Notes under the pieces: generated by a model
The model's database searches: none
What the model was told of the DNA's origin: nothing
The model's input: the letters and a program-made list of their open reading frames with translations, nothing else
From: an uncultured Pelagibacteraceae bacterium
Lineage (GTDB): Bacteria; Pseudomonadota; Alphaproteobacteria; Pelagibacterales; Pelagibacteraceae
Length of the DNA: 58,674 bases
NCBI GenBank assembly: GCA_902558205.1
Contig: CACECY010000001.1
Coordinates: 1-58,674 of the forward strand
Direction of reading: 5' to 3'
Program-made: the position numbers and the translations under genes
In this document: positions 1-58,674 of the stretch, piece by piece
Numbering within the stretch: the stretch's first letter is position 1
Layout of the letters: every line of letters starts with the position of its first letter

Positions 1-14
1 TAAAACATTTTCAT
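1..14 (-). CDS. ilvC: 5' end of probable ketol-acid reductoisomerase (truncated by window edge)
   Basis: Minus-strand ATG at 14 (MKMF...) preceded by an AAAGGAG Shine-Dalgarno; lies directly downstream of ilvIH, the usual ilvC position. Only 4 codons are visible. Confidence 0.55.
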
Positions 15-34
15 TTTTTTTCTCCTTTATTAAA

Positions 35-583
35 TTAGTTAAATACTTCTGCACCCCTTGTCATTGCAATGGCCCCCGTTCTAGAAGTGCTTATTAGACC
101 TAGGGGTTTTAATTTTGAATTCATCTTATCTATTTCTCTTCTTAAAGCTGTAATTTGTATAACAACAGATTTTTTTGTCTTATCTATTATTACTGGGTTA
201 AATTTAATACAAGCCTTTAAGCATTTATCTATTTTATTTTTTGGCGCAACAACTTTTAATAATGCCATTTCTTTGAAGATTACTTTTTTATCTTCCCTTT
301 TAAAATTAGCTACTTTATGGACTGGAACAAGTTTTTTTAATTGTAACTTTATTTGATCAATTACTTGGGGTGTTCCAGTAGTAACAATTGTTATTCTTGA
401 AATATTTTTTTTTGCATCAACTTCTGCAACTGCTAAGGACTCTATATTATATCCTCTTCCTGAAAATAGACCAACCACTCTTGCCAAAACTCCAGCTTCA
501 TTATCTACCCAAACAACAAAAATATGAGTATCTAATTTTCCTTTTTTTGTTGGAATACTGTATGCTGATTTAGATTTAACCAT
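35..583 (-). CDS. ilvH: Acetolactate synthase small (regulatory) subunit
   Basis: ACT-domain motif DNEAGVLARVVGLFSGRGYNIESL; start overlaps the stop of the large subunit. Confidence 0.95.
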   Translation of the reverse strand: MVKSKSAYSIPTKKGKLDTHIFVVWVDNEAGVLARVVGLFSGRGYNIESLAVAEVDAKKNISRITIVTTGTPQVIDQIKLQLKKLVPVHKVANFKREDKKVIFKEMALLKVVAPKNKIDKCLKACIKFNPVIIDKTKKSVVIQITALRREIDKMNSKLKPLGLISTSRTGAIAMTRGAEVFN

Positions 584-2349
584 TAGACTAAAGATTTTCC
601 TTTTCCAGTAATCTTATTTTCTTCTTGATCTTTTGGACCTAGGATCATTTGATTGTGTGGTTTTCCTGAAGGTATCATTGGAAAACAGTTTTCATTTGGA
701 TCAACTTGACAATCAAATATCACTGGTCCGTTATGATTAATCATTTCTACTATTTTTTCATCTAATTCATTTGGGTTATTTGCCTTTATTCCTTTACATC
801 CATAAGCCTCAGCTAATTTTACAAAATCTGGTAGTGCCTCAGAATAACTTTCAGAATAATTTTTTTCATGAAGAAGTTCTTGCCATTGTCTTACCATTCC
901 CATGTACTGGTTATTTAAAACAAAAATTTTAATAGGTAAATTATATTGAACTGCTGTTGATATTTCTTGCATTGTCATCAAAACTGAAGCCTCACCTGCA
1001 ATATCAATAACTAATTTATCAGGATGGGCAATTTGAACACCAACAGCTGCTGGAAGACCATAACCCATAGTTCCAAGCCCTCCTGATGTCATCCACCTGT
1101 TTGGTTTATTAAATTTATAATGTTGTGCAGCCCACATTTGGTGCTGACCAACCTCTGTTGTAATGAAAGTATCTTGATTTTTTGTTAACTCATATAATCT
1201 TTTTACAGCATGTTGTGGTTTTATAGTTTCATCACTATTAATAAAACCTAAAGAATCTTTTGTTCTCCATTTTTGGATTTGTTCCCACCATTTTGATATA
1301 TTTTGTTTATTAGAATTTTTTAAATCATTTTGTTTTTTATTTATCTTTTTAATAACTGTTTTTAAAACCTCATTAACATCACCAACAATAGCTAAATCGA
1401 CTTTTATGATTTTGTTAATTGATGATGGATCAATATCGATATGAACTTTTTTTGATTTAGGTGAGAACTCATCGATCTTACCAGTTATTCTATCATCAAA
1501 TCTTGCACCAATATTTATCAATAAATCACAATCATGCATTGCATTATTTGCCTCGTAAGTTCCGTGCATTCCTAACATTCCTATAAATTGATTATCATCT
1601 CCTGGGAAAGCACCTAGACCCTGTAAAGTTGAAGTGATTGGGAAACCAATTAACCTAACGAACTCTCGTAATGTCTCACTAGCCTTTGGTCCAGAGTTTA
1701 TAACTCCACCGCCAGTATAAATTACTGGCTTCTTAGCTTTTGAAATTAAATTAACAAGCTCATCAATTTCATTTTGTGAAAATTTATTATGTAGTTTTCC
1801 ATTTAATTTTTTTTCTTTCTTTGGTTTTGCATAATTTGTTTTTGCAAATTGAATATCTTTTGGGATATCAATTAAAACTGGTCCAGGTCTTCCTGTCGTT
1901 GCTACATGGAATGCTTCATGTAAAATTTTAGAAAGGTCTTTAATATCTTTAACTAGCCAATTATGTTTTGTACAAGGTCTTGTAATTCCAGTTGTGTCAC
2001 ACTCTTGAAATGCGTCCGTGCCAATTAAGTGAGTTGGAACTTGCCCAGAAATACAAACCAAAGGAACAGAATCCATATATGCATCTGTTAGAGCTGTCAC
2101 AACATTTGTCGCACCAGGTCCAGAAGTTACAAGAACTACACCTGGTTTGCCTGATGATCTTGCATATCCCTCTGCTGCATGACCAGCTCCTTGTTCATGT
2201 CTTACTAAAATATGTTTTATTGAAGAATGATTTTTTAGTTCATCATATATCGGTAATACCGCACCCCCTGGATAGCCAAAAATAAATTCAACATCTTGAT
2301 CTTCAAGACATTTAAAAACTATTTCTGCTCCTGAATATAATTTAGACAT
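583..2349 (-). CDS. ilvI: Acetolactate synthase large (catalytic) subunit
   Basis: FGYPGGAVLP, RHEQGAGHAAEGYAR, TSGPGATN and SGGLGTMGYGLPAA motifs; 588 aa. Confidence 0.97.
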   Translation of the reverse strand: MSKLYSGAEIVFKCLEDQDVEFIFGYPGGAVLPIYDELKNHSSIKHILVRHEQGAGHAAEGYARSSGKPGVVLVTSGPGATNVVTALTDAYMDSVPLVCISGQVPTHLIGTDAFQECDTTGITRPCTKHNWLVKDIKDLSKILHEAFHVATTGRPGPVLIDIPKDIQFAKTNYAKPKKEKKLNGKLHNKFSQNEIDELVNLISKAKKPVIYTGGGVINSGPKASETLREFVRLIGFPITSTLQGLGAFPGDDNQFIGMLGMHGTYEANNAMHDCDLLINIGARFDDRITGKIDEFSPKSKKVHIDIDPSSINKIIKVDLAIVGDVNEVLKTVIKKINKKQNDLKNSNKQNISKWWEQIQKWRTKDSLGFINSDETIKPQHAVKRLYELTKNQDTFITTEVGQHQMWAAQHYKFNKPNRWMTSGGLGTMGYGLPAAVGVQIAHPDKLVIDIAGEASVLMTMQEISTAVQYNLPIKIFVLNNQYMGMVRQWQELLHEKNYSESYSEALPDFVKLAEAYGCKGIKANNPNELDEKIVEMINHNGPVIFDCQVDPNENCFPMIPSGKPHNQMILGPKDQEENKITGKGKSLV

Positions 2350-2355
2350 TCAGGC

Positions 2356-2396
2356 AATCTAGCTGAAGTTGTACTGATTGGTCAAGTTTTACTGAT
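2356..2396 (-). promoter_or_regulatory. Probable sigma70 promoter of ilvIHC with two direct repeats flanking the -35 box
   Basis: Minus strand reads ATCAGTAAAAC-TTGACC-AATCAGTACAACTTCA-GCTAGATT-GCCTGA-ATG; the repeat ATCAGTA(A/C)AACTT occurs twice. Confidence 0.5.
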
Positions 2397-2402
2397 GCCT
2401 AA

Positions 2403-3311
2403 TTAAACTTTTTTTAAAAAATTATTTAAGTGATTTGGCTTTATTTTTTTCCATCTTATCATGTGGCCTCTTGCCCATGTCATTTGTCTTTTAGCATATT
2501 GCCTTGTCTTTATTGATATTTTTTCAATTGCGCTCTCTTTAATTGTCTTTTTCTTTAGATATTCATCAATTTCCGAAACACCAATAGCCTTTGATATACT
2601 TCTATCTTTTGGAATTTTAAGTTTTAAAAAACTCCTCACCTCTAATGCTGCACCATTTTTAAACATTTCAATTGTTCTGGCATTTATTCTCTGAATTAGA
2701 TCTTGTCGAGGGTAATCTAAAATTATTTTGTGAAAGTCTTTTTTTTTAAAATCAGATTTCGTTTCATCATACCACTCTGTAATCGATTTCTTTGTGAAAC
2801 TCTTCACTTCATAAGCTCTAATTGATCTTTGAACATCAGTTGATTTTATTTTGTTAATTAGAAGAGGATCAATTTTTAAAAGTTTTCCATAAAATTTTTG
2901 TTGACCGATTTCTTTTTGAAGTTTTCTAACTTTATTTCTAAATAACTTAGGTATGCTAGGAATTTCAACTAAACCTTCTACTAGTGCTTTAAAATATAAC
3001 CCTGTTCCACCAACTAATATTGGAACTTTTTTTCTTTTTTTTATTTCATAGATCTTTTTAATTGCTAACTTTAACCAATCACCAGTTGAAAAACTTCTTT
3101 TTCCATTTTGAAATCCATAAAGATGATGATTTATTTTTTGATAGTTTTTTTTTAAAGGTCTAGCAGTCAAGATTTTTAAATCTTTATAAACTTGCATACT
3201 ATCTGCATTAATTATCTCACCTTTAATTTTTTTTGCTAATTTGATTGCAAAGTCAGATTTACCTGACGCTGTTGGACCATAAATTAAAATAATTTTGGAT
3301 TTTAAATCCAT
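2403..3311 (-). CDS. miaA: tRNA dimethylallyltransferase
   Basis: GPTASGKS P-loop, IINADSMQVY, VGGTGLY and TRQYAKRQMTW motifs. Confidence 0.96.
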   Translation of the reverse strand: MDLKSKIILIYGPTASGKSDFAIKLAKKIKGEIINADSMQVYKDLKILTARPLKKNYQKINHHLYGFQNGKRSFSTGDWLKLAIKKIYEIKKRKKVPILVGGTGLYFKALVEGLVEIPSIPKLFRNKVRKLQKEIGQQKFYGKLLKIDPLLINKIKSTDVQRSIRAYEVKSFTKKSITEWYDETKSDFKKKDFHKIILDYPRQDLIQRINARTIEMFKNGAALEVRSFLKLKIPKDRSISKAIGVSEIDEYLKKKTIKESAIEKISIKTRQYAKRQMTWARGHMIRWKKIKPNHLNNFLKKV

Positions 3312-3314
3312 TAT

Positions 3315-4718
3315 TTATTTTAATTTAATACCAATATATCTTCTTTGGTTTTGACTGTTATAGATTACTAATAAGATAGTTTTTTGATTTGTTTTTAAGA
3401 CTTGGCTTACAACTTGATTTAATTCATTTGCTGACTTTATCTTTTTCTTTTGAGCTTCAATAATAATACTATTTAATTCAATAGAGTTTATCAGTGGACT
3501 ATCATTCTCTATGTTGGTAATTACTAATCCTTTTGTTTGATTAGGAAGACTTCTTTCCTTAATATCATCATTATTAAGCTCTCTTACTGTAATTTTTAAA
3601 TCATCAATTTTATTTGATGTTGGTGCTGATTTTTTTGAAACTTTAAAATCCTCAGACGTCTCCAACCTTCCTAAAGTCACTTTTTTGATAAACTCTTTTT
3701 TATTTCTCCAAATTTTAACATCCACTTTTTTTCCAACTTCAGTTCGTGCAACTATAATTGGAAGTTCTTTCATCTCTTTTATTTTTTCATTATTAAATTC
3801 CAGAATTATATCTCCAGCTTTAATTCCTGCTTTATCCGATGGGCTATTGTCTGCAACACTTGCAACTAGAGCTCCTCTTGGCTCACTTAAATTTTCTACT
3901 TCAGCGATTTCTTTTGTAACATCTTGAATTCTAACACCTAACCATCCTCTTTTGGTTTCACCAAATTCGATAAGTTGATCAATTACAATTTTTGCACTGT
4001 TTGATGGTATAGAAAAACCAATACCTATTGATCCATTTCTTCCTAAAATTGCGGTGTTAATTCCTATAACGTTTCCATTCATATCAAATAAAGGTCCACC
4101 AGAGTTACCTGAATTTATTGATGCATCTGTTTGAATATAATCCTCATATCTGGATAATCCAATCGATCTATTTCTTGCGGAAATAATTCCTGAAGTAACA
4201 GTTCCTCCAAGACCAAAAGGATTTCCAATTGCAATAACCCAATCTCCTATTCTTGCTTTATCAGAATCTCCAAATGATACTGGTATAAATTTCTCTTTTG
4301 TATTTAATTGCAAAACTGCAATATCAGATAGTGGATCAGCACCTATTACTGTCGCTTTAAATTCTTTATCTCCATCTACTCTAACTATAATATCCTCAGC
4401 GTCTTGAATCACATGATTATTAGTAACAACAATACCTTTTTCATCTATTATAAAACCAGATCCTAATGCTGAAGATTTTCTCTCCTGTGGAGCACCAAAT
4501 TCTTTAAACATATCCTCAAACGGAGATCCTGGAGGGAATTGAAAAGGGAAAGGATTACTGTTTGTAACGACTGTTTGTGTTGTTGAAATATTAACCACTG
4601 ATGGCATCAATTTTTCAGCTAGATCAGCAAATGACTCAGGGACACCTTTTGAAAAAGAATTTCCATTAAAACTTAAAATTATAAACAAAGAAATAAAATA
4701 TATTTTAATTTTTTTCAT
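3315..4718 (-). CDS. degP: Do/DegP/DegQ-family periplasmic serine protease with PDZ domains
   Basis: Signal peptide, TNNHVI, DIAVL, IQTDASINSGNSGGPL catalytic motifs, RGWLGV PDZ start; follows hflKC-DUF2065. Confidence 0.92.
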   Translation of the reverse strand: MKKIKIYFISLFIILSFNGNSFSKGVPESFADLAEKLMPSVVNISTTQTVVTNSNPFPFQFPPGSPFEDMFKEFGAPQERKSSALGSGFIIDEKGIVVTNNHVIQDAEDIIVRVDGDKEFKATVIGADPLSDIAVLQLNTKEKFIPVSFGDSDKARIGDWVIAIGNPFGLGGTVTSGIISARNRSIGLSRYEDYIQTDASINSGNSGGPLFDMNGNVIGINTAILGRNGSIGIGFSIPSNSAKIVIDQLIEFGETKRGWLGVRIQDVTKEIAEVENLSEPRGALVASVADNSPSDKAGIKAGDIILEFNNEKIKEMKELPIIVARTEVGKKVDVKIWRNKKEFIKKVTLGRLETSEDFKVSKKSAPTSNKIDDLKITVRELNNDDIKERSLPNQTKGLVITNIENDSPLINSIELNSIIIEAQKKKIKSANELNQVVSQVLKTNQKTILLVIYNSQNQRRYIGIKLK

Positions 4719-4906
4719 ATGGTTGACTTGAAATAATAAATAATAATAAATCCTAAAATTGCAAAAATTAATCCACCTGTTCTCAATTGATTATCTCTGA
4801 GTAAATCCAATTTCTTAAGCATATTTTTCATTTTTGATGGAAATAAGGCATACAAAATACCTTCTATGAATAGGAATAAGCCAAAAGCTATAAATAGCTC
4901 TTTCAT
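4715..4906 (-). CDS. DUF2065 (YjeT-like) small membrane protein
   Basis: 63 aa with two hydrophobic helices, IEGILYALFP and LRTGGL motifs; conserved position after hflC. Confidence 0.85.
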   Translation of the reverse strand: MKELFIAFGLFLFIEGILYALFPSKMKNMLKKLDLLRDNQLRTGGLIFAILGFIIIYYFKSTI

Positions 4907-4913
4907 ATTTTCT

Positions 4914-5786
4914 CTATTGTTGAATTTCTGGCTTTATGTTTCCAAAGAATTTAAAAAATTCAGAGTCTGGAGATAAAATTAAAGAAGTTTCCCCACCAAT
5001 TAAAGCCTTTTCATAAGCTTGCATTGCTCTATAAAACGCGAAAAATTCAGGATCTTGTCCAAAGGCATTTGCAAATATTTTGTTTCTTGCACCATCGCCC
5101 TCTCCCTTCATAATTTCAGATTGTTTTTGAGCATCTGCCAAAATAACCGTAACTTCTTTGTCTGCAGTGGATGTAATGGTTACTGCCATTTCAGCACCTT
5201 CTGCTCTAAACTCTTTAGCTTCTCTTTCCCTCTCAGTTTGCATTCTTCTATAGATAGCATCACTGTTAGCTTGAGGAAGATCTGCTCTTTTAATTCTTAC
5301 ATCTACGATATTAATCCCAAAGTTTTGTGCTTCATTATTTACACCGTCTTTAATCAAAGCCATTTGTTTAGATCTATCTTTTGATAACAATGTCTGAAGT
5401 TCTTCTTGACCTAAAACATTTCTAATTCTTGAGTTAATAATCGTAGACAGTCTAGATCTAGCAACTCTTTCATCACCTACAGAAATATAAAATTTTAAAG
5501 GGTCAACGATTTGGAACCTTGCAAAAGCATCAACTATTAAACGTTTCTGATCTGAAGCAATTACTTCTTCTGGAGGAGTATCTAAATTTAAAATTCTTTT
5601 ATCCAAATAAACAACATTTTGAATAAAAGGTATTTTAAAGTTTAAACCAGGCTTCATGATAATTCTCTTAGGATCACCAAATTGTAGAATGATTGCTTGA
5701 TTAACTTCTTTAACAATTATAATCGATAAAAAGGCTAAAACTCCAATAGCAACAATTATACCAAGTAATATTTTTCCAGTTTTCAT
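4914..5786 (-). CDS. hflC: FtsH modulator HflC (SPFH domain)
   Basis: PGLNFKIPF, VDVRIKRADLP, RMQTERERE and DPEFFAFYRAMQAY motifs. Confidence 0.96.
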   Translation of the reverse strand: MKTGKILLGIIVAIGVLAFLSIIIVKEVNQAIILQFGDPKRIIMKPGLNFKIPFIQNVVYLDKRILNLDTPPEEVIASDQKRLIVDAFARFQIVDPLKFYISVGDERVARSRLSTIINSRIRNVLGQEELQTLLSKDRSKQMALIKDGVNNEAQNFGINIVDVRIKRADLPQANSDAIYRRMQTEREREAKEFRAEGAEMAVTITSTADKEVTVILADAQKQSEIMKGEGDGARNKIFANAFGQDPEFFAFYRAMQAYEKALIGGETSLILSPDSEFFKFFGNIKPEIQQ

Positions 5787-6886
5787 TAATTAGTCACTTT
5801 CTTTTTTAACTCAGGTAATGGTAAATAAGGCACTACTCCTGAGCCAGCATTTTTCTCAATAATTACTTTATCAATATCAGCTAAGACTTTTTCCATTGTT
5901 TCTAAATACATTCTTTCTTGAGTAACAACCTTCGCATTTTTATATTCGTTATATATTGCTAGGAACCTACTAGCTTCACCTTCTGCTTTTGCTACAACTT
6001 CTTTTTTATAAGCTTCTGCAGCTTGTAAAATTTTTTGCGCTTCACCTCTAGCTCTTGGAATTACATCGTTAGCATAAGCTTCAGCCTCATTTTTTGATCT
6101 TTCCATGTCGGCTCTTGCAGCCTGCACATCTCTAAATGCATCAATAACTTGATCAGGTGGATCTGCTTTTTGAGTTTGAACCTGTGTAATTTGAATTCCA
6201 CTTTCATAATCATCTAAAATTGCTTGAATGATTTCTTGAGTTTCAATTTCAATTTTAGATCTTCCCTCTGTTAAGATTGGTTGAATGTCGCTTTTTGCTA
6301 TAACTTCCCTCATAGCTGTCTCTGCTGCGGCTTTTACTGTTCCTTCAGGGTCTTGAATTTTAAATAAAAAATTTCCAGCATCTTTTATTACCCAGAAAAC
6401 TGAAAAATCAATATTAACTATATTTTCGTCACCTGTTAACATAAGACTTTCTTGTGGTACGTCTGCAACACCACCACCTGACGAAAATCCACTATCTCTT
6501 TCAGATCTAAAACCAATATCCATTCGATTAACTTTTGTTACTTTCGGTGTCTGAACAGTCTCTACAGGAAATGGAATGTGATAATTAAGTCCTGGTTGAG
6601 TAGTTTTGATGAATTTACCAAATCTTAAAACAACTCCTTGTTCATCTGGTAGAACTCTATACAAACCACTAGCCAACCATATAAAGGCAATTATTACTAA
6701 ACCTAAAATTATTGGTTTACCGCCTGAAGATGTTCCCCCAGGTAAAAATTTTTTTATCTTATCTTGAATCTCTCTTATAATTTTGTCTATATCAGGTGGA
6801 GTTGGACCTCTACCTGATCCATTACCACCGCCACCCCCACCAGGAGGTGTACCCCAAGGACTTTGATCTTTGAAATTGTCTGACAT
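5786..6886 (-). CDS. hflK: FtsH modulator HflK (start moved to ATG 6886)
   Basis: MSDNFKDQSPWG..Gly-rich..PPDIDKII N-terminus is typical of HflK; MLTGDENIV and PPDQVIDAFRDV motifs. The upstream ORF extension is antisense mrp. Confidence 0.95.
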   Translation of the reverse strand: MSDNFKDQSPWGTPPGGGGGGNGSGRGPTPPDIDKIIREIQDKIKKFLPGGTSSGGKPIILGLVIIAFIWLASGLYRVLPDEQGVVLRFGKFIKTTQPGLNYHIPFPVETVQTPKVTKVNRMDIGFRSERDSGFSSGGGVADVPQESLMLTGDENIVNIDFSVFWVIKDAGNFLFKIQDPEGTVKAAAETAMREVIAKSDIQPILTEGRSKIEIETQEIIQAILDDYESGIQITQVQTQKADPPDQVIDAFRDVQAARADMERSKNEAEAYANDVIPRARGEAQKILQAAEAYKKEVVAKAEGEASRFLAIYNEYKNAKVVTQERMYLETMEKVLADIDKVIIEKNAGSGVVPYLPLPELKKKVTN

Positions 6887-6894
6887 GTCAAAGT

Positions 6895-6922
6895 ATATAG
6901 TGTCTTTATTACAAAAAACAAG
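6895..6922 (-). promoter_or_regulatory. Putative RpoH-type promoter of hflKC-DUF2065-degP
   Basis: Minus strand CTTGTT-N15-ACTATAT-N8-ATG; the same architecture occurs upstream of ftsH. Confidence 0.4.
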
Positions 6923-6935
6923 TAATGATACTTTT

Positions 6936-7760
6936 ATGACTGATAAAAAACCTGAACTTAGTGCCGCAATGAAAAGTAAGCTAGAACCTAAAAAATTCAC
7001 TAAAAACCCTATCCTTGGAACAAAGTTTACGATTGCTATTTCTAGCGCTAAAGGAGGGGTTGGAAAATCTACTTTCGCTACTAATCTTGCTTTGGCTCTT
7101 AAAAAAATTGGATGCAAAGTTGGTTTATTAGATGCGGATATTTATGGTCCATCAATTCCAAAAATGTTTGATATTAACGAAAAACCAAAAAGTGATGGTC
7201 AAAAATTAGATCCAATTATTAAGTATGATATCCAATGTATGTCCATAGGTTTTTTAGCTGATCAACAAACACCTATGATTTGGAGAGGTCCTATGGTTAC
7301 AAGTGCCATAAAAACTTTCACACAAAAAGTAAATTGGAAAAATTTAGATTTTATTATAGTTGATATGCCACCAGGTACAGGTGACACACAGTTAACATTT
7401 TCACAAGAAATTAAAATGGATGGTGCAATAATTGTTTCTACACCTCAAGAAGTAGCATTGCTCGATGTTAAAAGAGGTATTAAAATGTTTGACAAACTTG
7501 ATGTAAAAATTTTAGGTTTAATCGATAATATGAGTTTTTTCAAAGGTGATGATGGAAAAAGTTATAAAATTTTTGGTGATGGAGGTGTAAAAAGAACGGC
7601 TGAAGAATTTGGTAAAGAATTTTTAGGTGAAATACCAATTGATCCAATGGTTGGTAAAGCAGGAGACAATGGAAAACCAATCGTTGAGGAAAATCCAGAT
7701 CACGAAATTTCCAAAATATATTTAAGATTTGCTGAAAAAATTAAATCAACTTATCTTTAA
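6936..7760 (+). CDS. mrp: Mrp/ApbC Fe-S cluster carrier ATPase (start likely ATG 6936)
   Basis: [10 protein letters not shown] deviant Walker [15 protein letters not shown] and DMPPGTGD motifs. Confidence 0.93.
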
Positions 7761-8688
7761 TTTCAAAAGCTTCCATTAATTCATTCCATTCTCTTTTAGA
7801 AAGACCAGATTCTTCAAGTGAAATATTTTCATTTTTTATAAGTTTCTGGATTATATTTTTTCCTTTGGCAGAAACTTCTGTTCCACCAACTCTATAATCC
7901 ATAAATGCTTCATAGGTAATTGGGACCCATTTTTTTAAAGTATCCAACATTATGTCTGCAAATACTCTTATTTCATATTGTGCATGACTATCGGCTCTTA
8001 ACCTTAAAAAATTCATTAAATTTAACAAATCTGTTTTCCAATACCATTGGGTGTATGTATTTAATGTGAGATTCATTCTTGCAAGTTCTCTAGCTAATCC
8101 TTTTTTATTTTCATCTATTGTTGATCCGTCATATCTTTCATTCAACATAGTTTCATAATTTTCATAAGTTCTTTCAGCATCGTTTTTTAAAAGTTCTAAT
8201 ACTTCATTTGCTTGATCACCTTCAAGAACTTCTCCTCTGCCTTGTCTATTGCTTAGCGATTGGGCGGCTAAGTTATCCTTGGATGGTAAATAAAATTCTT
8301 TGTCTAAAATTGAATAACGAGCAGAATATTCATTAACATTTGCTGTTCTGTGTCTTATCCATTGTCTTGCGATAAAAATTGGTAATTTGATATGATATTT
8401 TATTTCACACATTTCAAAAGGTGTACTGTGCCAATGCCTCATTAAATATTTAATTAAACCTTTATCAGTTGATACTTGTTTAGTGCCCTTTCCATAAGAT
8501 ACTCTTGCAGATTGCACAATTGAAGTATCGTCTCCCATATAATCAACAACTCTTACAAATCCATGATCTAATGCGGGGATAGCCTCATACAAAATTTTTT
8601 CTAGCTCTGGTGAGGTAACTCTTTTTGTTTTATTGCTTTGACTTTGTTGATTTTTTATCTCGTCTGCTTGTTCTTTTGTTAATTTCAT
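7741..8688 (-). CDS. thyX: FAD-dependent thymidylate synthase (start moved to ATG 8688)
   Basis: [20 protein letters not shown] ThyX motif, HSTPFE and HAQYEIR. The longer ORF start lies inside the tmRNA. Confidence 0.95.
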
Positions 8689-8730
8689 GATTGTTATTGA
8701 ATCTGTTGTAATACCTTTTATATTAATAAG

Positions 8731-8990
8731 GTTGGTTTTCCAACTATGACGATAAACGAATTTCGTAATAACCATTGCGGACGTGGGGGCAGTACCCACC
8801 ACCTCCACCATTACAACTTATGGGGGTGAACCAGAATCGACGGATGTCTAAAGGCTATTCTTTCGTTCGGAATTGTTCCTCCGTAAAGGGCTAATTTATA
8901 ATTGCTAACGAAAGTTACGCACTTGCTGCATAATTAACTTTGTTAATTAAGTAGACGGGGTTCGGGGCACCTGGCAACAGAACGCCCCTT
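8731..8990 (+). ncRNA. ssrA: Two-piece (circularly permuted) tmRNA
   Basis: Acceptor piece has T-arm GTGGG-GGCAGTA-CCCAC and ends CACCTCC-A-CCA at 8810; 11-nt intervening segment; coding piece starts GGGGGTG at 8822 (G3-U wobble pair); tag ORF 8904-8933 = ANESYALAA*. Outer ends approximate. Confidence 0.95.
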
Positions 8991-9053
8991 AAAAAAATGA
9001 AAGTCCTTTTTATTTTATTAATTTATAAAAAATAAAGTGATAAAACTTCTATT

Positions 9054-9926
9054 ATGCTTTGCCCATATGACAATCTAGAGAGTGAAATTTTATATCAATC
9101 AAATAATAAAGCTAAAAAAATTGATCTAAAATGCACTTCTGATATTCACGATAAACCTACACTTTATAAGTGTACAAAGTGCAATTTAATTTTTTCTGAA
9201 TATGTTCACTCCAAGTTTGAAGAAGGATATAGCAACGTCGAAGACAAGAAATATATCCAGCAAATTCCATATAAACAAAAATATTTTGATCTATACTTTT
9301 CAAAAATAAAAGCATTTTTGAGTAAAGATCATAAAGTTTTAGAAATAGGCTCGTACTATGGGATTCTGGGCAATATTATTAAACCAAATGTTAAAGAATA
9401 TAAGGGACTTGAATTATCAAAACATGCCGCAGATTACTCAAAGAAAAATTTTGGATTAAATATTTCTAATATGCCGTTAGAGGAATTTTTTAAAGGAAAT
9501 AACAAGTTTGATATAATTATAATGAATGATGTAATTGAGCATTTAGATGATCCCTTTAAATCTCTTAAATTAATTGAAAAAAACTTAGAGTTTAATGGAA
9601 TTTTAATTTTTACTACATTTAACATAGACTCAATATTCGCAAAAATTTTAAAAAGTAATTATCACTGGATCATGCCAATGCATAAATTTTATTTTTCAAA
9701 CTCAACATTAAAATTTTTCCTAAAATCAAGTAATATGGATTTATTTAAGATTAAAACTGATACAAGAATAATCAGTTTTGAGTACTTGTTAGATAAGTTT
9801 TGTATATTGGCCCCGAAAATTAATTTTATTTTTAAATTCTTTTTAAAATTTAATTTTTTAAAAAAAATGACAATTAAAATTAATCTACTTGACTTAAATA
9901 TTTATTTCGCAAAAAAAATTAAGTAA
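9054..9926 (+). CDS. Class I SAM-dependent methyltransferase with N-terminal Cys cluster (Methyltransf_23-like)
   Basis: VLEIGSYYG motif I, FDIIIMNDVIEHLDDP, HKFYFS; N-terminal CPYD...CTKC. Confidence 0.85.
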   Translation: MLCPYDNLESEILYQSNNKAKKIDLKCTSDIHDKPTLYKCTKCNLIFSEYVHSKFEEGYSNVEDKKYIQQIPYKQKYFDLYFSKIKAFLSKDHKVLEIGSYYGILGNIIKPNVKEYKGLELSKHAADYSKKNFGLNISNMPLEEFFKGNNKFDIIIMNDVIEHLDDPFKSLKLIEKNLEFNGILIFTTFNIDSIFAKILKSNYHWIMPMHKFYFSNSTLKFFLKSSNMDLFKIKTDTRIISFEYLLDKFCILAPKINFIFKFFLKFNFLKKMTIKINLLDLNIYFAKKIK

Positions 9927-9971
9927 TATAGAAAAACAAAAATTCAATCACCAGGTAGTCAGCTATAAAAA

Positions 9972-11957
9972 CTATGGATTAATTTTATTCATAATTTCTC
10001 TAACTACTAACTTAGATCCATGTGATGATAAATGATCATCATCAAAATAAAAAATATTTTCTTTGTCATTTGCGACACACCTGTCTTTAACTATCGTGTT
10101 GCAAAACAAATTATGAGGATAAACTCTATAAATATTTGGATTTTGAATATTATCTAAGATTTCAAATACTAACTTATTTCTCTTTTTAAATACATCATAA
10201 CTTCCAGATAAAATTGGCAATGAACTACTCGAAAAATTTTTTTCAAATAGATGTTTTCTATAAAGTAATCTTATTGGATGAAATCCCATTTCAGGAACTG
10301 GATAAACTAAAATTAATTTATGACCTCTGTTGAGAATATTTTCTATTTGAAGTTTTAATGCTTCAATTATAAATTTTTCTCTTTCCTCACGAGAGGTTGT
10401 TTTTACACCTGTGGGCTCTAATATAAAACGATATAAGGTTTTTGACTGCTCTTTAAAACCTTCCTCATTATCAAAGTATGTTTCTAAAAATCTAATTGAC
10501 CATCTATAATGCAAGATCACTACTAAATTTGAATTTTCTTTAATAAAATTGTCTAATTCATTATTAACTAATGCATAATCTTCAAGTATCTTGCCTGTTT
10601 TTTTATTAGAAAATGTAAAGTTATTTAAATAAAGTGCTGTTGGAAAACTATATAAACTTAAATCATTTTTTTTAATTTCTTCATTAAGATGAAATTCTAA
10701 AGCTTCTGCATGAGAGTCACCAATTAAAACTATTTTTTGCGTATTTTCTTTTTGAAAAAAATTAGCATCTTTTAATCTTAGTTTTTCTTGGGGCATATCT
10801 TTAGGAAGTCTTGATGAAGCTCCTTCACTAAAGATTCCATAATAATTAAAAGAAATTAAACAAATAATTGTTAATAACAAAATTGTTAAAATTTTTTTAA
10901 ATTGAATTTCTTTATCTCGAAAAGGTTTTTCTATAAAATAAAACGAAAAAATAGATAATAAAAATGCAATAAATATAAAAAAAAATTTGTGCAAAATATA
11001 CCCATCAAATAAATTAATCTCTCTTGCAAAAGCAAAAATAGGATAATGCCAAAGATATAAAGAGTAAGAAATAAGACCTACTCCAACAAATATTTTTATT
11101 GAAAGTATTTTTGTTATGATTTCATCTTTATTTGAATACCAAATAATCAAACAAGTTCCAATTATTGGAGACAAAGTGTACAATGATGGATGACGCATAT
11201 CTTCATTGTTAAAGAATAATATTGAATATCCTATTAACAAAATTCCAATAAATGGAAATATTGAATTAAGTTTAGTTTTTTTACATCTGTAACCTTTTTT
11301 AATTTCAAAATATGCCATTACAGAACCTGATAATAATTCCCAGGCTCTTGTGGGTAAAACATAAAAATTAAATGATGGATGATTTCTACTAAACCAATCA
11401 GCTAAGCCTAAACTCACTACAAAACCTACAATAAGAATATGAATAAGATAGTTTTTAAAATATCTAAATGTAATCAAAATGATTATTGGAAATAAAATAT
11501 AAAATTGCTCTTCAACAGATAAAGACCAGGTGTGTAAAAAAGGTTTTAATAATCCACTTTCAGCACCATACTGTTGTCCTGAATACCAAAAATAAAAATT
11601 AGAACTAAAACCTAATGAATAAATAATTGACTTACAAAAATCTATTAAACTACTTGGTATTAAAAGAATCCAAGCAAATGGAAGTGAAAACAGCATCACT
11701 ATTAATAATACTGGAAGTATTCTTCTAGCTCTTCTCTCAAAAAATCTCTTAAATGATAGTGTGTTACTAAAAAATAATTCTTTTAAAATAATTGATGTGA
11801 TGAGATAACCAGAAATAACAAAAAATATATCTACTCCAATAAACCCACCTTTGAATGGTTGATAATGATATATTGAAATTTGTGCGTGATATAAAATAAC
11901 AGCAATAACTGCAATGGCGCGTACACCATCTATTTCTGGACGATATATAAGCTTCAT
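9972..11957 (-). CDS. Acyltransferase-3 + SGNH O-acetyltransferase (OafA/OatA/YrhL-like)
   Basis: YRPEIDGVRAIAV, GVDIFFVISGYLIT, HTWSLSVEEQFY, SYSLYLWHYP; SGNH catalytic GDSHA and DDDH. Confidence 0.92.
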   Translation of the reverse strand: MKLIYRPEIDGVRAIAVIAVILYHAQISIYHYQPFKGGFIGVDIFFVISGYLITSIILKELFFSNTLSFKRFFERRARRILPVLLIVMLFSLPFAWILLIPSSLIDFCKSIIYSLGFSSNFYFWYSGQQYGAESGLLKPFLHTWSLSVEEQFYILFPIIILITFRYFKNYLIHILIVGFVVSLGLADWFSRNHPSFNFYVLPTRAWELLSGSVMAYFEIKKGYRCKKTKLNSIFPFIGILLIGYSILFFNNEDMRHPSLYTLSPIIGTCLIIWYSNKDEIITKILSIKIFVGVGLISYSLYLWHYPIFAFAREINLFDGYILHKFFFIFIAFLLSIFSFYFIEKPFRDKEIQFKKILTILLLTIICLISFNYYGIFSEGASSRLPKDMPQEKLRLKDANFFQKENTQKIVLIGDSHAEALEFHLNEEIKKNDLSLYSFPTALYLNNFTFSNKKTGKILEDYALVNNELDNFIKENSNLVVILHYRWSIRFLETYFDNEEGFKEQSKTLYRFILEPTGVKTTSREEREKFIIEALKLQIENILNRGHKLILVYPVPEMGFHPIRLLYRKHLFEKNFSSSSLPILSGSYDVFKKRNKLVFEILDNIQNPNIYRVYPHNLFCNTIVKDRCVANDKENIFYFDDDHLSSHGSKLVVREIMNKINP

Positions 11958-11997
11958 TTAATAACTACTTACCTAACATAAATAGAAACAAAAATAA

Positions 11998-14667
11998 TTA
12001 AGAATTGTTAAATTTGATTATTTCAGCTTGTGCTGCTGCAAGTCTTGCAATTGGAACTCTGTAAGGAGAACAAGATACATAGTTTAAACCTACTTTTGAG
12101 CAGAAAAAAATACTCTTTGGGTCGCCTCCATGTTCTCCACAAATTCCTAATTTAATATTTTTATTTTGTTTTTTTCCTTTAGAAACTGCAATCTCCACTA
12201 AATCTTTAACACCTTCATCAATCGAAATAAATGGATCTATAGAAAAAATTTTATTATCAATATAATCATTTAAAAATTTACCACTGTCATCTCTACTTAT
12301 CCCAAATGTTGTTTGTGTTAAATCATTAGTTCCAAAACTAAAAAAATCTGCATATTTAGCAATATCGTTTGCTTTAATTGCAGCTCTTGGAAGTTCAATC
12401 ATAGTTCCAACCATATAATCTATTTTTACTTTATTTTCTTTCTGAACTTTATTTGCTATTTTTATTACTAACTCTCTCATAATTTTAATCTCAGCTTCTG
12501 TTGAGACGAGGGGAATCATAATTTCTGGAAATGCAGATTTTATTTTATTTTTCTTTAATTCAACTAAAGCTTCAAAAATTGCTCTACATTGCATCTCATA
12601 AATTTCTGGATATGAAATTCCCAATCTACAACCTCTGTGGCCAAGCATAGGATTTTGTTCGTGCAGCTCAGATATTCTTGAATTAACCTCTTTGACATCT
12701 ACACCAACAACATTTGCTACCTCTAAAATTTCTTTATCTGAATTTGGTAAAAATTCATGGAGTGGTGGATCTAGCAGCCGAACTGTTACTGGTAACCCAC
12801 TCATTATCTTGAATATTTTTATAAAATCTTGTTTCTGATGAGGTAATAGTTTTGAAAGTGCTTTTGCTCTATCATCTGTTGTTTTGGATAAAATCATTTC
12901 TCTAACAGATAAAATTCTTTCCTCATCAAAAAACATATGTTCGGTTCTGCACAGACCAATTCCTTCAGCACCAAAATCTCTTGCTGTTTTTGTGTCTGCT
13001 GGTGTTTCTGAGTTTGCTCTAACCTTAAGTTTTCTTATTCCATCAGCCCAACTCATTAACTTAGAAAAATCCCCAGAAATTTCTGGTTTAATAGTTGGTA
13101 CTTGCCCTTTAATTATTCTTCCAGTTGATCCATCTATTGTAATAATCTCACCCTCTTTAATTTCATGCCCTGAAGTTTTAAAAATTTTTTTTTCATAATT
13201 TATATCAATTTCGCTTGATCCTGAAACACAAGGTCTTCCCATTCCACGAGCAACTACAGCAGCATGGCTTGTCATCCCGCCCCTTGCAGTTAATATACCT
13301 TTCGCTGCATGCATTCCCTGAATATCTTCAGGTGAAGTTTCCACTCTTACTAATATTGTCGCCTGCATCATATCATTCAATCTTTCAGCATCTTCAGATG
13401 TAAATACCACTTTTCCACTTGCAGCTCCTGGTGATGCTGGAAGTCCATTTGCTATAACATTTATTTCACTTTTTTCATCTAAGGTGGGGTGCAATAATGT
13501 ATCCAATGAACTTGGGTTTATTCTTAAAATAGCTTGTTTTTTAGAAATTAATTTTTCTTTAAACATATCAACAGCAATTTTAACTGCAGATTTAGATGTT
13601 CTTTTTCCTGATCTAGTTTGCAAAATCCAAAGTTTATTATTTTCAACTGTAAACTCAACATCTTGCATATCTTTGTAATGAGACTCTAATTTTTTTAAAA
13701 TTTTTTCTAATTCTTTGTAAACTTTTGGCATCGATTCTTCCATTGATGCATCTCTGATTTGAGCAGCTTTTCGAGCTTTTTTAGTAATGTGTTGTGGAGT
13801 TCTTGTACCAGCTACTACATCTTCACCTTGGGCATTAATCAAATATTCTCCATAAATATCATTAGATCCATCTGATGGATTTCTTGTAAACACTACACCA
13901 GTTGCACAATCATTTCCCATGTTACCGAAAACCATAGATTGAACATTAACAGCAGTGCCCCATTCAGAAGGTATATGATTTAATTTTCTATAAATTTTTG
14001 CTCTGTTGCTATCCCATGATAAAAAAACAGCACTTATTGCTCCTAACAATTGCTCATATACATCCTGTGGAAAATTTTGTTTTGTTTTTTCTTTTACAAT
14101 TTTTTTAAAATCACTTATTAATCCATCCCAATCGTCTTCATCAAGTTCTGTATCCAAAAGAACACCTTTTGTTAACTTGTAGTTTTCAATTAATTCTTCA
14201 AAATGATGGCTATCAACTCCCATAACAACATTTCCATACATCTGAATAAATCTTCTATAACTGTCTTTTGCAAATCTTCCATTAGATGTTTTGCTTTTTA
14301 AGGCATTAACAGTCTTATCATTTAAACCAAGATTTAATATCGTATCCATCATGCCAGGCATAGAAACTCTTGCACCAGATCTTACTGATAACAGTAATGG
14401 ATTTTTTAAATCTCCAAATTTCTTTTTAACTTCCTTTTCTATTATTTTAAGTTCTGATTTAATTTGATTAATAATCTTAGAGTTAAGTTTCTTTTTGTAT
14501 TTATAAAATAAGTCACAAACATGAGTGGATATTGTAAATCCTGGTGGTACTGGAAATCCCATTCTTCCCATCTCAGATAGGTTTGACCCTTTGCCACCTA
14601 AGATATTTTTAGGATTTTTAATTTTTTTTACTTCTTTAGAATTAAAATTAAAAATATGTTTGCTCAT
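11998..14667 (-). CDS. ppdK: Pyruvate, phosphate dikinase (start 14667 or 14673)
   Basis: LGGKGSNL, SVRSGARVSMPGMMDT, GGMTSHAAVVAR phospho-His motif, GIGLCRTEHMF and FSFGTNDLTQ. Confidence 0.98.
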   Translation of the reverse strand: MSKHIFNFNSKEVKKIKNPKNILGGKGSNLSEMGRMGFPVPPGFTISTHVCDLFYKYKKKLNSKIINQIKSELKIIEKEVKKKFGDLKNPLLLSVRSGARVSMPGMMDTILNLGLNDKTVNALKSKTSNGRFAKDSYRRFIQMYGNVVMGVDSHHFEELIENYKLTKGVLLDTELDEDDWDGLISDFKKIVKEKTKQNFPQDVYEQLLGAISAVFLSWDSNRAKIYRKLNHIPSEWGTAVNVQSMVFGNMGNDCATGVVFTRNPSDGSNDIYGEYLINAQGEDVVAGTRTPQHITKKARKAAQIRDASMEESMPKVYKELEKILKKLESHYKDMQDVEFTVENNKLWILQTRSGKRTSKSAVKIAVDMFKEKLISKKQAILRINPSSLDTLLHPTLDEKSEINVIANGLPASPGAASGKVVFTSEDAERLNDMMQATILVRVETSPEDIQGMHAAKGILTARGGMTSHAAVVARGMGRPCVSGSSEIDINYEKKIFKTSGHEIKEGEIITIDGSTGRIIKGQVPTIKPEISGDFSKLMSWADGIRKLKVRANSETPADTKTARDFGAEGIGLCRTEHMFFDEERILSVREMILSKTTDDRAKALSKLLPHQKQDFIKIFKIMSGLPVTVRLLDPPLHEFLPNSDKEILEVANVVGVDVKEVNSRISELHEQNPMLGHRGCRLGISYPEIYEMQCRAIFEALVELKKNKIKSAFPEIMIPLVSTEAEIKIMRELVIKIANKVQKENKVKIDYMVGTMIELPRAAIKANDIAKYADFFSFGTNDLTQTTFGISRDDSGKFLNDYIDNKIFSIDPFISIDEGVKDLVEIAVSKGKKQNKNIKLGICGEHGGDPKSIFFCSKVGLNYVSCSPYRVPIARLAAAQAEIIKFNNS

Positions 14668-16732
14668 TTGCATCTTTGATTAGTTGAAAATCTAAGAAAT
14701 TTTCAAAGGTTTTACAGAATAAATTCAACAGTTCCAATCTATTTTTTTTAACAATTCCACTTTCATCATTAACCTTTACATTATCGAAAAAATCAAAAAT
14801 TTCTTTTTTAGTGGTGGCAAGAAAAACTAGTGTCTCATCAAAATTTTGTTTATTCGTTGTATCTAGAAAATATTGCTTTATTTGATTAATTTTCTTAAAA
14901 AGAGCTTTTTCAGCATCATCTTTAAAAATACCAGGATCAGTTGTACCTGATAAACTTTCATTTATATTTTTTGTCTCAGAATTCAAAATATTAAAAGCTC
15001 TTTTATAAGATGACACAATATCTACACCAATCGATTTATGAATAATCTTATCAAGACTTTTTGCTTTTTCATATGTAATAGAAATTTTATTTAAATCTAA
15101 AGATTTAGCTGCAGCTTCAATAATATCATGCCTAATATTTTTTTCTTTTAAATAATATCTAAATCTATCTTTTAAAAAAATTATAACATCTTTAATAAGT
15201 GCATCATTTGAAAATTTAAAACCCTGATCCTGATAAATATTTTGTGAATATACAAATAAATCATAAGCCTTAATATTTTTTTTGTTTTCAATTATTATTC
15301 TTATAATTCCAATCGCAATTCTTCTTAAGGCATAAGGATCTTTTGAACTTGAAGGTTTTTCATTTATTCCATAAAAACCTGTTAAAGTGTCAATTCTATC
15401 TGCTAATGAAAGAGTAATACTAAATGGTTTTTTTGGGACGATAGAGTGAAGACCTATAGGCAAATATTGTTCTTTTACAGCCTCAACTATTTCTTTATCA
15501 AAACCCTGAACGTGAGAAAGGTATCCACCCATAATGCCTTGAAGTTCAGGAAACTCTCCAACGATTTCTGAAATTAAATCTGTTTTACATATTGTTGCTG
15601 AAAGTTCGACTTTTTCTTTGCTAATCAATAGCTCATCTGAAATTACAGCACCTAATTTTCTCATTCTTTGAACTTTATCAAAGTAATTTCCAAGCCCTTT
15701 AAAAAAATTCATAGATTTTAATCCAGAAACTTTTTTTACTAAATTTTGAGATTTATCTTTTTTCCAAAAAAATTCTGCATCATTAAGTCTAGCCTCTACA
15801 ACTCTTTCGTTTCCTATTTTAATTAGTCCTCTATCATCTTTTTTATTAGCAATTACTATAAATTCATTTGTTATTTCATCTTTTTTTGTAAAAAGAGGAA
15901 AATATTTCTGATGTGATTGCATTGTTAAAATTAATATCTCTTCTGGTATTGATAAAAATTTTTTATCAAATGAACATTCTAAAATATAAGGATAATCTAT
16001 GAGATTAGTTACTTCATCAAATAATTTCTCATTTTCTCTAATTTTCAAATTTTTTTTTTTAAGAATTTTTTCTATATTTTTTTTTATTAAAACTTTTCTT
16101 TTATCTTGATCTAAAATAGTTCCAATTTTATTCAGGTGTTTTTGGTAGCTGTCATAGTTGTTAAAAGTTTTTTTCTTTTCTTCAAAATCTTTATCGAGAT
16201 AAGTTGTATTTGAGGATTTAAGATGATTTAGATCAAAATTAACAACCTTTTTGTCTAAAACGCATAATATTGATTTTAAAGGCCTACCCCAATTGAGATC
16301 AAAATTTCCCCATTTCATTGATTTTTTCCATTTAAAATTACCTATTATTTTGGGAAGATTTTCACTTAGTAAATCAGAGGTTTTTAATTTTCTTTTTTTT
16401 GTTTTAAAAAAATAAAATTCTCCTTTATCAGTTTTTTTTTTAAACAAGTTATCTTTACTAATTTTTTTTGATTTTAAAAAGCCCTCTAAAGCCTGTGGTG
16501 TAGATGAAGTACTTGGTCCTTTTACTTCCTCAGATTTTATTTCAACTTCTTTGTCAAGACCTTGAAAAACAACTATCAGTCTATTTGGGGTTGATATAGA
16601 AAAATTTTTTTTTGATTTAATTGATTTATCATGAAAAATTTTATTTATTTCCTCTAACAATCCTTTTCTTAAATTTATTTGAAGGGAAACAGGTATTTCC
16701 TCGCTAAATAGTTCTAAAAAAAACTCTGCCAT
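14648..16732 (-). CDS. glyS: Glycine--tRNA ligase beta subunit
   Basis: LELFSEEIP, EFPELQGIMG, SKDPYALRR and NRLELL motifs. Confidence 0.96.
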   Translation of the reverse strand: MAEFFLELFSEEIPVSLQINLRKGLLEEINKIFHDKSIKSKKNFSISTPNRLIVVFQGLDKEVEIKSEEVKGPSTSSTPQALEGFLKSKKISKDNLFKKKTDKGEFYFFKTKKRKLKTSDLLSENLPKIIGNFKWKKSMKWGNFDLNWGRPLKSILCVLDKKVVNFDLNHLKSSNTTYLDKDFEEKKKTFNNYDSYQKHLNKIGTILDQDKRKVLIKKNIEKILKKKNLKIRENEKLFDEVTNLIDYPYILECSFDKKFLSIPEEILILTMQSHQKYFPLFTKKDEITNEFIVIANKKDDRGLIKIGNERVVEARLNDAEFFWKKDKSQNLVKKVSGLKSMNFFKGLGNYFDKVQRMRKLGAVISDELLISKEKVELSATICKTDLISEIVGEFPELQGIMGGYLSHVQGFDKEIVEAVKEQYLPIGLHSIVPKKPFSITLSLADRIDTLTGFYGINEKPSSSKDPYALRRIAIGIIRIIIENKKNIKAYDLFVYSQNIYQDQGFKFSNDALIKDVIIFLKDRFRYYLKEKNIRHDIIEAAAKSLDLNKISITYEKAKSLDKIIHKSIGVDIVSSYKRAFNILNSETKNINESLSGTTDPGIFKDDAEKALFKKINQIKQYFLDTTNKQNFDETLVFLATTKKEIFDFFDNVKVNDESGIVKKNRLELLNLFCKTFENFLDFQLIKDANEQTYF

Positions 16733-16738
16733 ATAAAT

Positions 16739-17623
16739 CTAATTTTTTTCGGTTTGTATCCAAACTTGAGCTGCCAATTTTACTATGTTTCTTATTCTAC
16801 TAATATATTCAGCTCTCTCAGCAACACTTATAGCTCCTCTTGCATCTAAAACATTAAAAATATGGCTCGCCTTTAAACATTGATCATAGGCTGGTAAAGA
16901 AATATTATTTTGCGATAAAGACTTAGCTTCGGACTCATAAATGTTAAAAATCTTAAATAGATTATCAGTATTTGCATATTCGAAATTATATTTAGAAAAT
17001 TCTTTTTCTGATTGATGAAATACATCATGATACTTAACACCATCATTATTCCAGTCTAATTCATAAACGTTTTTTTTTTGTTGAGTAAACATACATATTC
17101 TTTCTAAGCCATAAGTAATTTCTACTGAAACTGGTTTGCATTCAAATCCCGCCATTTGTTGAAAGTAAGTAAATTGAGTTATTTCCATTCCATCACACCA
17201 AACCTCCCAACCCAAACCAGCTGCACCTAAAGTTGGACTTTCCCAATCGTCTTCCACAAATCTTATGTCATGAACAGAATGGTCTATTCCAACAACTGAC
17301 AAGCTGTTTAGGTAAAGTTTTTTGATATTATCTGATGAAGGTTTTATTATGACTTGAAATTGATAATAATGCTGGAGCCTATTTGGATTGTCTCCGTACC
17401 GACCATCCGTAGGTCTTCTTGATGGTTGCACATAAGCTGCTTTCCAAGGCTTTGGGCCAAGAGATCTTAATGTTGTAGCAGGATGAAAAGTACCTGCACC
17501 AATTTCCAAGTCGTAAGGTTGTAAAATTATACATCCTTGTTTACTCCAAAATTTCTGAAGATTAAATATTGTTTCTTGAAATGTTTGAATTTTTTTTTTT
17601 ACTTTTTTTGCTTTAGAAACCAT
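16739..17623 (-). CDS. glyQ: Glycine--tRNA ligase alpha subunit (start likely ATG 17623)
   Basis: [32 protein letters not shown] and EITYGLER motifs. Confidence 0.97.
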
Positions 17624-18419
17624 ATCTCTGCCAAATTGATCTTTCATCTAAAATACTTACTATTTGATCTACTTGATTGTTAGATGTAGAAAGTTTTTGA
17701 CTTAACCATCCTTTTGATTTTTCAAATTTTTTAATAATTACATCCTCACCAAACTTTTCTTTTAAAATTTCATTTGCATTACCTATTCCATCAATCAATC
17801 CTAAATCTTTTGCTTTACTTCCTGACCAAAACTCACCTGAAAAAAGCTCTACCTTAGATTTATTTAATTTTGATCCTCGACTTTTTTCAACCACATCTAT
17901 AAAGTCTTTATGTAAATCCAATTGAATATTTTTTAATCTTTCAATGTCTTCATTTTTTTCCTCTAAAAATGGGTCAAGAGTGCTTTTGTTTTTACCAGCT
18001 GTATGGACTCTTCTTTCAACACCAATTTTTTTTATTAACTCGGTAAATCCAAAAGAAGAATATATAACTCCTATGGATCCAATTATTGAACTTGAATTTG
18101 CATAAACTTCGTCTCCAGCACAAGAAATTAAATACCCACCAGAAGCTGCCACATCTTCAGCAAATACAATAACTTTTTTTTTGTATTTTTTTGCTTGTTG
18201 TCTAATAAAGCTGTAAATTAAATGAGATTGAACTGGTGATCCTCCTGGAGAATTGACTGATATAGCAACACATACCGCTTTTTTCAGAGAAAAAGCTTTT
18301 TTTATTAGCTCTTCTTGACCTGCAAAATCTATACCTTGTTTAAATTTTCCAGCATTACCAATAACTCCACTTAATTTTAAGTGAGAAACAATTTTTTTCT
18401 TTTTAAAAAAAGAGAACAT
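17613..18419 (-). CDS. S49-family peptidase (SppA/SohB-like)
   Basis: [21 protein letters not shown] and FSGEFWSG motifs. Confidence 0.9.
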
Positions 18420-18459
18420 AGCTAAGTCTTATAGAATTATTTATTGAATATAAAGACTA

Positions 18460-18487
18460 CTTATAATTGAAGAAACTGGTGCGTCAA
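18460..18487 (-). promoter_or_regulatory. Putative sigma70 promoter of S49-glyQ-glyS-ppdK, embedded in an imperfect palindrome
   Basis: Minus strand TTGACG-N16-TATAAG. Confidence 0.4.
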
Positions 18488-18532
18488 TTGATAAGTAATA
18501 TATATAAACAAATTATACTAATTTAAAATTTT

Positions 18533-19546
18533 ATGGGAACAGTTGTACAGCTTAAAAATCAGATAAATGATTCTTATTTTCAGCTTAAAGACTCAGTTGA
18601 AGAAAAACTCATTTTGACTGAAGAAAAAATTAAATCAAAATTATCTAGTGACGTGCAGCTGGTTCAAAAAATGACAGATTATCACATAGAAACAGGAGGA
18701 AAAAGACTAAGAGCTTTATTAACGTTGGGTAGTGCAAAACTATGTGGTTACTCAAAAGGCTCTAGGGATATAAACTTGGCTGCATGTGTTGAATTAATTC
18801 ACAGCGCAACATTGATGCATGATGATGTAATTGATGAAGGTACTATTAGAAGAGGAAAAGAAACTTTAAACAAAGTTTGGGACAATCATTCTTCGGTATT
18901 AATTGGAGATTATTTATTGAGTAGATGTTTTGAAATGATGGTAGAAGACGGAAACTTAGAAGTTTTAAAATTATTATCCTCCACTTCATCTAAAATTGCT
19001 CAAGGAGAAGTTCTGCAACTCCAACATAAAGGTGAGGTTGATATGTTAGAAGAAACATATTTAAAAATTATCTCAGCTAAGACTGCTGAATTGTTCGCGG
19101 CAGCAACTAAAGTTGGTGCAATTTTATCTGGTGCAGAAAACAAAGAAAAAGATGCTTTAGAATTTTATGGAAGAAACTTAGGATTAACTTTTCAAATAGC
19201 AGATGATACACTTGACTATAATGCCGAGCTAAAACTATTTGGTAAAAAAATCGGTCAAGATTTTTTTGAAGGAAAAATTACCTTGCCAATAATCTTACTT
19301 TTTCAAAAATTAGATAATAATGAAAAAAAAATTATCTCAAATATGTTTAATAAAAAGTTAAGAACAAAAAATGATTTTAATGAAGTTATTAGTCTTATAA
19401 ACAAGTATAAAATAATTCAGGAATGCTACCAAAAGGCACAGCACTATATAAATTTAGCCTCAAATTCTTTAAGTGTATTTAAAGATTCTAACGAAAAAAA
19501 TATTCTTAAGAAATTAACATCATTTAGTTTATCTAGAAATTTTTAA
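18533..19546 (+). CDS. ispB: Long-chain (octa/decaprenyl) diphosphate synthase
   Basis: GGKRLR, first DDVID and second DDTLD aspartate-rich motifs, KTAELF. Confidence 0.93.
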   Translation: MGTVVQLKNQINDSYFQLKDSVEEKLILTEEKIKSKLSSDVQLVQKMTDYHIETGGKRLRALLTLGSAKLCGYSKGSRDINLAACVELIHSATLMHDDVIDEGTIRRGKETLNKVWDNHSSVLIGDYLLSRCFEMMVEDGNLEVLKLLSSTSSKIAQGEVLQLQHKGEVDMLEETYLKIISAKTAELFAAATKVGAILSGAENKEKDALEFYGRNLGLTFQIADDTLDYNAELKLFGKKIGQDFFEGKITLPIILLFQKLDNNEKKIISNMFNKKLRTKNDFNEVISLINKYKIIQECYQKAQHYINLASNSLSVFKDSNEKNILKKLTSFSLSRNF

Positions 19547-20169
19547 GGACTTAGTAAAGACTTTATCCATTTTCCTGAATTATCTTTTTTATATTTTAAT
19601 CTCTCGTGAATTCTATTTTCACCATCTAACCAAAATTCAATACTATCTGGAGATAAAATCCAACCAGACCAATGACTTGGTCTTGGTACATCTGACTCGT
19701 TGCTATATTTTTTTTTGTAATCTTTTATGGATTTTAACAATTGTTCTCGCGAATTTAATTCTTCACTTTGTTTAGAAGCCCATGCTCCTATTCGACTTTC
19801 ATACGCTCTGGATGAATAATATTCATCTGCAACCTGATCAGAAACTAATGACACCTTTCCATTAATTCTTATTTGTCTTAAGAGACTTTTCCAATGGAAA
19901 CACATCGCGGCATATGGATTTTCTTTTAATTCATTTCCTTTTTGACTATTTAAATTTGTATAAAATACAAATCCATTTTTGTTGAAATCTTTAAGTAAAA
20001 CCATTCTAACTGAAGGAATGTTGTTTTGATTGGATGTCGACAAGGCAACAGCGTTTGGATCATTTGGCTCAGTTTTCTTTGCTTCCTCCATCCATTCATG
20101 AAATAATTGAATTGGGTCATCTAAATCCAAAAAGCAAGTATTAAGACCTAAAGAGTTTTTTTGATTCAT
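19543..20169 (-). CDS. pdxH: Pyridoxamine 5'-phosphate oxidase
   Basis: RMVLLK, FYTN..S.KG, SRIGAWASKQS, EFWLDGENRIHER and terminal LSP. Confidence 0.95.
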   Translation of the reverse strand: MNQKNSLGLNTCFLDLDDPIQLFHEWMEEAKKTEPNDPNAVALSTSNQNNIPSVRMVLLKDFNKNGFVFYTNLNSQKGNELKENPYAAMCFHWKSLLRQIRINGKVSLVSDQVADEYYSSRAYESRIGAWASKQSEELNSREQLLKSIKDYKKKYSNESDVPRPSHWSGWILSPDSIEFWLDGENRIHERLKYKKDNSGKWIKSLLSP

Positions 20170-20202
20170 AATTTAAACAAAATAATCTATATAATATAAA
20201 TA

Positions 20203-21285
20203 ATGTCATTTAATACTTTTGGAAAGCTATTTCGTTTCACAACTTGGGGGGAGTCTCATGGGCCTGCAATTGGTTGTATTGTTGATGGTTGTCCTCCAAA
20301 CATAAATCTTAAAGAGCAAGATATTCAAATAGAATTAGACAAAAGAAAACCAGGACAATCTAAATTCACAACTCAGCGAAAAGAGGATGACAAAGTTCAA
20401 ATATTGTCAGGAGTATTTGAGGGTAAAACCACAGGAACACCCATTTCACTTATAATCTACAATAAAGATATGAGATCCAAAGATTATAGTAATATTAAAG
20501 ATAAGTTTAGACCAGGTCATGCAGATTTTACTTATTTTAAAAAATATGGAATTAGAGATTATCGAGGTGGTGGTAGATCTTCTGCTAGAGAAACTGCAGC
20601 TCGAGTTGCGGCTGGTGCAATAGCAAAAGTTGTACTTCAAAAAAAATTAGGTAAAAAATTTAAAGTCATAGGTGCAGTAACTCAGCTAGGAATTCTTGGA
20701 TGTGATACAAACCAATGGAACGATAAAGTAATTTCAAAAAATCCATTTTTTTGTCCAGATAAATCAATGATAAAATTATGGGAAAAATATTTGCTTGGTG
20801 TAAGAAAATCAGGATCCTCATGTGGAGCAGTGATTGAAATAAGAGCCAGAGGTATCCCAATTGGTTTAGGTGCTCCAATATATTCAAAATTGGATACTGA
20901 CATAGCTTCAGGTCTAATGAGTATTAATGCAGTTAAAGGTGTAAATATTGGTGCAGGAATGAACTCAGCACAATTAAGTGGAGAACAAAATTCAGATGAA
21001 ATTTCTTCAAAAGGTAGTAAATTAAAATTCAATTCAAATAACGCGGGTGGAATTCTTGGTGGAATTTCTACAGGCCAAGAAATTGTTGCATCTTTTGCTG
21101 TCAAACCAACATCATCAATTTTAACTAGTAGAAAAACTATAAATAAATTTGGGAAAAATACTTCAATATCTGTTAAAGGTAGACACGATCCTTGTGTAGG
21201 AATTAGAGCAGTGCCAATTGGTGAAGCTATGATAAACTGTGTTTTACTCGACCACTACTTGATGAATAAAGCCCAGTGTAGTTAG
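20203..21285 (+). CDS. aroC: Chorismate synthase
   Basis: [26 protein letters not shown] and GRHDPC motifs. Confidence 0.98.
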
Positions 21286-21291
21286 CTTAAA

Positions 21292-23208
21292 TTAATTTTT
21301 CACAACTCTTATTGTCTCTTTTTGAAACAAAATATTAACAATTTTCTTAGAAATTTGAGAACTGTTTAATCCAGCTTTATCGTACATTTTTTTTGGATCA
21401 TCTTGTTCAATAAATTCATCTGGTAAAGTCATTGATCTAAATTTTAAACCTTTATCAAATACTCCTCTTTCAGCTAATAAATTTTTAACATGAGAACCAA
21501 AACCACCAATTGATCCTTCTTCAACAGTTATCATAAGCTCATGTTCCTTAGCAGATTTTAGTATAAGTTCTTCGTCTAAAGGCTTAGCAAATCTGGCATC
21601 TATCAAAGTTGTTGAAACTCCTTTTGCTTTTAGTTCTTCTGTAGCTAATTTGCATTCTTCAAGTCGAGTTCCGAGGTTTAAAATACAAACTTGTGTCCCT
21701 TGTTGAACAACTCTCCCTTTACCAATTTCAATTTTTTCGTCTATTGATGGGAGATCAACACCTACTCCAGTTCCTCTTGGATATCTAATTGCAGAAGGTC
21801 TATCATTTATATCTATTGAAGTATTAATCATTTTAACTAGTTCAGCTTCATCACTTGCTGCCATTACTACAAAGTTAGGCAAAGTTGATAAGTAAGTTAT
21901 ATCAAATGAACCAGCATGTGTTGAGCCATCAGCACCAACTAATCCTGCTCTATCTATCGCAAATCTGACTGGTAAACTTTGGATGGCAACATCGTGGACA
22001 ACTTGATCATATGCTCTCTGTAAAAATGTAGAATAAATTGCAGCATATGGTTTGTATCCTTCGGTTGTTAGACCGGCTGCAAAAGTTACAGCATGTTGTT
22101 CTGCTATTCCTACATCAAACATTCTATTTGGAAACTCCTTTCCAAAAATATCCATACCAGTCCCTCCTGGCATCGCTGCTGTTATTCCTACTATTTTGCT
22201 ATCTTTTTTGGCATGTTTAACTAACGTGTTTGCAAATACTTTTGTATAAGCTGGAAGGTTTGATTTGCTCTTTAATTGTTCGCCAGTCTCAACATTAAAT
22301 TTTGACACTCCATGATAATGATCATTTGCTTTTTCTGCATAAGAATAACCTTTTCCTTTTTGAGTTTTGATATGGATCATTATAGGACCCTCATGTCTTG
22401 ACTCTTTTGCGTTTTTTAAAATTGGAACTAAGCTTGATAAATCATGACCATCTATAGGACCTGCATAATAAAAACCAAGTGAACTAAACAATGTACCTCC
22501 AGTAACTGCTGAACGGAAAAAATCCTCTGCTTTTCCTGCTTTAGCACTAAATCTTTTTGAAAATGCAGATGTAATTAACTTTAAGGTTTCTCTAAGACTA
22601 AAATATATTTTACCAGTAAATAATTTTGCCAAGTAAGTTCTCATTGCTCCAACTGGTTTTGCAATTGACATGTCGTTATCATTTAAAATAACAATTATTT
22701 TTGTTTTAGATGCCCCAGCATTATTCATGGCTTCATAAGCCATACCTGCACTAATTGCTCCATCACCTATTACAGCTATTACATTGGAAGACTTATTTTC
22801 TAATTTATTTGCCTCTGCAATTCCTAATGCAGATGAAATAGATGTTGAACTATGTGCTGCTCCAAATGGGTCATACTCACTTTCAGATCTTTTTGTAAAA
22901 CCTGATAAACCATCGCCCTGTCTTAAAGTTCTAATTTTATCTTTTCTTCCAGTTAAAATTTTATGTGGGTAAGATTGATGGCCAACATCCCATATTAATT
23001 TATCATTTGGGGTATCAAAAACATAATGAAGTGCAACTGTCAATTCAACCACTCCCAAACCAGCACCAAGGTGACCTCCTGTTTCTGAAACAGCACTTAT
23101 CATTTCCTCCCTCACCTCATCTGCTACTTTTTGTAAATTATCTTCAGAAACTTTTCTTAAATCAGATGGAAAGTTGATATTATTTAAAAATTGATAATTT
23201 TTTTTCAT
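21292..23208 (-). CDS. dxs: 1-deoxy-D-xylulose-5-phosphate synthase
   Basis: [40 protein letters not shown] and DRAG motifs. Confidence 0.97.
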
Positions 23209-24077
23209 TTTTTTCTATTCAATATATAGCCTAATGTTTGATTTATTTTTTCAGATCTTGAACCATATTTTTTTAAATTCTTATTAATATCTTCTATTAT
23301 CTTATCACAATACTTAAGTGAGTCATCATAGCCTATTAAATTTATAAGTGTTGCCTTGCCTTTTTTTTGATCTTTTCCTGTTTTTTTCCCAGCTTCCTTA
23401 GAATTACTTTTCAGATCAATTAAATCATCAGCTATTTGGAATAATAGACCAATTTTTGATCCAATATTTTCAAAAAATTTAATTTCTTGGATTGTTTTTT
23501 TCTTAATTATTGCTGGAGCTGCACAACAAAAACTAAATAACATTCCAGTTTTTTTTATTTCCATTTCTAATATTTTATTCCTTGATATTTTCTTTCTCTC
23601 ATAACTTAAATCTAAATATTGCCCACCAGCTATTCCTAAATGTCCTGAACATTCTGATAATTTTTTGATTAGGTTTATCTTTATCTTTTCATTTAATTTC
23701 AATTTAGGACTTGATAAAATTTCAAAAGCTAAAGTCAGTAATGAATTTCCTGCTAGAACTGCTGTAGACTCTCCAAATTTAATGTGAGCTGAAGGTTTTC
23801 CTCTTCTTATATCATCATCATCCATGCAGGGTAGATCATCATGAATAAGAGAGTAAGCATGAATGCATTCAACAGCCGACCCAACTATTATCAATGTTTT
23901 ATAATCTATTGAGAATAATGACCCTAAGTCGATTAAGATTTTAGATCTTATTTTTTTTCCACCTGGAAACAAACCATACTTCATGGGTGACATGAGCTGA
24001 GAGTATTTCTGTGAATTAATATATTTTTTAAGGAATATATTTGTGTCCTTAGCTATTTTATTAAGCTGTTTTTTCAT
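23205..24077 (-). CDS. ispA: Farnesyl diphosphate synthase
   Basis: [20 protein letters not shown] and FQIADDLID; xseB-ispA-dxs synteny. Confidence 0.94.
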
Positions 24078-24309
24078 TTTTTTTAGTTATCTCTTTAATC
24101 TTTTTATTTGTCTGTTCCCCAATAGATTTAAAATTTTTATGAAATTTCTTTTCAATAATATTATTTAATTTTAGAAGTTCTTGATAACTGTCAACTGAAT
24201 TGTTTAAATCATTTTCCTTCTCTAGAGACTCTATAATCTTATTTGCTTTTTCTGTAAGTTCCTCAACTGAGTACTGTTCATAATCAAGTGGTAATATTTT
24301 ATCTTTCAT
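24061..24309 (-). CDS. xseB: Exodeoxyribonuclease VII small subunit (divergent)
   Basis: 82-aa helical protein (SVEEL...IIESLE...LNNSVDSY) in the canonical position upstream of ispA-dxs. Confidence 0.7.
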   Translation of the reverse strand: MKDKILPLDYEQYSVEELTEKANKIIESLEKENDLNNSVDSYQELLKLNNIIEKKFHKNFKSIGEQTNKKIKEITKKNEKTA

Positions 24310-24329
24310 ATAATAATAATTATTAATAC

Positions 24330-25262
24330 ATGAAATCTATTCAATCAAATATCAAAAAAGCAAAAAAATATTTGGATAATAATCATTGTGTTGCAGTACC
24401 AACAGAAACAGTTTATGGATTGGCTGCGAACGCTTACTCGAATAGTGCAGTTAAGAAAATATTTAATATTAAAAAAAGACCATTAAACAATCCTCTTATT
24501 GTCCATTATTACGATATTCAAAGACTTAAAGAAGACTGTGATATAAATGATAGTTTAGTAAAACTTTACAAAAAATTTTCTCCAGGTCCAATAACTTATG
24601 TTTTGAAATTAAAAAATAACTCAAAAATATCTAAATTTGTTACTAATAATAAAAAAAGTATTGCCGTACGTTTTCCTAAACATAAATTGTTAAGAAATTT
24701 ATTAAAAAATTTAGATTATCCGGTAGCAGCTCCTAGTGCAAATATATCCTCAAGATTAAGTTCAGTTAAACCATCTGATGTAAAAGAAGAATTTGGTTCA
24801 AAAATAAAATATATTTTAAATGGAGGAAAAAGTAAAATTGGAGTTGAGTCCACAATACTAAATCTTTTAGAAAAGCCCTCACTTTTAAGATATGGAGGCC
24901 TAGATACTAAAAAAATTGAAAATGTTTTAAAAAAAAAATTATTAATTAATACAAATTCAAAAAAAAAGTTATCACCTGGTTTGTTTCCGTTGCATTACTC
25001 ACCTGGGATACCTTTAAGACTCAATGTTAAAAAACCAAAAAAAGATGAGGCTTATTTATTAATAAAAAAAAGAAAATCAAAATTAAAAAACTATTATTAT
25101 TTATCCAAAGTGAAAAATATAGATGAAGCTGCAAAGAATTTATATTCAACTTTAAGAAAAATTAAAAACGATGGTTTTAAAAAGATAGCAGTTGAAACGA
25201 TACCAAACAAAGGGCTTGGCAAAACGATTAACGATAGATTAAAGAGAGCCTCTAAATATTAA
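24330..25262 (+). CDS. sua5: L-threonylcarbamoyladenylate synthase, long Sua5 type
   Basis: PTETVYGL, KKRPLNNPLIVH, APSANIS, GVESTI; C-terminal SPG..HYSP and INDRLKRA. Confidence 0.94.
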   Translation: MKSIQSNIKKAKKYLDNNHCVAVPTETVYGLAANAYSNSAVKKIFNIKKRPLNNPLIVHYYDIQRLKEDCDINDSLVKLYKKFSPGPITYVLKLKNNSKISKFVTNNKKSIAVRFPKHKLLRNLLKNLDYPVAAPSANISSRLSSVKPSDVKEEFGSKIKYILNGGKSKIGVESTILNLLEKPSLLRYGGLDTKKIENVLKKKLLINTNSKKKLSPGLFPLHYSPGIPLRLNVKKPKKDEAYLLIKKRKSKLKNYYYLSKVKNIDEAAKNLYSTLRKIKNDGFKKIAVETIPNKGLGKTINDRLKRASKY

Positions 25263-25983
25263 TGACAAATTCTATTGAAGTAATCAATCTATCAAAAAAA
25301 TATAAAGATAAAGAAGCGGTGGTTAATATAAATTTTAAAATTAATGAAAATGAAATGGTTGGTTTATTGGGACCTAATGGATGTGGAAAAACTACAACTA
25401 TTGGAATGATTTTAGGATTATTAAAACCAAGTAGTGGTGAGGTTTTAATCAACGGAGAGAATATTGAAAAAAATAAAATCTCGCTTCTCCATAAAATGAA
25501 TTTTATTTCACCATATATTGAATTACCAAAAAAACTTAAAGTTAAACAAAATTTAATTGTATATGGAAAATTATATAACATTCAAAATTTAAATGACCGA
25601 ATAGATCATCTTGCAAATAAACTTAGATTAAAAGACCTTTTAAACAAAATTACTGGAGAACTTTCTTCTGGACAAAAAAACAGGGTAAGTCTTGCTAAAG
25701 CTTTAATAAATGATCCAACGGTACTTTTGTTGGATGAGCCCACTGCTTCACTAGACCCTGAAACTGGTGATTTTGTAAGATCGTTTTTAGAAGATTACAA
25801 AAAGGAAAAAAAATATCAGTTTTACTTGCCTCCCATAATATGGAAGAAGTAAAAAGATTATGTAGTTCTGTTTTAATGATGAAAGATGGTTTAATAGTGG
25901 ATAGAGGAACTCCTGAAGAGTTAATAACAAAATATGGCAGAAGAAACTTAGAGGAAGTATTTTTAGAAATTGCGAGAAAATAA
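25262..25983 (+). CDS. ABC transporter ATP-binding protein, frameshifted at the A8 run 25806-25813
   Basis: GPNGCGKTT, LSSGQ, LLLDEPT. The -1 frame continues ISVLLASHNMEEV...EIARK* (H-loop) to TAA 25981-25983. Confidence 0.88.
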
Positions 25984-25985
25984 AA

Positions 25986-26777
25986 ATGAATTTAATTAGA
26001 ATATATGGTCTTTTTTTAAGACACTTTTATTTAATAACTAGATCATTTCCAAGAATATTAGATTTAATTTATTGGCCATCAATTCAAATTACTCTTTGGG
26101 GATTTATTTCTAATTTTTTTGCAGCTCATAGCTCTTATTACAGTGGTGCAGTTGGAGTTATTCTTTCATGTGCAATTCTATATGATTTTTTATTTAGAAC
26201 CAGTATTGGCTTTAATATGTTATTTTTGGAGGAGATTTGGAGCAGAAATTTTACAAACCTATTTATTGCACCAATGAAAATTAGTGAGATAATTATCTCT
26301 CTAGTTTTTACTGCTTTAATAAGAGCATTAATTGGTTTAATTCCAGCTATACTATTAACCTCTCCATTATTTGGTATATCTTTGCTAAAACTAGGTCTTC
26401 CTTTGGCATTTCTTTTCTTAAGTCTGTATTTATTTGGAATAACACTTGGTCTATTTGTTTCAGCAGGATTATTAAGATTTGGACCATCTTTTGAGAATAT
26501 TGCATGGTCTACCATGTTTTTATTAGCACCATTTGGATGTATTTACTATCCAGTTGAAACACTACCAGGTATCTTCGAAACAATCGCTTTCGCACTTCCG
26601 TTAGTTTATATTTTTGAGGAGACTAGAAATATCTTAGTCAATGGAGTGGTAAATTATGAAAATATCATTAATGCAATCTATCTAAACGGGTTTTATTTAA
26701 TTTTGTCAATATTTGTATTTTATTACTCTTTCGACAAAGCAAGAGATAAAGGAACTTTAATAAATATAGGTGAATAA
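25986..26777 (+). CDS. ABC-2 type transporter permease
   Basis: About 6 hydrophobic helices, EEIWSRNFTNLFIAP and YYPVETLP; follows the ATPase. Confidence 0.88.
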   Translation: MNLIRIYGLFLRHFYLITRSFPRILDLIYWPSIQITLWGFISNFFAAHSSYYSGAVGVILSCAILYDFLFRTSIGFNMLFLEEIWSRNFTNLFIAPMKISEIIISLVFTALIRALIGLIPAILLTSPLFGISLLKLGLPLAFLFLSLYLFGITLGLFVSAGLLRFGPSFENIAWSTMFLLAPFGCIYYPVETLPGIFETIAFALPLVYIFEETRNILVNGVVNYENIINAIYLNGFYLILSIFVFYYSFDKARDKGTLINIGE

Positions 26778-26779
26778 AA

Positions 26780-26856
26780 TGGTGCGCCTGCTAGGAGTCG
26801 AACCCAGAACCTCCTGATCCGAAGTCAGGCGCTCTATCCAGTTGAGCTACAAGCGC
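26780..26856 (-). tRNA. tRNA-Arg (anticodon UCG)
   Basis: Reverse complement GCGCTTG-TAGCTCAACTGGATAGAGCG-CCTGA-CTTCGGA-TCAGG-AGGTT-CTGGG-TTCGACT-CCTAG-CAGGCGC-ACCA; 77 nt, encoded CCA. Confidence 0.97.
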
Positions 26857-26879
26857 ATATAGTATTAATATTATATTTT

Positions 26880-27857
26880 ATGGAAAAAAACATTAATTTT
26901 ATAGTCAAAGATGATGAAAAAAATTTAAGGATTGATGTTTTAATTAATAAAAGGGAGGAATTAATTAGCAGGACTAGAATTAAAAATTTAATTTTAAAAG
27001 AAAAGTTAAAACTAAATAATGAAATTATTAAAAGTCCATCAAAAAAAGTCTCAATCGGTGATAAAATAAATCTTCAGATTCCAGAGCCTGAAATAGCATC
27101 CCTAAAACCTTACGAATTTAAATTAGAAATAATATACGAAGATAATGATCTATTAGTAATTAACAAACCTGCTGGAATAATCATGCATCCAGGTGCTGGA
27201 AATTATGATAAAACAATTGTTAATGCATTGATGCATTATAATAAGAATTCTTTATCAAGTATAGGTGATGAGTTAAGACCTGGTATTGTTCATAGAATTG
27301 ATAAAAACACATCTGGTTTAGTTATAATTGCAAAAAACAATGAAACTCATGAAAATTTATCAAAACAATTTAGTGATCATACGATTATAAGAGAGTACCA
27401 ACTTTTAATATGGGGAAAATTAAGACCATCTTCAGGAAGGATTGAAACATTTATAACTCGCAGTTCAAAAAATAGACAACTTATGGAAGTTAGTAGTTCT
27501 AAAGGTAAGAAAGCTATAACAAATTATAAAACACTTGAAATTTTTGAAAATCAGAAAACACCAACTTTAAGTTTAGTTGAATGTAAATTAGAAACAGGAA
27601 GAACACATCAAATAAGAGTCCATATGAATTACAAAGGTAATAGTCTAGTTGGAGATGATAAATATAAAAAAAAATATAAAAAATTAAAAAATATTGATTT
27701 AGAAATCCAAAATTCAATTACTAAATTAAATAGACAATTTCTACATGCAAAAACTTTAGGATTTATGCATCCACGTACTAAGAAAGAGATGATTTTTTCC
27801 TCACTTTTGCCACAAGATCTAAATAATATTTTAAAAATGCTTAGAAACACTAAATAA
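26880..27857 (+). CDS. rluD: 23S rRNA pseudouridine synthase, RluD/RluA family
   Basis: S4 domain, NKPAG, RPGIVHRIDKNTSG, LETGRTHQIRVH and RQFLHA; rluD-rpoH synteny. Confidence 0.93.
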   Translation: MEKNINFIVKDDEKNLRIDVLINKREELISRTRIKNLILKEKLKLNNEIIKSPSKKVSIGDKINLQIPEPEIASLKPYEFKLEIIYEDNDLLVINKPAGIIMHPGAGNYDKTIVNALMHYNKNSLSSIGDELRPGIVHRIDKNTSGLVIIAKNNETHENLSKQFSDHTIIREYQLLIWGKLRPSSGRIETFITRSSKNRQLMEVSSSKGKKAITNYKTLEIFENQKTPTLSLVECKLETGRTHQIRVHMNYKGNSLVGDDKYKKKYKKLKNIDLEIQNSITKLNRQFLHAKTLGFMHPRTKKEMIFSSLLPQDLNNILKMLRNTK

Positions 27858-27901
27858 TAAATTATTGAAAATTGAGGAAAATTAATTAAATAAACCTTGT
27901 T

Positions 27902-30896
<2,995 letters not shown>

Positions 30897-30897
30897 A

Positions 30898-32229
30898 TTA
30901 TTTTATTTTTTTTGTAATAATATTTACACATTTAAAAAGAAGAGATTTATTTTCACTTTCCCCCATTACTCTTATTTTGGACTCTGTTCCTGACTTTCTA
31001 ACCAATATTCTGCCTTTTCCCTTAATTAATTTTGATGCAAATTTTATTGAATTTTTTATCTCTGGTTTATTAATTATGTTTTTATCTTTTACCTCAATAT
31101 TTTTTAATAACTGAGGTGTTTTTTTAAATTTTTGAAAAAATTCACTAGCTCTTTTTCCTTTTCTAAGGGCAAATAATGACTCTAAAGCAACAAGTAAACC
31201 ATCTCCTGTAGTCGCAAATTTACCTAAGATAATATGACCTGATTGCTCGCCTCCTAAATTATATTTATTTTTTTGCATTTTTTCTTTTACATATCTATCA
31301 CCAACATGAGCTCGTATAAATTTAATACCTTCATTTTTAAAATATTTTTCTAAACCATAATTAGACATAAGTGTTCCAACAACACCTCCTTTTAGCATCT
31401 TTTTATTTTTCCACCTTGTTGCTAGCGCAGCAATAATTTGATCTCCATCTATGATGTTGCTTTTTTCATCGCACATAATAATTCTATCTGCATCTCCATC
31501 TAAAGAGATACCAATATGAGCTTTATTTTTTTTGACTGCCAACTTAATCTTTCCAGGAAATGTTGAGCCACAATTTTTATTAATGTTTAATCCATTGGGA
31601 TTAACACCTATTGCTATTACTTTTGCTCCTAAAGATCTCAACAATTCAGGTCCCGCCTTATAACCAGCTCCATTAGCACAATCAATTACAATTCTTAATC
31701 CCCGTAAATTAAATTCCTTGTTAAAATTCTTTTTTAAAATTTTTATATAATCTTTAGTTCCGGTTTCTAATCGTTTTACTCTTCCTAATTTTTCTGGTTT
31801 TGAAAGATTTTTTGAAATTTTTTTATCTATTAAACTTTCTATTTTTTTTTCAATTTTATCAGAAAGTTTCATTCCATCAGGCCCAAATAGTTTTAAACCA
31901 TTATCATTATGTGGGTTATGAGAAGCAGTAATCATAATTCCCATATTTGCTCTCATTACTTTAGTAAGCATTGCTAAACCATTAGTGGGGAGTGGTCCTA
32001 AAGTATAAACATGCATTCCGGCTGATGTTAATCCAGAAACTAATGCTGGTTCTAGTGTATAACCCGATAATCTTGTATCTTTAGCAATTATAGCAATTTG
32101 TTTTCTTTTTTTTTGAGATTTAAAATATGTTCCACTGGCTAAACCGAATTTAAAAAACATATCTCCATTAATATTTTTACTATTGATAGCTCCTCTAATT
32201 CCATCAGTACCAAAATATTTTTTTGTCAT
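30898..32229 (-). CDS. glmM: Phosphoglucosamine mutase
   Basis: FGTDGIRG, TASHNP, DGDADR and GGEQSGH motifs. Confidence 0.96.
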   Translation of the reverse strand: MTKKYFGTDGIRGAINSKNINGDMFFKFGLASGTYFKSQKKRKQIAIIAKDTRLSGYTLEPALVSGLTSAGMHVYTLGPLPTNGLAMLTKVMRANMGIMITASHNPHNDNGLKLFGPDGMKLSDKIEKKIESLIDKKISKNLSKPEKLGRVKRLETGTKDYIKILKKNFNKEFNLRGLRIVIDCANGAGYKAGPELLRSLGAKVIAIGVNPNGLNINKNCGSTFPGKIKLAVKKNKAHIGISLDGDADRIIMCDEKSNIIDGDQIIAALATRWKNKKMLKGGVVGTLMSNYGLEKYFKNEGIKFIRAHVGDRYVKEKMQKNKYNLGGEQSGHIILGKFATTGDGLLVALESLFALRKGKRASEFFQKFKKTPQLLKNIEVKDKNIINKPEIKNSIKFASKLIKGKGRILVRKSGTESKIRVMGESENKSLLFKCVNIITKKIK

Positions 32230-33281
32230 TAATTATTCATTATCTTTCTAAAAACTTTTATGCCTTGCATTATTTCATTAACATCATGTATTCTTAAAAC
32301 TTGAATACCTTGCATCATTAAATAAATTGAAGATGCCATTGTCCCACCAATCCGTAATTTACTATCATTTTTTCCTGACAATTTTTTAACAAAACTTTTT
32401 CTTGAGTTGCCAACAAGTATAGGAAAACCAAGTGAATGGAAAATTGAAATATTGTGTATTAAAGTCATATTATGTTTCAAATTTTTTCCAAAACCAATTC
32501 CAGGATCTAAAATTATATTATTATGTTTTATACCTTTTGATCTAATCAATTTAATTTTCTCCTCAAAAAAATCGTAAATATCCAACAATTCATTTTTATA
32601 ACTTGGATTTTTTTGCATGTTTTCTGGGGTACCTTGAGAATGCTGAATTACAAAAGGAATTTTATATTTTGTTAATACATTTAAAGTTTCACTATCAAAA
32701 TTTAAGCCTGAAACATCATTTATTAATTTTACACCTTGCTTTATACCTCTCTTCATAATATTTGATTTTCTTGTGTCTAGAGATATTGGTATTTTTTTAA
32801 TAACTGATTTCAGAATTTTATTAATTCTACTCCATTCTAAATTTTCTTCAATTTTTTTTGATCCTGGTTTTGTAGACTCACCACCAATATCAATTAATTT
32901 AGCTCCTGAGTAAAACAAATTAAATGCCTGTTCAATTCCCTTTTTTTTTGTATTAAATTTTCCACCATCTGAAAAACTATCAGGTGTTAAATTTAAAACA
33001 CCTAATATATTTGGTATATTTTGAAAATTAAAATTAGAAAAATTTTTTTTTTTTGATTTAATTTTTTTGATATCAATATCAACTTGTTTTTTAACTTTCT
33101 GCGGAAGATTTTTAATTTGATGGATAAAAATTTTTTTTTTTGATTTCCTTGTTAATACTTCTATTTGGTCAAAAGAAATTTCTTTTACTTGATGTAAAGG
33201 GATGGATTTTTTTTTTTTTACAAGATTTTTTGATTCTTTTCCATAATAGAAATTACACACTCTTGTGTAATATCTAGGCAT
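32229..33281 (-). CDS. folP: Dihydropteroate synthase with ~90-aa N-terminal extension
   Basis: NLTPDSFSDGG, DIGGEST, DPGIGFGK, SRKSF and RIHDV motifs. Confidence 0.95.
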   Translation of the reverse strand: MPRYYTRVCNFYYGKESKNLVKKKKSIPLHQVKEISFDQIEVLTRKSKKKIFIHQIKNLPQKVKKQVDIDIKKIKSKKKNFSNFNFQNIPNILGVLNLTPDSFSDGGKFNTKKKGIEQAFNLFYSGAKLIDIGGESTKPGSKKIEENLEWSRINKILKSVIKKIPISLDTRKSNIMKRGIKQGVKLINDVSGLNFDSETLNVLTKYKIPFVIQHSQGTPENMQKNPSYKNELLDIYDFFEEKIKLIRSKGIKHNNIILDPGIGFGKNLKHNMTLIHNISIFHSLGFPILVGNSRKSFVKKLSGKNDSKLRIGGTMASSIYLMMQGIQVLRIHDVNEIMQGIKVFRKIMNN

Positions 33282-33286
33282 TTAAT

Positions 33287-35188
33287 TTAATGAACTATTT
33301 TTGGTTTAAGGCCCATTACATCCATAGCCGAACCTTTGTCATCCTCAGCTTTTAAATCTTGTTTATCTTTAGGATATACATTCTTATTAAGAATATTTTC
33401 AATTTCTTCACCGGTTAAAGTTTCATAAGTCATAAGAGCCTTTGCAATCTTATGTAAATCGTCAATTTTTTCAGTTAAAATTTCTTTAGCTTTATTATAA
33501 CCTTCATCTATAAGAACTCTAATTTCTTTATCTATTTTTTGAGCTACTTCCTCTGAGACTGATTGTGTCTGTGTTACTGATCTACCTAAAAAGACTTCTT
33601 CTTGATTTTCGCCATATTCAATTGGACCCATTTCCTCACTCATTCCATATTTTGTTACCATAGCTCTAGCAAGTTGAGTAGCTTGATTTATATCCGACCC
33701 AGATCCCCCTCCAGCTCCAGTTGATATGTTGTCTTTACCAAAAATTACTTCTTCTGCAACTCTTCCTCCAAAACATACTGCCAATCTAGCTTTAAGGTAC
33801 TTAATTGAATGACCATGTTTATCCCTCTCTGGTAAATTCATAACCATACCTAGCGCTCTACCTCTTGGAATTATTGTTGCCTTATGTATGGGGTCATAGC
33901 TTGGCATATTAAAAGATACCAGAGCATGACCACCTTCATGGTAAGCAGTTAGTTTTTTTTCATCCTCAGTCATTACCATTGAACGTCTCTCTGATCCCAT
34001 CATGACTTTATCTTTGGCATCCTCAAATTCTTGTAAAGTAACAATTCTCTTATTTTTTCTTGCTGCTAATAACGCAGCCTCATTAACTATATTTGCTAAA
34101 TCTGCGCCTGAAAATCCAGGCGTCCCTCTAGCAATAGTTCTTAAATTTACGTCAGGTGCCATTTTTATTTTCTTAACATGAACTTTTAAGATTTTTTCTC
34201 TTCCAATAATATCTGGATTTGAAACAACAACCTGTCTATCAAATCTTCCTGGTCTTAATAAAGCTGGATCAAGTACATCTGGTCTATTTGTAGCTGCGAT
34301 AATAATTACACCCTCATTCGTATCAAAACCGTCCATCTCAACTAGCAGCTGGTTTAATGTTTGCTCTCTTTCGTCATTACCACCTCCTAAACCTGCTCCT
34401 CTACTTCTTCCTACAGCATCAATTTCATCTATGAATATAATACATGGAGAATTTTTCTTTCCTTGCTCAAACATATCTCTTACTCTAGAAGCGCCAACTC
34501 CTACAAACATTTCAACAAAGTCAGATCCTGAAATTGTAAAAAAAGGTACACCTGCTTCTCCAGCTATAGCTCTAGCTAATAAAGTTTTTCCAGTACCCGG
34601 AGGACCTACAAGTAAAGCACCTCTGGGAATTTTCCCACCAAGCCTACTAAATTTTTTTGGATCTTTTAAAAACTCTACAATCTCCTCGACTTCCTCTTTG
34701 GCTTCTTCTACACCAGCAACATCATTAAATGTTACTTTACCCTTTAATTCATTCATCATCTTAGCTTTAGATCTACCGAAACCCATCGCGCCACCTTTTC
34801 CACCTTGCATTTGACGCATAAAAAAGATCCATACAGCAATTAATAACAGCATTGGAAACCACGATAGTAAGACACCAAATAATGATGGCATTTTTTCTTC
34901 TAATGGTGCTGCAGAAATACTTACACCTTTATCTGATAATTTTTCTATTAGATTTGGATCATTAGGCGCATAAGTTGAAAAATTATTACCATTCGAATAA
35001 ACACCTTTTATATTATTTCCTTGAATTTCAACTTTTAATATTTCCCCATTTTCGACAGAAGTTAAAAATTCTGAAAAAATAATTTGATTTCCACCTCTTA
35101 CATTTGACTGTGGATTTTTAAACATGTTGTAAAGACCAATAGTCAAAAAAACTATTATTGCCCACATTGCTATGTTTTTAAAATTCAT
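33287..35188 (-). CDS. ftsH: ATP-dependent zinc metalloprotease FtsH
   Basis: Two TM helices, [12 protein letters not shown], second region of homology, HEGGH zinc motif. Confidence 0.98.
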
Positions 35189-35195
35189 GAATATA

Positions 35196-35223
35196 AGATA
35201 AGAATTATTCTACATTTAACAAG
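35196..35223 (-). promoter_or_regulatory. Putative RpoH-type promoter of ftsH
   Basis: Minus strand CTTGTT-N15-CTTATCT-N7-ATG. Confidence 0.45.
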
Positions 35224-35231
35224 TGTCAAAA

Positions 35232-36257
35232 TTAGTATTCTTTTGAAATAATTACAGTCTGATTAACCTTTTTGATAATGCACCCTGCTAAAGTCTCTTT
35301 TTTTAGAGTATCTTTAGCAATAATTTGTAAAATATTATCAATTTTTTTTCCTCTTGCAGAAAAATACTTCCCACCAATTTTTTTAAGTGAATCTGAAAAA
35401 GATCTAAATACCACTTCATATGGTTGATTAAAGAAAATCTTATTTAAAAAAAGCTTCTCACTCTTTTTATCTAAATATGAATTTATTTTTTTATTTTGTT
35501 CAGTATAAAACATTATCGCTTTATCGGAGCTTTTTAAATTCCTTAAAGTTAAAAACAATTTATCTTTTTCAAGACCACTCTTTTTGAAATTATTAATTAT
35601 TTTTCTTATTTTTACTCTTTGAAAATAATCATTATCGTTTGATTGATCTTCAACAAAAAAATTAAAAACATGCTTCGCTGTAAATTCTAAATCTTTTTTT
35701 TCAAAATTTAACAATGGTCTAATTAAATTTATTTCTTTAATGATTGTTTTTTTTTCAAGAGAAACTAGCCCTTTTAATCCACTGCCTCTTGTCATTCTAA
35801 TAAAAAAATTTTCAAATAAATCATCCAGGTGATGACCTACAATCAAATTAGAAATTTTTAGTCTTTTACATTTTGCAAATAATAAATTATATCTTTTTTC
35901 CCTAGCTAAAGATTGAATATTACTGAGGGGTTTTTTTCCATTCCAGTTAAGTATTTCAAGTTTAATTCCAAAATTATTTAGTACTTTTTGTACTTTTTGA
36001 GCTTCCTTAGTAGACTCTTTCCTGAGTTTATGGTCTACAAGAAAATATTTACTATTTAAGTTATATTTTGTAGCAAAGATTTTTGTAAAAAAAGCTAATG
36101 CAAGACTATCAGGGCCTCCAGAAACTGCCACAACAAAGCTTTTCTTTATCTTAAAATTTTTTTTAAATATCTTAAATAAATTATTAATCTTACTATTTGA
36201 TAATTTCGATACTAAATTTTTAGGAATTTTGATTGCATTCAAATTTTTGAGACTCAT
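35232..36257 (-). CDS. tilS: tRNA(Ile)-lysidine synthetase (start likely ATG 36257)
   Basis: AVSGGPDS PP-loop, DHKLR, AREKRY, GHHLDD and RPLL; cpoB-tilS-ftsH synteny. Confidence 0.93.
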   Translation of the reverse strand: MSLKNLNAIKIPKNLVSKLSNSKINNLFKIFKKNFKIKKSFVVAVSGGPDSLALAFFTKIFATKYNLNSKYFLVDHKLRKESTKEAQKVQKVLNNFGIKLEILNWNGKKPLSNIQSLAREKRYNLLFAKCKRLKISNLIVGHHLDDLFENFFIRMTRGSGLKGLVSLEKKTIIKEINLIRPLLNFEKKDLEFTAKHVFNFFVEDQSNDNDYFQRVKIRKIINNFKKSGLEKDKLFLTLRNLKSSDKAIMFYTEQNKKINSYLDKKSEKLFLNKIFFNQPYEVVFRSFSDSLKKIGGKYFSARGKKIDNILQIIAKDTLKKETLAGCIIKKVNQTVIISKEY

Positions 36258-37200
36258 ATTTAGCTTTTTGGATAACAGATTGATTTGCTTTTGGATATTG
36301 TTTTTCAACTCCATTTATCATTTTACATCCTTGATCTTTTTCTCCAATTTGAACCATTGATACTCCTAGCTTTAATAAATTTACTGGAGCTTTTTCACCT
36401 TTTGGGTATTTTTGATATCCTTCTAAATAAGCTGCTGCTGCATCGGTATATAATTGTCTAATTCTAAAAGTTTCAGCATACCAATATTGAGCGTTACCAG
36501 CTAACTGATGATCTGGGTTAGATAAAACAAATTCTCTGAAAGCTCTTTCTGCTGTTGGGTAATCTCCTACTTTTAAAAAACTAGTTGCAAACTCATATTG
36601 TTTATCAGGAGTTTCATTTGGTAAAATCTTTTCTTCTGCTTGAAAAGTTTCTGTTACTATAGAGGCTGTTGTTTCTACAGATTCGATTTTTTGGGTTGTT
36701 TCTTTTGTAGCAGTATCTTTATAAGAAACAGATCCAAGATCCTGAGGTGTCGATGACCCAGGTAAAATATTTTCTTCAGAAAATTTTTTAATATTATTAT
36801 TATCGATGATTGCACCGGAACCTAAGGCCATTTCTATATCCTGAAATCTTATTTGATTATCAGCCTGAACTTTTGATAATCTATTAGATAATTTATCTAA
36901 TTTAAAATTAATTTCCTCAAATTTATTAGTAAGCTCCTGAAATTGATTTTCAATGTCTGATAATTTTAATAAATGTCTTGTTAAAACATCCTCAGAATTA
37001 TTTTCAAAATTTGATAAGCCTGATGTGTTGCTACTAGTATTTATTGAGTCTGAATAAACTGCTTTCTCAAGAGTCTTGATGTCTTTCTGAATCATCTCTA
37101 GCGTTTCATAAATATTATGATTGTCCCCAAATGAAATATTGGTTTCAAGCAGGCTAAACAAAATTAGTGTCTTTACTAATAATAAATTTTTAAATTTCAT
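36220..37200 (-). CDS. cpoB: Tol-Pal associated protein CpoB/YbgF (start likely ATG 37200)
   Basis: Signal peptide, coiled coil, C-terminal TPRs (AGNAQYWYAE, KAPVNLLKLG); follows pal. Confidence 0.9.
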   Translation of the reverse strand: MKFKNLLLVKTLILFSLLETNISFGDNHNIYETLEMIQKDIKTLEKAVYSDSINTSSNTSGLSNFENNSEDVLTRHLLKLSDIENQFQELTNKFEEINFKLDKLSNRLSKVQADNQIRFQDIEMALGSGAIIDNNNIKKFSEENILPGSSTPQDLGSVSYKDTATKETTQKIESVETTASIVTETFQAEEKILPNETPDKQYEFATSFLKVGDYPTAERAFREFVLSNPDHQLAGNAQYWYAETFRIRQLYTDAAAAYLEGYQKYPKGEKAPVNLLKLGVSMVQIGEKDQGCKMINGVEKQYPKANQSVIQKAKYESQKFECNQNS

Positions 37201-37229
37201 TAATAATGACTTATGTTTATAAAAATGGC

Positions 37230-37269
37230 AAAAAAAAGACCCCTTAATTATCATTGATTAAGGGGTCTT
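37230..37269 (-). terminator. Rho-independent terminator after pal
   Basis: Perfect 13-bp stem AAGACCCCTTAAT / ATTAAGGGGTCTT followed by a T-run on the minus strand. Confidence 0.85.
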
Positions 37270-37287
37270 AAAATTTAGAAATATTTA

Positions 37288-37767
37288 TTAATTTGCTTTA
37301 ACAGTGACCGATCTTCTGTTTTTTGACCAAGCTAGTGGGTTAGAACCAGAGTCTACTGGTCTTTCTTTACCATAACTTAGAACTGATATTCTGTCTGATG
37401 AAATACCATAAGTCATCAAATAATCTTTAGCAGCATTTGCTCTTCTTTCACCTAAAGCTAAGTTGTACTCTCTTGTACCCCTTTCATCAGCATGACCTTC
37501 AAGAACAATTGTAACATTTGAATTTTTTCTTAACCATCCAGCTTGCTTTCTTAATGTTTCTCTTGATGCAGTTGTTAATACTGACTCATTAGTTGCAAAG
37601 AAAACTCTGTCTGGTACGCCTGATGCTAAATATTCAACAGTGTCTGTACCTGTATATACGTCACCTTGCATTTGTCCCGTAGAAACTTTTTTTGTTGCAC
37701 ATGCACTTAATGCAAAACATGCAAGCAAAATTAAAAGTGTGTTTTTTAGAATTTTGTTTAATTTCAT
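37288..37767 (-). CDS. pal: Peptidoglycan-associated lipoprotein
   Basis: Lipobox LSAC, EGHADERGTREYNLALGERRA and SYGKERP; GGAG Shine-Dalgarno. Confidence 0.97.
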   Translation of the reverse strand: MKLNKILKNTLLILLACFALSACATKKVSTGQMQGDVYTGTDTVEYLASGVPDRVFFATNESVLTTASRETLRKQAGWLRKNSNVTIVLEGHADERGTREYNLALGERRANAAKDYLMTYGISSDRISVLSYGKERPVDSGSNPLAWSKNRRSVTVKAN

Positions 37768-37852
37768 TATTACTCCTTAATCAATATTTCTTATTCTTAA
37801 TATTTTCACACCTAAGTAGACGTTTCAAGATAAAAAATCAACTATTTTAGGG

Positions 37853-39205
37853 TTAATTACTTAATAATGATGACCACGATGGGTCTGACCCGTCTATAGG
37901 AGTTTTTACCATTCTTTCGTTGTATCCTGTAAGATCAATAGACCACAGTTTGGCTGAAAAACCTTCACCTTTATCATTAGTTTTTGTTTCCCTATAAAAA
38001 ATAAGAACTCTTCCATTTGGAGACCATGAGGGGGCTTCTTGATAGTAATTTTCAGTCAATAATCTTTCACCACTTCCATCTGTTCTCATTACCCCTATAT
38101 AAAACTTACCTTTATGTAATTTTGTAAAAGCAATCAAGTCGCCTCTTGGCGACCAGACTGGTGTACCATAAATTCCATTACCGAAAGAAATTCTTTTAAC
38201 ATTACTACCATCATTTTTCATAACATAAATTTGCTGATAACCACTTCTATCAGAGTTAAAACAAATAAATTTTCCATCTGGTGAATAAGATGGAGATGTA
38301 TCAATTGATGGATGATTAGTGATTTTTTCTACAATTCTATTTTCAAGATCCATTGTATAAATATCAGAGTTTCCATCTTTTGCAAAACTCATAATTATTT
38401 TTTTTCCATTAGGTGAAAAACGTGGTGCAAATGTCATTCCAGGAAAATCACCCACAACTTCTTGCATACCAGTCTCAATATCTAAAAGGTATACTCTTGG
38501 TAAGTTTCTAAAATAAGAAAGATATGTTACCATTTGATTAGTAGGATTAAATCTTGGTGTCAAAACAAGCTCATTTCCTAATGTTAAATATTTATTATTT
38601 GCACCATCTTGATCCATGATAGCTAATTTTTTTACTCTTTTAGTTTTTGGTCCTTCTTCTGCTACATAAATAATTCTTGTGTCAAAATAACCTTTTTCAC
38701 CAGTTAATCTCTCATAAACTTTATCTGATATAATATGACCAACTCTTCTCCAGTTAGTTGGTACTGTAGTGAATGCAAGTGCCATCATTTCTTTTCCTGC
38801 TAGCACATCCCACAATCTAAATTCAACTCTTAACTTATCATCTATGTTAGTCACTTTGCCTGTAATTAATGCTTGAGCTTTAATTAAATTCCAATCTTCA
38901 AATCTTGGTTTTAGATTAGCTATATCGGGCGCTTGAAGAAAAGCATCTTTGTTTAATGGATTAAAAAGTCCAGAAGTTCTTAAATTATTTTCAACAATCA
39001 ATGATATTTCTTCTCCTATATTCTTTTTTTTGAGTAAATTTTCGAAACTTTTTTTAGATTTCTGATCTATGGACAGTGGTGAGACTGCTACTGGTAATGG
39101 ATTTAAATTACCTCTAGTGATATCAACTTCAATTAAACTGTATGATTTAATTGGAGTAAATAAAAATATCAATATTGGTAATAAAATAAATCTAATATTT
39201 TTCAT
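37853..39205 (-). CDS. tolB: Tol-Pal beta-propeller protein TolB
   Basis: G.FDTRI.YV, MDQDGAN, repeated P.WSP/FSP-(D/N)G (PD40) repeats. Confidence 0.96.
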
Positions 39206-39207
39206 AT

Positions 39208-40017
39208 TTATCCCTCTAACATTTCTCTCGCATCAAAATTTAATTGTAACTGTTTCCATCTCTCATATCCAGTTGTTGGTACTCTCAATGGTTGACATAA
39301 TTTAACAGCTCTTAGAGCGCTTTCAGCTAAAACTTTATAAAATCCTTGGCCTGGTTTATTCATTCTTGCATGGTCTAAAATTTCTGATTTACTAATTGAA
39401 CCATCAGGTTTTAATTCAAGTTTAATTCTAACTAATAAATTTTCATTATAAGGTAAACCAAGTGGAATACTCCAACAACCAAAAATTTGTGCTTTTAATG
39501 CGTCCTCCTCACTTAAAGTTAGACCTGTATTATCAAATTTCTTAGATTGATCTTGCGTAATCTGGTCAGTTTTATTAACTTCTAAAGCTACCTCCTCTTT
39601 AGATTTGTCTATAAGTGCTGCAATATTATTTGGATCAAATAATTCCTCTTTTTCAAACTCAGAAACTTGTTTTACTTCATTATCAATTTTTTCAGGATTT
39701 TGAGTATCATCCTTTACTTTTTCAACTTTTTTCACTTTATCCTCTGGCATTGGTACTGCATCTGGCTTTTTCTTTTTTACTTTTTTTGGTGGCGCCTGTT
39801 CTGAGACAAGTTTTTTCTCTTTTTCTTTAACTTTTTCAATAATTTTTTTTGCCTTTGGTGCAAAAGGTATATTTGTTTTTTCAGTAATTTGAATTAATTC
39901 GACAGATACAATTGGAGGGAGATCAATCGCTTTTTTAGATAAAAACGGAAGGCTCATAGCAGTTATTATAATGATGAATAGATGAAAAACAGAAGATAAA
40001 AGTATGCTTCTATTCAT
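39208..40017 (-). CDS. tolA: TolA
   Basis: N-terminal TM with S..H motif (SSVFH), Lys/Glu-rich linker, C-terminal domain QIFGCWSIP...AESALRAV. Confidence 0.85.
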
Positions 40018-40024
40018 TTCATTA

Positions 40025-40441
40025 TTACCTTTCTTTATATGGTTCTGATATCAGTGCTACTTTTGTAAAACCCGATCCTGAGAGAAGCCCCATAATCTCT
40101 AAAACTCTTCCATAGTTTATTGTTTTATCACCTCTTACATAGATACGTGTGTCTGTTCTATTTTTTGAAACAGCTAGAACTTTAGCAATTATCTTATCAT
40201 ACTCAACTTTTGACTCTTGGATAAAAATTTCTCCCTTTGAATTGATAGACAAAGTTAACGGTTCCTGTTCTTCAGGTAATGAGTCTGCTGAGCTTTCAGG
40301 TAAATCAACCTGAACACCAACTGTTAATAATGGTGCTGTAACCATAAAAATAATTAATAAGACTAACATTACATCTACAAATGGTGTCACATTAATTTCA
40401 CTCATTGGTTCTTTTGATGAACGATTTAATTTGAATGCCAT
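40025..40441 (-). CDS. tolR: TolR
   Basis: EINVTPFVDVMLVLLIIFMVTAP motif. Confidence 0.96.
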   Translation of the reverse strand: MAFKLNRSSKEPMSEINVTPFVDVMLVLLIIFMVTAPLLTVGVQVDLPESSADSLPEEQEPLTLSINSKGEIFIQESKVEYDKIIAKVLAVSKNRTDTRIYVRGDKTINYGRVLEIMGLLSGSGFTKVALISEPYKER

Positions 40442-40448
40442 TTTTTAA

Positions 40449-41123
40449 TTAAATAATTGATAGAAATCTTTTCGAAAAACTTTCTAATTTTTGTGAATAT
40501 TTTCTACTATCATTATTAAACCTATTATAGGCAACTACCGCTGGAATCGCTGCAAGCAAACCAAGCGCTGTAGCAAACAATGCCTCAGCAATACCTGGTG
40601 CAACAATAGCAAGACTGGTATTTCTTGAGATAGCTATTGACTGAAAAGAATTCATTATTCCCCAAACTGTTCCAAACAATCCTATAAATGGTGCAGTAGA
40701 TCCTACTGTGGCTAGAAAAGTAAAACCTTTTTCAATTTTTGAAATTTGTTTTTCAATTCCAACTTCTAAAATTCCACTCATTTTTTCTGCTAAATTTGTT
40801 TTTGATTTTGATTTTAAAAGCCCTTGCATAGACTCTTTAAATAAAGATGTCATAGGGTCCTCAACTTGTGATGGTAAACTGTTGTAAAAGGTTTCTGCAG
40901 ATTTTGATCTCCAAAATTTTTCCTCAAATTCTTCAGATGAAATATTTATTTTTTTAAATAACTTGAATTTATCAATAATAATTGCCCAAGAGTATATTGA
41001 ACAAACTATTAATGAAATAATTACAGTTTTAACAATGATGTCTGCCCTTAAAAAAAGGTTTATTAGAGAAAAATCTGCACTAGACGCCAAACCTACCGCT
41101 TGAGATGATATATCTGCTTCCAT
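40449..41123 (-). CDS. tolQ: TolQ
   Basis: APFIGLFGTVWGIM and PGIAEALFATALGL motifs. Confidence 0.96.
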   Translation of the reverse strand: MEADISSQAVGLASSADFSLINLFLRADIIVKTVIISLIVCSIYSWAIIIDKFKLFKKINISSEEFEEKFWRSKSAETFYNSLPSQVEDPMTSLFKESMQGLLKSKSKTNLAEKMSGILEVGIEKQISKIEKGFTFLATVGSTAPFIGLFGTVWGIMNSFQSIAISRNTSLAIVAPGIAEALFATALGLLAAIPAVVAYNRFNNDSRKYSQKLESFSKRFLSII

Positions 41124-41177
41124 TTTTAACCTATCACACTGAAATGTGTCATCAATTTGTTCTTAAAAACTCTTATA

Positions 41178-41672
41178 CTATTCCTCTTTTCTAAATGTTT
41201 CATAATAATAACTAGCAATTAAGATTGCATCTGCTTTATTTGAGTCTTTTTTTTTTGCTAAATTTAATGAAAAATAAGGAAATATTTCTATCGCCTTTGT
41301 CCTACTGGCATCTTTTTGTGAATTAATTAAATTAAAATATTTTTTCCATTTAGCTGGTCTTACAAAATACATTGGAAGTTGCATTGCAGAGCATATGCCT
41401 TTTAATATTCCAAAAGACTGACCAAAATTAAACATACTAGTAACACCTTGACCAGGCATAGCCGATACTTGTTCGATTATCACTCTAATATCCCTCTTAT
41501 CGATATGTTTAATTCTTTTAATGAATTCATTATATATTTGAGATCCATTCACCTGTTTTTTATTTTTTTTCCCCTCAATCATAGTTGGCATTTCAATTAC
41601 ATCTAAAATTTTTCCATCCTTAAAGAAACAAATTGATCCAGATATACCGGGGTCTATTCCAATTATAAGCAT
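41178..41672 (-). CDS. RuvC-fold Holliday junction resolvase, MOC1/phage-like subtype
   Basis: IIGIDPG, VIIEQ, GVTSMFNFG, P.KWKKYF, KDASR...FP and KKDSNKADAILIA; sits in the ruvC slot after yebC. Confidence 0.8.
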   Translation of the reverse strand: MLIIGIDPGISGSICFFKDGKILDVIEMPTMIEGKKNKKQVNGSQIYNEFIKRIKHIDKRDIRVIIEQVSAMPGQGVTSMFNFGQSFGILKGICSAMQLPMYFVRPAKWKKYFNLINSQKDASRTKAIEIFPYFSLNLAKKKDSNKADAILIASYYYETFRKEE

Positions 41673-42397
41673 CAGTTATTCCGAATTTCTACATTAGAAT
41701 AAATATTTTGGACATCATCATTATCCTCTAATGTATCAAAAAAATCTATTAATTTTTCTTGTTGATCGTCAGAAATCTTAACACTATTCAGGGGAATCCA
41801 TTCAATTTCAGTTGATACGAAATTTTCAATTTTTTTTTCTAAATTTTTTTTTACATTATAAATCTCGTTAACTGAACACTGTATCTCGTGGATATTATCT
41901 TTTGTTATACATTCATCTGCACCTGCTTCTATGGCTAATTCAAGAATCTGCTCCTCAGAAATCTCAGATTTATTAATCTTGATAACACCCATTTGATTGA
42001 AATTGTGTGAGGCAGACCCTTGGGTACCAAGACTCCCACCAGCTTTTTGAAAAATTGTTCTTATATTAGATGCTGTTCTGTTTTTATTATCAGTCAATGT
42101 TTCAACAATTACAGCAACCTTGTCGGGCCCAAAGCCCTCATACCTCAAATTTTCAAAATTTGAGGAAGTATTTATTGAAGATTTATCTATAGCTCGTTCA
42201 ATATTATCTTTAGGCATATTTGCAGATCTTGCAGCTTGGATTGCTGATCTTAATCTTGGGTTCATTGCTGGATCTTTATCTCCTAGTTTAGCTGCAACTG
42301 TAATTTCTTTTGATAGTTTAGAAAAAATTTTTGATCTTTGCTTGTCTGCTTTTCCTTTTTTATGCTTTATACCTGCCCAATGTGAATGACCCGCCAT
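41672..42397 (-). CDS. yebC: YebC/PmpR family protein
   Basis: MAGHSHWAGIKHKK, NPRLR, YEGFGP, TDNKNRT and DDVQNIYSN motifs. Confidence 0.96.
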   Translation of the reverse strand: MAGHSHWAGIKHKKGKADKQRSKIFSKLSKEITVAAKLGDKDPAMNPRLRSAIQAARSANMPKDNIERAIDKSSINTSSNFENLRYEGFGPDKVAVIVETLTDNKNRTASNIRTIFQKAGGSLGTQGSASHNFNQMGVIKINKSEISEEQILELAIEAGADECITKDNIHEIQCSVNEIYNVKKNLEKKIENFVSTEIEWIPLNSVKISDDQQEKLIDFFDTLEDNDDVQNIYSNVEIRNN

Positions 42398-42400
42398 AAT

Positions 42401-43207
42401 CTAAAATGTATTTTTTAACTGTCCACCGAAGATATAACTTTCTACGTGATTTGAAAGACCAGTTTTTAAATCACAATCAACTATTACACCACTTAAAGTA
42501 GCTTCGCCAACAGCAGGGAAATGTTTAACAGAACTTTCTCTAAAAAATCGATTAATTGAGTTTTGTTTATTCATTCCGATAACGGAGTCATAATCGCCAC
42601 ACATCCCTGCATCTGTTTGATAGGCTGTACCATTTTTTAAAATGCGTGCATCGTTAGTTGGTATGTGAGTGTGTGTTCCAACAACTAATGTGGCCTTACC
42701 ATCAAAATAATGACCAATTGCATTTTTTTCACTCGTAATTTCTCCATGAAAATCAACAATTAACAAATCATAATGTTCTTTTAAAACATGATCTTTCAAA
42801 AATTTTTTTGAAGCTTCAAAGACATCTTCGCATTTTTTCATAAATATATTTCCCATTAAGTTTAAAACTCCAATATTTATATTTTCAGATGTTTTATAAA
42901 TTTCAAATCCTTTCCCAGGTGACGGTTCAAATAAATTTAATGGTCTTAAAAGTCTATTTTCTTTATTTATATAATTCATTATTTCTTTTTGATCCCAAAC
43001 ATGATTACCAGATGTAATTACATTTACTCCACAGTTAAAAAAATCTTTGCATGTTTTTTCTGTTAGACCCACCCCAGGTTCTGCAGAATTTTCTCCATTC
43101 ACGATTACAAAATCAATTTTTTTTTTATCTATTTCTGACCTTAAATTATTCAAAATTTTTGAACATCCAGAAATCCCAACCACATCTCCTAAAAATAAAA
43201 TTCTCAT
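42401..43207 (-). CDS. YmdB-like (TIGR00282) metallophosphoesterase (start likely ATG 43207)
   Basis: FLGDVVG, NGEN, SGNHVWD, DFHGEITSEK and GTHTH motifs. Confidence 0.92.
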   Translation of the reverse strand: MRILFLGDVVGISGCSKILNNLRSEIDKKKIDFVIVNGENSAEPGVGLTEKTCKDFFNCGVNVITSGNHVWDQKEIMNYINKENRLLRPLNLFEPSPGKGFEIYKTSENINIGVLNLMGNIFMKKCEDVFEASKKFLKDHVLKEHYDLLIVDFHGEITSEKNAIGHYFDGKATLVVGTHTHIPTNDARILKNGTAYQTDAGMCGDYDSVIGMNKQNSINRFFRESSVKHFPAVGEATLSGVIVDCDLKTGLSNHVESYIFGGQLKNTF

Positions 43208-43749
43208 TCTAAAACTGTTTTTTCTGTAATAATACAATCTAGTTTTTGATCATATTTATCTATAGGTATATTTTTAACTTTTTGAAACGAAAAACCTACA
43301 CCTATTTTAAATAACTTATTTTTGATTTTTCTTTTTGATAGATATCTATCGTAATAACCCCCACCATACCCAAGTCTATTCAAATGATAATCAAAACCAA
43401 CTAAAGGAATCAATAAAATATTTGGATACATTTTTTTTCCTGAAATTGGTTCGGGAATACCATATTTATTAACTTTTAAAGGATCACTCTTGGACCATTT
43501 AAAAAAATTCATTTCATTGTTTTTTGAAACTTTTGGAAGTGAAAAAATGTAATTTTTTTTCTCTAGTTCTTCTAATATATTCAAAATTTCAATTTCAAAG
43601 TTAAATGGATAATAACCTCCAATAATTTTTGACCGTAATTTTTTTTTTTCTAATAATTTTAAAAGTTTAATTGCGCTAATAGAAAATTTTTTTGAGTAAT
43701 TTTTTTTTCTTAAACTAATTAATTTTTTTCTAATAGACGATTTATTCAC
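43204..43749 (-). CDS. ygfA: 5-formyltetrahydrofolate cyclo-ligase
   Basis: YGIPEP, PLVGFD, RLGYGGGYYDR and D..LD.IITE motifs. Confidence 0.93.
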   Translation of the reverse strand: MNKSSIRKKLISLRKKNYSKKFSISAIKLLKLLEKKKLRSKIIGGYYPFNFEIEILNILEELEKKNYIFSLPKVSKNNEMNFFKWSKSDPLKVNKYGIPEPISGKKMYPNILLIPLVGFDYHLNRLGYGGGYYDRYLSKRKIKNKLFKIGVGFSFQKVKNIPIDKYDQKLDCIITEKTVLE

Positions 43750-43755
43750 TATGAT

Positions 43756-44199
43756 CTAAGATAATTTTTCTGTATTAGTTTTATCTATAAAATTTGATAT
43801 CTCATTAGCTGTTTGATCAATTATTTTTTCATAATTTTTTTGATTATTTTCAATTTCTATTTTTAAATTATCATGTTTTTTATTTAAACTTTTAATTTCT
43901 TCTTGTTTTTTATCTCTGTAATCATAAACTAAACTTTTTAATTCTCTAAATTTATTTGAAAGCTCTTTTAATTCATCTTTCTTTTGTTCAATTTTCTTTC
44001 TAGTTTCGTGATATTCATCCATTACCTTGACAGCTGTAATTAAAAGTAATTTATTTTCACCCAAATTTCCAAGATCATTCTTAAGTTCATTAAATTTTTT
44101 ATTTAGTTGGATCAAAAGTTCTTCAAGATGCTCTTCTTGACCATCATCACATGATAATAGAAACTCTTTACCATTAAATTTAATACTTACGTTTGCCAT
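43756..44199 (-). CDS. zapA: Cell division protein ZapA with C-terminal coiled coil
   Basis: V.IKFNGKEF.L.CDDGQEEHL and LLLITA..VMDE; upstream of ygfA. Confidence 0.88.
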   Translation of the reverse strand: MANVSIKFNGKEFLLSCDDGQEEHLEELLIQLNKKFNELKNDLGNLGENKLLLITAVKVMDEYHETRKKIEQKKDELKELSNKFRELKSLVYDYRDKKQEEIKSLNKKHDNLKIEIENNQKNYEKIIDQTANEISNFIDKTNTEKLS

Positions 44200-44510
44200 T
44201 TATCTATTTCTTCTAACAGAGTATCCGTTTCTTGGTTTAATTCATCAATTTTTTCTGAGAACTCAATTTGTTTTCTTTTTTCTACCTCTTTATTATTTTG
44301 AATGATTTCAATTTTATTTGATAAAAGCTCATAATCTTCTTTCAAAACATTGTATTTTTCTTCAAGATCTTTTTTTTCAATTTCTAATTGATTCTTTTTA
44401 TTTTTTAACTCTTTCAAGTTTATATTTATTTCTGGATTTTTTAGATTTAGATTTTTTAATCTTTCTAAAACAGAATTCAATTTTTTTTCTTTCTCAGTGA
44501 TGTAATTCAT
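44187..44510 (-). CDS. Small coiled-coil protein upstream of zapA (ZapB/ZauP/DUF4164-like by position)
   Basis: 107 aa of heptad-rich Lys/Glu sequence; overlaps the zapA start; divergent from tkt. Confidence 0.6.
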   Translation of the reverse strand: MNYITEKEKKLNSVLERLKNLNLKNPEININLKELKNKKNQLEIEKKDLEEKYNVLKEDYELLSNKIEIIQNNKEVEKRKQIEFSEKIDELNQETDTLLEEIDKWQT

Positions 44511-44563
44511 ATATATATGTTTATAATATTAAATAGATTCTTCTAAGTCTACACAGGATAATT

Positions 44564-46516
44564 TTGAATAAACAACATAATAACTTAGCAAATTGTATTA
44601 GATTTTTATCCATAGATGCGGTTCAAAAAGCTAATTCTGGACATCCAGGTATGCCGATGGGTATGGCAGATGTTGTAACTGTATTGTTCAAAAATTTTTT
44701 TAAATTTAATCCAAAAAATCCTGACTGGTTAAATCGAGACAGATTTATTTTGTCCGCGGGCCACGGTTCAATGCTTTTATATTCTTTGCTATATCTCACT
44801 GGTTACAAAAGTATTTCTTTACAAAACATAAAAGATTTTAGACAACTTAAATCTATTTGTGCAGGACACCCTGAATTTCATCCTAAAAGTGGAATTGAGA
44901 CAACCACTGGGCCATTAGGTCAAGGTGTTGGCAATGCAGTTGGACTTGCAATTGCTGAGTCAATTCTAGAAAAGAAATTTGGCAGAAAATTATTCAATCA
45001 TAAAACTTATGTCCTAGCTGGAGATGGTTGCTTGATGGAAGGTATAAGTCATGAAGCGATGAGCTTAGCTGGGCACCTAAAGTTAAAAAATTTAATCATG
45101 TTATTTGATAATAATTCAGTTTCAATTGATGGACCTACAAGTTTAGCAGTTTCAGACAATTTTAAAAAAAGATTTGAAAGTTATGGCTGGAATTATTTAG
45201 ATATAGATGGTCATAATCCTGTAGGAATTTTTAAAGCTTTAAAAAAAGTGCAAAATGCTAAAAAGCCTACTGTAATTTCTTGTAAAACAAAAATTGGTTT
45301 TGGATCACCAAATAAATCTGGAAAAGCTTCTTCCCATGGTAGTCCTTTAGGGTTTGAAGAAATTGAACTTGTTAGAAAAAAACTTCAATGGAAACATAAG
45401 CCTTTTATAATACCAAAAAATTTACTTAAAGAGTGGAGAAAAATTGGAGAAAAAGGCTTAATAGTCGAAAAAAAATGGAACAAAACTTATTTAAAAAATA
45501 AAAATAAAATCAATAAGCTATTTAATCAAAATTTTTCAAAAGAATTAAAAGTAGAAAAATTACAATCAATCAAAAATTTAACGCCTCTCGCAACAAGAAA
45601 AGCGTCTGAGAAAACTTTAATTAGATTAACTACGAAAGAAAGTGCATTGATTGGAGGTTCTGCTGATTTGGCTGGTTCGAATAATACTAAAACTAAAACT
45701 CAAACGATATTAGAGCCAGGAAAATTTAAAGGAAATTATATTCATTATGGAGTAAGAGAGCATGCTATGGGTGCAATCATGAATGGACTTAAGCTTCATA
45801 GCAAATTCATACCTTACGGTGGTACTTTTTTAATTTTTTCTGATTATTGTAAACCTGCAATAAGACTGTCTGCCTTAATGGAACAACAAATTATTTATGT
45901 AATGACTCATGACTCAATTGGTTTGGGTGAGGACGGGCCAACTCACCAACCGATAGAACAATTATCAGGTTTAAGAGCCATACCAAATCTAAATGTATTA
46001 AGACCTGCAGATAGAATGGAAACAATTGAATGCTGGGAGATAGCTCTAAAAAGTAAAAAAACTCCAAGTATCTTATCTCTAACTAGACAAAATCTAGAAC
46101 CAATTAGAAAAAAATATTCAAAAATAAATATGTGTTCTTTAGGGGCCTATGAAGTTTTCAGAACAAATAAAAAAATCAATTTGACTATCCTAGCTAGTGG
46201 TTCTGAAGTAAATTTAGCTATTGAGACTAGCCTTAAATTAGCCAAAGATAGAATATATTCTAAAGTTATATCAATGCCATGTTTTAATATTTTTGATAAA
46301 CAATCAAAAACTTATAAGAAACAAATTCTTAGAGAAACTAGAAATATTATCTCAATTGAGGCTGCATCAACAGATAGTTGGAAAAAATATATTGGTACTA
46401 ACGGTTTATCTTTTGGGATTGATACATTTGGAAAAAGTGCGCCTTACAAAGATATTTATAAATATTTTGGATTAACGACCAAAAACATTATAAAAAAATC
46501 TAAAAAATTATTATGA
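44564..46516 (+). CDS. tkt: Transketolase (TTG start)
   Basis: SGHPGMPMG, DRFILSAGH, GDGCLMEG, YGVREHAM and GEDGPTHQP motifs. Confidence 0.97.
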   Translation: MNKQHNNLANCIRFLSIDAVQKANSGHPGMPMGMADVVTVLFKNFFKFNPKNPDWLNRDRFILSAGHGSMLLYSLLYLTGYKSISLQNIKDFRQLKSICAGHPEFHPKSGIETTTGPLGQGVGNAVGLAIAESILEKKFGRKLFNHKTYVLAGDGCLMEGISHEAMSLAGHLKLKNLIMLFDNNSVSIDGPTSLAVSDNFKKRFESYGWNYLDIDGHNPVGIFKALKKVQNAKKPTVISCKTKIGFGSPNKSGKASSHGSPLGFEEIELVRKKLQWKHKPFIIPKNLLKEWRKIGEKGLIVEKKWNKTYLKNKNKINKLFNQNFSKELKVEKLQSIKNLTPLATRKASEKTLIRLTTKESALIGGSADLAGSNNTKTKTQTILEPGKFKGNYIHYGVREHAMGAIMNGLKLHSKFIPYGGTFLIFSDYCKPAIRLSALMEQQIIYVMTHDSIGLGEDGPTHQPIEQLSGLRAIPNLNVLRPADRMETIECWEIALKSKKTPSILSLTRQNLEPIRKKYSKINMCSLGAYEVFRTNKKINLTILASGSEVNLAIETSLKLAKDRIYSKVISMPCFNIFDKQSKTYKKQILRETRNIISIEAASTDSWKKYIGTNGLSFGIDTFGKSAPYKDIYKYFGLTTKNIIKKSKKLL

Positions 46517-47520
46517 CAATAAAAATTGGAATAAATGGAATGGGACGGATAGGTAGAATGGTTTTACGTTCTATAATTGAAAAAGATAATAAAAAATTTG
46601 AAATTAAACATATTAATAATCGAACAGGACCAGAGGCTTGTTCAGCTTTAATAAAATATGATTCTATTCATGGTAGATTAAATGCTGAAATAAAATTCGA
46701 TGATAATCATATAGTTATTAATGATAAGAAAATTTCATTCAGCCAAGAAACAAAACTGGAGAAAATAAATTGGAAAAATTTTGATGTTGATTATGTATTT
46801 GAATGTACTGGAAAATTTAATTCAAAAGAAGCTCTTCTTGCCCACATAAATAATGGTGCAAAAAAAGTGATTGTTTCGGCTCCATGTAAAAATGCAGATA
46901 AAACTATAGTATTCGGTGTTAATGAAAGTGAGATTCAAAAAAAAGATAAAATAATTTCTGCAGCATCGTGTACTACGAACTGTTTAGCACCAGTAGCCTA
47001 TGTTTTAGATAATAAATTTAAAATTGAAAAAGGATTTATGACAACCATACATGCTTTTACCAGTGATCAAAGAATATTAGATAATTCACATAAAGACCCA
47101 AGAAGAGCAAGATCTGCAAATCAATCAATAGTTCCGACATCCACTGGAGCTTCAAAAGCCATTGGAGAAATCATACCCTCTTTAAAAGGAAAACTCGAGG
47201 GTGTTGCTATGAGGGTACCAACGCCAAATGTTTCTTTAGTAGAATTAGTATTTTGTACAAAAGAAAATATAACTAAGGACGCGATAAATAATGCATTTAA
47301 AGAGTATATAAAAATACAAAAAAATTATGTTTTAGATATTACACATGAAAAATTAGTTTCAATTGATTTTAATCATAATCCAGCCTCATCAATAATTGAT
47401 GCATCTCTTACTAATGTGGTAGGTAGCAATATGGGAAAAATTTCAGCCTGGTATGATAATGAATGGGGTTTTTCTAATAGAATGTGTGATATCACAGAAT
47501 TTATTCATAATAATTCTTAA
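46513..47520 (+). CDS. gap: Type I glyceraldehyde-3-phosphate dehydrogenase
   Basis: GINGMGRIGR, ASCTTNCLAP and WYDNEWG motifs. Confidence 0.96.
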   Translation: MTIKIGINGMGRIGRMVLRSIIEKDNKKFEIKHINNRTGPEACSALIKYDSIHGRLNAEIKFDDNHIVINDKKISFSQETKLEKINWKNFDVDYVFECTGKFNSKEALLAHINNGAKKVIVSAPCKNADKTIVFGVNESEIQKKDKIISAASCTTNCLAPVAYVLDNKFKIEKGFMTTIHAFTSDQRILDNSHKDPRRARSANQSIVPTSTGASKAIGEIIPSLKGKLEGVAMRVPTPNVSLVELVFCTKENITKDAINNAFKEYIKIQKNYVLDITHEKLVSIDFNHNPASSIIDASLTNVVGSNMGKISAWYDNEWGFSNRMCDITEFIHNNS

Positions 47521-48697
47521 TGAATAGTATTCAAGATCAGCAAAACCTGAATGGTAAAAAAGTTTTGTTACGGTTAGATTTAAATGTTCCTTTAAAAGAG
47601 GGAATAATAAAAGATGAAACAAGAATAAATAAGATCATTCCAATCCTAAATTTTTTATTACAAAAAAAAGCAAAAATTATAATCCTATCCCATGTTGGGA
47701 GGCCAAAAGGTAAAGTAAATCCAGAATTAACTATGAGGCCAATTTGTGAAAATTTAAAGAAAAAATTAATGGAAAAATTAATTTAATAACTGAAGATATA
47801 AGAAAAATTAAAGATAAAAATTTATTTAAAAATTTAGATGAAAACGTTTTAATTTTGGAAAATATTAGATTCTATTCAGAAGAGGAAAATAATGATTTAA
47901 ATTTTGCTAAACATTTGGCAAGTTTTGGTGATATTTATGTAAATGATGCTTTTTCTTGTTCTCACAGATCTCATGCATCAGTCACAAATATTACAAAATT
48001 CTTACCCTCCTACGCTGGTCTTCAACTCGAGTCTGAAGTGAATGCTCTTCAAAAAGTTACTACGAATATCAAAAAACCCATCACTTGTATTATTGGAGGA
48101 TCTAAAATTTCTACAAAAATTGGCATAATTGAAAATTTAATTCCAAAATTTGATAATATTATTTTTGTTGGTGGAATGGCTAATAATATTTTAAAATTTA
48201 AAAAACTTGCAATCGGTAAATCAATTTATGAAAAAAACTGTGATGAAATTATTAGAAAGATTTTTGATACTTCTAAAAAATATTCCTGCTCTATTACATA
48301 TCCTGAAGATGTAATTATTGGAAAAGAAGTTGAAGCTAAGCCAATTGTAAAAGATTTAGCTCAAGTTAATGATGATGATATAATTTTAGATATAGGTCCA
48401 AAAACTATAAGAAATATAGATAGTTTAATAAGTACAAGTAAAACTATTTTATGGAATGGTCCGGCTGGATATTTTGAAAATCCTGATTTTGCCAATGGCA
48501 GTTATGAAATAGCTAAATCTATTGTTAAAAATTTCAAATCAAATTCAATTTATTCAGTTGCAGGGGGTGGAGATACTATTGCGGTGATTAATAAAATTAA
48601 TGCAATTAATGATTTCAATTTTGTTTCAACTGCAGGGGGAGCTTTTTTAGAATATCTTGAAGGAAAAATACTTCCTGGTATAAGCGCACTTAATTAA
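47520..48697 (+). CDS. pgk: Phosphoglycerate kinase, frameshifted at the A6 run 47760-47765
   Basis: RLDLNVP and SHVGRP in the first frame; -1 frame from 47765 reads INGKINLI...LENIRF...NDAFS.SHR...GGGDT...STAGGAFLE. Confidence 0.93.
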
Positions 48698-48699
48698 AT

Positions 48700-49707
48700 A
48701 TGTCTGAACTAAATTCAATAGTGTTAAAAATTTTGTCTAATGGAAAAGGAATTCTTGCAGCTGATGAGAGTACAGCTACCATGACTAAAAGACTAGACTC
48801 GGTAAATGTTCAATCAACACCTGAAAATAGATTGTCCTTTCGACAGACTCTTTTTAGCTCAAGTAGCATGTCTAGCTGTATTGGAGGTGTCATACTTTAT
48901 GATGAAACCATAAAACAAAAAATACCAGACGGCAAAAATATCCCAGAATTAATTCAATCAGCAAATTCTATTCCTGGAATAAAAGTAGACACAGGAGCAA
49001 AAATTTTGGCAAATTCCCCAAATGAAAAAATTACAGAGGGTCTGGATGGTCTTAGAGATAGATTAAAAGAATATTATAAACTTGGTGCAAGATTTACTAA
49101 ATGGAGAGGTGTTTACAACATAACGAAGGATTATCCTAGCAAACTTTCAATTCATTCAAATGCTCATGCACTAGCAAGATACTCAGCATTAGTCCAAGAA
49201 TGTAATATGGTTCCAATCGTTGAGCCGGAAGTTTTAATGGATGGAAATCATTCGGCTCAAGATTGCTTAACAAAAACATCTGAAGTAATTAAAAAATGTT
49301 TTGAAGAATTGATTTTACATAAAGTAGACTTAACTGGTGTAATTTTAAAACCTAACATGATTTTGGCAGGAGCTGAATCAAGCAATAAAATAAGTGGAAG
49401 TGAAGTTGCAAAAATGACCATTGAGTGTCTTAAAAGTTCTGTACCAACTGAAGTTCCTGGAATAGCATTTCTTTCAGGAGGTCAAACAGAAATTGAAGCC
49501 ACAGAGAATTTGAATCTAATAAATATAGAAAATAAAACTGAGTTTATAATGTCGTATTCTTATGGCAGAGCTTTGCAACAAAGTGCACTTAAATATTGGT
49601 CAAAAGACATTAAAGATATTGAGGGTACTCAAAAAGTATTTAATCATAGGGCAAAGATGAATTCTTTAGCTGCTCAAGGCAAATGGTCTAAAGATCTTGA
49701 AGATTAG
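48700..49707 (+). CDS. Class I fructose-bisphosphate aldolase
   Basis: GKGILAADES, GIKVD, KWR, PIVEPEV, LKPNM and FLSGGQ motifs. Confidence 0.95.
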   Translation: MSELNSIVLKILSNGKGILAADESTATMTKRLDSVNVQSTPENRLSFRQTLFSSSSMSSCIGGVILYDETIKQKIPDGKNIPELIQSANSIPGIKVDTGAKILANSPNEKITEGLDGLRDRLKEYYKLGARFTKWRGVYNITKDYPSKLSIHSNAHALARYSALVQECNMVPIVEPEVLMDGNHSAQDCLTKTSEVIKKCFEELILHKVDLTGVILKPNMILAGAESSNKISGSEVAKMTIECLKSSVPTEVPGIAFLSGGQTEIEATENLNLINIENKTEFIMSYSYGRALQQSALKYWSKDIKDIEGTQKVFNHRAKMNSLAAQGKWSKDLED

Positions 49708-50311
49708 TAAAAAGAAGTTTCTTTATCTAATTTCTCCAAATAAAATTTCAGAACAGTTTTATAAAAATCTCATTGATGTTCTTAAATCTAATAAAATAAG
49801 TTTTTTTCAGTTAAGATTAAAAAAAGACAGTTATAAAAAAAAACTCAAAATTGCAAAAAAAATTAAAAAAATTTGTAAAAAATTTAAAGTAAAATTTTTG
49901 ATTAATGATGATCCAAAATTAACAAAACTAGTTAATGCAGATGGTTGTCATTTGGGACAAAAAGACATGAGCATTGTAAATGCAAAAAAATTGTTAAAAA
50001 AAAAAATAATTGGTATTACCTGTCATAACTCCATTAAGCTTGCAAAAATAGCTCATAAAAATAATGCAAATTATATAGCTTTTGGTGCTTTTAATTCTAC
50101 TAAGACAAAAAAAGTTAGATATAAAGCTAATATAGGAACTATAAAAAAATTTAAAAAAATATCAAAAATTCCCGTAGTAGCCATAGGGGGTATTAATAAT
50201 TTAAATTACAAAAAACTTTTGTTGAACAAGGCAGATTTTTTAGCTATCTCAGGCTACGTTTGGAATAATAAAAAATTAAAACCTATAGAGGCAATTAAAT
50301 TATTAAAATGA
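49697..50311 (+). CDS. thiE: Thiamine-phosphate synthase (TTG start)
   Basis: QLRLK, INDD, DGCHLGQKD, GITCH and VAIGGI motifs. Confidence 0.92.
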   Translation: MKISKKKFLYLISPNKISEQFYKNLIDVLKSNKISFFQLRLKKDSYKKKLKIAKKIKKICKKFKVKFLINDDPKLTKLVNADGCHLGQKDMSIVNAKKLLKKKIIGITCHNSIKLAKIAHKNNANYIAFGAFNSTKTKKVRYKANIGTIKKFKKISKIPVVAIGGINNLNYKKLLLNKADFLAISGYVWNNKKLKPIEAIKLLK

Positions 50312-50868
50312 AGATTAATGCAAATGAAATTAGAGTAGGAATGCTTTTAGAGTATAAAGATGATCTTTGGCAAGTTCTAAAAACCCAACATGTAAAACCT
50401 GGTAAGGGTGGAGCTTTTGCCCAAGTTGAAATGAAAAGCGTTAATAAAAATACAAAATTAAATGAAAGATTCAGATCAAGTGAAACTATTGAGAAAGCAC
50501 TAGTTGAAGAGAATAGTTTCAATTATTTGTATGAAGATGAAGTAAATTATTTTTTTATGGAACCTAAATCATTTGAACAAATAGAAATTAAAAAAGATAT
50601 AATTGGTGATAAAGGTAAATTATTGACAGAAAATTTAGAGGTATCTGTTAGTTTTTACAATGAAAAACCAATTTCTATAGATTTGCCCAATCAAGTGAAT
50701 TGTAAAATTGAATCTACAGATGCTGCTTTAAAGGGGCAAACAGTATCATCTTCTTATAAACCTGCAATATTAGACAATGGATTAAATATTCAAGTACCTC
50801 CATTTATTGAAGCTGGAGATGAAATCGTTGTTGATACTAGAAATCTAGAATACGTCAAAAAAATTTAA
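50308..50868 (+). CDS. efp: Elongation factor P
   Basis: HVKPGKGGAF loop, SSYKPA and VPPFI motifs. Confidence 0.97.
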   Translation: MKINANEIRVGMLLEYKDDLWQVLKTQHVKPGKGGAFAQVEMKSVNKNTKLNERFRSSETIEKALVEENSFNYLYEDEVNYFFMEPKSFEQIEIKKDIIGDKGKLLTENLEVSVSFYNEKPISIDLPNQVNCKIESTDAALKGQTVSSSYKPAILDNGLNIQVPPFIEAGDEIVVDTRNLEYVKKI

Positions 50869-50872
50869 ACTT

Positions 50873-51613
50873 GTGAACTCAATTTCAGCAAATCTCAATA
50901 TAATGATCAAGGCTAGTGAAAAAGCCTCTAAAATTCTTATAAGAGATTTTGGCGAAATTGAAAAATTACAAGTATCTAAAAAAGGACCATCTGATTTTGT
51001 TACTAACTCAGATCTTAGAGTAGAAAAAATCATAATAGAAGAATTAAAAAAGGCTAAACCAAATTATTCTATAATTAGTGAGGAAAATGGAATTGAAAAT
51101 AATAAAGATAAAAATAATACTTGGATAATAGATCCAATTGATGGAACAGTTAATTTTTTACATGGTATACCTCATTTTGCTATCTCAATAGCTTTAAGAT
51201 CTGATAATGAAATTGTTTCTGGATTAATTTTTGACCCTATCAAAAATGAAATGTTTTTTGCAGAGAAAGATAATGGAGCTTTTTTTAACAATCATAGGAT
51301 TAGAGTTTCAAAAAAAAATGAATTAAGTGATTGCTTATTTGCTACTGGAGGAAAAATGAATCAAGAACCAGATTTGTCTTACAGAAAATCAGGGTGTGCC
51401 GCACTTGATATGGCTTATGTGGCATCTGGAAGATATGATGGTTATTTTCAATATAACCTAAATCTCTGGGATATTGCAGCTGGAATAGTTTTAGTAAAAG
51501 AGGCTGGTGGAATGCTCAATCAAATTGATCTTTCCCATAATAAAAATATTAAAATAATAGCCTCTAGTACCGTTATTAACTCAAAATTGCTTGAAAAATT
51601 GTCCAACTTTTAA
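50873..51613 (+). CDS. suhB: Inositol monophosphatase family protein SuhB (GTG start)
   Basis: [12 protein letters not shown] and WDIAAG motifs. Confidence 0.93.
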
Positions 51614-51641
51614 TTGTTTTAGTAAATTCTTTTGTTATAAG
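51614..51641 (+). promoter_or_regulatory. Putative sigma70 promoter for leaderless rpmE
   Basis: TTGTTT-N16-TATAAG (extended -10 TGn) then 7 nt to ATG 51649; no Shine-Dalgarno. Confidence 0.4.
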
Positions 51642-51648
51642 TCTCGTC

Positions 51649-51879
51649 ATGAAAAAAAATATTCATCCAAACTATCACACAATTAAAGTTGAGATGACAG
51701 ATGGTTCTCATTTTGAGACTAAATCTACTTGGGGAAAAGAAGGTGAGTTGCTAAAGCTAGAAATTGACCCAAAATCTCATGCTGCTTGGACAGGTGGAAA
51801 ACAAAAGCTTATGGATAAAGGAAGAATAAGCAAATTTAACAAAAAATTTCAAAATTTCAAAACAGAGAAAAAAAGTTAA
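51649..51879 (+). CDS. rpmE: 50S ribosomal protein L31 (no zinc-ribbon cysteines)
   Basis: [22 protein letters not shown] and [10 protein letters not shown] motifs. Confidence 0.96.
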
Positions 51880-52461
51880 ATGTCAAATGCACCATTAATG
51901 CCGATGGCAACTGCTGTTTGGCTTGTAGAAAACACAACACTAACATTCAAACAAATAGCTGAATTTTGTAAACTTCATGAAGTTGAAATTCAAGGAATTG
52001 CTGATGGGGAAGTAGCAAAGGGAATAAAAGCCTATAATCCCATTATATCTGGACAGCTTACCAAAGAAGAAATTGAACTTTCTTCTAAAGATCAAAGTAG
52101 ACCTTTAGTTATAAAAAGTTCGGACATTGAAATTACAAATTCAGAAAAAAAATTTAAGAAATATATTCCACTTTCAAAAAGACAAGACAAACCGGACTCC
52201 GCGCTATGGTTGATACGTCAACATAACATTTTAAAAGATTCACAAATTGCGAAACTAGTGGGAATTACAAAAAATTCTGTCACTGCCATAAGAAATAAAA
52301 GTTATTGGAACTATAATAATTTAAATCCCAAAGATCCTGTGGCTTTAAATCTTTTTACCCAAAAAGAGTTAGTCGAAGCGATTGAAAAAGCTGAAAGAAG
52401 AGTAAAAAGAGAAAAAAAACAAAAAGAAAAAGCAAAATTAGAACAACAAGCTTCCAACTAA
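51880..52461 (+). CDS. DUF1013 family protein (TrcR-like)
   Basis: PLMPMATAVWLVENT.LTF.QIA.FC.LH, Y.PLSKRQDKP and P.DPVAL motifs. Confidence 0.9.
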   Translation: MSNAPLMPMATAVWLVENTTLTFKQIAEFCKLHEVEIQGIADGEVAKGIKAYNPIISGQLTKEEIELSSKDQSRPLVIKSSDIEITNSEKKFKKYIPLSKRQDKPDSALWLIRQHNILKDSQIAKLVGITKNSVTAIRNKSYWNYNNLNPKDPVALNLFTQKELVEAIEKAERRVKREKKQKEKAKLEQQASN

Positions 52462-52524
52462 TGAATAAAATTTATAGACATGAAATTATAAAAGTGCTAA
52501 CTACTGCCTTTTTTGGAGGTAGTT

Positions 52525-52719
52525 ATTAAAATAGAAGTTAAAGATAATAATGTTGAACAAGCTCTTAGGGTTTTAAAAAGAAAACTACAAAGAGATGGCT
52601 TTTTTAAAGTTATAAAGTTAAAAAACACTTACGAAAAGCCCTCCGAGAAAAAAAAGAGAATTCTTCAAGAAAACATAAAAAGAGTTAAGAAACTAAATAA
52701 GTTTAAAAACAGAATTTAA
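52525..52719 (+). CDS. rpsU: 30S ribosomal protein S21 (start ATT 52525 or TTG 52513)
   Basis: V.DNNVEQALRVLKRKLQRDG and YEKPSEK; GGAGGT at 52515-52520. Confidence 0.93.
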   Translation: MKIEVKDNNVEQALRVLKRKLQRDGFFKVIKLKNTYEKPSEKKKRILQENIKRVKKLNKFKNRI

Positions 52720-52725
52720 GAATAC

Positions 52726-52802
<77 letters not shown>

Positions 52803-52808
52803 ATTGCT

Positions 52809-53504
52809 CTAAATTTTAAAACGAGATTTCTTACTATCAATCAAAAAAGCTTTTACAGTTTCTTTTGTTAATTGATCAAAAGTTTTTCCAAATTTTTCAA
52901 TTTTTGTAATAATTGACGGTGGAATTGTTATTATATGACAGCCTAATTGTTTTGCTTGTAAATAATTATATGGTTCTCTTACACTTGCCCATAAAATCTC
53001 AACATTTTTAAATTTCTTTGCTAACTTAATGCTGTTTATAAATTCAGGGACTGGATCTTTACCTGCATCACCTGCTCTTCCTGCAAAAATTGAAATAATT
53101 ACTTTTATTTTTTTATTTACAACTTTTAAAATTTTTTCAGTTTGTTTGGCAGTATAAACGCCTGTTATATTAAGTTTAATATTATGATTATTTAATTCTT
53201 TAATAACATTGCCCATAAATTTATTTTTTGAATTTACAACTGGAACTTTTACAAATACATTTTTACCCCAGGTATTAATTTTTTTTCCTTGATCAATCAT
53301 GGATTTTTGATCATCGGCAAAAACTTCAAATGAAATCGGCTTTTGTATACATATCTTTAAAATTTGCTTAGAGTAAGACTCATAATTTTTTGCTCCTGCT
53401 TTTCTCATTAAGCTAGGATTAGTTGTAAATCCTTTGACAATTTTTTTTTTATAAAATTTTCTTATTAAAGATAAATCTGCAATATCACAAAAAATTTTAG
53501 TCAT
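52809..53504 (-). CDS. tal: Transaldolase (short TalC/FSA-size family)
   Basis: FCD, FTTNPSL, SFEV (Glu), Schiff-base VKVP, IFAGR (Phe) and WASVRE. The Glu/Phe pair is the transaldolase rather than FSA signature. Confidence 0.88.
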   Translation of the reverse strand: MTKIFCDIADLSLIRKFYKKKIVKGFTTNPSLMRKAGAKNYESYSKQILKICIQKPISFEVFADDQKSMIDQGKKINTWGKNVFVKVPVVNSKNKFMGNVIKELNNHNIKLNITGVYTAKQTEKILKVVNKKIKVIISIFAGRAGDAGKDPVPEFINSIKLAKKFKNVEILWASVREPYNYLQAKQLGCHIITIPPSIITKIEKFGKTFDQLTKETVKAFLIDSKKSRFKI

Positions 53505-53514
53505 AACTACTTAA

Positions 53515-54243
53515 TCAAAGTTTTTTTAATAATTTAAATTTAATTACCTTTATGAGGTATCTCAAGGCATAAATAAAATGAATAGAAGATCTTTCAGAGC
53601 CATATTTAGTTTTAATCATAATTTCATCTATTTTGAGTTTACTATTTACCATTAATAATCTTAGATCTATATCAAAACAAAACTCATTATCTGCTCTATC
53701 AAAAAATTCTTTATCAATTTTTTTTAAGTCATAAGCCCAATAACCAGTATGACAATCTGAAAAATTAGTACCATAAAAAAAATTAAACAATTTTGTCAAA
53801 AAAATATTTCCTAAGAATTTATAAATTGGCATATTTCCCTTTATAGCTTCTAATTTATTTTTCATCCTGCTCCCTGAAACAGCTGCGATATCTTTATTCA
53901 ATTTAAAAGACTCAATCATATCTTTTATATATTTTGCGTTGTATTGGTCATCACCGTGTAACATAATTGCATAATCAAATTTATTATCAAATGCGTATCT
54001 TAAACATCTTTTAATATTTCCTCCATATCCAATATTTTTTTGATTAAATTTAAAAACTATTTCAGGATACTTTTTTTTTATATTTTCTATATAAGTTAAT
54101 GTGTCATCATTTGAATTATCATCACTAATATAAACTTCATAATTAAGTTTTTTTATATAGCCAAACGGAATTTTTTCTATTACATCAATTACCCTATAAG
54201 ATGCTTTATAAGTTATAATGAAAATTAATATTTTTTGATTCAT
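53515..54243 (-). CDS. GT2 glycosyltransferase, polyprenol-phosphate glycosyltransferase (DPM1-like)
   Basis: DDNSNDDT, NIGYGG, HGDDQY, V.GSR and SDCHTGYWAY motifs. Confidence 0.88.
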   Translation of the reverse strand: MNQKILIFIITYKASYRVIDVIEKIPFGYIKKLNYEVYISDDNSNDDTLTYIENIKKKYPEIVFKFNQKNIGYGGNIKRCLRYAFDNKFDYAIMLHGDDQYNAKYIKDMIESFKLNKDIAAVSGSRMKNKLEAIKGNMPIYKFLGNIFLTKLFNFFYGTNFSDCHTGYWAYDLKKIDKEFFDRADNEFCFDIDLRLLMVNSKLKIDEIMIKTKYGSERSSIHFIYALRYLIKVIKFKLLKKL

Positions 54244-54250
54244 AGAAATT

Positions 54251-54928
54251 ATGATTAGATTTAATAATCAAAACCACACAATTTTCAACAAATCGTTAAT
54301 TTTTTTTTCAAATTTAGTAAGAAAAATTTTCAAAGGAGACAGATTAAGAAGAATATCAAAAAAACTTCAACAAATATCCAAAGAACATTCGCTTAAAAAA
54401 AAAAGTAAAAAAATTGTAATTTTAGATTACGGATGTGGGTCAATGGAGATATCAAAGAGATTACAGAAAAGTAAACATATAAAAAAGATTATTGGAACAG
54501 ATATATTTAATTTTTCTTATAAAAAACAAAAATTATCATATCTTCCCTATAAAAAATTTTCTAAAAAAAGAATTAAGGTAGACTTAATAATCATAATAGA
54601 CGTATTGCACCATATTGGAGTGGATAGATCTTATAAAATTTTAAATGATTTATCAAAAGTTTCAAAAAAAATTATTGTTAAAGATCACTTTGAACATGGA
54701 TATTTTTCAAGACAACTTTTAAGATTTGTTGATTTTTATGCCAATTATGCCTACGGAGTAAAAATACCAAAAAAATATTTTGATAAGGAATCTTGGCAAA
54801 ATCAAATAAAAAAAACAAACTTTAAAGAAAAAAAACTTATCAAAAATTTTCAACAACATGATGGAGTTTTTAATTTAATACTAAATAAAAGACATCATTT
54901 TATATCAGTTTTAGAACATGAAAATTAA
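54251..54928 (+). CDS. Class I SAM-dependent methyltransferase
   Basis: ILDYGCGS motif I, IIDVLHH and IVKDH. Confidence 0.82.
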   Translation: MIRFNNQNHTIFNKSLIFFSNLVRKIFKGDRLRRISKKLQQISKEHSLKKKSKKIVILDYGCGSMEISKRLQKSKHIKKIIGTDIFNFSYKKQKLSYLPYKKFSKKRIKVDLIIIIDVLHHIGVDRSYKILNDLSKVSKKIIVKDHFEHGYFSRQLLRFVDFYANYAYGVKIPKKYFDKESWQNQIKKTNFKEKKLIKNFQQHDGVFNLILNKRHHFISVLEHEN

Positions 54929-56159
54929 GAGATCATCCTTTGTTATCAGTTTTTTTATCTTTTTAAGTTTTATAATTGGTTTTATATTTAATGAAGATTC
55001 TTTAGGAGGTGCAAAACAAGATTATCTTTATCACTTAGATTATTTTTATAAGTTTAACGATCATTTTTTTAAAACAATTAATAATTATGGTTTGGATCAA
55101 GAAAGTAATTCGGTTAGGAACTCACCAATATTTTATATTTTAGGTTCTTTACTTTTAAAAATAGAATTACCAATAATTATATTAAAGTTTCTAAGTGTTA
55201 TTATAGCTCTATTAATATGTTTTACCTTTTATAAATGTTTGGTTCTAAAATATGGTAATAAAAATAGTGAAACATATTTTTTAATTTCTACAATAATATT
55301 ATTATCACCAACTATTCGAAGTTTAACATTTTGGCCATACCCTTTTTTAATAGCTACTTTTTTATTTTCTATTTCAATTTTTTTCTATTTAAAATTTGAA
55401 AAAGAAAAAGATTATTCAATAAAATTTAAATATGCTCTATTAAATACTTTATTTTTAGCTTTAAGTGCCTATTTCACCCCAAATTATGGTATATTTGTAA
55501 TAATTTTTTTTATCAATTTTTATAAATATTTTAAGAATAGTTATAAAAGTTTTTTGATTCTATTAATTAATTTTTTAATTTCTCTTCCAGCTTTAATGTT
55601 TGTTATTTCACATGATTTTTATCTATTTAATAGTGAAGTTTTTACTATTAGCAATATTGAGAAGTATAACATAGCTAATAAAATTATAATAATAAGTTCA
55701 TTTTTATTTTTATTTTTTATACCATTCTTTGAAATAAAATATTTTAAAGATAGGTTTTCTTTGAAATTTAATAAAAAATTATATTTATTATTATTTTTTA
55801 TCGTAATTAATATTTATTTTTTTAACTTTTTAAGTGGAGCTGGAGGTGGCATCTTTTATCACTTATCAAACATTTTAAATAATAATTTAATTATTTATTT
55901 TGTATTTATTTTGACTTTGTATATTTTTAAAGTTTATAATTTGTATAATTTAAATAACATAATCATCTTTTTGTTATTAATTTTATATAATCTTCAATAC
56001 ACAATTTACTATAAATACTTTGATCCTTTAATAATATTTTTCTTTCTTTTTTTAATAAAAAACATAAAATTTGATTTTTCTAAATTGAAAATTAAATTAT
56101 TAATTTTTTACAGTATCTTTTTATTTATAAATATTGGTAAAAAATTTATTATTTATTAA
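54918..56159 (+). CDS. Polytopic membrane protein, putative GT-C-fold glycosyltransferase or polymerase
   Basis: About 11-12 hydrophobic segments; acidic first loop (NEDSLGGAKQDYLYH), RNSP and YKYFDP; very AT-rich. Confidence 0.55.
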   Translation: MKIKRSSFVISFFIFLSFIIGFIFNEDSLGGAKQDYLYHLDYFYKFNDHFFKTINNYGLDQESNSVRNSPIFYILGSLLLKIELPIIILKFLSVIIALLICFTFYKCLVLKYGNKNSETYFLISTIILLSPTIRSLTFWPYPFLIATFLFSISIFFYLKFEKEKDYSIKFKYALLNTLFLALSAYFTPNYGIFVIIFFINFYKYFKNSYKSFLILLINFLISLPALMFVISHDFYLFNSEVFTISNIEKYNIANKIIIISSFLFLFFIPFFEIKYFKDRFSLKFNKKLYLLLFFIVINIYFFNFLSGAGGGIFYHLSNILNNNLIIYFVFILTLYIFKVYNLYNLNNIIIFLLLILYNLQYTIYYKYFDPLIIFFFLFLIKNIKFDFSKLKIKLLIFYSIFLFINIGKKFIIY

Positions 56160-57554
56160 TTATAAAGATTTAGTGATATCTTCAGTCATTTTTTTTGCGT
56201 CTGCAAACAACATTAAAGTATTTTCTTTGTAAAATAAATCATTATCAATCCCTGCATATCCTGGAGACAAGCTTCTTTTTACAAATAAAACTGACTTACA
56301 TTTTTCAACATCTAATACTGGCATTCCATAAATAGGGCTTTGAGGATCTGTTTTTGCAACAGGATTTGTTACATCATTAGCACCAATTACAAATGCAACA
56401 TCTGCATTTGCAAAATCATTATTAATTTCTTCTAATTCAAAAACTTCATCGTATGGTACATTTGCTTCTGCTAGCAATACATTCATATGTCCTGGCATTC
56501 TACCAGCAACAGGATGAATTGCATAAGAAACCTTTATGTCATTTTTCTTTAGCGTATCAACCATTTCTCTTAAAGCATGTTGTGCTTGAGCTACAGCCAT
56601 ACCATATCCTGGAACAATAATTACTGAAGAAGCATTCTTCATTAAGAAAGCTGCATCTTCAGCATTTCCACTTTTAACAGGTCTTTGTTCTTTATTTTTA
56701 TCTCCAGTTGATTGTTCTGTTGCACCAAAACCTCCCAAAATAACATTAAAAAATGATCTGTTCATCCCTTTACACATTATATAAGAAAGGATGGCTCCAG
56801 ATGAACCAACTAACGCACCTGTTATGATTAAAGCGGTATTCTCTAAAGTAAAACCAATTCCTGCGGCAGCCCAACCAGAATAAGAGTTTAACATAGATAT
56901 AACAACAGGCATATCTGCTCCACCAATTGGAATAATAATCAAAAATCCAATCAAAAAGGATACTGCAATAAGTATCCAAAATAAATTAGATGATTGGGTT
57001 GAACATAAATAAAAAGTTAAAACTATTATTGAAATTAATATTAGTGCATTTATAGCATGTTGCCCCTTAAAAGTTATTGGTGCACCTGACATAATCCCCT
57101 GAAGTTTTAAAAATGCTATCACAGAACCTGAAAAAGTTATTGCTCCAACAGCAGCTCCTATTGCCATCTCTATCAAACTAGCTAACTTTATATCTCCTGG
57201 ATATCCAAGCCCAAAAGCCTCTGGATTAATGAAAGCGGAGATAGCTACAAAGACTGCGGCTAATCCAACTAAACTATGAAATCCAGCAACCAACTCTGGC
57301 ATAGCCGTCATAGGTATACGGTAAGCTATAAAAGCACCTATGCTTCCACCTATTGCAAGAAAAATTAAAACATACACAAAACCAGAAGTAAAATTTCCAA
57401 CAGATAAAAATGTTACTGAAATAGCAATCACCATTCCAATTATCCCAAATAAATTTCCTTGTCTTGATGTTTCAGGTGAAGATAGTCCTCTGAGCGCCAA
57501 AATAAATAATACACCTGAGATCAAATATAAAATTGCTGATAAATTTGCTGACAT
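56160..57554 (-). CDS. pntB: NAD(P) transhydrogenase subunit beta
   Basis: MPELVAGFHSLVG, IGGADMPVV, PGYGMAVAQ, HPVAGRMPGHMNV and GANDVTNP motifs. Confidence 0.98.
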   Translation of the reverse strand: MSANLSAILYLISGVLFILALRGLSSPETSRQGNLFGIIGMVIAISVTFLSVGNFTSGFVYVLIFLAIGGSIGAFIAYRIPMTAMPELVAGFHSLVGLAAVFVAISAFINPEAFGLGYPGDIKLASLIEMAIGAAVGAITFSGSVIAFLKLQGIMSGAPITFKGQHAINALILISIIVLTFYLCSTQSSNLFWILIAVSFLIGFLIIIPIGGADMPVVISMLNSYSGWAAAGIGFTLENTALIITGALVGSSGAILSYIMCKGMNRSFFNVILGGFGATEQSTGDKNKEQRPVKSGNAEDAAFLMKNASSVIIVPGYGMAVAQAQHALREMVDTLKKNDIKVSYAIHPVAGRMPGHMNVLLAEANVPYDEVFELEEINNDFANADVAFVIGANDVTNPVAKTDPQSPIYGMPVLDVEKCKSVLFVKRSLSPGYAGIDNDLFYKENTLMLFADAKKMTEDITKSL

Positions 57555-57557
57555 TTA

Positions 57558-57866
57558 TTATTTATCCTTTTTCTTTTTTTTATACATAGCAAGCATTCTT
57601 TGAGTAACTAAAAATCCTCCAAAAATATTTACCGCAGCTAGCACAATTGCTAAAAAACCAAAAATACTGGAAGATGAAAAAATTGCATCACCATTACCTG
57701 ACAAAGCCGCAATTATTGCACCAACAATAATTACTGAAGAAATTGCATTTGTAACTGACATTAAAGGTGTATGAAGAGAAGGTGTTACACTCCAAACAAC
57801 ATAATATCCAACAAATATCGATAAAATAAAGATGCTAAGTCGAAATATAAAAGGATCTATTTCCAT
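57558..57866 (-). CDS. pntAB: NAD(P) transhydrogenase alpha, membrane part (split alpha-2)
   Basis: LHTPLMSVTNAIS and NIFGGFLVTQRML motifs. Confidence 0.95.
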   Translation of the reverse strand: MEIDPFIFRLSIFILSIFVGYYVVWSVTPSLHTPLMSVTNAISSVIIVGAIIAALSGNGDAIFSSSSIFGFLAIVLAAVNIFGGFLVTQRMLAMYKKKKKDK

Positions 57867-57869
57867 AAT

Positions 57870-58674
57870 TTATTTAATTAAAGTTTTTTCTATTATTTCA
57901 TCCTCTAAATTAATATTTAGTTTTTTATTTTCTTTATCATACAAATTAGAAATAAAATTAAATACATTTTTTGCATATAAATTAGAAGCTGATACTGGTA
58001 GTTTATTTAATATGTTTGCTTCTCCTAAAATTTTAACTCCATTTTTTTCAATAATTTTATCAACTTCAGTAAAAACTGTATTGCCTCCTTGGATTGCTGC
58101 TAAATCATAAATTACTGAGCCTTTTTGTAAATTTTGAAACATATCTTCTTTAATAATTTTAGGTGCCTCTTTTCCAGGAATTAATGCAGTACAAATAATT
58201 ATATCTATTTTTTTTAGAGTTTCGGATAACAATTCTTCTTGTTTTCTCTTAAATTCATCTGATGCTTCTTTTGCATATCCGCCCTCAGTTTCTAAATTTT
58301 CTGCACCCTCAACAGTTAAAAATTTTCCTCCTAAACTTTCAACTTGTTCTTTTGAAGCCATTCTAACATCTGTTGCAAATACAACTGCTCCCATTCTTTT
58401 TGCTGTTGCAATTGCTTGTAATCCTGCAACCCCAGCACCAACAACTAAAACTTTTGCGGCAGGGATTGTACCAGCTGCAGTCATCATCATCGGGATAGCT
58501 TTTTCATAAACTTGAAAGGCCTCTATAACTGCCTTGTAACCAGCAAGGTTCGCTTGCGATGATAAAATATCCATTGATTGTGCTCTTGTTATCCTTGGAA
58601 GTAATTCTAATGAAAAGCAATTAATTTTTTTCGTTTTTAATTTTTGTAATCTTTCATTATTTGAAAAAGTATTT
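57870..58674 (-). CDS. pntAA: NAD(P) transhydrogenase alpha, NAD-binding part (5'-truncated by window edge)
   Basis: Frame is open to the window end (...LELLPRITRAQSMDILSSQ...); GAGVAG, EGGYA and TALIPG motifs. Confidence 0.95.
   Translation of the reverse strand, partial: NTFSNNERLQKLKTKKINCFSLELLPRITRAQSMDILSSQANLAGYKAVIEAFQVYEKAIPMMMTAAGTIPAAKVLVVGAGVAGLQAIATAKRMGAVVFATDVRMASKEQVESLGGKFLTVEGAENLETEGGYAKEASDEFKRKQEELLSETLKKIDIIICTALIPGKEAPKIIKEDMFQNLQKGSVIYDLAAIQGGNTVFTEVDKIIEKNGVKILGEANILNKLPVSASNLYAKNVFNFISNLYDKENKKLNINLEDEIIEKTLIK

Follow-up and report, generated by a model that had tools for sequence, protein, structure and literature searches.

Chloroplast MOC1, the phage resolvases of PHROG 1770, canonical RuvC and the RusA protein of Escherichia coli are the described systems to which the locus analyzed here can be compared. 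Solved structures of MOC1 are available (PDB 6kvn, 6kvo and 6lct for NtMOC1; 6is8, 6jrf and 8kfr for ZmMOC1); as described in PMC7078210, the inactive NtMOC1 enzyme is mutated at D116, E175, D253 and E258, and D183 is required for cleavage. According to Table 1 of PMC7076466, moss and Arabidopsis possess MOC1 and RECG and lack RuvAB, and Chlamydomonas has MOC1 and no RecG. In E. coli, RusA is reported to substitute for RuvABC provided that RecG is present (PMC5055574).

The MOC1/phage enzyme family is itself known and has already been recognized in phages. Full-text searches of the literature found no report of a MOC1-type gene or of ruvAB loss in SAR11, and the string 'ruv' is absent from the main text of PMC4053759, PMC3448164, PMC7542561, PMC3815206 and PMC6343036, the supplements of which may list ruv genes. 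Databases label the protein simply 'RuvC', by which the swap is concealed; the near homologues carry either this name or 'crossover junction endodeoxyribonuclease [Candidatus Pelagibacter sp.]', which marks the source genome as SAR11-type.

The gene between yebC and tolQ and its protein product

The window, that is, the whole stretch of DNA that was analyzed (58,674 nucleotides), belongs to a genome of 627 kb that is 54% complete. On its minus strand, at 41178..41672, it encodes a 164-aa MOC1/phage-type RuvC-like nuclease, a predicted Holliday junction resolvase; the plus strand of the same segment is full of stop codons. As the original prediction had it, this is the sole ORF of at least 60 aa between yebC (41672..42397, minus strand; TACO1/YebC, Pfam Transcrip_reg, 4e-56), the upstream anchor of the ruvCAB slot, and tolQ (40449..41123, minus strand; MotA_ExbB, 5e-37), the downstream anchor, and the details of the junctions were also read correctly: the ATG of the gene overlaps the TGA stop of yebC by one base (TGATG), and the gap to tolQ is 54 bp. 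This spacer (41124..41177, minus strand) is the site of ruvA-ruvB-ybgC in other alphaproteobacteria, and ybgC is kept there in one genus of the same family (g2, below). ORFs for tolR, tolA and tolB and a pal-like ORF come after tolQ, and the genes for 5-FTHF cyclo-ligase and ymdB (42401..43749, minus strand) lie upstream of yebC, a context that is the same in all lineages compared. No phage genes flank the resolvase gene. A promoter scan performed at chance level (20 found, 24.7 expected), and relatives made up only a small part of the RNA runs, in short contigs. Elsewhere in the window, at 47520-48697, a phosphoglycerate-kinase-like gene is divided into two ORFs of 88 and 280 aa, which might reflect a frameshift or an assembly error.

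The ancestral arrangement was assessed in 20 regions hand-picked around the best ruvB matches in other alphaproteobacteria, with the order judged by eye from ORF starts. The order yebC-ruvC-ruvA-ruvB, originally given as the usual one, was found in 13 of these regions and continued to tolQ in 11. Given this gene order in the ruvB-bearing relatives, the resolvase gene stands in the former place of ruvC-ruvA-ruvB. The original prediction extended the replaced block to ybgC; the replacement holds for ruvC-ruvA-ruvB, whereas ybgC, albeit absent from the locus, was not swapped out, because it adjoins the resolvase gene downstream in g2 and a relocated ybgC-like thioesterase gene (43% identity) is present on another contig of the source genome (G000:C9:2980-3402). 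An ORF beside that gene, on the other strand, presumably encodes a uracil-DNA-glycosylase-like protein, to judge from a motif.

The assignment of the protein to the MOC1/phage type rather than to canonical RuvC is borne out by PHROG, PDB and NCBIfam searches, by fold comparison and by the phylogenetic tree. The phrog_1770 profile ('Holliday junction resolvase') matches residues 1-160 over profile positions 4-151 of 158 (1.5e-35), and the nine best matches in a sequence search of the PDB are all MOC1, from 1.3e-13 (NtMOC1) to 3.7e-8, with the RuvC of phage bIL67 (0.06) and bacterial RuvC (0.23) both marginal. By contrast, the protein has no match to the Pfam RuvC family (PF02075), the only Pfam match being a weak one to DUF3882 (0.0017), and scores 14.4 bits against the NCBIfam RuvC model, far below the cut-off of 163. 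An AlphaFold2 model built from a 97-row alignment (pLDDT 91.8) is predicted to be closest to MOC1, nine entries of which rank first (Z 21.7-23.4; rmsd down to 1.7 A, over 159 residues, for a protein with 28% identity), compared with Z 15-17.1 for RuvC, including 15.5 for bIL67 RuvC; the Foldseek ranking agrees. With canonical RuvC (PF02075, PRK00039), the protein shares the RNase H fold (Z ~17), the N-terminal G-x-D-P-G motif and the position after yebC, but the identity is 17-19%, the family cut-offs are far above its scores, the spacing of the C-terminal acids differs, and no ruvA or ruvB partner was found in the order.

The catalytic residues also follow MOC1. D7, E67, D143 and D148 align with D116, E175, D253 and E258 of NtMOC1, and all 119 near homologues have them unchanged; across the broader set of 97 rows, D7 and E67 never vary, 79 rows retain D143, and position 148 has D in 63 rows and E in 34. 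The C-terminal motif quoted in the original prediction is present in the translation, and its acids are spaced as D143-x4-D148, the MOC1 type, in contrast to the canonical D-x2-D (DAADALA in the RuvC locus L157). The base-recognition loop corresponds to residues 70-79 (SAMPGQGVTS), in which the MOC1 residues Y180, D183, Q186 and G187 are represented by M72, Q75, T78 and S79. Q75 is found in all 119 near homologues and in 90 of the 97 alignment rows. Because Q75 stands in place of D183, the cytosine reader by which plant MOC1 is strictly defined, we file the protein as MOC1-like and not as plant MOC1.

Modeled as a homodimer, the protein scored 0.58 compared with 0.00 for the best of three controls, with at least 98% of the contacts in agreement between runs and pLDDT of at least 86, a result that may reflect likeness to the solved MOC1 dimers; among solved pairs, 20 of 30 attain the mark used, as against 1 of 23 single chains. 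The predicted interface comprises residues 70-98, and the predicted dimer would form via the same helix and loop as in MOC1.

Distribution of the gene and of ruvABC

The order was sampled by 150 genomes at least 90% complete, 137 from the family of the source genome (f1) and 13 from its sister family (f2), to which the source genome was added for a total of 151. The resolvase gene is present as a single copy in 133 of the 137 f1 genomes and in none of the 13 f2 genomes; of the four f1 genomes without it, three also lack yebC and in one yebC is cut at a contig end. The gene context was read for 34 of the 134 matches, the loci of the genus g1 being mostly the best-scoring ones: the order is yebC-gene-tolQ in 31 loci of g1 and yebC-gene-ybgC-tolQ in two loci of the genus g2 (L051 and L052), and the remaining context (G116, a half match) is broken by a scaffold gap of Ns. 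Two unpublished genomes, G069 and G182, contribute one each to the tallies, and no claim depends solely on them. Nine longer forms, nearly all of them single-contig, in which the protein is joined to YebC or TolQ, were disregarded because they probably stem from frameshifts in the assemblies.

The protein database holds at least 8000 homologues of the 164-aa protein, and compared with 29 same-genus loci the gene shows a median dN/dS of 0.08 (maximum 0.12), comparable to the flanking yebC (0.06) and tolQ (0.07) and indicative of strong purifying selection, these values being rough since dS is near saturation. Given these homologues, the near-ubiquity of the gene in its family (133 of 137 genomes) and the low dN/dS, the ORF is not a chance one. 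Outside this family, the protein has matches in 3 of 248 alphaproteobacterial genomes, in phage- or mobile-looking contexts and not beside yebC.

The loss of ruvAB from the lineage, part of the original prediction, stands: ruvB was found in none of the 151 genomes by a search that was positive in 10 of 10 control bacteria, and ruvA did not exceed the cut-off in any of five near-complete genomes. Canonical RuvC above the cut-off and RusA were likewise each found in 0 of 151 genomes. The 54% complete source genome itself yielded neither ruvB nor RuvC above the cut-off anywhere. Several weak candidates were rejected: the sole PF02075 match in the order (G149) is the same MOC1-type gene; a ruvA match in G064 (18 bits over 32 positions) is far below the cut-off; and of three weak RuvB_N matches in the source genome, one (contig C16) is DnaX-like, one (window 33287-35188) is FtsH, and the third, on contig C37, was likewise not accepted as RuvB.

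A search for recG was positive in 146 of the 150 near-complete genomes, with full-length matches of 600-656 bits, just under the cut-off of 659; recG was not found in the source genome, which is 54% complete. RuvX/YqgF is present in all five near-complete genomes tested. In a few single-contig genomes (G054, G044, G137 and G146), recG is split or carries in-frame stops, for which sequencing errors are the likely reason. A second recG-like match near recG, probably mfd, occurs in all 12 recG-bearing f2 genomes and in five genomes from two further orders described below; near-complete f1 genomes have a single recG-like match, which suggests loss of mfd in f1.

RuvAB is nearly universal elsewhere in the class. 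In a class-wide sample, ruvB is present in 239 of 251 genomes, and three of the misses are from f1, which leaves 239 of 248 outside it. Among the nine ruvB-negative genomes outside f1, four carry a phage-type nuclease in the slot. Three others (G191, G241 and G353) were rejected as true losses and read as assembly gaps: G191 and G241 have a canonical ruvC after yebC, with the G191 contig ending inside ruvA, and the G353 contig ends inside yebC. The remaining two, G167 (L160) and G392 (L060), are small genomes with no resolvase after yebC, and at L060 no ORF of at least 40 aa was found in the 1.5 kb downstream.

Occupants of the same slot in other lineages

In f2, all 13 genomes encode a PD-(D/E)xK protein of 123-127 aa between yebC and tolQ; it is found in 0 of the 137 f1 genomes. 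This protein matches phrog_244 (~1e-20), exceeds the PDDEXK_15 cut-off, matches Hjc weakly and is 50% identical to the product of a Roseobacter phage gene. In the order of G175, where ruvB is found in 0 of 51 genomes, a PD-(D/E)xK protein of ~97-113 aa (phrog_2002) occupies the space between yebC and tolQ in all 30 loci read, which come from 49 genomes with yebC. Examples of these Hjc-like mini-nucleases in f2 and the order of G175 are found at L049:1017-1397, L059:2022-2315 and L056:1128-1469. In the order of G196, the cluster members of which are labeled Rhodobiaceae/Hyphomicrobiales, ruvB is found in 0 of 15 genomes; among 14 yebC loci, 12 continue with a PDDEXK_15 protein of 168-170 aa (in one case no more than its beginning), another is truncated, and the last is L113, considered below. 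The PDDEXK_15 nuclease after yebC is represented in the family f48 by L057:945-1451 and L110-L120. The PD-(D/E)xK types share only 23-26% identity with the f2 type. In f48, the locus continues with (ybgC)-tilS without tolQ, and L143 leads into an ftsH-like ORF, so that the tol-pal block seems to have been moved or lost. All five genomes examined from the orders of G175 and G196 carry recG. The HIMB59 lineage has been argued not to be part of SAR11 (PMC3815206).

The last type of occupant, in a sub-lineage of the ruvB-negative order of G196, is a 165-aa gene related to T4 endonuclease VII and followed by ybgC (L113:706-1203, on G454:C13; L145-L148). Its product exceeds the PF02945 cut-off and matches phrog_423 (2e-26) and, among PDB entries, T4 endonuclease VII (1.4e-5); in the alignment with the latter, most of the zinc-binding cysteines appear to be missing from the slot gene. 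Because the G454 bin is mixed and contains yebC twice, the claim is carried by metagenome contigs, all four of which show the arrangement again (81-98% identity; five contigs in all). A relative with 51% identity is encoded in a 77-kb viral contig. The close relatives of this lineage hold a PD-(D/E)xK gene in the slot.

Altogether, at least five genes of three folds (MOC1/RuvC-like, three Hjc-like types of PD-(D/E)xK, and T4 endonuclease VII-like) occupy the slot in three alphaproteobacterial orders. The filling of one slot by three unrelated resolvase folds is the strongest evidence for a resolvase function. On balance, it is somewhat more likely than not that streamlined free-living marine bacteria have repeatedly lost RuvABC and acquired a stand-alone phage resolvase in exactly the same slot, with turnover of the slot still under way inside one lineage; a single enzyme of ~100-170 aa together with RecG would then be the normal way of finishing recombination.

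Proposed function, alternative explanations and origin

The MOC1-like phage-type nuclease probably acts as a Holliday junction resolvase in place of RuvABC. After RecA has formed a four-way junction, the branch point would be shifted by RecG, the probable motor, or by spontaneous migration. Two subunits would dimerize via helix 77-96, with loop 70-79 entering the junction, and each active site (D7, E67, D143, D148 and Mg2+) would nick one of two opposite strands, the nicks then being sealed by ligase; the homodimer would thus cut without RuvAB. Since D183 is replaced by Q75, the cut-site preference is probably unlike the C|C of plant MOC1, and cytosine-specific cutting is not expected.

In its setting, with RuvAB absent and RecG present, the SAR11 lineage resembles land plants, although here the gene is a bacterial chromosomal one in the ruvC slot. 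The retention of recG says little about coupling between the two proteins because almost all bacteria keep it (PMC5055574), and the occurrence of MOC1 without RecG in Chlamydomonas indicates that such coupling is not obligatory. As a functional model, we propose by analogy the E. coli RusA-RecG pair, in which a stand-alone phage-type resolvase can take over from RuvABC when RecG is there; RusA differs in that it belongs to another family, is normally silent and is known as a laboratory suppressor, in contrast to a swap fixed in natural lineages. Canonical RuvC performs poorly without RuvAB, so self-sufficient phage enzymes would be favored once RuvAB is lost, and insertion behind yebC would preserve the expression of the old operon.

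The protein could instead be a broad branched-DNA nuclease that acts on forks, flaps and Y-junctions in fork repair, with Holliday junctions mostly avoided or left to RecG and RuvX/YqgF. The greater promiscuity reported for phage RuvC proteins compared with bacterial ones (PMC3864405) and the replaced specificity residue would be compatible with such an activity, whereas the fold is nearest to MOC1, a true resolvase (Z 23 vs 15.5 for bIL67 RuvC), the dimer is predicted to be symmetric, and all five slot occupants belong to families labeled as resolvases. RuvX, found in all five genomes tested, might provide a second resolvase, but it does not track the loss of ruvABC since 10 of 10 bacterial controls, all with ruvB, have it too. 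We consider this explanation unlikely.

The question of where the presumed resolvase came from bears on a second alternative, namely that the resident RuvC diverged very rapidly in place after the loss of ruvAB, with no import. The gene occupies the exact ruvC position, and its base composition (GC 0.289 vs 0.293 for the genome; GC3 0.21) is host-like, as would also be expected of an imported gene after long residence. In a quick maximum-likelihood tree of 70 rows, the 13 canonical RuvC sequences group together (SH-aLRT 100), set off by a branch of ~6 substitutions per site. The SAR11 protein lies outside this group, contrary to what membership of an alphaproteobacterial RuvC clade would entail, and the eight SAR11 rows cluster (95) amid phage and environmental sequences; plant MOC1 is not represented in the trees. 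An AU test on 34 of the 70 rows (the other 36 were dropped for speed) did not reject a tree in which SAR11 and RuvC were forced together (p-AU 0.15), because there is no way to place the long RuvC branch, so that the tree alone is no proof of transfer. In the sequence searches, 95 of 96 fetched IMG/VR loci match the protein, the best with 41-44% identity and E 1e-33 in tblastn, whereas the control RuvC loci gave no better than E 0.12. Given also the MOC1-type spacing D-x4-D instead of D-x2-D and the imported unrelated folds that fill the slot in other lineages, in-place divergence appears very improbable.

Thus, a phage origin of the resolvase gene, as originally proposed, is likely insofar as its nearest named relatives are phage genes; no close donor, pelagiphage or otherwise, emerged, the best viral identity being 41-44% and none of the best viral relatives being a named pelagiphage. 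Among named phages, 69 records match, of which the best 40 are ~29-48% identical, and one is annotated 'cd22992 MOC1'. The PHROG 1770 resolvases of phages such as Salmonella phage epsilon15 (p24) and Planktothrix phage PaV-LD (ORF119L) have the MPGQG loop in common with the SAR11 protein, which is 33-48% identical to its counterparts in named phages; unlike these genes, the SAR11 gene is a fixed, single-copy, host-ameliorated core gene without phage neighbors, and none of the 96 fetched IMG/VR loci contains a match to yebC or tolQ.

A third alternative takes the gene for a neutral phage leftover, or a passenger, at a site prone to insertion, with no bearing on the loss of ruvABC. The slot has turned over several times, also among members of a single genus-level group (endonuclease VII vs the PD-(D/E)xK gene of type C, with yebC 82-84% identical). 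This alternative is nevertheless hardly credible in view of the single-copy presence of the gene in 133 of the 137 f1 genomes, with the misses accounted for by missing or truncated yebC, a dN/dS like that of its neighbors, flanks free of phage genes, and the fact that every slot occupant is a resolvase-family nuclease.

Recombination rates in SAR11 are reported to be among the highest in bacteria (PMC7542561), yet ruvB is found in none of the 151 genomes, and the small gene described here is a candidate for the missing last step. As a cellular relative of chloroplast MOC1 with an altered specificity residue, its product would lend itself to the study of how resolvases recognize sequence. Unrelated phage resolvases that have repeatedly come to occupy one and the same slot would make a clear natural example of convergent non-orthologous displacement as genomes were streamlined. 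If the proposed replacement is true, a stand-alone resolvase together with RecG may shape the high recombination rates of these very abundant cells.
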